From positions 6,906-70,905 of the IMG/VR virus record IMGVR_UViG_3300011113_000652: DNA of 64,000 nt. One strand, given 5' to 3'. The position numbers were made by a program, and so were the translations under genes. The notes below the pieces were generated by a model. It was not told the origin of the DNA. It did not search any database and saw only the letters and a list, made by a program, of their open reading frames with translations. Shown piece by piece: positions 1 to 64,000 of this stretch. Origin of the DNA: a virus. How positions within the stretch are numbered: the stretch's first letter is position 1; each line of letters begins with the position of its first letter.

Positions 1-39
1 CCAAAGTGTAATAGACGACAACAAAAAGGTAAAATCTCA

Positions 40-942
40 ATGAAAATATTGGTAACCGGTGCCAGCGGCCTCCTAGGCACAGAAATCTGCCGCCAACTCA
101 AACAAGAAGATGGGCATGAAGTCTGGGCCGTGGACAATCACAGTCGTAGTAAAACAGTGCCCATGTGTGATAGATTTTTTGAACTGGATCTAACCAATTC
201 GGCCAGTTTTGCAAACATGCCCACAGATTTTGATTATATCTATCACTATGCAGCCATCAACGGCACCAAGAATTTCTATGAGCGGCCCAATGAAGTATTA
301 TGGACCAACATGGTCACCGACTTCAACATGTTTGAACTGGCGGCCCTGTGCGGCAAAAAACTACAAAAATTTGTGTATGCTTCCAGCAGTGAAGTGGTCA
401 GCGATGATCCACAGACACCAGTCAAAGAAAATTTAGATGTCACCATCCGGGGCATCCATAACCCACGCTGGAGTTATAGATTGCCCAAGATTTGTGCAGA
501 AAACTTTTTAAACAACTGCCAGTTTCCCTGGGTGATTTTCCGCTACTTCAATGTGTATGGAGACAACAGCAAGCCAGGACATTTTCTAGCAGATCAAATT
601 GAAAAAATACGCAATGGTGTGTTTGAAGTGGTTGGCCCTGAAGAAACCCGCAGTTTCTGTCATGTGGAAGATGCGGTGCGTGCCACCATACACATGAGCC
701 GTGCTGTGGAAAACAGCTTGCTGAACATTGGCAACGACCGTGAAATCACCATCATGGAGGCAGCCCAAACCATTGCCAAGTGCATGGGACATACGGATCC
801 AGTTTGGATGACCACGCCTGGCAAGGTCGGAAGCACGGCCACACGCAGACCCGATATCTCCAAACTAAAAAGTGTTTTGAAAGATTATCGTCCCAGGACT
901 TTTGAGCAAGGTGTCCAAGAAATCATTGACAAAATGAAGTGA
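40..942 (+). CDS. NAD-dependent epimerase/dehydratase (extended SDR)
   Basis: GASGLLG Rossmann motif, YASSSEV, YxxxK (YRLPK), RYFNVYG. Confidence 0.9.
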   Translation: MKILVTGASGLLGTEICRQLKQEDGHEVWAVDNHSRSKTVPMCDRFFELDLTNSASFANMPTDFDYIYHYAAINGTKNFYERPNEVLWTNMVTDFNMFELAALCGKKLQKFVYASSSEVVSDDPQTPVKENLDVTIRGIHNPRWSYRLPKICAENFLNNCQFPWVIFRYFNVYGDNSKPGHFLADQIEKIRNGVFEVVGPEETRSFCHVEDAVRATIHMSRAVENSLLNIGNDREITIMEAAQTIAKCMGHTDPVWMTTPGKVGSTATRRPDISKLKSVLKDYRPRTFEQGVQEIIDKMK

Positions 943-954
943 TTGCCGTATAAT
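926..954 (+). promoter_or_regulatory. sigma70-type promoter, probably giving a leaderless mRNA
   Basis: TTGACA-17nt-TATAAT; ATG at 960 follows 5 nt after the -10 box. Confidence 0.8.
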
Positions 955-959
955 AAAGT

Positions 960-1496
960 ATGAAAAAAATCTATCATACTTGGCAAGATGTTGAGCGTCA
1001 AGCACAGGAAATCCTGCGTCAAATTAATCTGGACCGATGGAGGCCCGACTATGTGGTTGGTCTCACCCGCGGTGGCTTGGTTCCGGCCAACTTAATCAGC
1101 CAATATCTCGGTTGCAGGATGGAAACACTCAAAGTTAGTCTGCGTGACGATACTGAATGTGAAAGTAACTGTTGGATGGCCGAAGATGCATTTGGTTATG
1201 GCGGCGATGATGGTAGCCAAGCTGAATCACTGAAAAAAAATATCTTGATCGTGGATGACATCAACGATTCGGGTGCTACATTAAACTGGATACGCAATGA
1301 TTGGATGAGCAGTTGTTTCAGCACCAGTCCAGTGTGGGATCACATCTGGGGTCACAATGTTCGTGTGGCAGTGCTGGTTGACAACGAATCAAGCAAGTCG
1401 GAAATTCCAGTCAGTTACAGTGCAGTTGATCTAAATAAAGCTGAAGAAGATTGTTGGATTGTTTTTCCTTGGGAAGATTGGTGGCAATCTAAATAA
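960..1496 (+). CDS. purine phosphoribosyltransferase family protein (Gpt-like)
   Basis: VGLTRGGLVPA, PRPP-binding LIVDDINDSGAT, C-terminal WIVFPWE. Confidence 0.85.
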   Translation: MKKIYHTWQDVERQAQEILRQINLDRWRPDYVVGLTRGGLVPANLISQYLGCRMETLKVSLRDDTECESNCWMAEDAFGYGGDDGSQAESLKKNILIVDDINDSGATLNWIRNDWMSSCFSTSPVWDHIWGHNVRVAVLVDNESSKSEIPVSYSAVDLNKAEEDCWIVFPWEDWWQSK

Positions 1497-1500
1497 GCAT

Positions 1501-1698
1501 ATGAAAATAAAATATCGTAAACCCACTTTAATAGAACAAATGACCGAAGCCATTGCAACGGCCAAACAACCCATAGACTATTTTGAGCTCTCGCAAACAG
1601 AATTTCAATCAGTGTTTAATAATTTGGATAAAACCAATTCCAAAAACACAGTCGCATATTCATACAAAGGTATCGCTATAAAGGTCGCAGATGAGTAA
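1501..1698 (+). CDS. hypothetical protein
   Basis: ATG 5 nt after TAAATA; overlaps the queE start. Confidence 0.6.
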   Translation: MKIKYRKPTLIEQMTEAIATAKQPIDYFELSQTEFQSVFNNLDKTNSKNTVAYSYKGIAIKVADE

Positions 1699-2560
1699 AA
1701 TAAAAGTTTCAGAAGTATTCTACAGCCTGCAAGGTGAAGGTCGCTTTGTGGGTGTTCCCAGTGTGTTCTTGAGAACCTATGGTTGCAACTTTACCTGTGC
1801 AGGATTTGGATGCAAGCCAGGCGAAAAGAGCACAGGTGCCGACGACGTGGCTGAAGTAGTGCATTTGTACAACCGATTTGAAGAACTGCCCTTGGTGGAA
1901 ACCGGTTGTGACAGTTATGCGAGTTGGCATCCGGCATTCAAACACTTGAGCCCCACACAGACCACAGAAGAACTGGTAGAACGCATGTTGGCACTGACCC
2001 CCAACAACATGTGGCAACAGAACAATGGCAACGACGTGCATCTTGTGATCACTGGTGGCGAGCCTTTGCTGGGTTGGCAACGTGCCTATGCAGACCTGCT
2101 CAGCCACGATCGTATGCGTGACTTAAAGAATATCACATTCGAGACCAATGGTACACAAAAATTACATGATGATTTTAAACAATATCTAATAGATAATTTT
2201 TGGACCTATGGGTGTCAAGGTAAAGAAGTAACTTTCAGCGTCAGTGCCAAACTCAGTGCGAGTGGCGAGTCTTGGGAAGATGCTATCTGTCCTGATATTG
2301 TAGCTGATTATCAGAGCTTTGGAAAAACCTATCTTAAATTTGTTGTGGAATCCGATGAGCACATTGAAGAAGCCATACGTGCCACAGATGCATATCGTCG
2401 TGCAGGATTTCAGGGTGTAATTTACCTGATGCCACAGGGTGGTGTGGTTGAACCCTACGATAAAAATAAAAAACGCATAGCAGACATCTGTTGTGCGCAG
2501 GGCTGGAACTACAGTCCTAGATTGCATGTAGACTTATGGGGCAACGGATGGGGAAAATAA
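1691..2560 (+). CDS. queE: 7-carboxy-7-deazaguanine synthase (radical SAM)
   Basis: EVFYSLQGEG, FLRTYGCNFTC, ITGGEPL, ETNG, C-terminal PRLH. Confidence 0.88.
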   Translation: MSKIKVSEVFYSLQGEGRFVGVPSVFLRTYGCNFTCAGFGCKPGEKSTGADDVAEVVHLYNRFEELPLVETGCDSYASWHPAFKHLSPTQTTEELVERMLALTPNNMWQQNNGNDVHLVITGGEPLLGWQRAYADLLSHDRMRDLKNITFETNGTQKLHDDFKQYLIDNFWTYGCQGKEVTFSVSAKLSASGESWEDAICPDIVADYQSFGKTYLKFVVESDEHIEEAIRATDAYRRAGFQGVIYLMPQGGVVEPYDKNKKRIADICCAQGWNYSPRLHVDLWGNGWGK

Positions 2561-3795
2561 AAGTTGGATTCGTTGGACTAGGCAAATTAGGCCTGGACTG
2601 TGCAGAAGTATTTGCAGAACATTATGAGGTTCGTGGATATGATCCGGCACCAAGAACCAGTGAGTCAATAAAAGTTTGCGATATACAAGAAGTTATCCAG
2701 GATTCTGACTGGATATTTATTGCAGTCCCTACACCTCATGCTGAAGGGTATGATGGATCTATCCCGAGCAGTCACATGGAACCTCGAGATTTTGGACGCG
2801 AAGCAGTGATAGATGCCATTACAAAAGTCAATCATTATGCAACTACAAGCAAAAAGGTTGTGTTGATCAGCACAGTGTTACCAGGTACCACAAGAAAACA
2901 TTTTGTGACCAGTCTCAATAATCAACATCAGTTTTTGTATAATCCGTATTTGATTGCCATGGGTAGTGTAAAGTGGGACATGGTCAATCCAGAAATGATC
3001 ATGATTGGCACCGAGGACGGCAATCCCAATGCGCTGGCACAAGAACTTATTGATCTGTATCAACCTATGATGCAAAACAATCCCAGATACGAAATAGGAA
3101 CCTGGGATGAGTGTGAAGCTATCAAGATATTTTACAACACGTTTATCAGTGCCAAGGTTGGCCTGGCCAATATGATTCAGGACTTTGCCATGCGTATAGG
3201 CAACATCAATGTGGATGTTGTGACCACGGCCTTGGCACGTAGTACCCAGCGTATCATGGGACCCAAGTATATGACCGCAGGCATGGGTGATGCAGGTGCT
3301 TGCCATCCTCGAGACAACATAGCCTTGCGTTGGTTGGCCGAAGAATATGACATCGGCTATGACATGTTTGACACAATCATGCAGGCCCGGGAACTGCAGG
3401 CCCGCAATCTTGCTCGATTCTTGATCGACCAGGCCAATCTCTACAATTTGCCCATAGTCATACATGGCAAGGCCTACAAACCCGATGTGCCATACTGCAT
3501 CGGTAGCTACTCAACTCTGGTAGGTTACTATGTTCGCGAACATGGCCTGCCTGTAGTTTACGTTGACCCCTTGGCCGATGATCGAGATCGTTGCTTGGAT
3601 ACCATAGATGGTCCAGCGGTATTTTTATGGGCACACAATCGCAAAATTACCTATGACTACACTGGTACACAGGAAGACACTAAACCCTACTGTGAGATAC
3701 ATCATGGCAGTGTGATCGTGGATCCTTGGCGCAGTGTACCCTTGGACTTGCCCGGAGTTACTGTCATGCATTTTGGTAATAGTCGACGCAAATGA
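2548..3795 (+). CDS. UDP-glucose/GDP-mannose dehydrogenase family protein
   Basis: GLGKLG, IAVPTP, STVLPGT, KIFYNTF, catalytic GACHPRD, AYKP. Confidence 0.88.
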   Translation: MGKIKVGFVGLGKLGLDCAEVFAEHYEVRGYDPAPRTSESIKVCDIQEVIQDSDWIFIAVPTPHAEGYDGSIPSSHMEPRDFGREAVIDAITKVNHYATTSKKVVLISTVLPGTTRKHFVTSLNNQHQFLYNPYLIAMGSVKWDMVNPEMIMIGTEDGNPNALAQELIDLYQPMMQNNPRYEIGTWDECEAIKIFYNTFISAKVGLANMIQDFAMRIGNINVDVVTTALARSTQRIMGPKYMTAGMGDAGACHPRDNIALRWLAEEYDIGYDMFDTIMQARELQARNLARFLIDQANLYNLPIVIHGKAYKPDVPYCIGSYSTLVGYYVREHGLPVVYVDPLADDRDRCLDTIDGPAVFLWAHNRKITYDYTGTQEDTKPYCEIHHGSVIVDPWRSVPLDLPGVTVMHFGNSRRK

Positions 3796-4028
3796 GTCCG
3801 ATACCCGAACGCTTGGGCCGACCCAATGGATCATTTTATATAAATGCAGAGTGGACTTTGCGTCGGATCATATGGCCACAACGCTGTGAGATCACCGGGC
3901 GTAAATTATGGCCAGGCACCCAGGCGTATTGTGGGCGTGTAGTCTGGCACGATGGGCCTGGCACCCCTGTAGTAGAATGCAAATGGCATGATCGCCAGGA
4001 ACATTTAATGTGGCAACTTAAGGAGTAA
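3792..4028 (+). CDS. hypothetical protein
   Basis: ATGA overlap with the upstream stop. Confidence 0.6.
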   Translation: MSPIPERLGRPNGSFYINAEWTLRRIIWPQRCEITGRKLWPGTQAYCGRVVWHDGPGTPVVECKWHDRQEHLMWQLKE

Positions 4029-4030
4029 TA

Positions 4031-4423
4031 ATGAAATTTTTTGACAAAATAAAAAAACGCTTTGGAAAAAAATCTGCCAAAGAAGCCGCACAACCTCGTG
4101 CGCCGCGGGTGGAGAAATCTGCCAAGGACCTGGCCACGGAACGTGGCGAACCTTATGTGGCCATGCTTGGCATGGAAGTAGATCCAGAAAATCTGCATCA
4201 AGGCAGTTTTGAACTGGACTGGAACGAAAAATTTGTGGCCAACTTGGTGCGTGCTGGATATCAGATGCGTCCCGATGACACTGACAACGACATTGTAGAT
4301 CGCTGGTTCCAGGCCGTGTGCCGCAACGTGGTCTTAGAAACCTGGGAACAGGAACAGGCTATGAATCCAAACCGGGTGGTCAAAAGTCGTGATATAGGTG
4401 ATGGTAGATCCGAAGTGTCATGA
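4031..4423 (+). CDS. hypothetical phage protein
   Basis: AGGAG RBS; FELDWN motif; operon-like packing. Confidence 0.7.
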   Translation: MKFFDKIKKRFGKKSAKEAAQPRAPRVEKSAKDLATERGEPYVAMLGMEVDPENLHQGSFELDWNEKFVANLVRAGYQMRPDDTDNDIVDRWFQAVCRNVVLETWEQEQAMNPNRVVKSRDIGDGRSEVS

Positions 4424-5055
4424 TCTTGTATGTAAATGGCGACAGCAATAGTACCGGTGCCGAGACTGCTGATGTTACACAATCTTGGCCCAAATTGTTG
4501 GCCAAGAAATTAAATCTGCGTTTGATCAATGAGGCCAAAAATGGCGGCAGTAATCCTAGGATTTTAAGAACCATTGACAATTTTATTGCACACTCAAATC
4601 ACCGAGATATATTTGTGATCATTGGGTGGACCAGTTGGGAACGAGAAGAATGGCAGTTAGGTGCTGATTATTATGATGTCAATGCCGGAGGACACGATGT
4701 CTTGCCAGTAGAACTAAAAGAAAAATACAAAATTTGGGTAACAACTCAAAATGAGAAAGCACGGCAGATCAAGAGTCAACTCACACACGACTATATACAC
4801 AAACTACATCGGCATTACAAAGAAAAAGGTATATCACATTTGTTTTTTAACGCACTCATGCCATTTTTACATTCAGGAAAACAGTATGACTGGCACAAGA
4901 ACTTTCTTGGACCATATGAAAATGATTTGAGTTATTATTGGTATTTGAAAAAAGCCGGGTACAACCCAACAGTTAATAATCACTACACCGAAACAGCACA
5001 ATCAGTCTGGGCCGAAGTGTTGTACAATTATATTCAAGAAAATCAATTATTATGA
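4420..5055 (+). CDS. SGNH/GDSL-like hydrolase-fold protein
   Basis: NGDS, GGSNxRIxR, C-terminal NHY. Confidence 0.7.
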   Translation: MILYVNGDSNSTGAETADVTQSWPKLLAKKLNLRLINEAKNGGSNPRILRTIDNFIAHSNHRDIFVIIGWTSWEREEWQLGADYYDVNAGGHDVLPVELKEKYKIWVTTQNEKARQIKSQLTHDYIHKLHRHYKEKGISHLFFNALMPFLHSGKQYDWHKNFLGPYENDLSYYWYLKKAGYNPTVNNHYTETAQSVWAEVLYNYIQENQLL

Positions 5056-5753
5056 TTTTATATGTCAACGGCGACAGCCACACCGCAGCAGCCGAAGCTG
5101 TTAACTCCTGCGCATTTGCCGAAGACGATCCAGCACTGACACAATTAGGTAGGACCCCACATCCGGTTAATTTAGCAGTCAGCTGGGGTCGGTTGCTCAG
5201 CCTCACACTCAAGGCCGGATTCCACTGTGCGGCCGAAAGCGCCAGTTCAAATTCTCGTATTCTTCGAACCACTCGGGACTGGTTGCGTCAACAGCGCGGT
5301 CTCGACGATGTTCTGCTAATCATACAATGGAGCACCTGGGAGCGTGAAGAGTGGTTGTATGAAAAGACCTGGTATCAAGTGGGTGCCAGTGGCACTGACA
5401 GTGTGCCCGCAGAGGCAGCAGAGAGATATCGCAACTATATAATGGGTGTAGATTGGCAACAAAAAACCCAAGAAGCACACCGTGAAATTTGGGATTTTCA
5501 TCTCGAGCTAGAACAACAAAATATCAAGCATGTTTTCTTCAATGGCAACAATGATTTTTCACAGATAACCGATCACCATGATTGGGGACACAATTACATT
5601 GGTCCATACGATCCCAAACAAACCTATAATTCCATTATCAGGGCACAAGGTATTGACACAGTTGCGCCCAATTCATGGCATTTTGGCAAGGACGGGCATA
5701 GCTATTTTCACCGTTTTATGTTACAATATATTATTGCAAACAAATTCATCTAA
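5052..5753 (+). CDS. SGNH/GDSL-like hydrolase-fold protein (tandem paralogue)
   Basis: same MILYVNGDS start, SSNxRIxR, QWSTWERE, WHFxxxGH. Confidence 0.7.
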   Translation: MILYVNGDSHTAAAEAVNSCAFAEDDPALTQLGRTPHPVNLAVSWGRLLSLTLKAGFHCAAESASSNSRILRTTRDWLRQQRGLDDVLLIIQWSTWEREEWLYEKTWYQVGASGTDSVPAEAAERYRNYIMGVDWQQKTQEAHREIWDFHLELEQQNIKHVFFNGNNDFSQITDHHDWGHNYIGPYDPKQTYNSIIRAQGIDTVAPNSWHFGKDGHSYFHRFMLQYIIANKFI

Positions 5754-5762
5754 GGTGGTGCT

Positions 5763-6770
5763 ATGCGGTATGTGCTGATTGACACAGCAAACATGTTCTT
5801 CCGTGCTCGACACGGTGCTTTTAGAGCCAGTGATACCTGGGAAAAAGTGGGCTTTGCCCTGCACGTCACGCTGATGGCTGCCAACAAAATGGCCCGGCGC
5901 TTTGAAGCTGATCACATGGTGTTTGCCCTGGAAGGACGATCGTGGCGCAAGGACATGTACAAACCCTACAAAAATAACCGTGCCGTAGCCCGTCAAGCAC
6001 TCACAGAGGCGGAAGTCGAAGAAGACAAAATGTTCTGGGAAACCTATGATGCTTTGACTAAATACTTGAGTGAGAAAACCAACTGTAGCGTGATTCGTTG
6101 TGCTACAGCCGAAGGCGACGACGTCATAGCTCGCTGGATCGCACTACATCCCCAAGACGAACATGTCATAGTCAGCAGTGACACTGACTTTGTTCAGTTG
6201 GTAGCACCCAACGTCAAACAGTACAACGGAATCACCGACGAGTTAATTACAGTAGAAGGAATCTTTGATGCCAAAGGCAAAGCGGTTATCGATAAGAAAA
6301 CTAAAGAACCTAAGTCAACGCCGAACCCCCAATGGCTACTCTTTGAAAAGTGTATGCGAGGAGATAGCTCGGATAATGTCTTCTCAGCGTATCCCGGTGT
6401 CAGAACTAAGGGCACTAAGAACAAAGTTGGACTCCAGGAAGCGTTTGAAGACAAAGACAAAAAAGGTTACAACTGGAACAACATGATGTTGCAACGCTGG
6501 ATGGATCCAGATGGTGTGGAACATCGTGTGTTGGACGACTATGAACGCAACAGAACCTTGATCGATCTCACAGCTCAACCCGAAGACATCAAGGCCACTG
6601 TGGATGCGGCCATACGTGAACAGATCAGCCACAAGGATGTGGGCCAAGTGGGTGTGAGATTCATGCAGTTCTGTGGCAAATATGAACTAAACAAATGTTC
6701 GGAATCAGCCGACAGCTTTGGTCGCTGGATGAATCAAACCTACAAAGGAGTATTGAATGCTAGTAGCTAA
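5763..6770 (+). CDS. rnh: T4-type RNase H / 5'-3' exonuclease
   Basis: LIDTAN, SWRK, YKxNR, EGDD, SSDTDFVQL, GDSSDNV. Confidence 0.88.
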   Translation: MRYVLIDTANMFFRARHGAFRASDTWEKVGFALHVTLMAANKMARRFEADHMVFALEGRSWRKDMYKPYKNNRAVARQALTEAEVEEDKMFWETYDALTKYLSEKTNCSVIRCATAEGDDVIARWIALHPQDEHVIVSSDTDFVQLVAPNVKQYNGITDELITVEGIFDAKGKAVIDKKTKEPKSTPNPQWLLFEKCMRGDSSDNVFSAYPGVRTKGTKNKVGLQEAFEDKDKKGYNWNNMMLQRWMDPDGVEHRVLDDYERNRTLIDLTAQPEDIKATVDAAIREQISHKDVGQVGVRFMQFCGKYELNKCSESADSFGRWMNQTYKGVLNASS

Positions 6771-7221
6771 ACCCGTGATAGACAAACAGTTTTGGATCTT
6801 GCAAGAAAACGATCGCAAGGTCGGCAATGTGGAAGCCTGTGCCGGAGGATATCAAGTTCGGCTCAACAATCAAGTGGCGCAATTTAAAACTATTAAGATG
6901 GCAGCTCAACGAATCAACATACAGTTTGAATCTGCTGTAAAATTATCCAAACCCAAATCCAACATGGACCAGGTGCATGGATATCCAGTCAGCGGTCGAG
7001 TTTACAATCCCATGTGGGATGTCACTCAGCAGTTGCCAGTGTATACCAAGACAGCCAAAAGCAAGAGTTGGTTTGCCGCTGGATGGTATCGTGTGCGCCG
7101 AGGTCGTACATGGACCACGATGTTGGCACCCAAGTTGATCATGCTACAACGATATGCACACGCAGGACCATTCTTGACCCAGGAGGCAGCCGATGACCAT
7201 GCACATACACAAATTCGTTGA
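6757..7221 (+). CDS. hypothetical phage protein
   Basis: AGGAG RBS; overlaps the rnh stop. Confidence 0.7.
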   Translation: MLVAKPVIDKQFWILQENDRKVGNVEACAGGYQVRLNNQVAQFKTIKMAAQRINIQFESAVKLSKPKSNMDQVHGYPVSGRVYNPMWDVTQQLPVYTKTAKSKSWFAAGWYRVRRGRTWTTMLAPKLIMLQRYAHAGPFLTQEAADDHAHTQIR

Positions 7222-7402
7222 TCGTGTGCGTGGACACGAAGCTCGTGGTGCCAGAGACTTTGTGATGACCATGAACGAAGCCCGAGATCTGCATGCCGAC
7301 ATCACGCGACTGCTGATCAGTCTACAAACACTGCAAGAACAGGCAACAAAAACCAACAACAACGAGGTGGTAGAGGTGGAAATGCAAGGCGGCCAGTTCT
7401 AA
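7193..7402 (+). CDS. hypothetical phage protein
   Basis: AGGAGG RBS. Confidence 0.65.
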   Translation: MTMHIHKFVDRVRGHEARGARDFVMTMNEARDLHADITRLLISLQTLQEQATKTNNNEVVEVEMQGGQF

Positions 7403-7445
7403 AATATACCTATATTTTGCCATAAATAAATGTAGGAGTTTATTG

Positions 7446-7733
7446 ATGAGCCGACCCAAACCCACAGTACTGATCGAAGTAACAAACAAGAGCACCTACA
7501 AGACTGAGCAAGTGTTGGCCTCAGAAGGTGTATGGGCCGTGTTCTACGATTCGAAACCCATCAATCTCAAAACTTCCAATCTCTTGGTTCAGTATCCTGG
7601 GCCCAAATACAAAAAAGTAAGTTTTTCAAATCCCGGTCATGCTAGAAATCTAGCCAAGAAACTCAACACACAATTCAAAACTGATCGGTTCACAGTGGTA
7701 TTGCTTCGTGCCGGTGACCAGGTATATCCGTGA
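7446..7733 (+). CDS. hypothetical phage protein
   Basis: CATAAATA motif and AGGAG RBS upstream. Confidence 0.7.
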   Translation: MSRPKPTVLIEVTNKSTYKTEQVLASEGVWAVFYDSKPINLKTSNLLVQYPGPKYKKVSFSNPGHARNLAKKLNTQFKTDRFTVVLLRAGDQVYP

Positions 7734-7734
7734 A

Positions 7735-8106
7735 GTGCGAGACAAAAGAAAACTCACCGAAGAACTGGTCAAGCAATTAGATCCAGACCTGGGCATCACA
7801 GTCAAACGGGCCATGCACACCTGGTGGTTCAACATAAGAAAGAACGGTGGCATGAGATTGACTGGACCCGGTTACTCAGTGTTCACAGAACAATTGGATC
7901 TGGCACGCTATGAGTGGCCAATACAGGATCCACATCAATTCAATCAACATGTGATATTAGATCTGGATAGAAAAATGCAGATGCCCTACTATATTTCAGC
8001 CACCAAAGGCATACCCAAAAAGATTGTGTTTTTTGGCAGCCAGGAAGCTGTCATGGTCAATCTGTATGGCAACCTACAACAATTTCTTGACAACTATCGC
8101 TCATGA
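7735..8106 (+). CDS. hypothetical phage protein
   Basis: GTG start just after the upstream stop. Confidence 0.65.
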   Translation: MRDKRKLTEELVKQLDPDLGITVKRAMHTWWFNIRKNGGMRLTGPGYSVFTEQLDLARYEWPIQDPHQFNQHVILDLDRKMQMPYYISATKGIPKKIVFFGSQEAVMVNLYGNLQQFLDNYRS

Positions 8107-9191
8107 TTTTAATTTATACCGACAGTGAAGTCATTGACCGTGAATGGATCCCGTACCTGGGCCTTGACAACTTCACAATCACACACAGTCTGGCAGAATA
8201 CTTTGCCAATCCTGCCACACACAAATTGGCATTTACAGCCCATAGGATGCATTTGAGCTATGATGACAACCCTCGGGTCTACGATAGTTTTGAACACAAG
8301 GTTCGGCAACTCGGTCAGCACAGTGACTTGGTATTTTGCATAGAAAGTGAACTACATAACTATCATTGGGCCATGTATGATCAGTGCCATGCCTCCAATG
8401 TTTATTGGTGCCAACCAGGTCTGGTCAATGATCGATCGGACATGGCTCCACACGTCATATTCTGGGGTGATTGGTTCAAGACCACAACCGCAGTGTACAA
8501 ACACTTGCCTGACATACTGGCTGACCTGAAGCCCTTTGATGTCAAATCCCAAAGTTTTGATGCCTTGCTAGGAAGCCCTAAACCACACCGTGATTTTGTG
8601 GCCAAGGCTACTGAACACAACGAGCTTCACGATCAAATTACATTGACCTATGGTGGCGCCTGGAAAGACACAGAATTTTATGCCAAAGATTATTTTGTAT
8701 GGGAACCCAACTGTGTGCCCCAACAAGACATAATAGGCACAGCTGATTGGGTTAGCTATCACGGACACCAATGTCATCTCAGCCAGGTCATACCCATGCA
8801 AGTATACAACAACACTGCCTATACCATCATAGCCGAAACTGATTGCGACAACACCCTGAGTTTTTACAGTGAAAAAACCGCCAAGGCATTTATTGCCCGT
8901 AGACTGTTTGTGGCATTTTCAGGCTACAAGTTCCTGGCGAACTTGCATCAATTGGGGTTCCAAACTTTTGATAGCGTGATAGATGAAAGTTATGATCTGG
9001 AACCTGATTTTGACACCCGCATGGTCCTGGCATTTGAACAGGTCAGGCGTTTGTGTCAATTACCTCAACAGGAAATTTTGACAAAGATTCAACCCATAGT
9101 TGAACACAATCACAACTTGATCATGCACACGGATTGGACCCGATTGGCTGTGGATCAAATCCGGGCTAGGATCCATTCAAGGCTTGGCTGA
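8103..9191 (+). CDS. glycosyltransferase-like protein (ET..(T/S)EK..K family, resembles the GT10 C-terminal domain)
   Basis: AET..FYSEKTAKAF..LGFQTF..IDESYD. Confidence 0.6.
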   Translation: MILIYTDSEVIDREWIPYLGLDNFTITHSLAEYFANPATHKLAFTAHRMHLSYDDNPRVYDSFEHKVRQLGQHSDLVFCIESELHNYHWAMYDQCHASNVYWCQPGLVNDRSDMAPHVIFWGDWFKTTTAVYKHLPDILADLKPFDVKSQSFDALLGSPKPHRDFVAKATEHNELHDQITLTYGGAWKDTEFYAKDYFVWEPNCVPQQDIIGTADWVSYHGHQCHLSQVIPMQVYNNTAYTIIAETDCDNTLSFYSEKTAKAFIARRLFVAFSGYKFLANLHQLGFQTFDSVIDESYDLEPDFDTRMVLAFEQVRRLCQLPQQEILTKIQPIVEHNHNLIMHTDWTRLAVDQIRARIHSRLG

Positions 9192-9927
9192 CTATGTGTG
9201 CCCAGGCCCGATTGGTTTCGGCTCCTGGATGGAATCGATCACCATTGTAATCATCAGCAGCCCGGGCCATTTCATAGATGCCATTGCGCTGTGTATCGGT
9301 AAAAATCCATCGAGACCAGTCTATGCCACTGATCAGCGGCTTTAGTTCTGGATATTTCAGCACTCCAAAATCCCCGTTGGGACTGCAATGTTCTTGATCA
9401 TGCCAGTAGTTCACATAACTCATGAAGTGATAGGATATGCCTTGGGCTTTGAGAAAATTCTGGGTTTTGACAATTTCTATAAGATTGTTGTGAGCCAGAC
9501 TGAGATTTGAGCTAACACGATACATGGGCTTGAACAAGTCTGTGACATCCGAATTCAAGGTCCACGGACCAAGAAAACCGCCACTGAAAACATAGCCCAA
9601 GGTGTTAGGACATGACTCAACCCGTCGATAAAACCCATATCTATCAAACAGTGCATGCCAGCTGGGCTCGCTGATGTCAGTCAAAAAATCTAACCTGCTG
9701 ACGCCAGACCACATGACCAGCACATGATCTGTTGTGCCAGGATTTTGTAACACGTGTCTGACCACACTGTTGGCTATGTACAGGTTGCCTGCTCCGGGTT
9801 CGGCTAGATTGGTAATTTCCAAGTCTGGGCGAAGTTGTTGTAATGGAGTGGGCCAACACACATTATTTGGACTGCCTGGATGTTCAGGCCAATGTGTAAA
9901 ACTGCAACCGGATATTAACATGCGCAT
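9166..9927 (-). CDS. SGNH/GDSL-like hydrolase-fold protein
   Basis: SGCSFT, NLAEPGAGN, MWSGVSR, DRFHPG. Confidence 0.7.
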   Translation of the reverse strand: MRMLISGCSFTHWPEHPGSPNNVCWPTPLQQLRPDLEITNLAEPGAGNLYIANSVVRHVLQNPGTTDHVLVMWSGVSRLDFLTDISEPSWHALFDRYGFYRRVESCPNTLGYVFSGGFLGPWTLNSDVTDLFKPMYRVSSNLSLAHNNLIEIVKTQNFLKAQGISYHFMSYVNYWHDQEHCSPNGDFGVLKYPELKPLISGIDWSRWIFTDTQRNGIYEMARAADDYNGDRFHPGAETNRAWAHIVSQALNGS

Positions 9928-9940
9928 GGTGAGATATTTA

Positions 9941-9969
9941 TTGACAAAATTAGAGCATGATGTTAAACT
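9941..9969 (+). promoter_or_regulatory. sigma70-type promoter for the tRNA
   Basis: TTGACA-17nt-TAAACT, 8 nt before the tRNA. Confidence 0.7.
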
Positions 9970-9977
9970 GTAAATCA

Positions 9978-10052
9978 GGGCCTTTAGCTTAATGGTAAAG
10001 CAATCGACTCATAATCGATGGAGTGAAAGTTCAATTCTTTCAAGGCCCACCA
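9978..10052 (+). tRNA. tRNA-Ile2(CAT), lysidine type (Met not excluded)
   Basis: GGGCCTT/AAGGCCC acceptor, ATCGA-CTCATAA-TCGAT anticodon arm resembling bacterial Ile2, CCA encoded. Confidence 0.85.
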
Positions 10053-10068
10053 ACTAAATATCTGCACC

Positions 10069-10242
10069 ATGGAACAACACAAAAAATCTCCAGTAAACAG
10101 CTACTACTACTCTGAAGACGAGTGGAACCGGCTGGGTTGTGGCCCGTTGCCACCCGAGCGTGATCGTGCCCGGCAACTAGAAAATGTAGCAGCAAAAGGC
10201 AATCCCAAGATTGACGGTAAAAACATAAAAGGTTACAATTAA
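10069..10242 (+). CDS. 57-aa hypothetical protein
   Basis: hand-translated MEQHKKSPVNSYYYSEDEW..KGYN; TAAATA 8 nt upstream. Confidence 0.6.
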   Translation: MEQHKKSPVNSYYYSEDEWNRLGCGPLPPERDRARQLENVAAKGNPKIDGKNIKGYN

Positions 10243-10243
10243 C

Positions 10244-10327
10244 ATGTGGTTGATATTTTTTGCATTCATGGCCATAGTTATTTGTTATGGTATCATGTGG
10301 ATCAACGAACATCAGGACGAACAATGA
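10244..10327 (+). CDS. 27-aa single-TM microprotein
   Basis: MWLIFFAFMAIVICYGIMWINEHQDEQ; starts 1 nt after the previous stop. Confidence 0.5.
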   Translation: MWLIFFAFMAIVICYGIMWINEHQDEQ

Positions 10328-10416
10328 ACATATTAAAAAACATTCCCTGGGCGACCATTGGGGCCCTGGCAGTATTTGTGGCCATGGGCATTGTGGCTCA
10401 CTTGTTTGGTAAATGA
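10324..10416 (+). CDS. 30-aa single-TM microprotein
   Basis: MNILKNIPWATIGALAVFVAMGIVAHLFGK; ATGA overlap. Confidence 0.55.
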   Translation: MNILKNIPWATIGALAVFVAMGIVAHLFGK

Positions 10417-10417
10417 A

Positions 10418-10486
10418 ATGGAACAAGATTACGGTTTCGCCATCGGTGTAGTTGTAGTAGCTATTGTGTTTTTGTTGGTTTTATAG
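10418..10486 (+). CDS. 22-aa single-TM microprotein
   Basis: MEQDYGFAIGVVVVAIVFLLVL; starts 1 nt after the previous stop. Confidence 0.45.
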   Translation: MEQDYGFAIGVVVVAIVFLLVL

Positions 10487-10524
10487 TTTCCAATTTTGAC
10501 CAAAATTGGTGGTAGGACGGCTCT

Positions 10525-10632
10525 ATGAATAAAATACAAGTTTTTACTTTAAGCACAGGACTCGTGGTCATGTGGCTCTTATACCGCTTCAGTCTGGAGG
10601 TATGGTGCTGGGCCTATGGAGTATTGTATTAG
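10525..10632 (+). CDS. 35-aa hydrophobic microprotein
   Basis: MNKIQVFTLSTGLVVMWLLYRFSLEVWCWAYGVLY; AGGA upstream. Confidence 0.5.
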   Translation: MNKIQVFTLSTGLVVMWLLYRFSLEVWCWAYGVLY

Positions 10633-10633
10633 G

Positions 10634-10662
10634 TTGACCAATAAATAACATTAAGTTATAAT
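10634..10662 (+). promoter_or_regulatory. sigma70-type promoter for the tmRNA
   Basis: TTGACC-17nt-TATAAT. Confidence 0.8.
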
Positions 10663-10668
10663 TTAAGA

Positions 10669-10920
10669 ATTGTTGTACATCCTTCCAAGTGAAGGCACTG
10701 TGGACCCGGGTTCGACCCCCGGATGCTCCACCTAAGTGTATAAGGTATATTTAGGTGGGGCATTATTTGGATTCGACATGGTGAGCTAGTGCGGACGGCA
10801 ACACAGTAGGCGATGACTGTAAATCAAGCAACTTTATTAAATGCAAACGCATCTAATGACGAGGTTTTTGCCTTAGCGGCATGATCTCCGGGGCAACTAT
10901 GCCTTGTCACCCAAACTAGT
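10669..10920 (+). ncRNA. ssrA: circularly permuted (two-piece) tmRNA
   Basis: T-arm CCGGG-TTCGACC-CCCGG and ATGCTCC-A-CC (10706-10732) precede the GGGGCAT..GGATTCGAC 5' piece (10757); G3:U70 pair; tag ANASNDEVFALAA* at 10843-10884; outer ends approximate. Confidence 0.92.
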
Positions 10921-10922
10921 CT

Positions 10923-10949
10923 AAAAAGCCTGAGAAATCAGGCTTTTTT
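10923..10949 (+). terminator. intrinsic terminator
   Basis: AAAAAGCCTGA-GAAA-TCAGGCTTTTTT. Confidence 0.85.
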
Positions 10950-11026
10950 GTTGGCCGCTAAGTAAAAACCACTAAATAAAGAGTTGGGTGATCGCCCAGC
11001 ATTCTTTTAAAAGGAAAATCTCAAGC

Positions 11027-11767
11027 ATGAAAAAATTATTAATCGCATTAGCCTTGTCCGCTGGCTTTGTTGCCTCGGCTCAAGCTCAACTCACTGGCAA
11101 TTTAGGTTTGACCAGCGACTACCGTTTCCGCGGTGTTAGCCAAACCCAAAATGCTCCTGCAGTTCAGGGCGGCATCGACTATGCACACAAGAGTGGTTTC
11201 TATGTTGGTAACTGGAACAGCTCGGTCTCTAGCCAAGTCTACACCAATGGTGCAGGCTTAGAAAGCGATCTCTATGCTGGTTACAAGAAAGAAATCGTCA
11301 AGGGCATCACCGTTGACGTTGGTAGCTACAATTATTTCTATCCACGTGCAACCACTTCAGCAAAGACTGGTTCAAACTTTGACACCTACGAAGGCTACAT
11401 CGGCCTAGGTTACAAAGACATCATCTCTGCCAAGTATAGCAGAACCTTAGGCGATGGCTACTTCGGTACAGCAAATGCCCAAGGCACAACCTATATGCAA
11501 GCAGATGGTAAATTACCAGTTCCTGTGATCAAGAATCTGGCTGTTGTGGCACACTATGGTCGCACCAATGTGGCCAACAGCACAGCATATGATTACAATG
11601 ACATCAATGCTGGTTTTGTTTACAGTCTACCAAAGTCACTTGACTTGAGCGTGAAGTATTTTACCAATACTGGCACAACAAGAACTTTTGAAACTGCAAA
11701 CACTGTGAGCGGTCAAAAGCTCTATAAGAATGCAGTGGTAGTGGGCTTGACAAAAACTTTTAATTAA
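11027..11767 (+). CDS. TorF-family putative porin (TIGR02001-like)
   Basis: signal peptide MKKLLIALALSAGFVASAQA, SDYRFRGVSQT, PAVQGGIDY, GFYVGNWNSS, aromatic C-terminus. Confidence 0.85.
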   Translation: MKKLLIALALSAGFVASAQAQLTGNLGLTSDYRFRGVSQTQNAPAVQGGIDYAHKSGFYVGNWNSSVSSQVYTNGAGLESDLYAGYKKEIVKGITVDVGSYNYFYPRATTSAKTGSNFDTYEGYIGLGYKDIISAKYSRTLGDGYFGTANAQGTTYMQADGKLPVPVIKNLAVVAHYGRTNVANSTAYDYNDINAGFVYSLPKSLDLSVKYFTNTGTTRTFETANTVSGQKLYKNAVVVGLTKTFN

Positions 11768-11783
11768 TTTTTAAAAGTGATCC

Positions 11784-11809
11784 AAAAAAGGGCCTCCGGG
11801 CCCTTTTTT
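11784..11809 (+). terminator. intrinsic terminator
   Basis: AAAAAAGGGCC-TCCG-GGCCCTTTTTT. Confidence 0.85.
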
Positions 11810-11826
11810 GTTCGCTAAGTATTTGC

Positions 11827-12672
11827 ATGATCGACATTGTCACTGTGGTATTTGATGAGGAGTTGCCTGTGTTGCGAGTGCAGGCACAGAGCATTGATCT
11901 TTTTTGCGAAGATCTCGGAATCAAAAATATCTATGTCATTGTCAATGACCAAGACAGTTTGGTACAGCAAATTGATACAGCATGGTGGGGCCAATTCCAG
12001 GATCGAGTACGGATCTTGCCCAGATCCATGTTCAGCACCGACTACGTGGCGAATGGTTGGGTCAGCCAACAGGTGCTGAAGTTATTAGGTGCTGCTTTGA
12101 GCCACAATCATTGGAGCATGATCCTGGATGCAAAGACCTTGATCACCGATCGCATGTCAGCTGAAATGTTTGTGATCACGGACTGTCGGTCAACTCTGGG
12201 ACGGTTTCCAATTCAGCCAGTATTTGAACCTGCAGCAAAGATTGCCGGTGATTTATTTGATATCAAGCTAGATCATGTGATTGCACCAGCTGGTGTACCA
12301 TTCTTCTTTCATAACTTGACAGTGCGACAAATGATAGCAGAGATAGAAAATCGTACCGGACAGCATTTTCCTGAATGGTTCCAACAGCAAGGCATGTTGA
12401 CTGAATTCGTTTTGTATTCTGGATTCGTGCAATACAAGTACCAAACTCTCAACAGCATGTATCTTGGAACCAATACACAAAGATTATGCAACAACGTCTG
12501 TCACAGTGAAGTAGACTTGGTTGATACAAAACTCAACTCGGTGCTTGACCAAAGATCAACGACCATGGGTGTGCATAGAAATGCCTGGTCGCGATTGACA
12601 TCGATACAACAACAGGCCTATGTGACCTATTTAGAGTCGCTGGGACTTGACCGAGCCGGCACGTTGCTATGA
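11827..12672 (+). CDS. DUF6492-like glycosyltransferase-associated protein
   Basis: GWVSQQVLKL, ILDAK, TEFVLY. Confidence 0.6.
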   Translation: MIDIVTVVFDEELPVLRVQAQSIDLFCEDLGIKNIYVIVNDQDSLVQQIDTAWWGQFQDRVRILPRSMFSTDYVANGWVSQQVLKLLGAALSHNHWSMILDAKTLITDRMSAEMFVITDCRSTLGRFPIQPVFEPAAKIAGDLFDIKLDHVIAPAGVPFFFHNLTVRQMIAEIENRTGQHFPEWFQQQGMLTEFVLYSGFVQYKYQTLNSMYLGTNTQRLCNNVCHSEVDLVDTKLNSVLDQRSTTMGVHRNAWSRLTSIQQQAYVTYLESLGLDRAGTLL

Positions 12673-13175
12673 AGGCCATGGTCATGGTGGCACACCCAGA
12701 TGATTGTGTGATATTTGCCTACAGTTTCATACACAATCGGCCAGAATATTCCTGGACCATATGTTATCTAACCTATCGTGCCACGGACCCGCGTGGGCAT
12801 GAATTGGCACAGTTTTGGCAACGCAGAAACATCTCTACCAAATTTTTAGGCTATCGAGATGATTGGCACGACATAGAAAACAAAAAAATCAGTTTTGATG
12901 AACAATCGGCCAGGTACGATATTCAGCAGGCCATGGCCGATCAGGATCTAGTGTTGACACACAATGAACATGGTGATTATGGTCACCTACATCATGTGTT
13001 TGTACATGAATCCACAAAAAATCATCCGCATCGTGTAACTTTTGCTGGACCAGGACAAGGTACTATTAAATATGTTTTACCCTCAAATGCTTACAGCTTG
13101 GACGAATTACCTTTGCATCGTGACGTGGTGGAATCTTTCCATCCCAAAATCCACGTGAACGAATACACATTATGA
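12669..13175 (+). CDS. PIG-L family deacetylase
   Basis: VAHPDD, THNEHGDYGHLHH. Confidence 0.8.
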   Translation: MKAMVMVAHPDDCVIFAYSFIHNRPEYSWTICYLTYRATDPRGHELAQFWQRRNISTKFLGYRDDWHDIENKKISFDEQSARYDIQQAMADQDLVLTHNEHGDYGHLHHVFVHESTKNHPHRVTFAGPGQGTIKYVLPSNAYSLDELPLHRDVVESFHPKIHVNEYTL

Positions 13176-14008
13176 AAAAGAAATTAATGATAGCCGGGTG
13201 TAGTTTTAGTGCAACTTGCGTGACTCCAGACGGTACCAGCTGGAGTGAACAACTGGCCAACATGTTGGATTGGGATCTTGTAAACCTGGCCCGGCAAGGT
13301 TGCTCCAATGGTGGTGTGAGATTGCAGATCGAAGAGATACGCAGGCAACGTCCGGATTTTGCCATAATCACACCCACCTTCTGGGATCGCATGGAGATCC
13401 CAGCACGAGCAGCTCCATATGATTGGAGTCAGTCATCTGGTGGTTGGAGCCCTGCTTTGCAACAACATTTGCAGGATAGGAATGTGGAAAACGGCTATGA
13501 TCGAAGTGCTGGCATTAACAATGTCAACTATGGCAACAACAATTACAGGATGATCTGTGAAACTATTTTTAGCATGACCGAAAACTATGATCATCCTTAT
13601 AGATCTGGAAAAATAGACAAAATCACGCAACAGGCATTGAAATATTACATCGACAGCCTGTATGACAGCAACTGGAAAAAACAACAGGACGAGTGGATAA
13701 TCAAAGAAGGTATCCTGCAACTGTATTTTGATGGAATACCGTTCATAGTCAGCCCAGATTTGTTGTGGCCGTTTGATCCCGAAGATAGCGAACAGTGGAG
13801 TCGGATTTTTCCTTCAATCTTGCCGGACCGGTATGTGCTACAAGACTGCGCAGAAAGTGTTTTGTCTATAAGTGGAAGCTACCCATTTCAAGGCAACGAT
13901 CCTGGTTATCATATGAATGTACAAGGACAAACCGTGGTGGCCAACAATCTTTTGGCCAGGATGCAACGAGATTTTGGAATACACCCAACACCGGTTGACA
14001 CAGTATAA
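13172..14008 (+). CDS. SGNH/GDSL-like hydrolase-fold protein
   Basis: AGCSFS, NLARQGCSN, DPGYH. Confidence 0.7.
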   Translation: MKKKLMIAGCSFSATCVTPDGTSWSEQLANMLDWDLVNLARQGCSNGGVRLQIEEIRRQRPDFAIITPTFWDRMEIPARAAPYDWSQSSGGWSPALQQHLQDRNVENGYDRSAGINNVNYGNNNYRMICETIFSMTENYDHPYRSGKIDKITQQALKYYIDSLYDSNWKKQQDEWIIKEGILQLYFDGIPFIVSPDLLWPFDPEDSEQWSRIFPSILPDRYVLQDCAESVLSISGSYPFQGNDPGYHMNVQGQTVVANNLLARMQRDFGIHPTPVDTV

Positions 14009-14023
14009 ATAAACCTATATAAT
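13995..14023 (+). promoter_or_regulatory. sigma70-type promoter with TATAAATA embedded in the spacer
   Basis: TTGACA-17nt-TATAAT; TATAAATA at 14004-14011; ATG at the expected +1 (14030). Confidence 0.82.
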
Positions 14024-14029
14024 ACTATT

Positions 14030-14131
14030 ATGTTGAATCGCAAAGTGATCTATCTTGTGCCACAACCCAATTTCTTAGGGAGTGCAAATCTATGGCTCAT
14101 TTGTGAGGATAAAATTCAGGGTAGCGAATAG
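14030..14131 (+). CDS. putative attenuator leader peptide (33 aa, leaderless)
   Basis: MLNRKVIYLVPQPNFLGSANLWLICEDKIQGSE; its 3' end overlaps the antiterminator strand. Confidence 0.7.
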   Translation: MLNRKVIYLVPQPNFLGSANLWLICEDKIQGSE

Positions 14132-14185
14132 CGTTATTTTAAACTGCATATTCAAACCCTGGAACTAACAACTCCGGGGTTTTTT
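14115..14185 (+). terminator. attenuator: mutually exclusive antiterminator and terminator
   Basis: terminator AAACCCTGGA/TCCGGGGTTT plus T-tract (14154-14185); TTCAGGGT..GAATAGC (14115-14132) can instead pair with GCATATTC..ACCCTGGA (14146-14163). Confidence 0.75.
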
Positions 14186-14206
14186 ATTTTATAGAAAAAG
14201 GAAAAG

Positions 14207-14380
14207 ATGTCGATTGATTATACAAAATTAAACGATCAGATTGTGAAACAGGCTTGGGACTACCACACAGCTTTTTTGAACGAAGCACAGGTTCGCAAGC
14301 TGTTCCAGAACAAGATCGATCGTGCGGCCGCTATGATCCGGGCGCAGGAACAATTTAAGCGATTGAATCAAGAAGATTAA
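14207..14380 (+). CDS. 57-aa hypothetical protein, first gene after the attenuator
   Basis: AAGGA RBS; MSIDYTKLNDQIVKQAWDY..LNQED. Confidence 0.65.
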   Translation: MSIDYTKLNDQIVKQAWDYHTAFLNEAQVRKLFQNKIDRAAAMIRAQEQFKRLNQED

Positions 14381-14384
14381 TCGC

Positions 14385-14490
14385 TAAAGTGGTTACAGGC
14401 AACGAGGGCCTGTGTCGCACTATAACCGACACAAACGGGCGGACTATCGGATGAAACTCCTTTTGTGGGGCGAAAAATGATAGCGTGTTT
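14385..14490 (+). ncRNA. candidate structured RNA
   Basis: TGTGTCG/CGACACA, CTATCG/TGATAG, CTCC/GGGG and AAACG/TGTTT stems in an intergenic gap. Confidence 0.4.
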
Positions 14491-14509
14491 TACAAACTGT
14501 AAATATGAC

Positions 14510-15286
14510 ATGACACAAAAATTCATATGGTGTGGAAGCAGTTGGGAAACCGGTGACGAACTTGAGTCACAGATATCCAAAAACCAGGTATGCCAACATG
14601 TATATCCAAGTTTGGTCAGTGCATGGTTTGCTGTTGAATGTGTAAACGTCAGCGAGAATCATAGTGCTATACCGCAATTGATTTGGCAACTAAAGTCAAT
14701 AGAAAATCAAATCTGTTCCGGTGACACAGTGTTTTTTTCCTTGCCGCCACCGCATTGGAGCATGTCGGTCGACCATACAGGTGCTGTAAACAGAATTGGC
14801 CCTAATTTCCACTGTGATCCACGTGTCCATGCCAACAGTCAGCACTGGTATCGCTATTTCGATAACAAATATCAAAGAGCCTGGCAAAATGATATCAGTA
14901 TAGAATTTTTATCCAATTGGTGTCAGGTGCGTGGAGTGCATTGTTATTTTTATTCACAGGTCAATCACTATTATTCCATATATCTAAACGCAACTGTGAG
15001 TTGGCTACTGCCGCCATCGACATGCCTGGCGGAATTATTAGTTCCTGTCATTGACAACACGTTTTTCGAAATAGTAAACTCCGACCGTAGTTGGTTAACC
15101 GAATCGCAATGGCAAACACAAAAACCACTGATAGAAAAATACATTGCCCCCTGTTACTCCCATCCCAATTTGGCCGGGCACAAAAAAATTGCCAAAGAAT
15201 TCATACGTTTGTTGTCTAAAAACTATAAATCAAAAGAACAATCGCGGGATAGAGAAACGGCATCTCGAGAGTCTCATAAGCTCTAG
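14510..15286 (+). CDS. SGNH/GDSL-like hydrolase-fold protein
   Basis: CGSSWETG, SHPNLAGH; similar to 55444-56166; C-terminus runs into tRNA-fMet. Confidence 0.65.
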   Translation: MTQKFIWCGSSWETGDELESQISKNQVCQHVYPSLVSAWFAVECVNVSENHSAIPQLIWQLKSIENQICSGDTVFFSLPPPHWSMSVDHTGAVNRIGPNFHCDPRVHANSQHWYRYFDNKYQRAWQNDISIEFLSNWCQVRGVHCYFYSQVNHYYSIYLNATVSWLLPPSTCLAELLVPVIDNTFFEIVNSDRSWLTESQWQTQKPLIEKYIAPCYSHPNLAGHKKIAKEFIRLLSKNYKSKEQSRDRETASRESHKL

Positions 15287-15316
15287 TTCCTGGTTCGATT
15301 CCAGGTCCCGCAACCA
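15243..15316 (+). tRNA. initiator-like tRNA-fMet(CAT)
   Basis: C1xA72 mismatch, A11-U24, CGCGGGA/TCCCGCA acceptor, CCA encoded. Confidence 0.88.
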
Positions 15317-15332
15317 ATTATGATCTAGCTGT

Positions 15333-15410
15333 AGTGAGGTGGCAGAGTGGCCCAATGCAAGGGACTGCAAATCCCTAAAGCCGTGAGTTCGAATCTCACC
15401 CTCACTTCCA
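15333..15410 (+). tRNA. tRNA-Cys(GCA)
   Basis: AGTGAGG/CCTCACT, AGGGA-CTGCAAA-TCCCT, U73, CCA. Confidence 0.92.
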
Positions 15411-15416
15411 AGTTTG

Positions 15417-15490
15417 GTCGGTCTGGTATAATGGCATTACAGCGGTCTCCAAAACCGTTAATTGGGGTTCGATTCCCTAGACCGGCGCCA
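15417..15490 (+). tRNA. tRNA-Trp(CCA)
   Basis: GTCGGTC/GACCGGC, GCGGT-CTCCAAA-ACCGT, G73, CCA. Confidence 0.92.
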
Positions 15491-15492
15491 AA

Positions 15493-15521
15493 TTGACCAG
15501 AAATGGACAATGTATTAAACT
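15493..15521 (+). promoter_or_regulatory. sigma70-type promoter
   Basis: TTGACC-17nt-TAAACT. Confidence 0.6.
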
Positions 15522-15551
15522 GTAGTATCAACTCAAAGAAAGGAGGCACGT

Positions 15552-16154
15552 ATGCCAGCAGTATTTTTAGTATCGGACACGCACTTTGGTCACGCTGGTG
15601 TATGTCGCTTTGTCCGTAACGATGGTGTGACAAAATTGCGTCCGTGGACTGATCCTGACGAAATGGATGAAGCCATGGTCAAAGCCTGGAATGAACGGGT
15701 CCGGCCCACAGACAAGGTCTATCACTTGGGTGATGTTGTGATCAACCGCAAGAGTTTACCTATCATGAATAGACTCAATGGCGACAAGGTTCTTATCCGT
15801 GGTAATCACGATATCTTCAAGGATGAGGACTACACACCTTACTTTCGTAGCCTGCGTGGATACCATGTGATGAACGGTATGATTTTGAGTCACATTCCTG
15901 TTCATGCCGAAAGCCTGGGCCGTTTTGGTGTCAACATACACGGACACTTGCATGCCAACCGGGTAAAGCGGGCCCGTGGCGTTGACGCCCGCACAGGAGA
16001 AGTTTTGTACAGCGATGAAAATGATGTGCGTTATCACTGTGTTTGTGTGGAGCAAACCGATTTTGCACCCATCCTGTTTGAAGATGTGATCAAGCGCATC
16101 ACAGCAGAAGGTGGCAAAATTGGTTTACAAAACGGCAACGGTACCATACTATAA
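15552..16154 (+). CDS. calcineurin-like metallophosphoesterase
   Basis: SDTHFGH, HLGD, RGNHD, SHIP, HGHLH; AGGAGG RBS. Confidence 0.88.
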   Translation: MPAVFLVSDTHFGHAGVCRFVRNDGVTKLRPWTDPDEMDEAMVKAWNERVRPTDKVYHLGDVVINRKSLPIMNRLNGDKVLIRGNHDIFKDEDYTPYFRSLRGYHVMNGMILSHIPVHAESLGRFGVNIHGHLHANRVKRARGVDARTGEVLYSDENDVRYHCVCVEQTDFAPILFEDVIKRITAEGGKIGLQNGNGTIL

Positions 16155-16196
16155 ATATTCCTACCTTGCCTGTATGCCACCAATTGGAGATTGCCG

Positions 16197-17183
16197 ATGC
16201 GAATTCTAGACCAAAATTTTGAAGGCGTGAAAGAGTTAGATCATGCTATTGCCAAAGATTTAGCACAGTATTTTGATTTTGACTTTGTAACAAAAAATAT
16301 CAATGACTACCAACTTTGGTTTAATAATCTGAAAAAAATAGCGTTTCAAAATTTGGGTCTGGCTCATTCTGTGTTGCATAATCAAACTGCACATAATTGT
16401 GTGGAAATTGCATTCAATGAAACTGCACTACCGGAATTTGATCGTTCCTACAGTCAGAACATTGCTGGGCACAGCTTTCTGACTTTGTCTTCGAAATCCA
16501 AACACGATTCGATCAAATTCGATGGTAAACAATTGTCTGGAACAAAATATTGGATATCAAATGCCAAGGCAGCAGATTTTGTGGTGATGGCCTGTTTAAA
16601 TTCTATCAGTAAAGTAAAAAAAATACACTACATTTTTATTGATCTAAAACTTGTAGAGCACAAAATCACCGGCGACGAATATCAACCACTTGGTATGAAT
16701 GTGGCAACTCCTTTCAATCTTGAACTAGATATTGACGTTCCAGAGCACTGGATTATTACCAATGATCACAATCGTGACGACTTTTACCTGGCATCATATT
16801 TTCATAACTATGGTTTAATCTGCAATTATATTTCCTGCGCAAAAAAATTGTTGGCATTATGCAGGTCTCAAAATTATGATGTTGGTTATGAATTAGACAA
16901 ACTAGAACTCAATTTAAAAATTTCAGAAACTTTGTTTGAACAAAGCATTGAAAAACTGTTTGATAAAAATACCAAGACAAAATTTTACTTTTTCAACAAT
17001 CAATATCAATTTGCAAGGAAAAATTTAATAGATGTCACAAAATTTTTTATTGAACTCGGTAGTTCATCCTTGTTGGATTCTAAATCACCTGCATCGCAGG
17101 TGGTGCGAGACAGTTTAATGATGACCTCACATTTGGTAAATCTTTACAATCACATGAATAATGCCATTACAAGATTTTTCTGA
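16197..17183 (+). CDS. acyl-CoA dehydrogenase-like flavoprotein (divergent)
   Basis: LSGTKYWISNA, PLGM, helical C-terminus ending VVRDS; TATAAATA at 16150. Confidence 0.6.
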   Translation: MRILDQNFEGVKELDHAIAKDLAQYFDFDFVTKNINDYQLWFNNLKKIAFQNLGLAHSVLHNQTAHNCVEIAFNETALPEFDRSYSQNIAGHSFLTLSSKSKHDSIKFDGKQLSGTKYWISNAKAADFVVMACLNSISKVKKIHYIFIDLKLVEHKITGDEYQPLGMNVATPFNLELDIDVPEHWIITNDHNRDDFYLASYFHNYGLICNYISCAKKLLALCRSQNYDVGYELDKLELNLKISETLFEQSIEKLFDKNTKTKFYFFNNQYQFARKNLIDVTKFFIELGSSSLLDSKSPASQVVRDSLMMTSHLVNLYNHMNNAITRFF

Positions 17184-17228
17184 GCAAAGTAGTCCACATA
17201 TCCACCTTTCAAATCGAACCGGTTATAT

Positions 17229-17305
17229 ACCCCGGTGGCGCAACTGGTAGACGCACTCTCCTCAGAAGGGAGCTGTTGAAGGTTCGAATCCTTCCCGGGG
17301 CACCA
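17229..17305 (+). tRNA. tRNA-Leu(CAG) with short variable loop
   Basis: Leu-type D arm GCGCAACTGGTAGACGC, CTCTC-CTCAGAA-GGGAG, A73, CCA; A1xC72 mismatch. Confidence 0.82.
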
Positions 17306-17334
17306 TTGACATCAGCAGTATTTTGTAGTATAAT
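17306..17334 (+). promoter_or_regulatory. sigma70-type promoter
   Basis: TTGACA-17nt-TATAAT. Confidence 0.82.
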
Positions 17335-17355
17335 TGTTGTTTACAAGGAGAAATC

Positions 17356-17577
17356 ATGAGTGTAAGAATCGAAAGTCGTAGTGGCGAAATTGATACCGAA
17401 CGCTGTGTTGAACATGCCGGGGGTCGTTATGACCTTGTGATTGCTGCTGCACAACGCTTGAGAGAAATGAAGCGCCGTGCCCGCGAAACCAACTCCTGGG
17501 TCACACCCATTGATGCACTTAAAGAGGTACAGAGTGGAACTTTTAACATGACTGATTATTTGGTAAAGGTAAAATAA
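17356..17577 (+). CDS. rpoZ: RNA polymerase omega subunit homologue
   Basis: GGRYDLVIAAAQRLRE and TPIDALKEVQSG parallel omega GNRFDLVLVAARRARQ and TTVIALREIEEG; AGGAG RBS. Confidence 0.75.
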   Translation: MSVRIESRSGEIDTERCVEHAGGRYDLVIAAAQRLREMKRRARETNSWVTPIDALKEVQSGTFNMTDYLVKVK

Positions 17578-17579
17578 AC

Positions 17580-17738
17580 ATGGCAAAACATCAAAGTGCA
17601 GGTGAACTAAGCAGAACTATCGCTGGCCAGTGGACCAAGACCGAAAAGCGTTCAGCGGCCAGTAGAAGCATCACAGAAGCCAACAAGAAGGCACACCAGA
17701 TACAAAAAAAATTCGCTCAACAGCAAAGCATGAAATAG
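17580..17738 (+). CDS. 52-aa basic hypothetical protein
   Basis: MAKHQSAGELSRTIAGQW..; starts 2 nt after the rpoZ stop. Confidence 0.55.
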   Translation: MAKHQSAGELSRTIAGQWTKTEKRSAASRSITEANKKAHQIQKKFAQQQSMK

Positions 17739-17747
17739 ATTCAACAT

Positions 17748-17822
17748 GCACCGTTCGTCTATCGGTTAGGACACCCGCCTTTCACGCAGGTAAGAGCGGT
17801 TCGATTCCGCTACGGTGTACCA
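17748..17822 (+). tRNA. tRNA-Glu(TTC)
   Basis: GCACCGT/ACGGTGT, GTCTATCGGTTAGGAC D arm, CTTTCAC loop, CCA. Confidence 0.9.
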
Positions 17823-17879
17823 AATATTTTGTAGAGTAGTCACGCAAAATAAGTAAGCATATCAATCAGGATCACAAAC

Positions 17880-18092
17880 ATGGCAAAATCTCTACAGCGT
17901 AAAAAACCTGGCTACACCCGAAGTGGCGAAGTCAAGATCGTAAGTCTCAGTGTCAAACAACTCACTGAGTTGAAAGAAAAAACACAGGCCAAAAAGAAGC
18001 AAGCAAGAATACAACGCAGGATCAATCTGCTGGAAAGTCGACCCGGATATACTGAGCCGGTGAGCACAGCAACAGAAGTAGCAACAGAGTAA
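17880..18092 (+). CDS. 70-aa basic hypothetical protein
   Basis: AGGA upstream; Lys/Arg rich. Confidence 0.6.
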   Translation: MAKSLQRKKPGYTRSGEVKIVSLSVKQLTELKEKTQAKKKQARIQRRINLLESRPGYTEPVSTATEVATE

Positions 18093-18100
18093 TTTTCTGG

Positions 18101-18171
18101 GCCCTTTTAATATAATGGTAATATGCTAGATTTGTAATCTTGACATGGGAGTTCGATTCTCTCAAAGGGCA
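18101..18171 (+). tRNA. tRNA-Thr(TGT), CCA not encoded, possibly degenerate
   Basis: GCCCTTT/AAAGGGC, TTTGTAA loop, GGGAG-TTCGATT-CTCTC; T.T mismatch in anticodon stem. Confidence 0.72.
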
Positions 18172-18191
18172 TACTATTCCAAGGACACATA

Positions 18192-18356
18192 ATGAGCAAA
18201 ATGAGCGATTTATTAAAACAGGCATTGGCCAAAAAACAAGGCACAACGCACATCGAAGGTGATGACGCACCTCAAGTAGAACGTAAAACTGCCAAACAGC
18301 GAGCACCTGTGATTGGCAAAAAACCACCTACACGAAGTGCTGGTCGTGGTCGCTGA
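18192..18356 (+). CDS. 54-aa basic hypothetical protein
   Basis: AAGGA RBS; MSKMSDLLKQALAKKQG..RSAGRGR. Confidence 0.6.
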   Translation: MSKMSDLLKQALAKKQGTTHIEGDDAPQVERKTAKQRAPVIGKKPPTRSAGRGR

Positions 18357-18359
18357 ACA

Positions 18360-19535
18360 ATGATAAGCCTTGAACAAAACACCAAACTTGGCTTTTACAC
18401 AGTGGGTGATAAGGTATTTTACAGCAAGCCACAGGCCTTGATCGAAGCCACACTCACTGGACATCATCCTCATTGGAATTTCAATCGGGAGATTTTCCTT
18501 AAGGAACCGTGGCAACAAGAACCTTTAGCATCCCTGAGAGATTTATATCGTATACGAGCACAGCAGTTGCGAGAAAAGTATGATTACATACGGCTGGAAT
18601 GCAGTGGTGGAGCAGACAGTACCACCACTCTTTATAGTTTTTTATTGAATGGGATCCATATTGATGAAATTATATTCAGATATCCCAAACAGGGCGAACA
18701 CGGAATCACTCCTAACGCAAATAATACCAAACCAGAAAACACATTAAGCGAATGGGAGTATGCTGCCAAACCCTTGCTAAAATGGGTGAGCCAAAACTAT
18801 CCCAAAGTGCGTGTCACCTTTCATGATTACAGTGACAACATTCTTAAATTTAAAAACGACGAAAGTTGGACTGATGTTGCCAAAGATTATCTACATCCAG
18901 AACACACGTTCAAGCATGATCCTCTTGCCACCAGCGATCAAATTAATTTAGCCGAGTCGGGCAAGCGTATATGTGTGCTATATGGCATAGACAAACCAAA
19001 AATTTGCATACGCGATGGCCGATGGTATTTTTATTTCTTAGATCTGCAGGCAAATCATGCCAACACCAATGTTGGGCACTTTACAAATATTACTACCGAA
19101 TATTTCTTTTGGTCGCCTGATCTCCCAGAACTGCTGAGAAAACAAGTACATGTTATACGTAACTGGTTTATGCAACCTATGAATCGTCATTTACAGTTTT
19201 TGATCCGATGGCCCAATCACTCCGTAGCTCAACGTACCACCTATGAAAGTTTGACCAAGCCATTGATCTATCCTGATTATGATCCTACGACCTGGCAAAC
19301 CAGCAAACCCACCAACAATTTTTATGCCGAAATGGGGTATTGGTTTTATAAAAATTTCCAAGACAGCAGATTTTACAAGGTTTGGGAAGCTGGCATCGAT
19401 CACATGGTAAACAAAATAGATCCAAAATATTTTACCTACGAATTGGGCAGACCAGTGGGATTCGTCGGATTCTTTGATGAATTTTATGAAATCGGTTCCA
19501 GTGATTTTGTCAATAACGATATCGCATATCAATAG
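18360..19535 (+). CDS. PP-loop (adenine nucleotide alpha-hydrolase-like) protein
   Basis: LYRIRAQQLREKYDY, SGGADS, GIDKP. Confidence 0.65.
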   Translation: MISLEQNTKLGFYTVGDKVFYSKPQALIEATLTGHHPHWNFNREIFLKEPWQQEPLASLRDLYRIRAQQLREKYDYIRLECSGGADSTTTLYSFLLNGIHIDEIIFRYPKQGEHGITPNANNTKPENTLSEWEYAAKPLLKWVSQNYPKVRVTFHDYSDNILKFKNDESWTDVAKDYLHPEHTFKHDPLATSDQINLAESGKRICVLYGIDKPKICIRDGRWYFYFLDLQANHANTNVGHFTNITTEYFFWSPDLPELLRKQVHVIRNWFMQPMNRHLQFLIRWPNHSVAQRTTYESLTKPLIYPDYDPTTWQTSKPTNNFYAEMGYWFYKNFQDSRFYKVWEAGIDHMVNKIDPKYFTYELGRPVGFVGFFDEFYEIGSSDFVNNDIAYQ

Positions 19536-19542
19536 GAGCACT

Positions 19543-20439
19543 ATGAAAAAACTTTTAGGAATTCTGTTTGTGATGTTGGTCTCTACTGCACAGGCACGAG
19601 AAACCGTGACCCTTGTCTATCCCTGGGGAATGGGTGATCCCATGGCCAACTACAGTCGTACTTTGATAGAAGTAGCCAACAAACAGCAAGACAAATATAT
19701 CTTTGTCTTAGAAAATCGCCCTGGCGCAGGAGGAACCATTGCAGCCAAACATGTACAAACCAATTCCAATTCTATCTTGGCAGCCAGCACTGCTTTTTTT
19801 GTGCGGCCAAATTTTTATCCTGATGCTAGTCACGACATCAATCAATTCCGTGTATTAATGACTCAATGTACGGTGCCCATGGTTATTAGCAGCAATCAAT
19901 ATCGTTCCTGGAATGATATTCCTAGAGATACTCCACTTCTCACTGGAGTCAGTGGTATAGGTGCCACTACACACCTCATTGCCTTGCAGATAAAACAAAA
20001 ATATCCTAGTCTGACTGTGGTACCTTATAAAAGCACACAAGAAAGCACACTGGACTTGGTCGGGGCCCGAATAAATCTTAACGTGGGATTTCCTCAAGAA
20101 GTTGCACAATGGATTTCAACCGGTAAAGCACATGGACTAGGAGTAACAGGAACTCGCCCGATCAACAATATACCAACTATGAGTAGTCTTGGTTATCAAC
20201 ACATGGATAGCATGGGTAATGGACACAGTCTTATAGTAAATCTACAGGTATCACAAGCTAAATTTCAAGAATGGCGACGTATTTTTCTAAAGGCTGCACA
20301 GCACTACTCGGTTAGACAAAGTTATGAACTTGACCACTGTGTGCCAATGGATTTTGATATGAAGCAAACTAACAGCTGGTATACCCAGCAAACTACATTC
20401 TGGAAAGAACAATCAAAATCAGTGCAACTTGATAAATGA
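19543..20439 (+). CDS. Bug/TctC tripartite tricarboxylate transporter substrate-binding protein
   Basis: signal peptide, ENRPGAGGTIA, VVPYKS. Confidence 0.82.
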   Translation: MKKLLGILFVMLVSTAQARETVTLVYPWGMGDPMANYSRTLIEVANKQQDKYIFVLENRPGAGGTIAAKHVQTNSNSILAASTAFFVRPNFYPDASHDINQFRVLMTQCTVPMVISSNQYRSWNDIPRDTPLLTGVSGIGATTHLIALQIKQKYPSLTVVPYKSTQESTLDLVGARINLNVGFPQEVAQWISTGKAHGLGVTGTRPINNIPTMSSLGYQHMDSMGNGHSLIVNLQVSQAKFQEWRRIFLKAAQHYSVRQSYELDHCVPMDFDMKQTNSWYTQQTTFWKEQSKSVQLDK

Positions 20440-20582
20440 TATAAATAAATCAGCAGCGCCAACAGGGGTTGACGCCGGATTCAATGACGCTTAGAGTCAA
20501 ACTCTTTTACTAATGTGTGACATTAGAACGCCTACCGTAGCGATAAAATCGCAAGCACCAGATATAAAAATAGGAAATACAA
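20440..20582 (+). promoter_or_regulatory. TATAAATA late-type promoter plus structured 5' leader
   Basis: TATAAATA 20440-20447; stems GGGTTGAC/GTCAAACTC, CTAATGT/ACATTAG, GCGAT/ATCGC. Confidence 0.45.
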
Positions 20583-21536
20583 ATGACTAAAACTACTAAA
20601 ATCCGTTGGGTGATCGCTCACGAGCCGTTGAGCTTGTTTATTCGTGCTGCTAAAGATTTTGAGCGCGAAGTAAATGCCCAACAAAGCACGCATAAGTTAG
20701 AGATTGAAATTATGACTTTGAGTGAATACAGCGAACGCCATAACAACGGTGTTGTTGTTACCAAACACGATTTGTTAGACTTAATGGATAACAATAAAAT
20801 TGAAATGAGTCAAATGTATACTACATGGCTTGCTGAACATTATAGTAATGACATGCATGTGTTGGATATGCCTTTCTTGTTTGAAGATCATGATCATGCC
20901 AGCCGTGTGTTGGAAGGTCCAGTTGGCGAATATCTGTTGGGCAGCATCAAAGAAAAGTCCAATATCCGTGGTCTGGCATTTACATACTCGGGCGGTTTCC
21001 GTTGCATCTTGAGTTCAAAACAAATCCATACATTGGCTGACTTTGCTGGCGCACCAATTCGTTCCAACAAAAACCCAATGGCCATGGAAACATTCCGTGC
21101 TATCGGTGCAGAACCAGTGGCAATGGAATTGGAAGAAATCAATCAGGCCACTGAATCTGGACTTGTAGTTGGTGGTGAAACTGCTTATCCAAGGATTTAT
21201 CCATTGGAACAAGACAAGTATCACAGTACGATTGTTGACAGCGAACACAGTTTGTTCTTGACATCCGTGATTATTACTGACACATTTTGGAACAGCCTTG
21301 ATGCCGAACTACAACAAGTGATTAAAACTGCCGCTGTTAAAGCCGGTCGTAGTGAGCGTGTCGAGTCAATTATCGACGGTGAACAGGCCAAAGAGCGTTT
21401 TGTCAGCGAAGGCAAAGAAGTTGTGCGTCTTAGCACACAAGATCAAAAAGAATTTCGCCAACGCACTGCTGTAGTATATGACAAATTTAAAGATTTTTTC
21501 AGTCCAGGGCTAGTGGACCAAATTCAAAAAGGTTGA
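20583..21536 (+). CDS. dctP: TRAP transporter DctP-like solute-binding protein, no signal peptide
   Basis: LDMPFLFEDHDHA, GGFR, FRAIGAEPV. Confidence 0.8.
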   Translation: MTKTTKIRWVIAHEPLSLFIRAAKDFEREVNAQQSTHKLEIEIMTLSEYSERHNNGVVVTKHDLLDLMDNNKIEMSQMYTTWLAEHYSNDMHVLDMPFLFEDHDHASRVLEGPVGEYLLGSIKEKSNIRGLAFTYSGGFRCILSSKQIHTLADFAGAPIRSNKNPMAMETFRAIGAEPVAMELEEINQATESGLVVGGETAYPRIYPLEQDKYHSTIVDSEHSLFLTSVIITDTFWNSLDAELQQVIKTAAVKAGRSERVESIIDGEQAKERFVSEGKEVVRLSTQDQKEFRQRTAVVYDKFKDFFSPGLVDQIQKG

Positions 21537-21543
21537 ACAAAGC

Positions 21544-21576
21544 ATAGCGAATGAATCTTTAAGATTCATTCGCTAT
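21544..21576. terminator. 16-bp inverted repeat, terminator-like
   Basis: ATAGCGAATGAATCTT-T-AAGATTCATTCGCTAT just after dctP. Confidence 0.6.
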
Positions 21577-21646
21577 TGTCTGTATTTTTAAGTCAGTATC
21601 TCAAATCAAATTGTTGTAGTCTTGTTATTCTAAGAAAGGTTTACCC

Positions 21647-22582
21647 ATGAAAAAACTCATTATGGTATTCGTGGCGGCCATTTTGTGCTTGTGTGGTAAC
21701 ATGGCCATCGCGAATGTCACAATCATTGTGCCCTTTTCCGTCGGCGGAAATGTTGACTTATGGTCCAGACAATTGGCCAGCTTTTCAGACAAACATCATA
21801 ATACGCGAACCATAATCCAAAATCGTTCAGGAGCAGGCGGACTGATAGGCTACAATGCTTACCTGACATTACCGCCGGATGTAACATCCTTAATCGGCGT
21901 GGGGCCAGGTATAATGCTGTTCGAACCTATGCGCACCAAAGAAATTGACCCGTTGCGGGACTTGACTATAATTTCTCCTTTTCTGGCCAGTCCTGAGGTC
22001 ATGGCAATCAACACAAAAACCAGCAAAGTCAAAACCATGAAGGAATTATTTGGGCCTACCAACAACAGGTTGAGCATAACCATTGGTGTGGGCGGCACAG
22101 CACATGAATTTTTTGCACGTTGGATGCAAAAGTATACCACACATGAGTTGATCATAGTTCCTTTCAAAGGCAGCGGCGACGTGAAAACTGCACTGTTGGG
22201 TGGACACATAGATATCATGCTGGATAATCTGGGTATCGTAGTTACCAACATAGGCAAAGACATTGAGATATTGGCATTAGGATCAGCTCCAACCGATTCT
22301 AGATTCAATCAGTATCCGTTGATGCATGATTGGCTGGATGGGTTTATTTTTTACAACTGGTCAGCTCTGGCAGTAAACAGCAAGTTAGAGAAGACACAAA
22401 TCCAAGAACTTAGAAAAAAATATTCACAACATGTTTTTTCAAAAGATTTTCAACGACAGGCACACGAACAAGGAATGGCAGTAATGTCTGTGCTAGATGG
22501 AACGTTTGAAGCTCAAATAAAAAAACAAGCCCATCAATGGCGCATGATAAATGATCAATTGAAGATTTTAAAAGCAAACTGA
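21647..22582 (+). CDS. Bug/TctC substrate-binding protein
   Basis: signal peptide, IIVPFSVGGNVD, QNRSGAGGLIG, VPFKGSG, LLGGHID. Confidence 0.88.
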   Translation: MKKLIMVFVAAILCLCGNMAIANVTIIVPFSVGGNVDLWSRQLASFSDKHHNTRTIIQNRSGAGGLIGYNAYLTLPPDVTSLIGVGPGIMLFEPMRTKEIDPLRDLTIISPFLASPEVMAINTKTSKVKTMKELFGPTNNRLSITIGVGGTAHEFFARWMQKYTTHELIIVPFKGSGDVKTALLGGHIDIMLDNLGIVVTNIGKDIEILALGSAPTDSRFNQYPLMHDWLDGFIFYNWSALAVNSKLEKTQIQELRKKYSQHVFSKDFQRQAHEQGMAVMSVLDGTFEAQIKKQAHQWRMINDQLKILKAN

Positions 22583-23757
22583 TGTATAACATATTTGACT
22601 TTGACAGATATGGTTATTATCTTTCATCCGATAAAAAAAAGTTTTACAACAAACTAGAATGTATTTTATACTGTAAGGCGCATGGTTTTGATTTTTCTTG
22701 GTGTTTCAATAACAACTACTTTGATCTGATAAACTGGTCGATCGAACCAAAATCTAGCATACAAGATTTATATGCACAACGAGCGCAAGAACTCAGGAAC
22801 AAATACGATTATCTTGTCCTGCATCTCAGTGGTGGACATGACAGTGGAAATATCCTGCAGACCTTTGCTGTTAACGATATCAAACTGGATGAAGTAATTA
22901 CACGTGGGCCGTTTTCTGACAGCATCCAGGATCCTACAATTAGATCTGCGGAAAATACCTATGCTGAGATTGGCCTTGCTGCAGTTCCTGCTGCAAAAAT
23001 TTTCAAAGAACAATATCAACCTGATCTAAAAATTACCATAGTAGAGACCAAACAATTAGCCGTTAATATCATGAGAGATAACCCCGCCTGGTTTGAAGGA
23101 TACAACGACTTAGATCCTGGCATGTTTTTACGTGCGACTCCAAATTATTTGGATCAAAGATATACCAAGATGGTGGATCAAGGAAAGACCGTGGCACATA
23201 TCACAGGCATGGAAAAACCAAGATTTTTTCGCCGAGGAAACAGCCTGCACCTGATATTTGATGATGAATCATTGAATCGACACAATCCGTTACGCAACGA
23301 CAATAGCAACTATAATTTTATTGAACATTTTTATTGGGCGCCGTCAGCTGGCGAACTACTGTGCAAACAAGGGCACCTGGTGTTAAAAGCATTAAATTGT
23401 TTGCAAAACGGTAAATCGCATGCAGACAAACTCTTAACCGATTGGGGCAGTCGCAACATTCAAGATTGGATAGCATCTGTAATTTACCCTAAGAAATTTT
23501 TGCCGCACTGGGATTGTCAAAAAGCCAGTCATGGTTTTATAAGAGACTGGGACAGTTGGTTTTATCGTGACGAAAATGCTGATTTTTTGAGGGCCTGGCA
23601 ACAAGGCATGCAATATCTAAACTCAGTGGTGCCAGTCGGCCATATGAAAAAAAACAACATGTATCTTGGTGGTTTTAAACCAAAATTTTCTATTGACAGA
23701 TACCTTGGCGAAATCTGTGCTACTTCTAGCCCGTACCAACAAGTCAGCATGCACTAA
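22582..23757 (+). CDS. PP-loop protein (paralogue of 18360-19535)
   Basis: LYAQRAQELRNKYDY, SGGHDS, GMEKP. Confidence 0.65.
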   Translation: MYNIFDFDRYGYYLSSDKKKFYNKLECILYCKAHGFDFSWCFNNNYFDLINWSIEPKSSIQDLYAQRAQELRNKYDYLVLHLSGGHDSGNILQTFAVNDIKLDEVITRGPFSDSIQDPTIRSAENTYAEIGLAAVPAAKIFKEQYQPDLKITIVETKQLAVNIMRDNPAWFEGYNDLDPGMFLRATPNYLDQRYTKMVDQGKTVAHITGMEKPRFFRRGNSLHLIFDDESLNRHNPLRNDNSNYNFIEHFYWAPSAGELLCKQGHLVLKALNCLQNGKSHADKLLTDWGSRNIQDWIASVIYPKKFLPHWDCQKASHGFIRDWDSWFYRDENADFLRAWQQGMQYLNSVVPVGHMKKNNMYLGGFKPKFSIDRYLGEICATSSPYQQVSMH

Positions 23758-23774
23758 CATCTGATAATTTCCGG

Positions 23775-23803
23775 TTGACCTTTAAATCTACACATTGTAT
23801 AAT
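23775..23803 (+). promoter_or_regulatory. sigma70-type promoter
   Basis: TTGACC-17nt-TATAAT with extended TG. Confidence 0.8.
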
Positions 23804-23856
23804 AGTCGTATAGTAGTTAATTTCAACCTGTAGTAAGTACGTAAAAGGACACAGCC

Positions 23857-24942
23857 ATGTCAGAAACAAGAACAGTCACTTCGGTGCAGGCTCGCAAGAG
23901 TCTGCTCAAAGCCTTTGCAAAAAAACGCCCACTTTTTTTGTGGGGTCCTCCCGGTATCGGTAAATCGGAATTGGTAGCCGATATTGCCCAGGAACTTGGT
24001 GGCCACATGATCGACCTCCGACTTGGTCAGATGGAGCCCACTGATATCCGTGGTATTCCGTTTTACAACAAAGATTCAGGCAAAATGGACTGGGCCGAGC
24101 CAGTGGATTTGCCAACTGCGGAGTTTGCCAGTCAGTATCCTATCGTAGTCCTGTTCTTGGACGAGATGAATTCGGCAGCCCCGAGTGTTCAAGCCGCGGC
24201 ATATCAGTTGATCCTGAATCGCCGTTGTGGCAAATACTTCTTGCCTGACAATGTGGTCATGGTGGCTGCAGGTAATCGTGAAAGCGACAAAGGTGTTACA
24301 TATAGAATGCCCACACCCTTGGCCAATCGTTTCATACACCAAGAAATGCGTGTGGACTTTGCGAGTTATCAAGAGTGGGCAGTCAACAACAACATCCACA
24401 AGGACGTGGTAGGTTACTTGAGTTTCGCCAAGCAGGACTTGTATGACTTTGATCCCAAATCAGCCAGCCGTGCCTTTGCAACACCAAGGTCGTGGACATT
24501 CGTAAGCCAATTGCTTGAAGATGAAGATGGTGATGATGACACTATCATGAACTTGATCGCAGGCACGGTGGGCGAAGGTCTTGCTGTGAAATTCATGGCA
24601 CACCGCAAGGTTGCTGGACGCATGCCCCGGCCTGAAGACATCTTGAGTGGCAAAGAGAAAGATCTCAATGTCAAAGAAGTCAGTGCCATGTACAGCCTGG
24701 TCATCAGCATGTGCTACGAGCTCAAGGGTGCAATTGAAAAAAAGGTGCCAGACAAGCAGTTCCATGAAATGGCCGACCACTTCTTCAAATACATGATGCA
24801 AAACTTTGAGACTGAATTGGTTGTTATGGGTGCTAGAATTGCTCTTACCACCTACAACTTACCGTTCCAGCCTACCAAGTTGAAAAACTTTGATGAGTTC
24901 CACAACCGCTTCGGTAAGTATATTTTGCAAGCTTCGGCCTAG
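23857..24942 (+). CDS. MoxR-like AAA+ ATPase
   Basis: Walker A GPPGIGKS, Walker B LFLDE, AAGNR, LANRF, TPRSW. Confidence 0.9.
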   Translation: MSETRTVTSVQARKSLLKAFAKKRPLFLWGPPGIGKSELVADIAQELGGHMIDLRLGQMEPTDIRGIPFYNKDSGKMDWAEPVDLPTAEFASQYPIVVLFLDEMNSAAPSVQAAAYQLILNRRCGKYFLPDNVVMVAAGNRESDKGVTYRMPTPLANRFIHQEMRVDFASYQEWAVNNNIHKDVVGYLSFAKQDLYDFDPKSASRAFATPRSWTFVSQLLEDEDGDDDTIMNLIAGTVGEGLAVKFMAHRKVAGRMPRPEDILSGKEKDLNVKEVSAMYSLVISMCYELKGAIEKKVPDKQFHEMADHFFKYMMQNFETELVVMGARIALTTYNLPFQPTKLKNFDEFHNRFGKYILQASA

Positions 24943-24952
24943 AAATAGGCCC

Positions 24953-24995
24953 GGAAGGCTGTGGTCATCACAGGCTGTGTCCATCACAGCCTTCC
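24953..24995. repeat. tandem 16-nt repeat inside an 11-bp inverted repeat
   Basis: AGGCTGTGGTCATCAC / AGGCTGTGTCCATCAC; GGAAGGCTGTG/CACAGCCTTCC. Confidence 0.6.
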
Positions 24996-25012
24996 ATCTT
25001 TATTGACATAAT

Positions 25013-25357
25013 ATGAACTATACCGTTACTCGTTTGGATCGTAGATACGCTTACTGGGAAGAATTCAACTACATGGTTGAGTTCCATAAAAATCGTGAGT
25101 GGGGCATGGGCACAGGTGTGTTGGACTTTGATCAAGCTAGAAAATGGTTCAACGAAACCTATGGTTGGAGCCAGGAAGTGGACACTCGCAGAGAAATGAT
25201 CGCCAGCAAGGTGCGCATGAACATAGATATCCACGATTTCAGTTACCTCAACACTGACTGGGCCTGGAGTTGTAGATATCAAGAATACAGGATCTATGTG
25301 AGTGACCCAGCCCTGACCATGTTCCGACTAAGGTGGAGTCAAAATACAAATGAATAA
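25013..25357 (+). CDS. small protein, F-x-L-(K/R)-W C-terminal family
   Basis: ends ALTMFRLRWS. Confidence 0.65.
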   Translation: MNYTVTRLDRRYAYWEEFNYMVEFHKNREWGMGTGVLDFDQARKWFNETYGWSQEVDTRREMIASKVRMNIDIHDFSYLNTDWAWSCRYQEYRIYVSDPALTMFRLRWSQNTNE

Positions 25358-26120
25358 AGACAAAGATATTACCTTAATAGTCGGGGATAGTTGGGGATGT
25401 GGTGAATGGGAATGTTTAGAAGATATCAGACAACAAACTAAAACATCTCATGGAGGCCTTGCACAATTCTTACAAGAATCAAATGTCAGAGCTATAAATT
25501 TTTCAAAACCTGGCGGAACTAACTTAGAAAGCTCGTCTAGACTAGAAAATTTTCTTATTGAATCTAATGGATTTCGATCTCGAGTAAACAAAATATTTGT
25601 TTTTCAAACTGAATGGCAAAGAGATTGTTATTCAACCGGAACACAATTTTTCCAAGAATGCCAACAACTTAACTTTGATTATGATAAAATAAAAAGCGCA
25701 ATAATTTCACGATTTTATTACCAATTAAGTTCTATCAGCCAAGACACAAACATTCCAATTTATGTTATAGGTGGTTGTGGTGATGCCTTATGGCTAGATA
25801 GGTTCGAACATGAATATCCAGGCGTCCAGATAGTATGTCAAAGTTTGGTAAACTTATGCTTGGAAAACGATCATAGAATACCTAACCCTGTATTTTCAAG
25901 TTGGAGTCCAACCACAGAACAACTTGTAAAATTTTACAAACAGCACATGAATCAAGAAAGTTTGAACAAACTGTTTGATGATATAGATTTAGCAACAGTG
26001 AGAAGAAAAAAATGGAATGAACTATACCGTAAAGGCCTTTTTTGTGAAGATCGGATACATCCAAATCGACATGCCTTTAAATTTTTATTTGACTTTTTAG
26101 GCAACAATCAACTTTTATGA
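25350..26120 (+). CDS. SGNH/GDSL-like hydrolase-fold protein
   Basis: VGDSWG, NFSKPGGTN, QTEWQR, DRIHPN. Confidence 0.7.
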   Translation: MNKDKDITLIVGDSWGCGEWECLEDIRQQTKTSHGGLAQFLQESNVRAINFSKPGGTNLESSSRLENFLIESNGFRSRVNKIFVFQTEWQRDCYSTGTQFFQECQQLNFDYDKIKSAIISRFYYQLSSISQDTNIPIYVIGGCGDALWLDRFEHEYPGVQIVCQSLVNLCLENDHRIPNPVFSSWSPTTEQLVKFYKQHMNQESLNKLFDDIDLATVRRKKWNELYRKGLFCEDRIHPNRHAFKFLFDFLGNNQLL

Positions 26121-26335
26121 GATTACCAGATCCTGAATGGCCTTATATATGTTATACTGGCCACCCTTGGCCAGAAGTGTGTGATTGGTGTAAGGCAAAC
26201 ATCGGTGAGTTTGATCAGGAGTGGTACAAACTGGGCGAAGACATTGCCGCTCAAAGCATATATACAGACTACAAGAGCACCTACATGTTCCGAGATGAGC
26301 GACATGCGGTGTTATTTCGATTGAGGTGGACATGA
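26117..26335 (+). CDS. small protein, F-x-L-(K/R)-W family
   Basis: ends FRDERHAVLFRLRWT. Confidence 0.65.
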   Translation: MRLPDPEWPYICYTGHPWPEVCDWCKANIGEFDQEWYKLGEDIAAQSIYTDYKSTYMFRDERHAVLFRLRWT

Positions 26336-27171
26336 CAAAAAAAATCATATTTGCTGGTTGCAGCTACACAGCCGGGAATGGATGGGCACAACTTTCACCA
26401 GATGAAAGTATAAAAATCGAAGTAAAAGACAGCCCACACTTATGGGTCAATCTAGTCCAGAAAAATATTGAAATTTTCAAAGAATTAGAACTGATCAATG
26501 TTGGAAGAGGCGGAGCCAGTAACACAGATATATTTACAAATGCCATGCGAGCTATGGGTGAACACCAAAATAGTATAGATACGTTGGTTTGCCAATGGAC
26601 CAGTGTGCCACGCTACAACTGGAATGTGGGATTTGAACTTTGGGACACCAGCGAAGACATTCCAACACCGGTTAGCAGAAATCGCAAATACGGTGTAAAT
26701 CTTAATCGCGGCGATCATTGGACTAGAGAATACATCGATGATCTAACCAACAAACTGCGTGTGATGCATCATTTGCACTGGGAAATACTAAAAGTAGTAG
26801 ATTATTCAAATATTATACAAAAACTTGCTGTCAAAATTGGCATCAATCGTGTTTATTTTGTCAACGGATTGTGCCCGTGGGATAAAGATTATTTTGTAAG
26901 ATTACAAAATGTTCTACCTGAAAACTTTACAGAATTTACCAAAACAGAGATTTTGAATATCAAAACGAGAGATGATGAAGACATATATGCCCTATATAAT
27001 CTGGCTCATGATCATTATCAGGAAAAAGGCGGAATAGATACGAACTCCTGGATCAATCTCTATCAAAGTTTTCGTAGAATGACAACTGATTACAATTATG
27101 ATAAGTTACATCCTGGAATAGAAAGCAATCTTATGTTTTGTAAAATTTTCCAGGAAAAATTACAACAATGA
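26332..27171 (+). CDS. SGNH/GDSL-like hydrolase-fold protein
   Basis: AGCSYT, NVGRGGASN, QWTSVPR, DKLHPG. Confidence 0.72.
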   Translation: MTKKIIFAGCSYTAGNGWAQLSPDESIKIEVKDSPHLWVNLVQKNIEIFKELELINVGRGGASNTDIFTNAMRAMGEHQNSIDTLVCQWTSVPRYNWNVGFELWDTSEDIPTPVSRNRKYGVNLNRGDHWTREYIDDLTNKLRVMHHLHWEILKVVDYSNIIQKLAVKIGINRVYFVNGLCPWDKDYFVRLQNVLPENFTEFTKTEILNIKTRDDEDIYALYNLAHDHYQEKGGIDTNSWINLYQSFRRMTTDYNYDKLHPGIESNLMFCKIFQEKLQQ

Positions 27172-27380
27172 TAAAATTGCTGGTCCAGAACGCTCAGCAG
27201 GCCCTGGAATTCAAACAGCAGGTGCTGGATGCTGGTTTGGTGTTGCATGAAGATTTTTCGTGGGAATATAGACCAGATCCCTATGATGGTTATGATGACT
27301 CATCACATGCACATCCTGAGGTCAGATTCATATTCCGTGATCCTGTGCAGGAAACATTTTTTAGGATGAAGTTTGAATGA
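27168..27380 (+). CDS. small protein, F-x-L-(K/R)-W family
   Basis: ends FRDPVQETFFRMKFE. Confidence 0.6.
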   Translation: MIKLLVQNAQQALEFKQQVLDAGLVLHEDFSWEYRPDPYDGYDDSSHAHPEVRFIFRDPVQETFFRMKFE

Positions 27381-27649
27381 TTAAGTTCAACACATGGCCT
27401 CCTCCGGAGTCTTGGACCGAAGTAGTTGTTACCTGGAAGACCATGTTGGCCAATGCCGACTATAATCCAAATCTTATCTTGGATTGGATAGAAAAAACTC
27501 CCGGAGGACGATATCATTTGCATGGGTGGGAAGACTTCCAACGTTATCCGCGACATGGAATTGAGATTGGTGGTGTTGATGGTTTTGCTTTTAGATTTGA
27601 AAATGAGAAAGATGCTGTGTTGTTCAAATTGCGTTGGGGAATTTCGTGA
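27377..27649 (+). CDS. small protein, F-x-L-(K/R)-W family
   Basis: ends FENEKDAVLFKLRWG. Confidence 0.65.
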   Translation: MIKFNTWPPPESWTEVVVTWKTMLANADYNPNLILDWIEKTPGGRYHLHGWEDFQRYPRHGIEIGGVDGFAFRFENEKDAVLFKLRWGIS

Positions 27650-27936
27650 ATTATTACTACGAACTAGACGAACGCACACAAAAAGCCAACCTGGAACAGT
27701 GGCACCTATGGTGCATGCCCAACTGCTCACCTGCCGAAGGTGGCAGGATGTGTTTTAAAACACACGATGACTTCATGTCCAACAGTCGCAGGGTTTGGTT
27801 GGAAAATGCCAATGGAGTTTACTTGGTCAAACCGCACTGGGGTATATACAGAGGTCGTGTGGATGATCGTGAGTTTACCATGATCAAACTGCGTGCTCGA
27901 ACTATCAAATGGTGGGAAGATGAATCTCAAAGTTAA
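27646..27936 (+). CDS. small hypothetical protein
   Basis: GTGA overlap; EFTMIKLR near the C-terminus. Confidence 0.55.
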   Translation: MNYYYELDERTQKANLEQWHLWCMPNCSPAEGGRMCFKTHDDFMSNSRRVWLENANGVYLVKPHWGIYRGRVDDREFTMIKLRARTIKWWEDESQS

Positions 27937-29503
27937 AAAAATTATTGTACTAGGTGGAGGAACTGCTGGCTGGCTCAGTGCTGGATTTCTTAGTAGCCAA
28001 CTTCCTGGCATAGAAGTGGTAGTTATTGCCAGCGATCGAGAACCCATCATTGGTGTAGGAGAGTCCACGGTTCCACAGTTCCGAAGTCACATGGAAAAAA
28101 TGGGTGTCTCGGAAGATGCCTGGATGCGTGCCAGTGGAAGCAGTTTTAAATATGGTGTTCAGTTCAATAATTGGCGCACTGGTTCAGACACTCGCTGGCA
28201 CGGCTTTGGTGATTTTGTCACAGAAAAAATTCTTAAACGCAGTATCAACGAATATGGCAAGCGACGCAGTGTGGCCAAGGATGATTCTGTGCTTGTAGCT
28301 GACTACTGGATTGAAATGCTCAAATCTGGTATGATTTCGGAAGACGAATACTACAAATATGCTTCGGACTCTTATTGGTTGATCAACAATAACCGTGCTC
28401 ATAGAGATTTAAGTGGACATCAATACATGAGTCGCGTGCCAGGATATTCCTATCACATGAATGCCTGGAAAGTAGGGCAGGCCATAAAAGATCTTGTGGC
28501 CATGCCCAACGGGGTCAAATACATTGAAGGGCATATCGCCGAAGTCAAGTTCAATGACAACGAAGAAGTGGTTGGATTGATTGACAGCAGTGGACAAACA
28601 CACACGGCAGACTTATACATAGATTGCACTGGTTTCAAAAGACTGTTGATCGGTCCTACTACAAAATGGATATCTTTAAAAGATCGGTTGCCGTGTGATA
28701 GGGTCATCGGTGGTCGCGTTTACTACGACAACGATCAAGAAAAATTTTGTTTTCCCTACACCCGAGCCACTGCTTTAAAATACGGCTGGAGTTGGTGCAT
28801 AGCCTTGAGGGATGACATGGGATCTGGCTATGTGTATGATTCCAGGTTTGTGACAGATGAACAGGCCGAAGAAGAATTTAGAGAACATTGGGCCAAGCAA
28901 GGCAAAGAGGTTGATATCAAAGTCCGTCTAAAAATCAACAACGGCATCATGGACAAGTCAGCCCACAGAAATGTTGTAGCCTGTGGACTAGCAGCCAATT
29001 TTCTTGAACCCCTGGAAGCCACGTCTATAAGTTTCACAACACTTATAAATGAACTGGTGGTAGCTGTGTTGAAAAAACACGACTATCATTGGGACTACAG
29101 ACATGTAGAAGTAATCAGCAGACTCATGCATAGAGAAATAAAATACACTGGTGATTTTTTGTATGCACACTATTCGCTTACACAAAGGACTGACACAGAA
29201 TTTTGGAAATCTGTGGGTAAAAATCGCCAAGATGCCATAGACATGTGTCATGGTTGGTTTGGTCTACACCACAGTGATATCTATCGCAGAGAAAAAGATT
29301 TTGATCATACTAGATACAACAAGTATGATTGGGCGCAGATGATCACTAGTATGCGTATATTTGCAGATTGCCCTACACGCAAGATCGATCCTGACCTTTT
29401 GCCCAGGGCAAAAATGTTTTACGATTACAATGATCAAATGAGCAAAGATGTGTTGCGCTTAGTGCCCACTCACTGGCAACTGTTGCAACACATAAATCGA
29501 TGA
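27920..29503 (+). CDS. tryptophan halogenase family flavin-dependent enzyme
   Basis: GGGTAGW, IGVGEST, FKYG (catalytic Lys position), IDCTGF, WxWxI (WSWCI), FLEPLEATS. Confidence 0.88.
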   Translation: MNLKVKKIIVLGGGTAGWLSAGFLSSQLPGIEVVVIASDREPIIGVGESTVPQFRSHMEKMGVSEDAWMRASGSSFKYGVQFNNWRTGSDTRWHGFGDFVTEKILKRSINEYGKRRSVAKDDSVLVADYWIEMLKSGMISEDEYYKYASDSYWLINNNRAHRDLSGHQYMSRVPGYSYHMNAWKVGQAIKDLVAMPNGVKYIEGHIAEVKFNDNEEVVGLIDSSGQTHTADLYIDCTGFKRLLIGPTTKWISLKDRLPCDRVIGGRVYYDNDQEKFCFPYTRATALKYGWSWCIALRDDMGSGYVYDSRFVTDEQAEEEFREHWAKQGKEVDIKVRLKINNGIMDKSAHRNVVACGLAANFLEPLEATSISFTTLINELVVAVLKKHDYHWDYRHVEVISRLMHREIKYTGDFLYAHYSLTQRTDTEFWKSVGKNRQDAIDMCHGWFGLHHSDIYRREKDFDHTRYNKYDWAQMITSMRIFADCPTRKIDPDLLPRAKMFYDYNDQMSKDVLRLVPTHWQLLQHINR

Positions 29504-29533
29504 CAAAAAACGATCCTATCAAATGGTGACCGG

Positions 29534-29809
29534 GTGAGTAAAGACGAATACTATGCCAACACGGCCGCAAGACTGGACACTATCATAGGTGGTGATACCA
29601 GCCATTATCAAAGATTGATCCGAGTCAAAGCCGAATACGATGACCTGGCTAAAGCAGTGCCAGTAGGGCAGGGATTCCTGACCTTTTATGACTATGTGAA
29701 AGAATACTACGGAGTCAAACTCATGTTCGAAGGCGATGATTTAAAACTGGCCTACACTGTGATAGACGACAAAAAGTACACTGTGTTTCTGTTGAAGTTC
29801 AATAAATGA
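29534..29809 (+). CDS. small protein, F-x-L-(K/R)-W family
   Basis: ends DDKKYTVFLLKFNK. Confidence 0.6.
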   Translation: MSKDEYYANTAARLDTIIGGDTSHYQRLIRVKAEYDDLAKAVPVGQGFLTFYDYVKEYYGVKLMFEGDDLKLAYTVIDDKKYTVFLLKFNK

Positions 29810-30015
29810 TCAACTGGGCTTACATTGTGGCTAGATTGGTTGGCGCCATTGGATCATGGATAGAAGCCAGCAACTTACGCAATCGTTGTTTCAAAATGGC
29901 CGAGGAAGCAGAAATCATGATGACGGCCTTGGAGGACATAGAACGCATGAGTAGCGAACCCAGGATCAAACAGTATGCTCGCAGAGCCATAGACACCGTG
30001 CGAGGATTGCCATGA
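29806..30015 (+). CDS. hypothetical protein
   Basis: ATGA overlaps at both ends. Confidence 0.55.
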   Translation: MINWAYIVARLVGAIGSWIEASNLRNRCFKMAEEAEIMMTALEDIERMSSEPRIKQYARRAIDTVRGLP

Positions 30016-30344
30016 AAGTAACTATCAAACCTGGCCTTATTATATTCCATGATCCCAAGGATTGGGAACCTATACAACATCGTCTTGGAGTTAACCATGG
30101 AACACGTGTGTTGATCAGTTATGTCTGCAAGCGAGAGTTAGGATTCACTGTGCGCAGGCACAAGGCCTGGGTGCCCTGGAGTGAAAAATACAGCGATGAC
30201 GAAAATGAGTTTCTTTCCAGCATTGGTCGAGATTTGTCTGGTCGTTACACCCATCAGATGGAAATACACCTGGATTTCTACGATCAAGTCCAACAGACGT
30301 GGTTTGTGCTAAAATACCTTAACAATGCCCAGGTTGACCAATAA
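30012..30344 (+). CDS. small protein, F-x-L-(K/R)-W family
   Basis: DFYDQVQQTWFVLKY. Confidence 0.62.
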   Translation: MKVTIKPGLIIFHDPKDWEPIQHRLGVNHGTRVLISYVCKRELGFTVRRHKAWVPWSEKYSDDENEFLSSIGRDLSGRYTHQMEIHLDFYDQVQQTWFVLKYLNNAQVDQ

Positions 30345-30362
30345 ATCCGTTTTTGCTATAAT
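30334..30362 (+). promoter_or_regulatory. sigma70-type promoter
   Basis: TTGACC-17nt-TATAAT with extended TG. Confidence 0.8.
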
Positions 30363-30391
30363 ATTATATACAGTCAGATAATAGGAGCAGT

Positions 30392-31684
30392 ATGAGCACA
30401 GCCAGCACTACACAGAACAAAAAAGAGTCCGACAAGTTCAAGGATCTGATTGGCCCTATGGATCCCAAACTGGATCGTGAGGTGCGTGAAAAGCTGATCA
30501 CAGCCCGTGTGGGCCTGTTGCTCCGTGCCAGCTTCTTTGGTAATCTTGCAACACGCCTTAAGTTGGTAAACGCTGACGAATGGTGCAGTACCGCAGCCAC
30601 AGATGGTCGTCATTTCTATTACAATAGCCGATTCATTGACATGCTCCGACCCAAAGAGATTGAGTTCTTGTTTGGGCATGAGGTCTTGCATTGTGTGTAC
30701 GATCACTTTGGTCGCAGAGGTGATCGTGATCCCATGTTGTTCAACGTGGCCAATGATTATGCTGTCAACGGCGACTTGAAAAAACATCGTGTGGGCGAGT
30801 TCATTACTTCAGTACCATGCTTGTATGATTCAAAATATGAAGGCAAGAGTTCAGAAGAGATCTACGATGATCTCTACGAAAACGCTGAAAAGATCAACCT
30901 GTCAGATCTCGTAGACAAACTCTTGGACGATCACCTGGATGGCGAAGGCGACAGCGATAGTGATGACGATGGTGACGAAAAAGATGGCAAAGGTAAAAAG
31001 CCCAAACTTAGTGCAGAAGAGCGCCAAAAGATCAAGGACGAGATCAAAGAAGCAGTCCTATCAGCGGCCGCGGCATCGGATGGCGCCGGTAACTTGCCTG
31101 CAGGTGTCAAGCGTCTTATCCAAGACATGACTGCACCCAAGATGAACTGGCGTGAACTGCTTCGCATGCAGTTGGAAAGTACCATCAAGTCAGACTTTAC
31201 CTGGATGCGTGCCAGCCGACGTGGCTGGCACATGGACGCTGTCATGCCCGGTATGAAGAATGACGAGCTGATCGATATTGCCATAGGTATTGATGCATCG
31301 GGTAGCATTGACGAGCGCATGCTTCGAGACTTCTTGGCAGAAACCCAGGGCATCATGGACCAGTTCCAGAGCTACAAGATCCATATCTTTACCTTTGATA
31401 CACGAGTGTATAATCCAGCACAATATAACAGTGATAACCTGGACACCATCTGCGATTATGAAGTCAAGGGTGGCGGTGGCACAGACTTTGATGCTATCTA
31501 CAACTATTTGAAAGAAGAACAGATCGAGCCCAAGCGCCTGGTTGTGTTCACAGACGGTTACCCATTTGGAAGTTGGGGTGATGAAAACTATGCTGACACG
31601 GTATGGATCATACACGGTAATACTACCGTGGTTCCACCCTGGGGTCAGTATGCTTACTATGAAAAGGAAACAGCACATGCTTGA
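30392..31684 (+). CDS. VWA-domain / metallopeptidase-like protein (DUF2201 type), MoxR partner
   Basis: TAATDG, HExxH (HEVLH), MIDAS DASGS, GGGGTDF, FTDG. Confidence 0.88.
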   Translation: MSTASTTQNKKESDKFKDLIGPMDPKLDREVREKLITARVGLLLRASFFGNLATRLKLVNADEWCSTAATDGRHFYYNSRFIDMLRPKEIEFLFGHEVLHCVYDHFGRRGDRDPMLFNVANDYAVNGDLKKHRVGEFITSVPCLYDSKYEGKSSEEIYDDLYENAEKINLSDLVDKLLDDHLDGEGDSDSDDDGDEKDGKGKKPKLSAEERQKIKDEIKEAVLSAAAASDGAGNLPAGVKRLIQDMTAPKMNWRELLRMQLESTIKSDFTWMRASRRGWHMDAVMPGMKNDELIDIAIGIDASGSIDERMLRDFLAETQGIMDQFQSYKIHIFTFDTRVYNPAQYNSDNLDTICDYEVKGGGGTDFDAIYNYLKEEQIEPKRLVVFTDGYPFGSWGDENYADTVWIIHGNTTVVPPWGQYAYYEKETAHA

Positions 31685-31847
31685 ACGTTTTAGACATTGG
31701 TATTTGGCCAACGCAGTAGAAATAACCTGGTTCATCATTGGAGCCATGATCATGAGTGGCCTGATCTACTTTGGTCAGGAGCAGTACGTAAATGCGGTAC
31801 TTTGCTGGTTCGTGGCTGCGGCCAACTACTGGTTCCGCAACAAATAA
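31677..31847 (+). CDS. small two-TM membrane protein
   Basis: AAGGA RBS; two hydrophobic stretches. Confidence 0.6.
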   Translation: MLERFRHWYLANAVEITWFIIGAMIMSGLIYFGQEQYVNAVLCWFVAAANYWFRNK

Positions 31848-31863
31848 GCCCGTCAGTTTAACC

Positions 31864-31891
31864 AAAACACCCCAGAATGGGGTGTTTTTTT
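31864..31891 (+). terminator. intrinsic terminator
   Basis: AAAACACCCCA-GAA-TGGGGTGTTTTTTT. Confidence 0.85.
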
Positions 31892-31936
31892 ACGGCAAAA
31901 ATAAAGTCGTGTGTGATCTCAATCGTAAATATCTGC

Positions 31937-32155
31937 ATGGACAATACACAAATCACAATCGCAGATCTCGATATGATCAAAAACATCATTGACTTGGCCA
32001 GCACACGTGGCGCTTTCCGTGCCGCTGAAATGAAACAAGTAGGCGAAGTATATGACAAGCTCACGGCATTTCTTGCCGCAGTAGTAGCACAGGCCCAGGC
32101 TCAAGAACCTCAAGATCAAGAACCAGCCAATACCAGCGAATCCAAAGGAGAATAA
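31937..32155 (+). CDS. hypothetical phage protein
   Basis: TAAATA 5 nt before ATG; IIDLASTRGAFRAAEM. Confidence 0.7.
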   Translation: MDNTQITIADLDMIKNIIDLASTRGAFRAAEMKQVGEVYDKLTAFLAAVVAQAQAQEPQDQEPANTSESKGE

Positions 32156-32156
32156 C

Positions 32157-32882
32157 ATGGCATTTATGAAACACGTAGGCAAACACGGAGATCGCAAGAT
32201 CTGCATCCTGTTCCGTCAGGTACCAGGAGAAGATCACATGGCCTTGGTCATATATCCAGAAACCCTACCCGCTCACTGGCAACAGGCTGTTCAGACTGTG
32301 GTCGAAAGCGAGATAGCACAACAGGCCGAAGAGTTGGCCGATGCCTTGCATCGCAATTTCTTGCCCGATGGTCGCCCCATACTTGAAACTCTACATCAAG
32401 AGCGCATGATCAAGAAAGTACGCACCAGTGACATCATTGTTACTCCCACAGCACAGAGTAAAATTCGCTTGGATGAACTCAACAAAATGCTCAACGAAAT
32501 GAAGCTGGGCGAAGCAGCCATCAAGAAAATGGCCGACAACGATGCCAGTCGTGGCATGGTTGCTCCAGAAGTGAAAAGAAAAGCCGAAGCCGAATACAAG
32601 GCCAGCCAGGCACAACCCACACAGGCCGCACCCAAATTCCAAGCACCGCAGGATGGCGCACTCAGCGATCGCGACATAGCCGCCAACATGGTGTTCCAGG
32701 CCAAGAAGATGGAAATTGAAGCCAAGCAAATGATCGCCGAAGCTGCCCGCATGAAGAAAGATGCACAACGCATGGATCCCAATGTGGTGGCCAAAGAAGC
32801 TACTGCTCCTGTTGCTAAAGCTGATACCAGCAAGCGCGGCCGTCCCTCCAAGACCAAGGCGGTGGCGGATGCAACCCAATGA
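32157..32882 (+). CDS. hypothetical phage protein, coiled-coil C-terminus
   Basis: AGGAG RBS; C-terminal KRGRP AT-hook-like motif. Confidence 0.75.
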   Translation: MAFMKHVGKHGDRKICILFRQVPGEDHMALVIYPETLPAHWQQAVQTVVESEIAQQAEELADALHRNFLPDGRPILETLHQERMIKKVRTSDIIVTPTAQSKIRLDELNKMLNEMKLGEAAIKKMADNDASRGMVAPEVKRKAEAEYKASQAQPTQAAPKFQAPQDGALSDRDIAANMVFQAKKMEIEAKQMIAEAARMKKDAQRMDPNVVAKEATAPVAKADTSKRGRPSKTKAVADATQ

Positions 32883-33171
32883 TGATTTTATCACACAATG
32901 GGAACACATAATTGCAGATGTGAACAAAACAGATGTTCCTCTTGAATGCATCAAAAAGGTTGTTATAAAACTAGCAGGCGGTCGGCAAAAAACCATAAAT
33001 TTACATTCTCTGTTGCGGCAAGGTCTGCAACTGGAGGAGATCGAAACCATGCTCACAAGATATTTTCAAGAGCATGATCACGAAATCCGTGATGTAGACT
33101 TTGTGGTGGATATTTCGGCTGTGGCTGATCTCGTGCAACCTGAAACCGACAAACTGCTGGGCAACCTCTAG
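32869..33171 (+). CDS. hypothetical phage protein
   Basis: overlaps the upstream stop; WEHIIADVNKTDVPLEC. Confidence 0.65.
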   Translation: MQPNDDFITQWEHIIADVNKTDVPLECIKKVVIKLAGGRQKTINLHSLLRQGLQLEEIETMLTRYFQEHDHEIRDVDFVVDISAVADLVQPETDKLLGNL

Positions 33172-33182
33172 ACCGACATCTC

Positions 33183-33211
33183 TTGCAGATGGCAATGTTT
33201 TCTGCTATAAT
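33183..33211 (+). promoter_or_regulatory. sigma70-type promoter
   Basis: TTGCAG-17nt-TATAAT with extended TG. Confidence 0.65.
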
Positions 33212-33233
33212 ATAAAACACGCAAGGAGAATTT

Positions 33234-33692
33234 ATGTTAGTGTTACCAGACCATATAGTAGGCAAACCGGTGGGATTTACCTGTAGCACATTTGATTTAC
33301 TACATGCCGGTCATATCCTGATGCTGGCCGAAGCCAAAAGCATCTGTGATTATCTCATAGTGGGAGTGCAGAGTGATCCAACCATAGATCGGCCTGATGT
33401 CAAAAACAAACCTGTGCAAAGCATCGTTGAACGTTATGTGCAACTCAGTGCTGTAAAATTCATTGACGAAATTATTGTTTATGACACCGAAAAAGATCTA
33501 GAAGATCTACTGATGTTCTTGCCTATAACTATACGCATCATTGGTGAAGAATATCGAGACAAGACATTCACTGGCAAGAATATCTGTGAGGATCGTGGCG
33601 TAAAGATATTCTACAACAGCCGTACACATAGATTCAGCTCTAGTGAACTGCGTCAAAGAACCTACCAGAGCGAACTCAGCAAGAAAAAATAA
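33234..33692 (+). CDS. cytidylyltransferase (TagD-like)
   Basis: FDLLHAGH (HxGH), RTHRFSSSELR. Confidence 0.88.
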   Translation: MLVLPDHIVGKPVGFTCSTFDLLHAGHILMLAEAKSICDYLIVGVQSDPTIDRPDVKNKPVQSIVERYVQLSAVKFIDEIIVYDTEKDLEDLLMFLPITIRIIGEEYRDKTFTGKNICEDRGVKIFYNSRTHRFSSSELRQRTYQSELSKKK

Positions 33693-33929
33693 GTGGTCAA
33701 GATTGACTTCCACTCCTTTGGCATGGGCGATGTCGAAGATCCCGAACTGTATGCGGCCTTGCCCTTGGGCGAATTCATGGAAACAGAAAAAGGTCAATGG
33801 ATCCGAGCCAACTGTCGAGATCCACAGTATATCATACGTGCAGATCCACACTCATATGGTACTAGAGTGATCGTTTATGGTGAAGTTGAAGAACCTGCAG
33901 CCACCGAATACTTTTTAAAATGGGCATGA
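33693..33929 (+). CDS. small protein, F-x-L-(K/R)-W family
   Basis: ends AATEYFLKWA. Confidence 0.62.
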   Translation: MVKIDFHSFGMGDVEDPELYAALPLGEFMETEKGQWIRANCRDPQYIIRADPHSYGTRVIVYGEVEEPAATEYFLKWA

Positions 33930-33930
33930 T

Positions 33931-34905
33931 ATGAAAATACTAGTAACCGGAGGTCTGGGATTCATAGGACACAATGTGGTGTCGCGTCTGGAAGCACAAG
34001 GACATGATGTTGTTATAGCAGATACACAAAGCACATACAACATAGTGCCCGAGTCTGAAATAGCCTACTTGATGGCAGAGCGCCGAGAAAAAATACGCAC
34101 AGACCGGATCTACAGCATAGACATGGTGGATCGTGCTGGTATCCACTGGCTGATTCGTCAGCATAGACCCGATACTGTCGTGCACCTGGCCAGCTTTCCC
34201 AGACAAAAAGTGGTCAATGCCGATGCACCAACTGGCAGCCGAGTCATGAGCGAAGGTCTACTGAACCTGCTGGAGGCCGCAGTGGCCAACTCGGTGGGCA
34301 GATTTGTGTATGCCAGCAGCAGCATGATCTACGGTGACTTCCACGGCACAGGTCCCAACGGCATAGATGAATCTCATGCGTGCCGGCCCTTGGGTCAGTA
34401 TGGCATCATGAAGCTGGCCGGAGAGTGGTTGGTCAGAGACTACACAGTACGCACCGGAATGGCACATACCATTGTACGGCCCAGTGCAGTGTATGGACCC
34501 TTGGATGTGGAGGATCGTGTGATCAGCCAGTTTCTTATCCGGGCCATGCGCGGTCAAGAAATACAGGTGCGCGGTGCCGATGAACTATTAGATTTTACCT
34601 ATGTGGGCGACACTGCCGATGGAATTGTGGCCGCCGCACAGAGCCCCAACGCCGAAAATAAAACCTACAATATCACACGTGGCCATAGCAGGACCTTGCT
34701 GGAAGCAGCACAGATAGCAGTAAACTTGGCACAACGTGGCACCATACGGATCCTGGATCCTGATGCGGCTTTTCCCAGCCGAGGTCAGTTAAATATCTCA
34801 GCGGCACAACGAGATTTTAATTTTGAACCAGGTGTAGACATAGAACAAGGATTCAGAGTCTATTACACCTGGTTAAGTCAGTCTAATTACTTTGGTATAA
34901 AATGA
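33931..34905 (+). CDS. NAD-dependent epimerase/dehydratase
   Basis: GGLGFIG, YASSSMIYG, YGIMK, RPSAVYGP. Confidence 0.9.
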   Translation: MKILVTGGLGFIGHNVVSRLEAQGHDVVIADTQSTYNIVPESEIAYLMAERREKIRTDRIYSIDMVDRAGIHWLIRQHRPDTVVHLASFPRQKVVNADAPTGSRVMSEGLLNLLEAAVANSVGRFVYASSSMIYGDFHGTGPNGIDESHACRPLGQYGIMKLAGEWLVRDYTVRTGMAHTIVRPSAVYGPLDVEDRVISQFLIRAMRGQEIQVRGADELLDFTYVGDTADGIVAAAQSPNAENKTYNITRGHSRTLLEAAQIAVNLAQRGTIRILDPDAAFPSRGQLNISAAQRDFNFEPGVDIEQGFRVYYTWLSQSNYFGIK

Positions 34906-35918
34906 TAAATTCTAACTTTGGTTTTACTTCCTTAAAAGAAATTTGGTTGGGTGACTGTTACCCAGAGTCATACTATGATCATTTACCAAATGAAATTGCT
35001 GATCCTTTCAGACAAATAACGCAGTGGACCAAAGAAGATACTGGCCGTTTGCAGAGATTTTTAGAAAGTTATGGCATTACTGTACGGAGACCTCAATTCA
35101 CAAAAATAGAAAACTATCTTGACAGTCGCGATAATTTGGTTAAACCACCTATTACACCTAGAGATCATTACTTGGTGCTAGGAAACACCTTATATTCATT
35201 ACACAATCAACTTAAAAATGATCCTTGGCTACACTGGTTAGAATACTATCGCACGCAGAAATACGACGTACAAGAACCCAAAGATCAACCAATTAACTGT
35301 GTATGCCCACCATCTGTGGTTCGCATAGGAAGAGATCTATTCATTGATAAAGGAGCACACGAACACATGTGGGGATTTGTCTGTCAATGGATGGTAGGAG
35401 CAGCAAATGAATATCGAGTAAACATTTGTGACACAACTGGACACAGCGATAGTGTGTTTTGTCCAGTAATGCCAGGAGTAATTGTGACCTCACATTACAA
35501 AACTGATTATTCTCAAAGTTTCCCTGACTGGGAAATTTTTCATCTACCAAAGAATCTACACAATTTTAACAATCCAAAAGACTGGTCGACATATGACAGC
35601 AAAATAGATTCAAATAAAGCATTTTCGGATCATATAATAAAAAATGCCAGTAATTGGGTTGGCACGTTCAGTGAAACAGTAGCTGAAGTTAATATGTTGG
35701 TAATCGATGAAAAAAATATTGTTGCTATGAAAGATTATCCTCCGTTGACAGAATGGCTTTATCAACGTGGTATTACCGTACATTTTTTTGATTTTAAAAC
35801 GAGAAGTTTCTGGGATGGAGGCTGGCACTGTCTTACTTTAGACATTCACAGGCAAGATCACAAACTTGATTTGTTTCCCGATCGAGGCGATAACGGTGTA
35901 TATTGGAGATTGAAGTGA
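34902..35918 (+). CDS. amidinotransferase (glycine/inosamine amidinotransferase family)
   Basis: PPITPRD, GHSD, C-terminal DGGWHC. Confidence 0.78.
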   Translation: MINSNFGFTSLKEIWLGDCYPESYYDHLPNEIADPFRQITQWTKEDTGRLQRFLESYGITVRRPQFTKIENYLDSRDNLVKPPITPRDHYLVLGNTLYSLHNQLKNDPWLHWLEYYRTQKYDVQEPKDQPINCVCPPSVVRIGRDLFIDKGAHEHMWGFVCQWMVGAANEYRVNICDTTGHSDSVFCPVMPGVIVTSHYKTDYSQSFPDWEIFHLPKNLHNFNNPKDWSTYDSKIDSNKAFSDHIIKNASNWVGTFSETVAEVNMLVIDEKNIVAMKDYPPLTEWLYQRGITVHFFDFKTRSFWDGGWHCLTLDIHRQDHKLDLFPDRGDNGVYWRLK

Positions 35919-36997
35919 CCGGATCATTGACTATTTCATTTACTGGTCTAAAAAAACAGTATAACAACTTACGCACTGAAATCTTAGATGTCACTGATAT
36001 AGTGTTGCGTAGCGGTCATCTTATGGACGGCAACCATACCGCTGAGTTTGAAAGCTGGTTGGCCAAGAAAAATGGTGTCAAGTATGCGGCCACCTGTCAT
36101 AGTGGTACACATGCTTTAGAAATCATTGCCGAATACTATGCGTCGCAAAAGTTTTGGCCCAATCCTCCTAGAGTGCTGGTTCCGGCCATGACCTATCCAG
36201 CCACAATCAATGCTTTCATGCGTGTGGGCTGGGACGTGGTCATAGTTGACACTGACTACCACGGCATCTTGGATCTGCGCAAGATAGATCGTGCTATGAG
36301 TGTACAGGCCATAGTAGCAGTAGGCCTGTATGGGCATGCGCTGAACAAACATGAGTGGCTCAACAACAATGCTGCCGTGATTATTGAAGATGCCGCACAA
36401 CATTGGCTTAGTTATGGTTGTAGAAGAATTGCAAATGCTGCTGCTATAAGTTTTGATCCCATGAAGAACTTGAACAACTACGGCAACGGTGGCGCCATTG
36501 TCACAGACGATGTAAACCTGTTAGAGTATGCCCGTAGTTCTCGTAACAATGGCAAACCCACACACATAGACACCGGATCAAACAGCCGTATGAGCGAGGT
36601 TGATTGTGCGCAGATGTTGGTCAAGACCGGTCACATTGACACCTGGCAGGCTCGTAGAGCCAAGATCAGTGCTTACTGGATGCAACGTCTCAAAGGCACT
36701 GCGGTACGTAGTTTGATAGATGAAGGCAATTATCAACATCATGCCTATCACAAGTTTGTGATCGAAGTTGGTAATCGTGATATACTACAACGTAATTTGG
36801 CCTTGCATGGCATTGAAACACGCATACACTATCGTGAACCCTTGCACGAGCTACCAGCCTATCAGCACTTGCCAGGACCCGACGTACTAAGTGCGGCATC
36901 GGCCATGGCACGTAGAGTGCTGACCTTGCCCTTGTACCCTGAACTGACTGATTTAGAAGTTGAATATATTGTGGATCAAGTGTTGGATAACATCTAA
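35915..36997 (+). CDS. DegT/DnrJ/EryC1/StrS aminotransferase
   Basis: SGTHAL, IEDAAQ, SFDPMKNL..GNGGA, LTLPLYP. Confidence 0.9.
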   Translation: MTGSLTISFTGLKKQYNNLRTEILDVTDIVLRSGHLMDGNHTAEFESWLAKKNGVKYAATCHSGTHALEIIAEYYASQKFWPNPPRVLVPAMTYPATINAFMRVGWDVVIVDTDYHGILDLRKIDRAMSVQAIVAVGLYGHALNKHEWLNNNAAVIIEDAAQHWLSYGCRRIANAAAISFDPMKNLNNYGNGGAIVTDDVNLLEYARSSRNNGKPTHIDTGSNSRMSEVDCAQMLVKTGHIDTWQARRAKISAYWMQRLKGTAVRSLIDEGNYQHHAYHKFVIEVGNRDILQRNLALHGIETRIHYREPLHELPAYQHLPGPDVLSAASAMARRVLTLPLYPELTDLEVEYIVDQVLDNI

Positions 36998-38583
36998 TCT
37001 GCCACAAGATTTCTTTTCAACAAAGCATACGAAGCCAACCAGGCCCAGTCGTAGCTCTTGCGCAGTTCTACTATATCTCCGTTGACCGCATCGTAGTATT
37101 CCACAGCGTCTTGGGCACCTTTCATGCTCCAGGTCCCATCGGAGTCATCCGATTCGAGCCAACGATAAAGTCTAAACTCACTTTCAACATCGATGTTGCC
37201 TTTTAACTTCAAGCATTCGCGAAAAGCAGTGCGCCAGGCCATCCAAGGTGTATGGGCATATTCAGCAGTACCAGACAGTATGGGCACAACTTCGTGAGCA
37301 CTATCTAGTGTAAAGTCTAGACCTTGACCGGCATTGTCCAACACTAATTTTTTATTGTATGCAATCATAGCCTGATGCCCATAAGTCAATCCTGTGATGG
37401 AATTGTGCGCATGGAATATATAGTGCTTGGGCTTCTGCAATCTGTCAGGTTGCCATGACCAATCAAAGTCCGGATTCACACGCAGTTTGGCAAATACAGC
37501 AAAGAACCAAGGGGTGGTGCTGAGTCGGGCCGCGGCATGATAAGCTGCCACACGTCCAATGACGCCTCGGCTGACCACCACACGATTGTCTCGACTGGCT
37601 GTTGCTGAGGATAGGGCACGTAGGTTATCTAGGGCGTTGGGCTCACCGTTTTCAATGAACACGATATCCAAAGGCTCTTCACTACCATGACGCCAGGTCT
37701 TGTCAATGTGGGGATAATCATATACTTGCTGATGCATGTAATTTTTTGTTTCCCTTGGTACTATCACAACACTGGCCCCAGGTGTTAGTGGAACCACAGT
37801 CTTGGTCTGTTCTCGCCACAGGCTGACCGTAGGCTCAAAGCCTGTGGCTCCACCGGTGCTGAACATGACCAATGGAGTCCTAAACTCGTGCTCACGTATG
37901 GCTACCACATGTGTGTCATGCTCATGTTCTACCACGGGCACGGGCCATCTCGGCACACTTATATCCTCAACAAAATGCAAGGTATCAAACCATTCCAGCA
38001 GTTTTATGTTTTTGCTTTTTTCTAAAAAACTAGGCACATGCACATAGAATGTGTCTCCAAACTTTTGTGTGCCACTTGCAAACACATGTAACATGTCGGT
38101 CTGCCACTCATTGGGATGCCAGGTAAAGTCAAACATGGTGTAGTCACAAACACTGCTGACTACCCAAACATATTCATGATCAACTTTGGCCAACACTCTG
38201 CGCAGGGTACCTAGATAGTCGCTGATGTATCTGGTGCTCATCTCACAAGGCACTGTGATGCCGGTTCCGTGATCGATACCTATGACAGGTACAGAACTTT
38301 TTCTTGGCAACACCACATGTTTGCGATTGACCTCTGCACCACCCAATTTTGGTACAAGATACGTGCCGCCGTTGTCTTGATGTTGGCTGGGCCAAGCATG
38401 TGTCTGATCAGCTTCCCAGGGCACCGGTTCCCAAAGAAAATCATGTGTGCTATAGTCAGTTAAATAGTTCGTCCACCAAAAATACCTTGTTCTCGAAAGT
38501 TGCCGTGCATGTTCAACAGATTCCGCTGCCTGTTCATGGGCAAATAGATTTGGTTTTGTTCCAGAATAAAAAACGTCAAACAT
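36994..38583 (-). CDS. multi-domain glycosyltransferase-like protein
   Basis: C-terminal domain paralogous to 60755-61681 (AWRTAFRE vs AWRAGFRE). Confidence 0.55.
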   Translation of the reverse strand: MFDVFYSGTKPNLFAHEQAAESVEHARQLSRTRYFWWTNYLTDYSTHDFLWEPVPWEADQTHAWPSQHQDNGGTYLVPKLGGAEVNRKHVVLPRKSSVPVIGIDHGTGITVPCEMSTRYISDYLGTLRRVLAKVDHEYVWVVSSVCDYTMFDFTWHPNEWQTDMLHVFASGTQKFGDTFYVHVPSFLEKSKNIKLLEWFDTLHFVEDISVPRWPVPVVEHEHDTHVVAIREHEFRTPLVMFSTGGATGFEPTVSLWREQTKTVVPLTPGASVVIVPRETKNYMHQQVYDYPHIDKTWRHGSEEPLDIVFIENGEPNALDNLRALSSATASRDNRVVVSRGVIGRVAAYHAAARLSTTPWFFAVFAKLRVNPDFDWSWQPDRLQKPKHYIFHAHNSITGLTYGHQAMIAYNKKLVLDNAGQGLDFTLDSAHEVVPILSGTAEYAHTPWMAWRTAFRECLKLKGNIDVESEFRLYRWLESDDSDGTWSMKGAQDAVEYYDAVNGDIVELRKSYDWAWLASYALLKRNLVAD

Positions 38584-39685
38584 GATTAGAATAGATGAAA
38601 TATATAATAACACATTTTGGCCATGGTTGCAACAGAATCGGCCAGGTACAAGATTGTTTTTCTGTGATCCATTTGGTCATACTGATCCAGAACATCTATT
38701 TAATCTAAGCAATCCAACAGCCAAAGAAACCAACTATGTGTTCATGCATGATCAAGAACCGGCGGATGCTGGCCTATTTGATGCTTTGTTCCAAGATGTT
38801 CTAAGAAGAAATACCGATGTATGGTGGCCCAACAAACCCAATCCTTTTGGACATGTTATAGTCAGCGAACAAGGTGAACAGGTTGAACAGTTGTGTGCAA
38901 AATATGAATGGACTGCTCATTATTATTTTTATCATGGCTGGGCTTGTTTGGATTGGTTTCGAGGGTACGATCGAACATTTTTAATTCCTCGGGCTCAAGA
39001 TCGGTGTCCTACAAAAACTTTTATGAGTCCTAACAGGATTGTAGGGGGGCAACGTGATCACAGGGTGTTGTTTCTTTATCACGTATTCAAACAAGGACTA
39101 CAAAATAATCATATATCAGCACCAAGAATATGCCAATTTGAACATGTGGATATCAGTAGTATAGCACTAAAGTATACCAACGTATACCAGGATATAACCG
39201 AAGTATTCGGTGCAGCCGAGTTGCCAAGATTATTTGCCGGGGAAGATACCCAGGAAATGCATAGTTATCAACTAGGTAACTTTGTAGAATCTGCGGATAG
39301 CTTGGTATATGTGCCCACAGAAACCGTATACTTTGGTCGCAGAACTCACCTCACAGAAAAAACATTCAAGGCCATAGTTCTAGAAATGCCATTTGTGTTA
39401 GTGGCACCTGCTCACAGCCTTGAATACCTGCGCAAGTATGGATTCCGAACATTTGATTCGGTGTTTGATGAAAGTTATGATTTGGAAACCAATGATATTC
39501 GCAGAATAGAACGTGTAACACAATTATTAAAAGATCTAGACAATCTAAGCATGCATGAACGCCAACAAATCCACCAAGCATGTTTACCCATTGTCCAACA
39601 CAATTACAATCATTTTTATGGTGGTGACTTTGCGAATATACTTTGGAAAGAAATGACTAGCATGCTCAGGGGGTTATGTGTTTAA
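38582..39685 (+). CDS. glycosyltransferase-like protein (TEK family)
   Basis: TET..HLTEKTFKAI..PF..YGFRTF..FDESYD. Confidence 0.62.
   Translation: MIRIDEIYNNTFWPWLQQNRPGTRLFFCDPFGHTDPEHLFNLSNPTAKETNYVFMHDQEPADAGLFDALFQDVLRRNTDVWWPNKPNPFGHVIVSEQGEQVEQLCAKYEWTAHYYFYHGWACLDWFRGYDRTFLIPRAQDRCPTKTFMSPNRIVGGQRDHRVLFLYHVFKQGLQNNHISAPRICQFEHVDISSIALKYTNVYQDITEVFGAAELPRLFAGEDTQEMHSYQLGNFVESADSLVYVPTETVYFGRRTHLTEKTFKAIVLEMPFVLVAPAHSLEYLRKYGFRTFDSVFDESYDLETNDIRRIERVTQLLKDLDNLSMHERQQIHQACLPIVQHNYNHFYGGDFANILWKEMTSMLRGLCV
38604..38632 (-). promoter_or_regulatory. sigma70-type promoter inside the opposite-strand gene
   Basis: minus strand TTGCAA-17nt-TATTAT, 20 nt before ATG 38583. Confidence 0.5.
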
Positions 39686-40871
39686 ATTTGTATTTGATAA
39701 GCGTAACCATGACAGACCCTATCCAAATCTAGCACCCATGATGGACAACCCACACCAAAGTTATCATGGCATGGGCGACGAACATCCTTTTATAGTTCCG
39801 TGCCGGCTCTTGTATTATGCTAAAGACCACGGATATCCTTGCCAAATTTCTTATTTGGATGAACCCATACCCGATCAGGCCTGGTACCCGGTGGGGCTGG
39901 GATTTTTCCATTTTGAAATAGATTACTTTGGCATGATGTCAGAACATGTAAAAGATCTTTTGCGTTCACGAGCCTTGCGAGCATTGTTTTATTATCATGA
40001 AGGGGACAGCCCATATCACGAAAAATCCAGACTGGATCAACTTTGTCGCCAACATAATTTACCAATGGATTGTTATAAATTTGTCAGTGGTAATACTGCT
40101 GCTGATCAAATTCCAGGTTTCTGTTGGTTTCCAGACCATGAACTGTTCTATTGGCGTAACAGTGTCAAATGGAATGATCGCAGCATGCCCGGCGTCAGTT
40201 ATCATAACAGGCCCAGGACTCGAAGATATACTGCACTCAATCGTATACACAAGTGGTGGAGAGCCACCATTATGACCGAGCTAAAGCAACAAGGTATCCT
40301 GGACAACAGCCACTGGAGTTACAACAACATAGATCAAAATGATCAATGGCATGACAATCCCATTGAATTGTGGAGATTTGATAATTTGGAACAACGTCTT
40401 AAAGATTTTGTAGATCAAAGTCCATACACCTGTGACCATTTAGATTCCGTTGGACACAACAGCCATTGGTTGTTTGTGCCCGAACACTTTGACGATTCAT
40501 ATTGTAATTTGGTATTGGAAACCTTGTATGATGCCGAACAAAGCGGTGGCGCCTTTATAACTGAAAAAATATTCAAACCCATTAGACACGCACAACCATT
40601 TGTGGTATTTGGCACTGCGAATACCCTGGTGACCTTGCGCAATCTTGGGTATCAAACATTTGATACTCTATTAGATAATTCTTATGACAGCGAAATCAAT
40701 AATACTACTCGTTTTATAAAAACCTTAAATACAATCAAACAGATGAATCAGACCAGTTTACATGAATTTTATGTCAGTTGTAAAGATCAACTGTTACACA
40801 ACCAAGAATTATTTTTAGCATCAAAATATCCAAGATTACAAATGCTTGCCCAAAAACTCAATCATGATTAA
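39678..40871 (+). CDS. glycosyltransferase-like protein (TEK family)
   Basis: LNR, LET..FITEKIFKPI..PF..LGYQTF. Confidence 0.62.
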   Translation: MFKFVFDKRNHDRPYPNLAPMMDNPHQSYHGMGDEHPFIVPCRLLYYAKDHGYPCQISYLDEPIPDQAWYPVGLGFFHFEIDYFGMMSEHVKDLLRSRALRALFYYHEGDSPYHEKSRLDQLCRQHNLPMDCYKFVSGNTAADQIPGFCWFPDHELFYWRNSVKWNDRSMPGVSYHNRPRTRRYTALNRIHKWWRATIMTELKQQGILDNSHWSYNNIDQNDQWHDNPIELWRFDNLEQRLKDFVDQSPYTCDHLDSVGHNSHWLFVPEHFDDSYCNLVLETLYDAEQSGGAFITEKIFKPIRHAQPFVVFGTANTLVTLRNLGYQTFDTLLDNSYDSEINNTTRFIKTLNTIKQMNQTSLHEFYVSCKDQLLHNQELFLASKYPRLQMLAQKLNHD

Positions 40872-41895
40872 CAGCTACACCTCCTGGCAACCACTTGAAG
40901 CAGTCATAGTTGGACGTGCTTATAGTCCTGATTATTTTGATTTTTTGGAGAACACACAGGTCAGGAATCAATTACAGCAAATCCTGGCAGAGACTGCCGA
41001 GGATTTAGATAACTTGCAACACATCATAGAACAGTATGGAGCCAAAGTTTATAGACCTGATTTGCCCGATAAACAAGATTTTATAATAAATCAAATCAAT
41101 AATCAAGTTCCCTTGCCACCGCTGACTCCACGAGATTGGCAAATAACACTGGGCCAAAAACTTTTGAGAATCATTGCTCACCATGGACTGAATAATATCT
41201 GCAATAATTTTCCTGATCAAATAATAAATCCTCACTATCAACCCAAGAATCGTTATCACTGGGATCCCAATTGCATACTCAATGGTGCATCAGCCAGTTG
41301 CATTGTGCGTGTAGGGCGAGACATATTCTTTGACAATTCAGACATGTTACGACCAGAACAAAGTCGCTGGATAGTTGACAATGTTTTGGGACCAGAATAT
41401 CGCATACACGAAGCTGTTACTGATGGACATGGCGATGCTGTGTTTGCCATATTGAAACCAGGTGTGATACTTTCTAGCAAACACGATCAAAATCTAAATT
41501 TTGAAAAAGATTTTCCAGGCTGGCAAGTGCTACGTGTCATGGACTCCAGCATAGATGCAGCCATGACCGCAGGCAAGTTTCGTCATGAAAATGGTCCGCA
41601 GGCTTGGTATGTTCAAGGGCAAACACCTACACCAGAGTTTACTGAGTACGTTGACACTTACTTGAACGAATGGACCGGCTTTGTGGCCGAAACAGTGTTT
41701 GATGTCAACTGCTTGGTCCTGGATGAAGAGAATGTGATATTTGGTGCCTACAACAAGAATGTTTTTGATTTCTGCGAGAAAAACAGAATCAATCCTATCA
41801 TTTCAGAACTGCGCCACAGCTATTTTTGGGATGGTGGCATCAGTTGTTGCACTCAGGATCTCAGACGTCGCGGCGGTCTTGAGACTTATCTATAA
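40864..41895 (+). CDS. amidinotransferase (paralogue of 34902-35918)
   Basis: PPLTPRD, GHGD, DGGISCC. Confidence 0.78.
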   Translation: MINSYTSWQPLEAVIVGRAYSPDYFDFLENTQVRNQLQQILAETAEDLDNLQHIIEQYGAKVYRPDLPDKQDFIINQINNQVPLPPLTPRDWQITLGQKLLRIIAHHGLNNICNNFPDQIINPHYQPKNRYHWDPNCILNGASASCIVRVGRDIFFDNSDMLRPEQSRWIVDNVLGPEYRIHEAVTDGHGDAVFAILKPGVILSSKHDQNLNFEKDFPGWQVLRVMDSSIDAAMTAGKFRHENGPQAWYVQGQTPTPEFTEYVDTYLNEWTGFVAETVFDVNCLVLDEENVIFGAYNKNVFDFCEKNRINPIISELRHSYFWDGGISCCTQDLRRRGGLETYL

Positions 41896-42582
41896 TAAAT
41901 CAAAACGTTCAAGAGTATATGAAACAAAATAATCATTTTGAGTTTGTACAAAGTCTATATATCTATCAAACTGTGTGTTGATGTCCATGGGTAAAAATTT
42001 TTCTGTATTCAGCACTATTGCATGACACCAGGACAACCAGGCCAAGTTGGTGCAGTCTCCTAGTATACGTTGGCCACAACAGGTTTTTTTGAAATTTTCA
42101 ATGGCAACAAGAGTTTTGTGATCATTGGGATGATAATCCACCTTGCAATTGTCAAGTAAAAAATATAATTTTTGTACAAAATCTTCTGGACTGGTCACCA
42201 ACAGATCCGCGTTTAACACCATGGGTTTGATATATTCATTTAAAAACTCATCGCTGTTGATCCTCCATTTGGCATCATTGCTAAGGTCAAAAAATTGATC
42301 AACCCTGTCTCGATTTTTCCACAGTGATTTCCAAAGTTTTTCATAGCCATTGCAAAAGGCAACAAACTGTGAACGCCTGCTGCAAAAACAACCCAAAAAA
42401 GTTCTGTTCTGGCCAAACTCAAAAGTGTGCCTGGTGATTATTGATTCACCGTGTGGGTATTGATCTGAGTTGTGATAATTTAAATCGGGTTTTTCTAAAT
42501 TAAATTTGGCAGTTTGCAAAGAATATATCAAGTTTGCAAGCCAGTTAGCACCTTGCCCCTGTGGACAGGTTATCACATACAT
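41890..42582 (-). CDS. hypothetical protein, weakly sulfotransferase/P-loop-like
   Basis: CPQGQGANWLANLI; paralogue of 49958-50686 (WLxWCHA). Confidence 0.45.
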   Translation of the reverse strand: MYVITCPQGQGANWLANLIYSLQTAKFNLEKPDLNYHNSDQYPHGESIITRHTFEFGQNRTFLGCFCSRRSQFVAFCNGYEKLWKSLWKNRDRVDQFFDLSNDAKWRINSDEFLNEYIKPMVLNADLLVTSPEDFVQKLYFLLDNCKVDYHPNDHKTLVAIENFKKTCCGQRILGDCTNLAWLSWCHAIVLNTEKFLPMDINTQFDRYIDFVQTQNDYFVSYTLERFDLL

Positions 42583-42584
42583 GG

Positions 42585-42686
42585 TCAGCAGGATACTTTA
42601 CAAAAATCACAACCATATATCTCTAGCGGCACATCAGACAATTCTGCTCCAAATGTGTAACTATCTCCAATGGTTAATATGGTCAT
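42585..42686 (-). pseudogene. truncated SGNH-like gene remnant (33 codons)
   Basis: MTILTIGDSYTFGAELSD.. then stop; TAAATA 5 nt upstream. Confidence 0.55.
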
Positions 42687-42745
42687 GATCGTATTTATTT
42701 TACAATTAACAGTGTCTAAGAAAAAACTTGAAACATGCTTGTAAA

Positions 42746-43876
42746 TTAAAATATCAAAGATGGCCAGAGTTGCGCAAAGGTATGTTTTTGTTTTAGGATA
42801 GTTTCTTGCTTCAGATGAAATTCGGCTGGAGTTACGGTACTTGGCGATTCTGTATAGTCCAGTCTTTGTTGATATTGTTTCAGTGTGTCTAGGCTTAGAT
42901 TATGGTAACCGCTCCATTTATCAATCACAGTAGCAATTTCTTGTTGAGCCAGTTTCCGCAAATGCAATGGCAGACGTTTGACATCTAGTTCGTAAGGATT
43001 AGTGAGTTCGCACCAAAATATATCCAGGTCATTTTGTTCACAGAATTCATAGTATTCAACCAAATCAAATGCACAGTAAATTGAATAAGCCGGATGAGCA
43101 ACAGGCCTGATGCCATGTGACTTGACCAAATCAATGTTGTGCAAAAACAGCGACCAGTCACAGCCGGCACGAACATATTCAAATTTGTCACGTTGCACGT
43201 TGTCGAAACTGATCAGCCAACTGACATTGGGCCAATTTTTCAGTTCTTGATAAACAGGATTTCGAGATAAATCCACAGCCAAATTGGTTGTAATCATAAC
43301 ATTCACTTGTTGTGGATCAAGTTGTTGCAAAAACTCTGGCAGGCTTTTTTGCAACAAAGGTTCACCGCCTCCTAGGCTGATACCTTTAAGGGTATCTTTG
43401 TGTTCCTGTGCTAGTTCGATTAGATGAACATGATCATTTTTGATTATCTGTATTGGCTTGTTCAATGCAGCCTGCCAGGCTGTGCTGGTTTGAGGATTAC
43501 AATAGGTGCAAGTTAAATTGCACAAACTACTCCAATTCACAGTAAGATCCGTTAGTTGGAAATAATTGATGTCACGGTCAATGCTATCTGCAACTTGGTC
43601 ACCCATGGTCATCATCATCCTGGCACTTGAGCCAGTCTGAGCTTCATTTGTTTTGCAGTTGGTACACAATGGGTGCCATTGACCTGCTGCTATGGTTTCT
43701 TTGAGACCGAGATGTTCTGGACCATTGATAATTTCTTGTATTGTTTTTTGATTCACGTTGCCCAGTTTTAGATCATCTACATGACTGTTAAGACAAGGCA
43801 ACACACGACCAGATTGATCAATGTTCAATGAGGTCCACGGACATGGGCAAAATGTTGGGCTTTGAGATATCAGCAT
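42746..43876 (-). CDS. radical SAM protein with N-terminal twitch/SPASM-like domain
   Basis: FCPCPW..PC..CxxC, CNLTCTYC, GGEPL. Confidence 0.85.
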   Translation of the reverse strand: MLISQSPTFCPCPWTSLNIDQSGRVLPCLNSHVDDLKLGNVNQKTIQEIINGPEHLGLKETIAAGQWHPLCTNCKTNEAQTGSSARMMMTMGDQVADSIDRDINYFQLTDLTVNWSSLCNLTCTYCNPQTSTAWQAALNKPIQIIKNDHVHLIELAQEHKDTLKGISLGGGEPLLQKSLPEFLQQLDPQQVNVMITTNLAVDLSRNPVYQELKNWPNVSWLISFDNVQRDKFEYVRAGCDWSLFLHNIDLVKSHGIRPVAHPAYSIYCAFDLVEYYEFCEQNDLDIFWCELTNPYELDVKRLPLHLRKLAQQEIATVIDKWSGYHNLSLDTLKQYQQRLDYTESPSTVTPAEFHLKQETILKQKHTFAQLWPSLIF

Positions 43877-43879
43877 GGT

Positions 43880-45346
43880 CTAAGACAGCACTTTGATTTT
43901 GTAGAGTTTTTCAAATCTATCAGCGTCAGCACGATCGTTGACCATGGGTTCGCCGCGTATGTTCAAACTGGTGTTCAACAACATAGGGCAACCTGTGGCC
44001 GTATACCAGGCCTCTAAGAGCGATCTAATGCCTGAGCCGTCAGCCTCAACAGTCTGTACTCGGCTAGTGTCGTCCACATGACAGATAGCAGGGTATAAGT
44101 CAGGACTGCGACAAGTTGCGACTGACTGCATATAAGGACTACAACTCCAACCCCGGGGCATATCAAAAAGTTCATGCACATGCTCTGCCAGGATAACCGG
44201 TGCAAACGGTCTAAACTTTTGCCTACGTTTGATCTCATTGACTTGGTCCTTTATATCTGATCCTCGGGGATCGGCAAGGAGACTTCGATTTCCAAGGGCT
44301 CGAGGTCCAAATTCTGCTCGACCACTAGCGACACCGACGATTCTATCACTTTGTAAATGATCAACGAGGGCGCGAACAGGATATTCTCCTGGGATTTCAT
44401 GGCCAAGGTACGCATCTGTCCAGCGTAGACGTCTTCCGTGGGCCAATGCGGCAGCACCAAGGCTGTTGCCAGCATCGCCAGGGCAAGGCATGATCCAAAT
44501 GTTTTCAAAATATTCACCGAGTTTTCTATTTGCAAGACAGTTCAAAGCCACGCCGCCCTGATAGACTAGATTTGAGCTCCAGTCTAACTCCCGGGCACGA
44601 CGCATAACACTATATATCAGTTCTTCTGCTAAAACTTGTGCAGATGCCGCAATATCTTCATTGTGGGCCAACCACAGCCACGCAGGATCAATGCCCACAT
44701 GCAGGTTATCTTCCAGCAGGGTACGACACTCTTCCACATATAGCGGCTGACCATAGGCACTCATGCCCATGGTAATGTATTCTTCGTCTAGCGGGTGTAG
44801 GCCAATGCGCTGAGTAACGGCACTATAAAACAGCCCAATGCTCCGGGGATAAGTTTGGCTCCAAAGTTTCTTATACCTTGCTTGACCTTGCGGATCATAT
44901 TTTGCTCCCCAGATTGAAATGGTATCAAACTCACCTATGGCATCTATGACCACACAGGTGGCACGATCATAGGCACTGGTTTGAAAACCTGCTGCCGCAT
45001 GGCACAGGTGATGACTGTAAGTTTTTATTTGTCTGGGCGGATGTTGCAACCAGTCTCCCAGTTGATTTCGTAGCACTTGATTGACAGTGATGTTTGACCA
45101 ATCTATGCCCTGACCACTCACAAAATTACGTGCTTGTTTTAACCAAGGGCGCTCGTAATAAGCAATGGTATCTATAGGGTATTCGCAGAACTCATTTAAC
45201 ATGCTGAAATGAATATCAGCATCGTTTTTGTTTTTTGAATATCGTTCGCTATGACCAGCAAACACAATTTCACCGTCGCTGCGTAACAGCGTGGCGGCCG
45301 CATCATGAAATCCGGCACTGAGTCCCAGTATATACTGATGCTTCAT
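43880..45346 (-). CDS. carbamoyltransferase (NodU/CmcH/TobZ family)
   Basis: HDAAA, HHLCHA, GGVALNC, EFGPRALGNRS, FRPFAP, LNTSLN. Confidence 0.92.
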   Translation of the reverse strand: MKHQYILGLSAGFHDAAATLLRSDGEIVFAGHSERYSKNKNDADIHFSMLNEFCEYPIDTIAYYERPWLKQARNFVSGQGIDWSNITVNQVLRNQLGDWLQHPPRQIKTYSHHLCHAAAGFQTSAYDRATCVVIDAIGEFDTISIWGAKYDPQGQARYKKLWSQTYPRSIGLFYSAVTQRIGLHPLDEEYITMGMSAYGQPLYVEECRTLLEDNLHVGIDPAWLWLAHNEDIAASAQVLAEELIYSVMRRARELDWSSNLVYQGGVALNCLANRKLGEYFENIWIMPCPGDAGNSLGAAALAHGRRLRWTDAYLGHEIPGEYPVRALVDHLQSDRIVGVASGRAEFGPRALGNRSLLADPRGSDIKDQVNEIKRRQKFRPFAPVILAEHVHELFDMPRGWSCSPYMQSVATCRSPDLYPAICHVDDTSRVQTVEADGSGIRSLLEAWYTATGCPMLLNTSLNIRGEPMVNDRADADRFEKLYKIKVLS

Positions 45347-45444
45347 TTATAGATAAAAGGATCCCGCTTGCGAAGTTCTTTCAACTTTTTACGATATCTT
45401 ATTTCCAATTTGACGCGATTGATTATGTTTTTTATCCAAGACAT
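45343..45444 (-). CDS. 33-aa basic microprotein coupled to the carbamoyltransferase
   Basis: MSWIKNIINRVKLEIRYRKKLKELRKRDPFIYK; ATGA overlap with the carbamoyltransferase start. Confidence 0.65.
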   Translation of the reverse strand: MSWIKNIINRVKLEIRYRKKLKELRKRDPFIYK

Positions 45445-46487
45445 TTGATTTGTTTCTCCATGTAGTCAGGGTCACTCCAAGTGTATTCATACCCGGCACT
45501 GGCCGAGCTGGTGCGTACGGCATGAACATCAAGGTGTGTATTTAATTGGTTCCAGATCTGTCGGTAATCTTCTGTGCCAAAGCTGCGGATCAAATCCACT
45601 TGGCCTACTTGTGGATGACCAATGGTAAGACTTTTATCTTCAGGATCAATGCTGTTGACTATTAACCATTCACGAAACTCCTTTAGCTGTTTGATCTGCC
45701 AGGGGAATGTGCCGGGATTATTGGCCCACTCTATGTCAAAGTCGCCGGCAGCTTCAGTTTGTGCTTTTAGACTAGACGTGGTCAATTCATCTATCCTGCT
45801 GTCACGTCCTTCGTCCTGGAACACTTCCCAGTGATGTTTGCCTACCGCTTTATTCACACCCACATACACTCCGCCTAGGCTACGGTTGATGGTTTCTACG
45901 CCAAACAGTTCGTAATCTTCTGAATCCAACACAAACCTTGGAGCTGATAGCCAGCACATGAGTTGGCTGGGTCTTTGCCATTCAGGTGCTGTGTTTTTTT
46001 TGCGCCACGATAACTGCCAGCTTTCAAATTCGTGACACAGTAGATTTAATTGTCTGATGTGCCAGCGTGTTGCATTGTCGGCACGCCAGTAATAATCACT
46101 GATGTGTCCGCTGCCACCTTGCAAGTCTTCAAAGTATCTGTGCAGTTGATTGAAATGATTGCGATTGATTCCGCCCTGATCATCCACACTGTTGGACATG
46201 TCAAAATGATCGTCGATGCGATATCCTATGCTTGACTGGTTGATAGCTTGTATGCTGAGATTTATTTGTTCCAATAGATAAGGGCCATTTCTAGGACCGT
46301 CGGCAAATCCAAAAAAACAATAGTTCTTTTCCAGGTGATAGTTTTGTGACAACAAATTATTCAATGCCAGCAACCATTTACGACTGAGACTGTTGTCATA
46401 TACGTTGATATACACACGCAGTATGTCTTGTGCGTTACCCAAATCTACTTCAACAACATCAAGTAGCAATTGCTTGGTACCAGTCAT
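45432..46487 (-). CDS. hypothetical protein
   Basis: long ORF within the operon; NQLHRYFE, LNLLCHEFE; start uncertain. Confidence 0.7.
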   Translation of the reverse strand: MTGTKQLLLDVVEVDLGNAQDILRVYINVYDNSLSRKWLLALNNLLSQNYHLEKNYCFFGFADGPRNGPYLLEQINLSIQAINQSSIGYRIDDHFDMSNSVDDQGGINRNHFNQLHRYFEDLQGGSGHISDYYWRADNATRWHIRQLNLLCHEFESWQLSWRKKNTAPEWQRPSQLMCWLSAPRFVLDSEDYELFGVETINRSLGGVYVGVNKAVGKHHWEVFQDEGRDSRIDELTTSSLKAQTEAAGDFDIEWANNPGTFPWQIKQLKEFREWLIVNSIDPEDKSLTIGHPQVGQVDLIRSFGTEDYRQIWNQLNTHLDVHAVRTSSASAGYEYTWSDPDYMEKQIKCLG

Positions 46488-47748
46488 ATATGTCTTTATT
46501 GGATTGTAATATATTGGCCATGGTATAACTATCACCACGTATTTGTTCTAATTTTAACACACGACGCTTGCCTTTCGCAAGTTCCTCTTGACAAGTATCT
46601 GGCCATTGTTCTGCAAAAGTAGGGCGTGATTTTAATTTCAACAACACATCTTGTAGGGCACTATCTGGCAAGTTAGGTACCAGACTGTCTACAGTAGCAT
46701 CTAGCAACTGTCTTGGCAGGGACAGGGGACTCATTATGATGTCAGGTGTGAAACTGAATACAACTTTGGCCAGGATGTCCACATCCAGATCGTTGGCTAG
46801 ACGTTGTATATTCTCAACTTCAAACAAGCCAGGCAAGGTCAAGGTAAAATCAATGCGCATTTGTCTGCGATGACGAGCCTGTTTGAGCCCTTGTTCAAAA
46901 TTTATCCTCCAGGCCCCATAGTCCAATCCGGTCCGGATGTATTCTCCTGTGGCGCCTGTTCCATCGAGGCTGGCGCAGATTTGCCAATCACGTAGATGTG
47001 CCAGCACATCACGATAAAGATTAACACCGCGGTAATCCACACGGCTAAGGTTAGTATTGTATCTTGCATAAACACCGGGTCCATCTCCTAGTTCAATTAT
47101 CCTGCGCATATAGCGCCAGTGTTGTTCATACATGAGTGGTTCACCGCCTACCCAGTATACTTCTTCTACTCTGTGTTGTTCAACCGCTTCGGCAAACTCT
47201 GCTTCGATCTGCGTGTCTTGAAATTTGCTGATCTGTTCACGCACTTCGGGTCGCATCCAGTTGTTTTTGGAGTTGGTAAAATCAATCATGTTGTGTTGCC
47301 GCTGTTCAGTTTCCCAACTACTGCTCAACATGTCGCCACACATGCGGCATTTAAAATTACATAAATTGCTAAATCTATAATCCCAACTCACAGGACGTAC
47401 TTTGGTGAAGCCATTTTCGTCAGTGGCACGCATACATTCTTCATACTTGTGGTCAAACAATCTATTGAAATAATCACGATACACATCTGTGTTCAACAGT
47501 TTTTTATTGCATACCTCACACTCGGGCAGAGTTTCTCCACGCATCATTCTCAATCGCACACTGCGCATGTGAGGGCTATTCCAATGTTCATCCAGACTCA
47601 TTGGTTGGTAAACACCTGTGCCAGTTGCTGTATCTATGTACTGTTCAAAGTTTTGCGCAGGTTCACGGCTGGCACAACACATGCGCCGTTCGGTCTGTGG
47701 ACTGAGATAGGTGTGTGTCCATGGTGCCATGCACAAGGTCTCAGACAT
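46459..47748 (-). CDS. N-terminal twitch radical SAM protein
   Basis: LCMAPW..MCC..CEVC, CNFKCRMC, GGEPL. Confidence 0.87.
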   Translation of the reverse strand: MSETLCMAPWTHTYLSPQTERRMCCASREPAQNFEQYIDTATGTGVYQPMSLDEHWNSPHMRSVRLRMMRGETLPECEVCNKKLLNTDVYRDYFNRLFDHKYEECMRATDENGFTKVRPVSWDYRFSNLCNFKCRMCGDMLSSSWETEQRQHNMIDFTNSKNNWMRPEVREQISKFQDTQIEAEFAEAVEQHRVEEVYWVGGEPLMYEQHWRYMRRIIELGDGPGVYARYNTNLSRVDYRGVNLYRDVLAHLRDWQICASLDGTGATGEYIRTGLDYGAWRINFEQGLKQARHRRQMRIDFTLTLPGLFEVENIQRLANDLDVDILAKVVFSFTPDIIMSPLSLPRQLLDATVDSLVPNLPDSALQDVLLKLKSRPTFAEQWPDTCQEELAKGKRRVLKLEQIRGDSYTMANILQSNKDIYDWYQAIAT

Positions 47749-48697
47749 TTGCAAACTCCAGTATTGGATATACTATTTCTTGGATAATTCGATTTTCTAC
47801 TAATTCATAATTAAAAAAATGATTATGATTATGCTCAATTCTTTCTATTGTTGTGTTATCATATTTGTTAGGTACAGAATTAGCAACATTATTTTTTATA
47901 ATTGTCAAGCGTTGTAGAGGATCTTCACACAAATCATAGCTTTCGTCGAACAGATTGTTAAATGTCGCAAATCCCAACAAATGTAGCCGTTGCAAAACTC
48001 CAACTTGGCCGTACACTACAAAAGGATGATAAAAAGCCAGTGGTTTAAATATTTTTTCAGTTAACTTTACAGTTGCTCCTGCAGTCAAATTGATTGAACT
48101 TTCAACTACTACACTAAAAAAAGTATCATCATACCAGGCTGGATTAAAATATCGTTGGAAATTACTTGAACGAATTTCTAAGTCGTGTGGCAAATCGTCG
48201 GGCAGGTATATACCATTTTCTACATAACTGTAAATCATATTCGGCAAATATGCCGATAGTGCATTGATTACTTGGTCTTTTTCGGGGCTACGCAATCGGA
48301 TAGGCATAAATGCTAACTTTTTATATGTTTTCTTGGGGCGATAAGAATCATAGCCCAAATACTTGTACCACATACTTTCGTTGTACCAAAACCAATTTTT
48401 ATTAATTAAAAATAAACTCTGATCGTCGAATGGCCGACAAAAATCCCATAAACAGTCATATACTATTCTAACTCCTTGATCACGCAATTGACAATGCCAA
48501 GTAGCATTATCAAACGGGTTAACTACACACAGACAAGTGTCAGGATTGTATGTATCATCAGGGTCGTAAAATACAACATTGAAATAACGACTAAAAAGTT
48601 CTTTAGTGTAATTGGCAAAAAACGACGACGGATAGCTCTTGTCAACGATTAAGGTAATTTTGTGCATAGACGATGAAGTAGAGTTTTCTTTGTTCAT
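47741..48697 (-). CDS. glycosyltransferase-like protein (TEK family)
   Basis: VES..LTEKIFKPL..PF..FDESYD. Confidence 0.62.
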   Translation of the reverse strand: MNKENSTSSSMHKITLIVDKSYPSSFFANYTKELFSRYFNVVFYDPDDTYNPDTCLCVVNPFDNATWHCQLRDQGVRIVYDCLWDFCRPFDDQSLFLINKNWFWYNESMWYKYLGYDSYRPKKTYKKLAFMPIRLRSPEKDQVINALSAYLPNMIYSYVENGIYLPDDLPHDLEIRSSNFQRYFNPAWYDDTFFSVVVESSINLTAGATVKLTEKIFKPLAFYHPFVVYGQVGVLQRLHLLGFATFNNLFDESYDLCEDPLQRLTIIKNNVANSVPNKYDNTTIERIEHNHNHFFNYELVENRIIQEIVYPILEFANV

Positions 48698-48705
48698 TTT
48701 TATCG

Positions 48706-49956
48706 TTATAAAAACTTAATGACCGGTTCAACAATCTCTTTGGACAGAGTTTCATAATCTAAGATTTCTGCTAATTCTGGTGCTACCGATTTTAAATCTT
48801 GTTGCCGACGTTGATCAAGTTTTCGTATTTCTTGTCGCATGCGAGATCCATCTGTGCTTACACCACGTCGCATGAAGTTTATTATATTGTCAAATTCTCG
48901 CTGTGTTCTGGCTGGCACCAGGGCCGATCCAAGATGTGCGGCGATTGCGATTTTTGACGATTCCGGCAGACTGCGTATGCTGAAATATTCTCGGTCATGC
49001 ATGATATTCCAGTAGACAAAATCAAAATCTTGTTGATCAATCCACTCAGCAACCTGATCAAGATACAACACATTAAAAACATTCACGGTGCAACACACCT
49101 GCAGGCTCATGTTCAACAATCGCTCACGCATGGCACGAAATCGTTCAATGTTGTCACACACTTGACTCCATACAGCATTGGTGCGTTGATATTCGAATCT
49201 GGCGCCCACATCATCAATGCTGAATGCCACTTCCACATGTCGGAAGTATTGCCAAATCTCTTCGGCCTGCTCGGGATATTGGGTGCCGTTGGTGTTGTAA
49301 TGTATTTCCACTTGATGGGCTATGCCTCGATCCACTATAGCTTGTAACATGTCAAAGTGTTCTTGGATCATGAATGGCTCGCCGCCGGTAAATTCAATAT
49401 AACGAACTTCTCCTATGACTGAATCTAATTCGTTCCAAAATCTTTCACTGTTGCGTGGCCATGCCCCGTCTTTCAACATTTGATAATGGAAACTTGTTTT
49501 GCGATCCTTGTTGGGGCCTAGATTGGTCAACTCTTCAGTGGCAAATGTTGAGCTGGACCAGGAACCGCAGATCCTGCACTTGAGATTACAGATATTGCCC
49601 AGTTTGAGATCCAGGAACATCAAAGGTTTTGCATCTGCAGTCCAATGATCTGATATGCCCATGTGCTTGAGTCGATCCAAAGTGTGCATGCGTTTGCTGG
49701 TGCGTCCGGCCGATTCTTCCTGCCAGCATCTGCGACAGGTTTTGGGTTGTTGGCCATCTAAAAATTCCTGGCGCAATTGACGCATGTGATGGGAATTGCG
49801 TATGACATCAAAGCTGTGTGTGTCCAAGCGGCACTTGTTACCCGAATCATCTACGATTTCATCATCGGCCAGGCAACAAGGTCTTACAGTGCCAATGGGC
49901 GATGTTTCCAGGCTGACCCAAGGCAAAACACAGAACTGATCATGTGGTATATTCAT
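48706..49956 (-). CDS. N-terminal twitch radical SAM protein
   Basis: FCVLPW..PCC..CRRC, CNLKCRIC, GGEPF. Confidence 0.87.
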   Translation of the reverse strand: MNIPHDQFCVLPWVSLETSPIGTVRPCCLADDEIVDDSGNKCRLDTHSFDVIRNSHHMRQLRQEFLDGQQPKTCRRCWQEESAGRTSKRMHTLDRLKHMGISDHWTADAKPLMFLDLKLGNICNLKCRICGSWSSSTFATEELTNLGPNKDRKTSFHYQMLKDGAWPRNSERFWNELDSVIGEVRYIEFTGGEPFMIQEHFDMLQAIVDRGIAHQVEIHYNTNGTQYPEQAEEIWQYFRHVEVAFSIDDVGARFEYQRTNAVWSQVCDNIERFRAMRERLLNMSLQVCCTVNVFNVLYLDQVAEWIDQQDFDFVYWNIMHDREYFSIRSLPESSKIAIAAHLGSALVPARTQREFDNIINFMRRGVSTDGSRMRQEIRKLDQRRQQDLKSVAPELAEILDYETLSKEIVEPVIKFL

Positions 49957-49957
49957 G

Positions 49958-50686
49958 TTATCTGGTTACCATTGGTAGTGTTCTTGCTAGTACCCCTGCC
50001 GAAACTGGCTCTACAATTTTACAAATAGCATCCACTGTGGCGTCTGTAGGAATTGTGGCAGGTAAAGGTTGATTGTTGATTAAAATGTGTGCATGACACC
50101 AAGCAAGCCATAACAAACTATTAAAATTATTTAAATGTTTCGATGGATCCGGGCACGTAGACTTATAATATTCTATGCTAGAGTGACAGTAACTTCTATC
50201 ACGAGTGTATTTAATACTGCATCTATCTAATACAGAAAATAAGCGATCAATGAATTGATCTGGATCTTCTATTAGTAATTTATAATCAAGCTCTCCTGGG
50301 TGCTCCCAAGTTTTTTGCCATAGTGTATCTGTTAATATGTACACTGCACTGTTGGTTAAAGTGTAAAATTGGTCAATTATTGATTGGTCTGACAAATTTA
50401 ATATACGATATCTTACTTTTACTGCATCGTTGATAAATTGATTAAACCAGCAAGGGGATGAAAATTTTATTAAATTGTCGCCTTTGCATGATTCATCAAA
50501 TGTGGCAGTTTTTCCATCTACTAAATTAAATAAATGACTTTGCAAAAAATTGGCGGACGTGGGTTGGCCATCAAACACCACATCTACATCAGGCAGGTCA
50601 AATTGACTGGTCTCTAATCTCCATATTAAATTATTCAACCAATAACCGCCGGATCCACGTGGATAACAAATAATATTGCGTTTCAC
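49958..50686 (-). CDS. hypothetical protein, weakly sulfotransferase/P-loop-like
   Basis: YPRGSGGYWLNNLI; GTGA overlap. Confidence 0.45.
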   Translation of the reverse strand: MKRNIICYPRGSGGYWLNNLIWRLETSQFDLPDVDVVFDGQPTSANFLQSHLFNLVDGKTATFDESCKGDNLIKFSSPCWFNQFINDAVKVRYRILNLSDQSIIDQFYTLTNSAVYILTDTLWQKTWEHPGELDYKLLIEDPDQFIDRLFSVLDRCSIKYTRDRSYCHSSIEYYKSTCPDPSKHLNNFNSLLWLAWCHAHILINNQPLPATIPTDATVDAICKIVEPVSAGVLARTLPMVTR

Positions 50687-51939
50687 TGTAGGTCTCCTAA
50701 TTCTGGTATAGTTTTTAACACATGTTCGTTGCGTATGGCATCGAGTTCTAGTGTTTTTTTCCAAAATTTAGGCAACATCGCTGTGTTGTCAGTGGCCATC
50801 ATAAAATTAACAGCACTTTCAAAGCCCACCGTGGCACGTTGTAAGGGATCCTGGGGACGCAACCATTCTATGTGTTCTTGGAATCGAACACGCAATCGTT
50901 GTTTGTATTTGATAGGGGCAATATCAATTCGTAAATATGCAGGATCTTGTAGGATGTTTACACTTAAATCTTGAGCACCGATGAATCCACGATCGATCCA
51001 GTTGCGGTGAAAGTCTGGCAGATGCCAGGCATTCATGATACTAAGTGTAGGACTGATGTAAAAATCAACATTGGGACATGTTTCCATCATTTCAATCCGA
51101 TTGCGTTCTATAGTATCCCAGTCAGTGCCTTTTCTGATATACTCTGCACGCGGACCCATGGCATCTAAACTGGCGCCAACAGCCACTGATTTAAATTTCT
51201 TCCAGTAATCAAACACCGTGCGATCTTTTAGTTTCACATGTGTAAAGTTTGTGTTGTAGATCAGGCGCACATCAAAACGCCCTCGGCGTTCCAGTTCGTC
51301 TAGGATGTTGTAGTGTTCCTCCATCATGAGTGGCTCGCCGCCGGCAAAGTAAATTTGTTCTACATAATCCAAGTGTGGAATCAACTGTTCCCACATGTCG
51401 GTCTCAGTACGTCCGGCGTAGTTTAATGCCTTGTTGCGATCTTTCCAGTCATCTCCAGCTAGTTTGGCTTGATCTTTGTACCAGCTACTACTAAAAATAT
51501 GTCCGCAACTACGGCAACTTAGATTACATAGATTACTGAAGCGTATGTCCCAGTAGCTCATTTGAAATTTATCATCGTCGATACGTTTGACGTGATGACC
51601 GTGGTGCTTGTTGGCACTTTTACGTCCTGAAAAGAAGCCAGACTCTTCCTGTTCATAGCAACGTCCGCATGCAGGATTAGGGCGTTCGTTTAGCATGTCC
51701 TTGCGTAGTTCACGCATGGGTGCATCACGATAAATGTCTTCTAGGGGTTTAAAACGAGTATTACCTACCGGATAGGCCATTTCGGCATGACAGCAGGGAT
51801 ACGCTTCGCCTGTGGGGTAAGCGTGTAAGTGTATCCAGGGATAAATGCAAAAGGTCTTTGAGTCTTTCAACAAAAACTCTTCACGTTCGGTGAGTTCAAC
51901 AGGACGTACCAGATCGGTACTATTATATTTGTATGTCAT
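50683..51939 (-). CDS. N-terminal twitch radical SAM protein
   Basis: FCIYPW..PCC..CGRC, CNLSCRSC, GGEPL. Confidence 0.87.
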   Translation of the reverse strand: MTYKYNSTDLVRPVELTEREEFLLKDSKTFCIYPWIHLHAYPTGEAYPCCHAEMAYPVGNTRFKPLEDIYRDAPMRELRKDMLNERPNPACGRCYEQEESGFFSGRKSANKHHGHHVKRIDDDKFQMSYWDIRFSNLCNLSCRSCGHIFSSSWYKDQAKLAGDDWKDRNKALNYAGRTETDMWEQLIPHLDYVEQIYFAGGEPLMMEEHYNILDELERRGRFDVRLIYNTNFTHVKLKDRTVFDYWKKFKSVAVGASLDAMGPRAEYIRKGTDWDTIERNRIEMMETCPNVDFYISPTLSIMNAWHLPDFHRNWIDRGFIGAQDLSVNILQDPAYLRIDIAPIKYKQRLRVRFQEHIEWLRPQDPLQRATVGFESAVNFMMATDNTAMLPKFWKKTLELDAIRNEHVLKTIPELGDLQ

Positions 51940-53266
51940 TGTACCAGTTGGTCAAGTTAGGAAATGCCGCTGTGAAGTTTTTGCCACGGCGCTGATCATA
52001 CTGCTGATAAAACTGTCGAAAATCATTGTGTAATTTTGGCATTTCAAATGTGTCAGAATGTGGCGTTTTGACCACATCTAGATAATCGATCAACCGTTGC
52101 ATGTGATTGATTTCGTGTTCGTGCATGAGTGGACTATCTTGATTAAGTTGTAGCCAGGATTCAAGATTGTTTTTGTATTGTGTGCGGATGTTATCTGGCA
52201 ACACTAGGGCACTTTGAAAACTAGGAAAACGCAGTATGTTTAGTGTAAAGTTTACACGTTCGCGACCATAAACCTGTTTGAGTCGTATCAACTGATTCAA
52301 CAAATCCGGCAAGCTGTCCAGGCACAAGGCATTGATAGTGGCCATACAATGCACAGCTTTGATACTGTCGTGTTCTAATAGTTCTTGTACATTGTGCATC
52401 CATAGATCATAATCAAGACCGTCACGAATGTATTCAGCTTGACTGTCCGTGCTTTCCATACTAGTATAAATTTCTAAATGTGGAATATCTCTTACTCGTT
52501 CGATAAAATCTAACAAACGTAATCGATCCATCCCTAGATTTGAGTTTATAGCCAGGCGTGTTTGACTGCGCCCTTTGTTGGCTTTGAACCAGTCAATCAA
52601 CCGCCACAGTTCACCGCTCATGGTAGGCTCGCCACCAGTGATCCTTAACTCTTGCAGAGTTTTATGCAGATCCGTTTCCCACCAAGAAAAAAAGGCATTC
52701 ACATAAGGATTAGACTCACCAAACCGGTATAGCTGGGAGCTGGCGTGTTCGTGTGTGAAATGATTACGACCATCACTGACCAGTCCTTGGTAAGAGCCAT
52801 TGTTTTTGATATCTCGGGCCCAGGTCGTAGAGAAAGCAGGATTACAATAACTGCAAGCAAACTGGCACGTACGATCAAAGGCTATCTCAAGAGTACGTAG
52901 ATTCACGTCTTCTCGTGCCGGAGTGGCAAATGCCTGGTCCAAAGCCTCTAAGGGATAAATTCTGCTCTTGTACACACGATCGCTGACAGCGTCAACCCCC
53001 ATGTCTTCAATTTTCCAGCAGTATTCACAGCCCTGTGGTCGTTCACCTGCTTGCATCATAGCGCGATCTTGTTTTTTCTGTGCGGTGTTGTGTATGGCAC
53101 TGGGATTGGTTGCAATGGCTTCTCGGTCAATGGCATGTGCCGGAGGATGATGACAACTTGTGGTCTGGCCTGAGCCCAACCATATGGTAGCATTGTACCA
53201 TTTGGCCGCGCAGAAGCTGGCACTTTTAGTGTCTAGGGCCTGCTGTCGAAATTCTAAATCATTCAT
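51923..53266 (-). CDS. N-terminal twitch radical SAM protein
   Basis: FCAAKW..SCHHP..CEYCW, CQFACSYC, GGEPT. Confidence 0.87.
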   Translation of the reverse strand: MNDLEFRQQALDTKSASFCAAKWYNATIWLGSGQTTSCHHPPAHAIDREAIATNPSAIHNTAQKKQDRAMMQAGERPQGCEYCWKIEDMGVDAVSDRVYKSRIYPLEALDQAFATPAREDVNLRTLEIAFDRTCQFACSYCNPAFSTTWARDIKNNGSYQGLVSDGRNHFTHEHASSQLYRFGESNPYVNAFFSWWETDLHKTLQELRITGGEPTMSGELWRLIDWFKANKGRSQTRLAINSNLGMDRLRLLDFIERVRDIPHLEIYTSMESTDSQAEYIRDGLDYDLWMHNVQELLEHDSIKAVHCMATINALCLDSLPDLLNQLIRLKQVYGRERVNFTLNILRFPSFQSALVLPDNIRTQYKNNLESWLQLNQDSPLMHEHEINHMQRLIDYLDVVKTPHSDTFEMPKLHNDFRQFYQQYDQRRGKNFTAAFPNLTNWYNDIQI

Positions 53267-54410
53267 AGAAACAGTGTTGTTTTAAAAATTGAAAAAAGCG
53301 CTGGGGAAAATCACGTCTGACTTGGTCACGCATGACAGCCAAGTGTTGTTGGTTGTATTTACAAGTATTATAGCATGCTTTGAGAAAACTTGCAAGGTCT
53401 TGGCGGCATAGATCTTCCACTACCAGTGCTATGCGTTCAATACGATCTTGACTGTTTTCAATACTGTCAAAACTTTCATCTATCAAGTGACCAAAGGTCT
53501 GGAATCCCATATTCTTGAGATCTCGGTAATAGCCTTGATTGGCCACTGCTATCCAAGGATGAGACATGGCCATGGGTTTCCAGATTTTTTCGGTCCTGAA
53601 ACTGTAAGGATAATCAAACACAGTTTCGGTGACCAGGCTGAAGTAGGTGTCAATGTAGGCTTCGGGATTAAGGTAAATCTCGCCCCATTCGTCGTTGAAC
53701 AATTCATATTTGACAAATTGCCGGTCAGATTCAAGGTCGTTGACACGATCTCTGTAGGCAACATATTCATATTGGGCCGGCAATAGTTTTATGTGGTGTG
53801 GTTGTCCTATCAAATCTAGATCATTGTGTTCCAGCACAATGTCTTTGGAATAGCCCACTGTCAAGTCCAACCAACTCCAAAGACTTTGATCCAGCAGACC
53901 AGATAATCTAAATCTTTCCATGAGATATTTTCTATGGGTTCGGGTGCGGCCGTTTAGAAAAAGAAACCGGTAGGGTTTGTGGGTCTTGTCATGGATTTCT
54001 TGTGATCTTGACATGGCCAGCAAGTTTTCTTCATAATCGTGTACCTTAGGTAAGAAACTATCATACAACAAATAAGTCCACGATGGATCCATGTCGCCGC
54101 CACCTATCAATAACATGCGTTTTTGCTTGACCAAATCTGCACAATTATGCACCGTTTCACAGTGGCTGGCCAAGGTCTGCGATCCTTCTGCAGGATTACA
54201 CAAGATTACTTTGATCACATTGTTTTCTACCAAGTCTCTGATACGATGTTTATGAAAATTGAACTGTGCCCTGCCTATCAAATATACAGCTCCAGGTTGT
54301 ATTTCATGTTTGCCAAAGTCGTAGAACTCTTCGTCTGCCCAGGGTTTGAGTAGATCGTAAACCTCCCCAAAAACATCGATTATAAATTTAGATTTGCTAA
54401 TCATTGTCAT
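53259..54410 (-). CDS. glycosyltransferase-like protein (TEK family)
   Basis: LNGRTRTHR, TET..RTEKIWKPM..IDESFD. Confidence 0.62.
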   Translation of the reverse strand: MTMISKSKFIIDVFGEVYDLLKPWADEEFYDFGKHEIQPGAVYLIGRAQFNFHKHRIRDLVENNVIKVILCNPAEGSQTLASHCETVHNCADLVKQKRMLLIGGGDMDPSWTYLLYDSFLPKVHDYEENLLAMSRSQEIHDKTHKPYRFLFLNGRTRTHRKYLMERFRLSGLLDQSLWSWLDLTVGYSKDIVLEHNDLDLIGQPHHIKLLPAQYEYVAYRDRVNDLESDRQFVKYELFNDEWGEIYLNPEAYIDTYFSLVTETVFDYPYSFRTEKIWKPMAMSHPWIAVANQGYYRDLKNMGFQTFGHLIDESFDSIENSQDRIERIALVVEDLCRQDLASFLKACYNTCKYNQQHLAVMRDQVRRDFPQRFFQFLKQHCFYE

Positions 54411-55447
54411 TCAAATATATGATTAATTAGATATTCTTGTTCGTTGGCAAATTCAAAAAATCTATCTCGATTATGCATTAGATCTGGCAACATTTGATTA
54501 TACAATTCTAAAATATCATTTTTTGACAAAGTGGTGAGGTATCGAATTGCTTCACACAACGATTCGTGAACTCGGTGCTCGTCTGTAAAATCAATCCCGT
54601 CAAAGTATCGATTAAATGTTTTAAATCCGTTGTGTTCTAACCATTGGTAAGTTCTTACGTTACCATTGATCAAAAACGGTCTCAATCCTATAATAGGTTT
54701 AAATTGGGTTTCAGAAACAAAAATGTCATCCCATACATTAAATTCTGTAGCACCAATTATATATAAAAAATGATGTTGCCAATAATCCATACGATGCAGT
54801 GTTAACACGTCGTGCGGTATTTCAAATTCGTCCGGGCCGGTAAACCAATGATTGTCTTTTTTATAATTTTCAATTTTTTCGCCGATTGAAAAAAATAAGT
54901 TGTTGTCAGGGTCCTTGTCGTAAATTACATTAGGTTTTCCTAAAGTTACTATTCCATATTTTTTTAAATCTTTAGCAATTAACTGTTTGATAAAGTTAAC
55001 TCTGTGTTCTCTGGGTTTGCGATTGTAATTAATAAAAATATATTCTGGGTCCACTAACTTTAGTTCATCATCTGTGTAAGTTTGGAAATGTTTTTTTAAT
55101 ACAGGCGCAAAAAAATTAAAATGATGTTCAGTATCAAAGTTTCCAATTTTGTACACTGTTGGATTGCCTAGGCTAGCAACAATACTGTTGATTTGTTCGG
55201 GGTTAATCATAGCCGGGTCAACTGTGGATAACAAAAAGAGGTTATCAAACTTTTGTCCTACAAGTGCAAGATATTTTGAATATTCTCCATTGTTGAATTG
55301 TGGTCCAAACCAAGTTAAATTTATCAGCAGATTGGTACGGTCTTTGAATTTAGTTTCTATTTGCTGTCTAAGGGTATCTATACAATTATTCTCATATCTG
55401 GTCCAGAGATAATCATCTGGAAATGTAGTACCCAGGTAAACAATCAT
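54407..55447 (-). CDS. glycosyltransferase-like protein (divergent TEK family)
   Basis: YNRKPREHR, FVSETQFKPI..RPF..GFKTF. Confidence 0.55.
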   Translation of the reverse strand: MIVYLGTTFPDDYLWTRYENNCIDTLRQQIETKFKDRTNLLINLTWFGPQFNNGEYSKYLALVGQKFDNLFLLSTVDPAMINPEQINSIVASLGNPTVYKIGNFDTEHHFNFFAPVLKKHFQTYTDDELKLVDPEYIFINYNRKPREHRVNFIKQLIAKDLKKYGIVTLGKPNVIYDKDPDNNLFFSIGEKIENYKKDNHWFTGPDEFEIPHDVLTLHRMDYWQHHFLYIIGATEFNVWDDIFVSETQFKPIIGLRPFLINGNVRTYQWLEHNGFKTFNRYFDGIDFTDEHRVHESLCEAIRYLTTLSKNDILELYNQMLPDLMHNRDRFFEFANEQEYLINHIFE

Positions 55448-56166
55448 AAATTACCTTCTATCAGACCAATGAGTTTTTTTGAGATATAGATGTGTCCTTC
55501 TACATTGGGATGAGCATAGCCAGGCCTGATATATTTTTCTAGTGTTGCTTTTTGTTTCTGCCAGTCAATGTCTGTTAAGATTGGAACATCATCAGTTATT
55601 ACTGATCCGCCGTCGTTGTCAATGTTATTCAGCATGAATTGAGCAATGCATCGATTGCGCGGCACAAGCCAGGATGATGCAGGAACTATATCCATAACAG
55701 AATCCTCCAGGGCAGTGAATAAATTTAAAAAATAAGCCTTGATTCCTAGTTGCGTAGCCCATAGATATAACAAATTTACAGTACGATCATAATTATAAAT
55801 TCGTTGTCTGGGATTATCAAAATATTTGTACCATTCTTGAACATGTGGGTGAACATTTGCGCTACCATTTTTGCTAGGCGAAATTTGCAATATTTCATCA
55901 TTCTCATTTAATAAACCAGTGCGGTGAGGAGCACTTAAACAAAAAAACACAATATCATCTGCCGTTAACTGATTGACAATATTAAAAAATCGATAAGGTA
56001 TTTCATCTGGCCCAGATCCAGATACTCCTAAATTTATACATTCTGCAGAAAAATGTTGACTGATCAAAGTTGGAAAAACATACAGATGTCGGTCTCGGAG
56101 AGGAACAGTTAATTCAAGTTCGTCTCCTACTACCCAACTATCCCCAAACCAATAAAATTTTTTCAT
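55444..56166 (-). CDS. SGNH/GDSL-like hydrolase-fold protein
   Basis: FGDSWVVG, NLGVSGSG, AHPNVEGH. Confidence 0.72.
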   Translation of the reverse strand: MKKFYWFGDSWVVGDELELTVPLRDRHLYVFPTLISQHFSAECINLGVSGSGPDEIPYRFFNIVNQLTADDIVFFCLSAPHRTGLLNENDEILQISPSKNGSANVHPHVQEWYKYFDNPRQRIYNYDRTVNLLYLWATQLGIKAYFLNLFTALEDSVMDIVPASSWLVPRNRCIAQFMLNNIDNDGGSVITDDVPILTDIDWQKQKATLEKYIRPGYAHPNVEGHIYISKKLIGLIEGNL

Positions 56167-57059
56167 TTTGTAATTCCTAACATATCTGGATTTACCTCGG
56201 CCACAAGGTTCCACACTTTTTGATTGTTCCACGGGGTGTGGCAATGTGCATCATTACAAGATTTGCATAAAGTTTCTTGTGAAAATCCCAATTGATTGTT
56301 TAGCTTGTGTATTTTTTGTATTTCTCTGCCATTGAGTATTTCATCGTAGGATTGCGTCAACAAATTACCAAGTCGATGTTTTAGTCCATAGTCCATACAA
56401 CAAAGTATTACATCGCCGTTGGGCAACAATATATTGGCATGATAATCTTTGTTTCTTGTACATTCAACTATGAATTCGTATTGTGGCGGCGCATTAACTG
56501 GCTGACTGTTTATGTTTTCAATGCGCAAATTGTTAGCTCTGGTATGCAAATACCAGTTACTGGGCACAATTTTTGTTTCTATAGCCGGATCAATTTTAGA
56601 TTCAGAATCCATAGTCATATAATTTACATTTCCAAGACGAGAAATACAATTAAACGTATATTCAAAATCTTTGCTGTATCTAAACCCAATCATGTTTTTA
56701 TTTTGATCAGGCAAATGCACCCAAAAATCTTTGATCTGCAATTTGTATTGTTCTAATAATGTAATCAACCGATCGCACTGTGTGGGATTTATGTTGTACA
56801 AGGTAGTGTAGATACCGACCTCAAACCCTTGTTGCAAAGATAATTCTAAAAAATCATTACATAGATTGTTAGCCCATGGCTCGGTATATCCAGCAAACAC
56901 TATACGTACATCCTTAGGTAGTTTGGATAACGCAGTAACAAATGTGTCTAGAGACATTTTTTTTATAGGATCTGTGTAGGCTTGTCTTAACTTGTCTTGC
57001 GGACAAAAAGTACACATCAACGGGCATCCAATTTGTGTAGTTATCTCTAGGGTGTTCAT
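56163..57059 (-). CDS. radical SAM protein with C-terminal SPASM/twitch domain
   Basis: CPLMCTFC; C..GDVILCC..LGN..CKSC. Confidence 0.82.
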   Translation of the reverse strand: MNTLEITTQIGCPLMCTFCPQDKLRQAYTDPIKKMSLDTFVTALSKLPKDVRIVFAGYTEPWANNLCNDFLELSLQQGFEVGIYTTLYNINPTQCDRLITLLEQYKLQIKDFWVHLPDQNKNMIGFRYSKDFEYTFNCISRLGNVNYMTMDSESKIDPAIETKIVPSNWYLHTRANNLRIENINSQPVNAPPQYEFIVECTRNKDYHANILLPNGDVILCCMDYGLKHRLGNLLTQSYDEILNGREIQKIHKLNNQLGFSQETLCKSCNDAHCHTPWNNQKVWNLVAEVNPDMLGITK

Positions 57060-58465
57060 TGTTGACTCCAATATTTACAATCATTCCACCAGGCTGTCAT
57101 CTCTGGAAAGGTAGATAAAAAATCTGTGCCTCGGCGGCGATCGTGCTCAGTGAAGAATCTATAAAAATCGGCTTTGTTTTGTTGTATGTATTCTTTTGGT
57201 AATTTTTGCCCGTCTTGCATCCAGGCAATGTCACGATCAAGACGTGCTATTTCGTAGTCCTTGAACCCTTGGAATCTTGTTGCTTCTGTTTCGATATTTT
57301 TTAACATGAATGCCCAAACTGTTTCCAGTTCGTCTACATATGACTCTGGCAACAGTTGCAGACTTTGCCAGGCAGGTTGCCGCAACAGCGGAGTGTCAAA
57401 CCACACACGCTGATATGTTTTACTATAAATTTTTCTCAGACCCAATATAGCACTGAGCAATTTTCCAAATCCAACCACGTTAAGGTTGTTCATGGTTATG
57501 ATAAATGTTATGCTATTGCGCCCTGGTATCTCGGTCAAGAACTGATTCACGCGATCCCATACCAAATCAAAGTCTAATCCGTGTCTGATATATTCTGCTT
57601 GAGGTCCAAAACTGTCCAAGCTCACGTATTGCATGAAGTGTTCTATACGCTCACCCTCACACAATTGTTTAACATATTCCAAATACTTCTCCCACGACTT
57701 CTCATCCACGCTGAAGTTTGATGTTACATTCAAATGCAAATCAGTTTTGGGATTGGCCAACACATAATCAAACACACGATAGGTATTCTTGTCTAACAAA
57801 GGCTCACCACCAGTCATGCGGAAGTGTCGTAGTTCCGGATACAAGGTGGGCCACCATGACCAAAAGGCATCCACATAGGGGTTGTGTTCTCTTACTGGGA
57901 TAGGACGGTTGCGCCCACGAAAGTGGCCAGGATCATTGTGGACAGTTGAAGTAGGATATCCACCTCGCGATTCAACCTCTTGTTGCCAGGTGCTCGAAAA
58001 CTGCGGACTGCAATAGCTACAAGCAAGATTACAAGCGTGATTAAAATTAACTTCAACGTAACTAGGAACAACATCTTCATCTCCTGTAGAATTTATTATG
58101 GTATCAAAATCTTTGGCCGCCCAGGGCTCACCAGACCTATAGTGTCGGTCACTCAATTTGTTGTTGTCTTCCATGTTCCAACAATATGAGCACTCGGTGG
58201 GGCGTTCCTGTTTTAGCATGATTTTGCGCTGAGCTTTTTTGTGCGGAGTGTTATGCAATGCCGATGGATTGCCTGTTAACATCTCTGCAGGAATAGAGTG
58301 CAAAGGCGGATGGTAGCAACTGTTGTTAAGTCCAGTGGGCAAGTGTAGGCTTACCTGTTTCCATTTGGCCAGACAAAGAGCAGGACCTAAGTCTTGTTTC
58401 ATTTGCTCGGCACTGGTTAGAAATTTTGATTTAAAGTCGGTGGCGACTTCGTCACCTTTGTTCAT
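57056..58465 (-). CDS. N-terminal twitch radical SAM protein
   Basis: LCLAKW..SCYHP..CSYCW, CNLACSYC, GGEPL. Confidence 0.87.
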   Translation of the reverse strand: MNKGDEVATDFKSKFLTSAEQMKQDLGPALCLAKWKQVSLHLPTGLNNSCYHPPLHSIPAEMLTGNPSALHNTPHKKAQRKIMLKQERPTECSYCWNMEDNNKLSDRHYRSGEPWAAKDFDTIINSTGDEDVVPSYVEVNFNHACNLACSYCSPQFSSTWQQEVESRGGYPTSTVHNDPGHFRGRNRPIPVREHNPYVDAFWSWWPTLYPELRHFRMTGGEPLLDKNTYRVFDYVLANPKTDLHLNVTSNFSVDEKSWEKYLEYVKQLCEGERIEHFMQYVSLDSFGPQAEYIRHGLDFDLVWDRVNQFLTEIPGRNSITFIITMNNLNVVGFGKLLSAILGLRKIYSKTYQRVWFDTPLLRQPAWQSLQLLPESYVDELETVWAFMLKNIETEATRFQGFKDYEIARLDRDIAWMQDGQKLPKEYIQQNKADFYRFFTEHDRRRGTDFLSTFPEMTAWWNDCKYWSQQ

Positions 58466-59274
58466 AAAATATGTTCCAATACATAATTAGCCCAGATTTT
58501 ATGGCCGGCGGCGTCAGGATGTAGGCTAATAAGTTTTTGAGAAGCTGTTGTTTGATCTACATATTTGGCTTGATTTATTAAATTAATCATCCATTTTTTG
58601 TATTCTGCATCATTTTTTACAAATTGTTCAACTGCTTGAAGTCTGTTAACTCCAGTGGTCCCGCTATATGCTTTGATTGAGCACTCAATATCTAGTAAGC
58701 GAAACCAAGGTATTGGTAACAATACATCTGTATCAATACCGACTGCATCAACAAAATTAGTGCCAATAAGTAACTTGATATTATAAGTTTGCGTAATTTG
58801 TTTTATTCTTCGGACACATTCTGCGTTAAGAAAATTTAAAAAATTGTCAATTGTATTATTTTCAAACCAGCTTATATAATCAATATAGCCATCATGATGG
58901 GAGTCAAACGATCTGCCAGATTCAGTAAAAGTGCAAATTACATATACTTTTTTATATCCAAGTTGATTAATAATTCTTCCTAACTCTTCGGTTTTTTCAG
59001 CTATAAAAAAGTTATTAGAGCCGGCTTGCCCTAAATTTAACCAGTCCGCACTTAGTCTAGTAGATACAATATTTCCATACACATGCTGAAGCCTGAATTC
59101 ATCATCGTTGGGAGCAAGATCACTGCCCCAGGTCCACGAATCACCAATGGTTGCTACTAATGTGTCAGACTTGCGATCTACAAAATCAAAGGTATTCGTT
59201 GGGTTGATATAATGACTATTATCAGGCGATGCTATTATAAAATAATTTGGCAATGTATCTTTTGTTAATTTCAT
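58462..59274 (-). CDS. SGNH/GDSL-like hydrolase-fold protein
   Basis: IGDSWTWG, NLGQAGSNN, TESGR, HPDAAGH. Confidence 0.72.
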   Translation of the reverse strand: MKLTKDTLPNYFIIASPDNSHYINPTNTFDFVDRKSDTLVATIGDSWTWGSDLAPNDDEFRLQHVYGNIVSTRLSADWLNLGQAGSNNFFIAEKTEELGRIINQLGYKKVYVICTFTESGRSFDSHHDGYIDYISWFENNTIDNFLNFLNAECVRRIKQITQTYNIKLLIGTNFVDAVGIDTDVLLPIPWFRLLDIECSIKAYSGTTGVNRLQAVEQFVKNDAEYKKWMINLINQAKYVDQTTASQKLISLHPDAAGHKIWANYVLEHIL

Positions 59275-60221
59275 ATTATCTTTGTTACAATTTTATTGTA
59301 ACTTTGTGTTTGTAATAAATTGTAATTGTGATCAAGTACGGGTTGCATGGCTTGATATAGATCTTGTAATTCTTCTTTGGATTTTTTGGCTAATTTGTCT
59401 ATTAATGCTAATATTCTTACATATCGTTCTTGACTTTCGTAACCATCATAGTCTTCCGACCAAAAATTACCGAATGTTTTAAATCCCATTTGATGCAAGT
59501 AATCTAAATAGTCTCTAGAGCCAAATACTATAAATGGTTTTTTAAGTAACATAGGACGCACAGTCTTTTCGGTTACAAAAAAACAATCACCGCTAGTAAA
59601 TGTTTCGGCTACAATATCAATTAAAAAATTTTTATAAATTTGTTTAGTTTGATTTACATATCCATTGGTCATCAATTGCCCAGGGGTGTATGTATCTACT
59701 TCTGGCAACTGTAAGGGCAATTGATTTATAATATTTCCAAAGTTTTTAAAACTTGCAGGATCGTATTTAAATAATTTGTTTGTTTCAAACAATTCTCGCT
59801 GATCCACGTCGGTTGGGTCGCATAAACACCCAACAAGACTAAGCTCTCTATGATAGGTTAATAAATGAGAAGCAATCCCAATACGGTGCCATAGGGGCCT
59901 GCCATATAAGATTCCAAATATTTTAGTCTTATTCCAGGTATGTAATTCTATTTCAATTTCTTGTGTGATGTTTAAAAATTTCCAAGGCAATACTAATTTA
60001 ATATTATATTTGTTGTGTTTTTCTAGTGGATTGGGAGTATATATGGTAACGCTGTTGAACTTAAATTGATCCAATAATCTATAAAGGTTAATTGAATGGC
60101 AACAACACCCTTCATGGTTTGTTGATATTTCTATATCTTGCTCTTGATGATCGATAAGAAATTTGATAAGGTCTGAAATATTCCAAATGTAGGTATCGGC
60201 TGGAATAATTGTAAATTGCAT
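59271..60221 (-). CDS. glycosyltransferase-like protein (TEK family)
   Basis: AET..FVTEKTVRPM..KPF..GFKTF..SEDYD. Confidence 0.62.
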   Translation of the reverse strand: MQFTIIPADTYIWNISDLIKFLIDHQEQDIEISTNHEGCCCHSINLYRLLDQFKFNSVTIYTPNPLEKHNKYNIKLVLPWKFLNITQEIEIELHTWNKTKIFGILYGRPLWHRIGIASHLLTYHRELSLVGCLCDPTDVDQRELFETNKLFKYDPASFKNFGNIINQLPLQLPEVDTYTPGQLMTNGYVNQTKQIYKNFLIDIVAETFTSGDCFFVTEKTVRPMLLKKPFIVFGSRDYLDYLHQMGFKTFGNFWSEDYDGYESQERYVRILALIDKLAKKSKEELQDLYQAMQPVLDHNYNLLQTQSYNKIVTKII

Positions 60222-60754
60222 TATAATAAAAATCCAGATATTTGTAAAGTGTATTTGTTTTCAAATCCTGCATTAACACTTAAATGAATGACAGAACTAT
60301 CCCAGATAAATCCTTCACTCTGATGCCAATGGTCGCTGGTTACCCAATGGTCATTTGTTTGATACTGTATAAATTGTCCCATTTTATAATCTTCAAGATA
60401 AATGTTTGCCCGAACTTTTAATTCTTTTCTATCCGGATATTGTTTGCTAATTTGAAAAAATGTATCTCTGTGCAGTGGAACTACATTGCCAGGCGGTTGA
60501 CAAATGCTGCTTATAGTTACAATTTCCATGCCAAGTTGACGACCTAGTTCGTCAAAATTGACTTGTGTTTTGTCCCACCAAAGTTGATGTATTAAAGTAT
60601 TATTAATAGTATACGTTTCTGGAAATCCACCGTATTGTTTGTGAATATCTGTTAACTCATGTACTTGATGTTGAATACAGCTTCCGCTGTGTTGCGTATA
60701 ATCAGCATTTAAAAATACAGACAGATCATAATTTATTTTTATATTTTTTAACAT
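60221..60754 (-). CDS. cupin / 2OG-Fe(II) oxygenase-like protein
   Basis: PGNVVPLHRD (HxD) .. HLSVNAG..KYTLQISG. Confidence 0.65.
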   Translation of the reverse strand: MLKNIKINYDLSVFLNADYTQHSGSCIQHQVHELTDIHKQYGGFPETYTINNTLIHQLWWDKTQVNFDELGRQLGMEIVTISSICQPPGNVVPLHRDTFFQISKQYPDRKELKVRANIYLEDYKMGQFIQYQTNDHWVTSDHWHQSEGFIWDSSVIHLSVNAGFENKYTLQISGFLL

Positions 60755-61681
60755 TTACCATCCTTCTTGTTTTCTAATTACATCCATCTCTCTGATCATG
60801 ACACCCACATTGTGCCAGTTTGATCTGTAGTGATGTTTGAAGAATTTGCTTTCCTTTGCGCCAATCATGTTGATTGGCAAATCTAACTGTGTGACCAAAT
60901 CTTCAGCTACTCGTCCAGCCACCGTCTCTGGATCGTGATCTTTGACCGTAAGCCATAATTCTTGCAATACATCAAAATCTTGAACTAGCCTATGATCCCA
61001 GGCCGTGAGCATGGTCATATAAGTGCCCATGCGGCCGCCGGCCATGCTCCAGACGCCGTGTTCCGCGTCACGACCCACATTGTGCCATATGGTCAAGTGG
61101 TCAAAATTACGTTGATGCACACGTTGTCGGAATTCGGCCAAGGTGGGCTTGGTTCCGCGATTCAAGCACATTTTGACACCTTCACGGAATCCAGCACGCC
61201 AGGCCTGGAATGCTGATCCGTTGGGATATGTGGTACTGTAACAATCATGCATGGCCCAATACATGGGATCAAAACAAAATTCTACTTGAGTTTCGTCACG
61301 TCCGTCTGTGGCTTCGTGAGTGCGCATGCTATCAACAAAGGTACGTGTCCATGAGCTGAGTCCACCATTGCCGTACATGAGCCCATTGACGTGATTGCGT
61401 GCCCGCCAACGGAACACCGCCGATTCCCAGGTCTCATCTGGAAACTCTAAAGTCAAGTTGAAAAAACTTTCGTCGGGCATGTTGTCGCCGTCGATCAAAA
61501 TAAAACGTTCAGTGGTACTGGCGGCAGCTGCAGACTTGTGTGCAGCATCTGATCCCTTGACTCCGTCCACACGAACTGCCCAGGGAATCATATTTTTAAT
61601 TTTAACCCAAAATTCTTCTCGTTGTGGTTCGTCGTAGGTGAGATAGATGCAATCCAAATCTGCTATGTCAATTGACTTCAT
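60755..61681 (-). CDS. GT-A-like glycosyltransferase
   Basis: LTYDEP, GVKGSDAAH, DxD (IDGD), AWRAGFRE. Confidence 0.6.
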   Translation of the reverse strand: MKSIDIADLDCIYLTYDEPQREEFWVKIKNMIPWAVRVDGVKGSDAAHKSAAAASTTERFILIDGDNMPDESFFNLTLEFPDETWESAVFRWRARNHVNGLMYGNGGLSSWTRTFVDSMRTHEATDGRDETQVEFCFDPMYWAMHDCYSTTYPNGSAFQAWRAGFREGVKMCLNRGTKPTLAEFRQRVHQRNFDHLTIWHNVGRDAEHGVWSMAGGRMGTYMTMLTAWDHRLVQDFDVLQELWLTVKDHDPETVAGRVAEDLVTQLDLPINMIGAKESKFFKHHYRSNWHNVGVMIREMDVIRKQEGW

Positions 61682-62027
61682 ACGTGGTCATGTTCCATTT
61701 AATATGATGTTGATTGGGGTTGGTTACAACACAGATATCGCTGGGGTGGCAAGCGATTCCACTGTCGAAAGATGGGCCTAGTTTTTTGACTGTTTTTGTT
61801 ATAGGAACAATGTGTAATTTTCCATCTACGACACGCACATTCCATGTATGATTTACGTAGGTTTCTCGATCAACTTCGATGTACTTACCAGGCAAATCAT
61901 CCATGGTATAACATTTGGGACTGCCATCATCATTGTAGTATAGTCTATAACTTATGGGCCGAGGTTCCGGCCACTCAAACTCGGCCATGACCCGTAAGAA
62001 ATTCTCTGTGGTTTCATTCAACATCAT
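61668..62027 (-). CDS. hypothetical phage protein
   Basis: YRLYYNDDG; overlaps both neighbours. Confidence 0.6.
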   Translation of the reverse strand: MMLNETTENFLRVMAEFEWPEPRPISYRLYYNDDGSPKCYTMDDLPGKYIEVDRETYVNHTWNVRVVDGKLHIVPITKTVKKLGPSFDSGIACHPSDICVVTNPNQHHIKWNMTTYEVN

Positions 62028-62301
62028 TGCTTTTTTGATTGTTCCTGCGTTCTTGCGTGGTAAGTTGATCTTTGAGCTTGTGTCGTCGTGTGCGACGCGG
62101 ATTACCGCAGATCACGCAACCAGGTTGTCCGCAGTCCATGGCATGCTTCTTGGCCAGTCTGTGTGGCTGTGCTTCGTCGATCTGTTTGCTGGCACCCAGG
62201 AAATGCCGGCGAGATTTGATAATGCCCAATTGTTTTTTTATTGCTGTCCAGGCACGATGAATGCGTGTTTTGTGTTTGACCTTGTCTTCTTGCTTACTCA
62301 A
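62014..62301 (-). CDS. basic Cys-containing (possibly Zn-binding) hypothetical protein
   Basis: CGQPGCVICGNPRR; AGGAG before TTG. Confidence 0.6.
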   Translation of the reverse strand: MSKQEDKVKHKTRIHRAWTAIKKQLGIIKSRRHFLGASKQIDEAQPHRLAKKHAMDCGQPGCVICGNPRRTRRHKLKDQLTTQERRNNQKSNDVE

Positions 62302-63019
62302 TTCGCCACTCCTTTTGATGGTAATGCACAAATCCCCACTGTGCAATAGTGTTTATCCTTAAAGGATCTTTTTCCCAAATTAATTCACGTGTCCAGTCTT
62401 CGCCGTGTAGACCGTTGATGTGTCGTTTCATATGCACTATGGTAGGTCCCAAGTTCGCAGGCAAGGTCACACGTTCTGGACCAATGATCTGTGCGGCCAT
62501 GGCATACACAAGATCAGTGCTGGCATCTTCTTCTGGAAACTTGATTAATTTTTTAAATTCAGACCAATTTGTGAAAATTTGTCTGACCAAGGTAAAAAAT
62601 TCTTTGGCGGTAGAACTTAATCGCCAATATGTAATAGCATTGTAAACATCTGGTAGATTGTTGGCATCAAAACATCGACGATAAAACCGTGATTGGGCTG
62701 GCTGGTCATAAAACGTTCTGGCACCTTGACTGATCACAACATCACGCAATTCAAACAAGGTCCACCAATGATCTATTGGGCCGGCGGCAATCATGTCGGC
62801 TTCTAGTTTGATTGTTTCCCTATATGGACTGATTGCAAACATCTGCCAATCATTGGCCCAGCCACCTTGATCTCCGTGCGGCAACATATCTGCTGTGACA
62901 ATGGTCACATTGGCATTGGGGTGAAATTTAATAATACTGGCTTTGAGCTGGGCGGCACAGCGTTCATACTGATCACCAATGGCTGGAATCAGGTATCCTC
63001 GTTCATGAGTGGTTGGCAA
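62294..63019 (-). CDS. GT-A-like glycosyltransferase
   Basis: RGYLI, SPYRETIKLEAD, HY near C-terminus; TTG start inferred. Confidence 0.6.
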   Translation of the reverse strand: MPTTHERGYLIPAIGDQYERCAAQLKASIIKFHPNANVTIVTADMLPHGDQGGWANDWQMFAISPYRETIKLEADMIAAGPIDHWWTLFELRDVVISQGARTFYDQPAQSRFYRRCFDANNLPDVYNAITYWRLSSTAKEFFTLVRQIFTNWSEFKKLIKFPEEDASTDLVYAMAAQIIGPERVTLPANLGPTIVHMKRHINGLHGEDWTRELIWEKDPLRINTIAQWGFVHYHQKEWRIE

Positions 63020-63758
63020 CGATCGCTCCCAGTTGTTGTTTGCCCATGGCATGGAAATCTTGACGTAATTCCATCCAACGGGCTTTGCCCTCACCATTGA
63101 CAAAATCTACTCTATAGCGATCCTGGTCTAATTGTGTCAGGGTGTGTTCAGGAGTAAGACTGGCCAGGCGCCAGGGTATGTCGGTATGATTTAATGTGTG
63201 CCCATTTACAATCAGCAAGGCAATACTGAGTGCGTGATCATTTCTATAGGTAGGTGTGGAGTTTTTATAAATGTTCCTGTAGTGAGTCCAATTGTCTCGT
63301 ATCATAGACATGGCGTCAAATATTAACTCTGCTTGCCGGCACTTATTGAATACCATGACCGTGGCCCACCACATGGGCATACCAACTGCACCAAACTGGT
63401 TGAGTCCTTGGAAATCATTGCACCCTGTGACATCATAGGCCCAACGATGTGCAAGAAAGTCTGCATCGCAATCTACTATACCTTGAAGTTGATCGCTGGC
63501 CACTACATAGTCCGCATCTAAAACCAAGGTACGGTCCCAGGGTGAGAGTCGGTAAGCATCCATCCTGTTGGTGTTGTGCCAGGTAGCCGAGCCTACATCT
63601 GTGAAATGTCTTGAGCCTGAATCTGTTCTGGAATCATCGGTGACTATGTGTGTTGGTATGCCAAGATGCCGTGTGATGTTCTTAGCTGACCAACGGGCCA
63701 TGCTCACATAATCTGTGTGCTCATTGTTGCGGGCAAATATCAATGCACCTGTGGTCAT
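63003..63758 (-). CDS. GT-A-like glycosyltransferase (paralogue)
   Basis: GALIFA, SPWDRTLVLDAD, YRNDHALS. Confidence 0.6.
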   Translation of the reverse strand: MTTGALIFARNNEHTDYVSMARWSAKNITRHLGIPTHIVTDDSRTDSGSRHFTDVGSATWHNTNRMDAYRLSPWDRTLVLDADYVVASDQLQGIVDCDADFLAHRWAYDVTGCNDFQGLNQFGAVGMPMWWATVMVFNKCRQAELIFDAMSMIRDNWTHYRNIYKNSTPTYRNDHALSIALLIVNGHTLNHTDIPWRLASLTPEHTLTQLDQDRYRVDFVNGEGKARWMELRQDFHAMGKQQLGAIVANHS

Positions 63759-64000
63759 CTATTCTTGTTGAGTTCTGTGTATTCTACCAACCAGGCATTC
63801 ATGCATTCTTGCCAGCGTTCGGTTGCTAGATTCCATAACTCTTTGGTGTTGACTCGCACAGGATTATGATATAGATCTTCTATTACTACTTCTCGGTCCA
63901 TGGTGCAACAATTCAACACACTCAGTAATTCTGGTCCGGCTGACCACATACCCCCGGCATGGGCAAAAGTTAATTTGGCTTGATATTTTTCACGCAAGGT
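63755..64000 (-). CDS. hypothetical phage protein, 5' end probably outside the window
   Basis: ORF runs to the window edge. Confidence 0.55.
   Translation of the reverse strand, partial: TLREKYQAKLTFAHAGGMWSAGPELLSVLNCCTMDREVVIEDLYHNPVRVNTKELWNLATERWQECMNAWLVEYTELNKNR

What the first reader, a model, noticed from the sequence alone, without database searches (positions are those of the whole stretch)
13995..15490. Codon-diverse leader-peptide attenuator upstream of phage tRNA genes: a candidate general translation-stress sensor
Seen: a consensus TTGACA-17-TATAAT promoter puts +1 at or next to the ATG of a 33-codon ORF (MLNRKVIYLVPQPNFLGSANLWLICEDKIQGSE). It uses 18 of 20 amino acids (no His or Thr) and 28 distinct codons, including five different Leu codons once each and both Gln and both Glu codons. 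Its last codons (14115-14132) are complementary to 14146-14163, the 5' arm of a strong terminator (14154-14185). Downstream lie a 57-aa ORF, a structured RNA, an SGNH-like gene and tRNA-fMet, -Cys and -Trp, with no other obvious terminator before the tRNAs. Known: trp/his-type attenuators have this geometry but use runs of one amino acid. Inference: a ribosome reaching the stop masks the antiterminator and transcription stops; a stall at any of roughly the first 24 codons, or failed leaderless initiation, frees it. The phage would then make replacement tRNAs whenever host tRNAs are cleaved or uncharged, e.g. by anticodon-nuclease defences. Caveats: about 26 distinct codons are expected by chance under uniform usage, so the geometry is the stronger evidence; a TAAATA motif at 14500 could express the tRNAs independently late in infection.
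Basis: partly seen in the sequence, partly recalled or inferred. Interest (0 to 1): 0.9.

Follow-up and report, generated by a model that had tools for sequence, protein, structure and literature searches.

The report
Leader-peptide attenuator gating phage tRNA genes
A giant freshwater phage puts a tiny translated gene and a stop/go RNA switch between a strong promoter and its own tRNA genes, and in related phages that tiny gene spells out all 20 amino acids, so it probably raises tRNA production whenever ribosomes decode slowly.

Summary
At 13995-14190 there is a 12/12 sigma70-type promoter, an ATG 6 nt after the -10 box, a 33-codon ORF, a hairpin over the stop codon and a 9-bp terminator. 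The ORF segment 14115-14122 can pair with the terminator 5' arm 14156-14163.

The unit is conserved. A promoter-pattern scan of IMG/VR gave 84 distinct downstream segments, and 66 are the same module: short ORF, stop 22-32 nt before a terminator. In 66 of 66 the nascent RNA pairs the terminator 5' arm with the ORF end. Cognate hairpin halves fit 6.4 kcal/mol better than swapped ones (0 of 5000 permutations).

The ORF shows a coding signature. Of 41 leader peptides of 38 aa or more, 35 contain all 20 amino acids (null 0.6-5%). None of 31 neighbouring p57 proteins does.

A 51-60-aa protein gene, a conserved structured RNA and the tRNA array follow on the same strand. In four complete genomes 5/6, 27/28, 26/27 and 30/30 tRNA genes lie downstream.

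Best reading: a ribosome-dependent transcription attenuator sensing overall decoding. The window's copy is a shortened one, with 18 of 20 amino acids and few tRNAs. No expression data exist.

Earlier notes of this scan describe the same class on other DNA. I found no publication.

The parts
13993..14023 (+). Promoter GGTTGAC-N4-TATAAATA-N6-TATAAT. The -35 box is 13995-14000 and the -10 box 14018-14023. The spacer motif TATAAATA at 14004-14011 is conserved.
   Evidence: 12 of 12 consensus match. The exact 31-nt pattern recurs in 102 IMG/VR stretches. The spacer motif is conserved in all 14 aligned homologues.
14030..14131 (+). Leader ORF of 33 codons, with its ATG at the predicted +1 (leaderless) and stop TAG at 14129-14131.
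   Evidence: ORF listed. A length of 32-34 codons and the stop position are kept in 20 orthologues. Synonymous differences make up 33% in frame, against 17% and 11.5% in the other two frames.
14115..14122 (+). Antiterminator 5' strand (UUCAGGGU), inside codons 29-31 of the leader.
   Evidence: Pairs with 14156-14163 in the fold of the truncated transcript. 90.4% of cells are paired over 20 orthologues, against 17-56% when slid. It is kept at the RNA level in L028 and L103 despite a 1-nt frame shift.
14126..14153 (+). Hairpin H2 over the stop codon (GAAUA 14126-14130 with UAUUC 14149-14153, plus variable inner pairs). It forms the core of the antiterminator.
   Evidence: Present in both folds. 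It appears in the consensus fold of the alignment. The four A-U/U-A pairs are kept in 19-20 of 20 sequences.
14155..14190 (+). Intrinsic terminator: 5' arm 14155-14163, loop 14164-14172, 3' arm 14173-14181, U-tract 14180-14190.
   Evidence: -12.8 kcal/mol. 96.1% of cells are paired, with two compensatory pairs. It sits 22-32 nt after the stop in the 53 leaderless modules.
14207..14380 (+). p57, a 57-aa protein. It is the first gene after the terminator, with AGGA-type ribosome-binding sequence at about 14199-14202.
   Evidence: A p57-family ORF starts 13-48 nt after the start of the U-tract in 43 of 51 modules that have more than 100 nt of downstream sequence. It is predicted as a two-helix hairpin, pLDDT 83.6. 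No Pfam, PHROG, PDB or Atlas match.
14385..14505 (+). Conserved structured RNA, with an invariant AACGAGG loop, invariant AACGGGCGG and a long hairpin with a purine-rich internal loop.
   Evidence: 42 distinct copies in the fetched loci, all after p57 or directly after the terminator. 12 of 13 predicted pairs show compensatory changes. No Rfam match.
14510..15286 (+). It is a local insertion between p57 and the tRNAs.
   Evidence: No Pfam or PHROG hit. No match downstream of any of the other modules, where tRNAs or the phosphoesterase gene follow p57 instead.
15243..15490 (+). tRNA-Met(CAT) 15243-15316, tRNA-Cys(GCA) 15333-15410, tRNA-Trp(CCA) 15417-15490.
   Evidence: ARAGORN and Rfam. The same strand carries further tRNAs at 17229, 17748 and 18101.

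Best explanation
This is a ribosome-dependent (leader-peptide) transcription attenuator at the head of the phage's tRNA operon.

Proposed sequence of events:
- Host RNA polymerase starts at or next to the ATG at 14030.
- As the transcript grows, hairpin H2 forms over the stop codon. The ORF segment 14115-14122 then pairs with 14156-14163, which extends H2 into an antiterminator. In that state polymerase reads through into p57, the structured RNA and the tRNA genes.
- If instead a ribosome has kept pace and sits on the last codons or the stop, it covers 14115-14145. Then 14156-14163 pairs with 14173-14181 and transcription ends at the U-tract.
- Efficient decoding of the leader therefore shuts the operon off. 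A ribosome that is late, absent or stalled upstream turns it on.

In related phages the leader holds every amino acid, usually with the rare ones once each. The unit therefore most likely reports shortage of any aminoacyl-tRNA and feeds back on tRNA supply. The window's 33-codon leader (18 of 20 amino acids) is a shortened version in a clade that keeps only about six tRNA genes.

Shown: the anatomy, its conservation, the coding signature, the amino-acid completeness and the synteny. Inferred: the transcription start, translation of the leader, which state the ribosome selects, and the natural trigger.
For: Anatomy in the window.

Conservation of the module:
- 84 distinct promoter-downstream segments were found.
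- 53 are leaderless modules and 13 carry a leader of about 42 nt.

Antiterminator:
- With the full 5' context, the terminator 5' arm pairs with the last 30 nt of the ORF in 53 of 53 modules. It does so in 13 of 13 of the leadered group.
- The energy gain beats 100 dinucleotide shuffles at P <= 0.05 in 47 of 53 modules.
- Cognate left and right halves fold to -21.0 kcal/mol against -14.6 for swapped halves, with 0 of 5000 permutations as low. For 18 representatives below 50% peptide identity, z = -8.3.
- In the 20 orthologues, 90.4% of cells are paired against 17-56% when slid, and 3 pairs change on both sides.
- In L086 the change CAGGG to CGAGG in the ORF is matched in both terminator arms.
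- The two states lie close in energy: median difference 4.4 kcal/mol, 4.1 in the window.

Coding:
- The synonymous share is 33% in frame, against 17% and 11.5% in the other frames.
- The ORF stays open at 27-50 codons in all modules.

All-amino-acid leaders:
- 35 of 66 peptides have all 20 amino acids, and 35 of the 41 that are 38 aa or longer.
- The null probability is 0.006-0.05 per peptide.
- 10 of 13 representatives have all 20, giving P about 2e-11 even at p = 0.05.
- Cys is present in 53 of 53 (expected 0.47 per peptide, mean 1.06 copies), at changing positions.
- Control: 0 of 31 p57 proteins of 51-60 aa have all 20.

Dependence of downstream genes:
- p57 starts 13-48 nt after the start of the U-tract, which leaves no room for a promoter of its own.
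- tRNAs lie on the same strand within 3.5 kb in 46 of 51 modules, and in several loci the first one starts about 10 nt after p57.
- In complete genomes 5/6, 27/28, 26/27 and 30/30 tRNA genes lie downstream of the module.
Against: - There are no RNA or ribosome data. No listed sequencing run is on record as RNA, so the start site, leader translation and termination are all unobserved.
- The window's own leader is not complete: 18 of 20 amino acids, P = 0.12 on its own.
- In the window about 1 kb (structured RNA plus an inserted gene) separates p57 from the tRNAs. A promoter-like site (TTGACA-18-TAAACT, 10 of 12) lies at 15051-15080, 160 nt before tRNA-Met. Further promoters precede later tRNAs. 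The attenuator therefore need not be their only control.
- The consensus fold of the 20 orthologues shows no conserved pause or anti-antiterminator hairpin (the trp 1:2 analogue). Synchrony of ribosome and polymerase is thus unexplained.
- Leaderless starts are often weak in proteobacteria (general knowledge), and the host is unknown.
- The Trp is nearly invariant at positions 16-26 (52 of the 53 leaderless peptides), and the N-terminal pattern is conserved. This suggests peptide-specific selection beyond mere presence of residues.
- In the full transcript the terminator state is the more stable one, so the model rests on folding kinetics. In 17 of 53 modules the full-length MFE lacks the terminator.
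Confidence: 0.7

Rival explanations
1. A stand-alone small-peptide gene. The promoter, the 33-codon ORF and the terminator form a complete transcription unit whose product acts as a free peptide. p57 and the tRNAs are then expressed by constitutive leakage through the terminator, and the alternative hairpin only tunes mRNA stability or translation termination.
For: The peptide is conserved: Trp is kept in 52 of the 53 leaderless peptides, with a shared N-terminal pattern and LWxICE in the orthologues. The terminated RNA would be a tidy transcript of about 155 nt. The terminator is in the full-length MFE in 36 of 53 modules.
Against: A free peptide gives no reason for the ORF end to stay complementary to the terminator 5' arm in 66 of 66 modules. 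It gives no reason for that segment to be kept at the RNA level across a frame shift in L028 and L103. It does not explain why peptides below 50% identity all keep one copy of each rare amino acid at shifting positions. p57 has no room for its own promoter.
Confidence: 0.1
2. A specific sensor rather than a general one. The nearly invariant Trp codon (or the nascent peptide around it, as in TnaC or SecM) makes the ribosome pause in response to Trp-tRNA or a small molecule. The other residues would be passengers.
For: Trp is present in 52 of the 53 leaderless peptides at positions 16-26. In the window it lies 11 residues before the last codon; I recall a similar Trp-to-P-site distance in TnaC and SecM, which I did not check here. 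A ribosome stalled at that codon would leave the antiterminator strand free, since the Trp codon lies 22-64 nt upstream of it. tRNA-Trp is common in the downstream arrays.
Against: The distance from Trp to the ORF end varies from 11 to 25 residues. A single codon is a weak starvation sensor. This reading does not explain why all 20 amino acids are kept or why Cys is present in 53 of 53 at changing positions. It could still hold in addition to the general reading.
Confidence: 0.1
3. An RNA-only element. The roughly 155-nt terminated transcript is a small regulatory RNA or a ligand- or tRNA-binding switch, and the open reading frame is incidental.
For: Several third-codon positions never vary: ATG TTG AAT CGC, CCA, CCC and CTA TGG. 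This points to added RNA-level constraint. The promoter-to-terminator geometry is that of a small RNA.
Against: The frame stays open for 27-50 codons, directly after the promoter in 53 modules and after a leader of about 42 nt in 13. Substitutions are biased to synonymous changes in that frame only. Amino-acid completeness is a property of the translation, not of the RNA. No Rfam family, T-box included, matches.
Confidence: 0.06

Closest known systems
Leader-peptide transcription attenuators of enterobacterial amino-acid operons (trpL, hisL, pheL; multivalent thrL and ilv leaders)
   Same: A short translated ORF lies between the promoter and the regulated genes. An intrinsic terminator has a 5' arm that can instead pair with a strand at the ORF end. 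The position of the ribosome would decide between the two states.
   Different: There is no run of one amino acid's codons. Instead the leader carries a near-complete or complete set of all 20, mostly one copy each of the rare ones. The regulated genes are tRNA genes, a small protein and a structured RNA in a phage, not biosynthetic enzymes. The start is leaderless. No conserved 1:2-type hairpin was found in the 20 orthologues. No Rfam leader family matches. The description of the known systems is from general knowledge.
Leaderless polycysteine short ORFs of mycobacteria (bioRxiv 10.1101/834739; abstract and outline read)
   Same: A leaderless short ORF is the first cistron of an operon, and ribosome pausing in it controls the downstream genes.
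   Different: [quoted passage not shown] Here there is a terminator/antiterminator pair and no tract of any one residue.
Anabaena sp. PCC 7120 trn operon: a long tRNA array induced by translational stress (PMC8421152 and PMC10272220; abstracts and outlines read)
   Same: A supernumerary tRNA gene array is kept low and raised when translation is impaired. This is the same physiological logic.
   Different: By those abstracts the control is a protein repressor (TrcR, ribbon-helix-helix) acting at the promoter in a cyanobacterial megaplasmid. It is not a cis-acting leader peptide with a terminator in a phage.
T-box riboswitches
   Same: Antiterminator/terminator choice that reports on tRNA status.
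   Different: T-boxes bind uncharged tRNA directly, have no translated ORF and control synthetase or amino-acid genes (general knowledge). No T-box match was found in the window.

Membership tests
Leader-peptide (ribosome-mediated) transcription attenuator, trp/his type | Short translated ORF between the promoter and the regulated genes | tested here: met
   The ORF is kept open at 27-50 codons in 66 modules. The synonymous share is 33% in frame, against 17% and 11.5% in the other frames. Translation itself was not observed.
Leader-peptide (ribosome-mediated) transcription attenuator, trp/his type | Intrinsic terminator between the leader ORF and the first regulated gene | tested here: met
   A 9-bp stem plus U-tract at 14155-14190, -12.8 kcal/mol. 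It lies 22-32 nt after the stop in 53 of 53 modules and 26-27 nt after it in 13 of 13 leadered modules.
Leader-peptide (ribosome-mediated) transcription attenuator, trp/his type | Antiterminator that excludes the terminator by using its 5' arm | tested here: met
   66 of 66 modules. The shuffle test gives P <= 0.05 in 47 of 53. In the swap test 0 of 5000 permutations did as well.
Leader-peptide (ribosome-mediated) transcription attenuator, trp/his type | Antiterminator 5' strand placed so that a ribosome finishing the leader blocks it | tested here: met
   The pairing partners lie -29 to -2 nt from the stop codon in 53 of 53 modules, and -14 to -7 in the window. This is geometry only.
Leader-peptide (ribosome-mediated) transcription attenuator, trp/his type | Cluster of codons for the amino acid whose supply is sensed | tested here: not met
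   No runs are present. The window leader uses 18 amino-acid types in 33 codons, and relatives use all 20.
Leader-peptide (ribosome-mediated) transcription attenuator, trp/his type | Upstream pause or anti-antiterminator hairpin (trp 1:2) | tested here: inconclusive
   The single-sequence MFE pairs the 5' end with 14113-14124. The consensus fold of 20 orthologues shows no conserved structure upstream of H2.
Leader-peptide (ribosome-mediated) transcription attenuator, trp/his type | Read-through changes with translation of the leader | not testable with these tools
   Needs in vitro coupled transcription-translation or reporters. No RNA run was available.
Rfam leader and T-box families (Trp_leader, His_leader, Thr_leader, T-box and the like) | Match to the family covariance model | tested here: not met
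   No match at gathering score in the whole window. None with E <= 5 in 13950-14560 apart from four chance-level sRNA and lncRNA hits over the terminator.

The most novel reading that the evidence does not exclude
The leader is a 'pangram' gauge: a peptide selected to contain every amino acid, so that shortage of any one charged tRNA stalls the ribosome and opens transcription of the phage's own tRNA array. That would be a closed feedback loop on decoding capacity. On this reading it also switches on p57 and the conserved structured RNA, which may form a further, unknown RNA-protein part of the same response. It would let the phage answer host tRNA depletion or cleavage without a protein sensor.
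Probability: 0.55. Interest if true: 0.9.

Novelty: new variant of a known kind. Interest (0 to 1): 0.85.

Why it matters
Leader-peptide attenuation is textbook biology, but as a sensor of one or a few amino acids that controls biosynthetic genes. Here the same machinery appears rebuilt as a sensor of decoding in general, and it controls tRNA genes themselves in a virus.

If this is true, large phages regulate their tRNA supply by demand rather than making tRNAs constitutively. That bears on two open questions: why phages carry tRNA arrays, and how they cope with host tRNA depletion or anticodon nucleases.

It also gives a simple, portable test object. A cassette of about 200 nt should respond to omission of any single amino acid in a cell-free system.

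My paper searches found no description of such a control. They found only a protein-repressor route to a stress-induced tRNA array in Anabaena.

Tried and rejected
- **RNA evidence.** The look-up of sequencing runs listed no holder on record as RNA (20 holders, all DNA or guessed, kept as contigs). I did not use read laying, because contigs cannot show starts or ends.
- **Known phages.** blastn of 13000-16200 against INPHARED found only tRNA-sized matches in 8 records.
- **First column-based pair counts.** Searches used a structure string that I had typed one column out of register (54% paired, with the +1 slide better). I rebuilt the string from the RNAfold output and repeated the count. The H2 rows are affected. 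The terminator rows are not.
- **Covariation by columns alone is modest.** The score is 0.157, reached by 30 of 500 shuffles. The orthologues vary little, and the second subgroup pairs in another register.
- **Late promoter.** The spacer motif TATAAATA resembles the T4 late promoter (recalled). It occurs only 3 times in the window, as expected by chance, so I make no claim. TTGAC-N4-TATAAATA with up to 2 mismatches gives 6 sites, of which only the one at 13995 is exact.
- **p57 function.** No Pfam or PHROG hit. The PDB profile search gave only E > 1. The Atlas gave no usable hit. AlphaFold gives a two-helix hairpin. I ran no fold search, because such a fold matches almost anything.
- **Copies per genome.** The promoter pattern with up to 2 mismatches found one copy in 3 of 5 complete genomes and none in 2. 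One of those two (G002, via L015) has a variant module behind a different promoter, with a 35-aa leader of 16 amino-acid types by my own reading of the printed sequence. I did not locate the module in G003.
- **Codon match to the phage tRNAs.** I considered testing whether leader codons match the phage's anticodons. I dropped it because sets of 27-30 tRNAs read nearly all codons.
- **Codon diversity over 18 representatives.** Mean z is +1.8. This supports the reading but is weaker than the amino-acid result.
- **Supplements.** Supplementary files of papers were not opened.


Full report
**What is in the window.** The window is part of a 70.9-kb IMG/VR virus record that CheckV rates about 20% complete. 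Its relatives are phage genomes of 337-353 kb with terminal repeats.

- At 13995-14023 lies a perfect TTGACA-17-TATAAT promoter.
- An ATG follows 6 nt after the -10 box, so the usual start point falls on or next to it.
- The ATG opens a 33-codon ORF, 14030-14131.
- The stop codon sits in the 5' arm of a hairpin, GAAUA 14126-14130 with UAUUC 14149-14153.
- Next comes a terminator: 14155-14163 with 14173-14181, a 9-nt loop and then U6AU4.
- When the terminator 3' arm is left out, the RNA folds into one long hairpin of -19.4 kcal/mol. In it 14115-14122, inside the last codons, pairs with 14156-14163.
- In the full transcript the terminator state is 4.1 kcal/mol lower.
On their own they are only marginally unusual.

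**Conservation in orthologues.** blastn against loci fetched through the two neighbouring genes found the same element, at 70-94% identity, directly upstream of the 57-aa gene.
- Twenty orthologues keep a 32-34-codon ORF and the stop position.
- In the 15 closest orthologues, differences are biased to synonymous changes in this frame only: 33%, against 17% and 11.5%.
- The antiterminator drawn from the window is paired in 90.4% of cells, against 17-56% when the partner is slid by 1-3 columns. Three pairs change on both sides.
- In L086 the ORF reads CGAGG instead of CAGGG, and both terminator arms carry the matching change.
- In L028 and L103 one extra base shifts the frame near the end. The RNA segments UUCAGGG and GAAUAG are nevertheless kept, and the stop moves by only 2 nt.

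The segment is therefore held by RNA pairing as well as by coding.

**A wider family.** The promoter has a conserved spacer, GGTTGAC-N4-TATAAATA-N6-TAYAAT.
- A scan of IMG/VR for this pattern gave 102 stretches, of which 80 were listed. Together with the loci already held, they yield 84 distinct downstream segments.
- 53 are modules with an ATG 6-11 nt after the -10 box, an ORF of 27-50 codons, and a terminator whose 5' arm starts 22-32 nt after the stop.
- 13 more have a 5' leader of about 42 nt before a 46-48-codon ORF of the same peptide family.
- The remaining 18 segments include the same promoter directly before tRNAs, before p57 without a leader, or before unrelated genes.
- In 66 of 66 modules the nascent RNA, folded from the assumed start to the end of the terminator 5' arm, pairs that arm with the last 30 nt of the ORF.
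- The energy gained beats 100 dinucleotide shuffles at P <= 0.05 in 47 of 53 modules.
- Swapping the left and right halves of the hairpin between modules costs 6.4 kcal/mol on average. None of 5000 permutations did as well as the true pairing. With 18 representatives below 50% peptide identity, z is -8.3.
- The two states differ by a median of 4.4 kcal/mol.

**The leaders spell out the amino-acid alphabet.**
- Of 66 distinct peptides, 35 contain all 20 amino acids and 44 contain at least 19.
- Among the 41 peptides of 38 aa or more, 35 are complete.
- Random windows of the same length from the window's own proteins are complete in 0.6% (38 aa) to 5% (50 aa) of draws.
- Counting one representative per subfamily, 10 of 13 are complete (P about 2e-11 even at p = 0.05).
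- None of 31 p57 proteins, which are longer, is complete.
- Cys is present in 53 of 53 leaderless peptides, at about one copy, against an expected presence of 0.47. Its position ranges from 17 residues before the conserved Trp to 14 after it.
- In L096 all 20 types occur within the first 31 codons, upstream of the zone where a stalled ribosome would cover the antiterminator strand.

This is selection for presence, not for position. It is what a gauge of all aminoacyl-tRNAs would need. The window's orthologue group (32-33 aa) holds 16-19 types.

**What lies downstream.**
- A p57-family ORF starts 13-48 nt after the start of the U-tract in 43 of the 51 modules with enough downstream sequence. 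It cannot have its own promoter there.
- A structured RNA with invariant AACGAGG and AACGGGCGG follows p57, or follows the terminator directly when p57 is missing. It has 42 distinct copies, and 12 of 13 predicted pairs show compensatory changes.
- tRNA genes follow on the same strand in 46 of 51 modules within the 3.5 kb examined. In several loci they begin about 10 nt after p57.
- In complete genomes the module heads the array: 5 of 6, 27 of 28 and 26 of 27 tRNA genes lie downstream. In G002 all 30 lie downstream of a variant module.
- The arrays of G004 and G005 cover all 20 amino acids.
- The window-like genome G001 has only 6 tRNAs and the short leader.
- In the window a gene with no family match (14510-15286) is inserted before tRNA-Met, -Cys and -Trp, and a promoter-like site lies inside it.

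**Mechanism.** The anatomy fits leader-peptide attenuation with one difference in logic from trp: without a ribosome the antiterminator forms first. A ribosome that reaches the last codons covers the 5' strand and H2, which leaves the terminator free to form. Fast decoding thus means stop, and slow, stalled or absent decoding means read-through. These steps are inferred. I found no conserved pause hairpin and no RNA data, and the host is unknown. A role for the conserved Trp or the nascent chain cannot be excluded.

**Comparison with what is known.**
- No Rfam family matches.
- Leaderless attenuating short ORFs are in print for mycobacteria, where they sense Cys and act on translation (abstract read).
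- A tRNA array induced by translational stress is in print for Anabaena, through the repressor TrcR (abstracts read).
- Six full-text searches listed no paper that, by title or abstract, describes a leader-peptide attenuator before tRNA genes or an all-amino-acid leader.
- Earlier notes of this same scan describe the same class on other phage DNA. I saw them after reaching the reading above, and they are not independent evidence.

**Verdict.** I class it as a new variant of a known kind.

Noticed in passing
window 14385-14505; for example L194:1891-2017 and L019:8183-8309: A conserved structured RNA of about 125 nt lies after p57, or directly after the terminator where p57 is missing. It has an invariant AACGAGG hairpin loop, an invariant AACGGGCGG, and then a long hairpin with a purine-rich internal loop (GGAUGA / AAAAAU). 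There are 42 distinct copies, and 12 of 13 predicted pairs show compensatory changes. No Rfam match.
   Followed up: partly
window 14207-14380: The p57 family (51-60 aa, core L-T/N-x-E...L-F/I-x-x-K-I/L-x-R-A) is the first gene after the attenuator in most relatives. It is predicted as a two-helix hairpin (pLDDT 83.6). No match in Pfam, PHROGs, PDB sequences or the Atlas.
   Followed up: partly
window 13993-14023; L111, L152, L174, L002: The whole 31-nt promoter, conserved spacer TATAAATA included, is reused in related phages directly before tRNA genes and, in L002, before p57 without any leader. The spacer motif is not enriched in the window.
   Followed up: partly
G001 against G002, G004 and G005 (complete relatives): The clade with the short 32-33-aa leader, to which the window belongs, has 6 tRNA genes in a complete genome. 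Genomes with 35-46-aa leaders have 27-30. Leader length and tRNA-set size may shrink together.
   Followed up: partly
window 14164-14172 and the same place in relatives: The 8-10-nt terminator loop (ACUAACAAC, ACUAAACAC, AUUAAAAC) is unusually large and is conserved in sequence across many modules.
   Followed up: no
L015 about 6460-6790 and L005 about 6470-6800: A variant module sits behind a different promoter. Read by eye, its leader has 35 aa with 16 amino-acid types and Trp near the end. It has the same kind of terminator and lies about 200 nt before the first of 30 tRNA genes in G002.
   Followed up: partly
window 10620-10975: A tmRNA gene scored both as the betaproteobacterial and as the permuted type, with tag ANASNDEVFALAA. 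It lies upstream of the attenuator, behind its own promoter-like site at 10634-10662.
   Followed up: no
window 17306-17577: A second perfect TTGACA-17-TATAAT promoter (17306-17334) precedes a 73-aa ORF (17356-17577). Not tested.
   Followed up: no
window 13172-14008 and 14510-15286: These two genes both begin with a G-C/D-S-type N-terminus. The first is conserved in 90 IMG/VR stretches. Neither has a Pfam or PHROG hit, so the 'SGNH-like' label is unverified.
   Followed up: no
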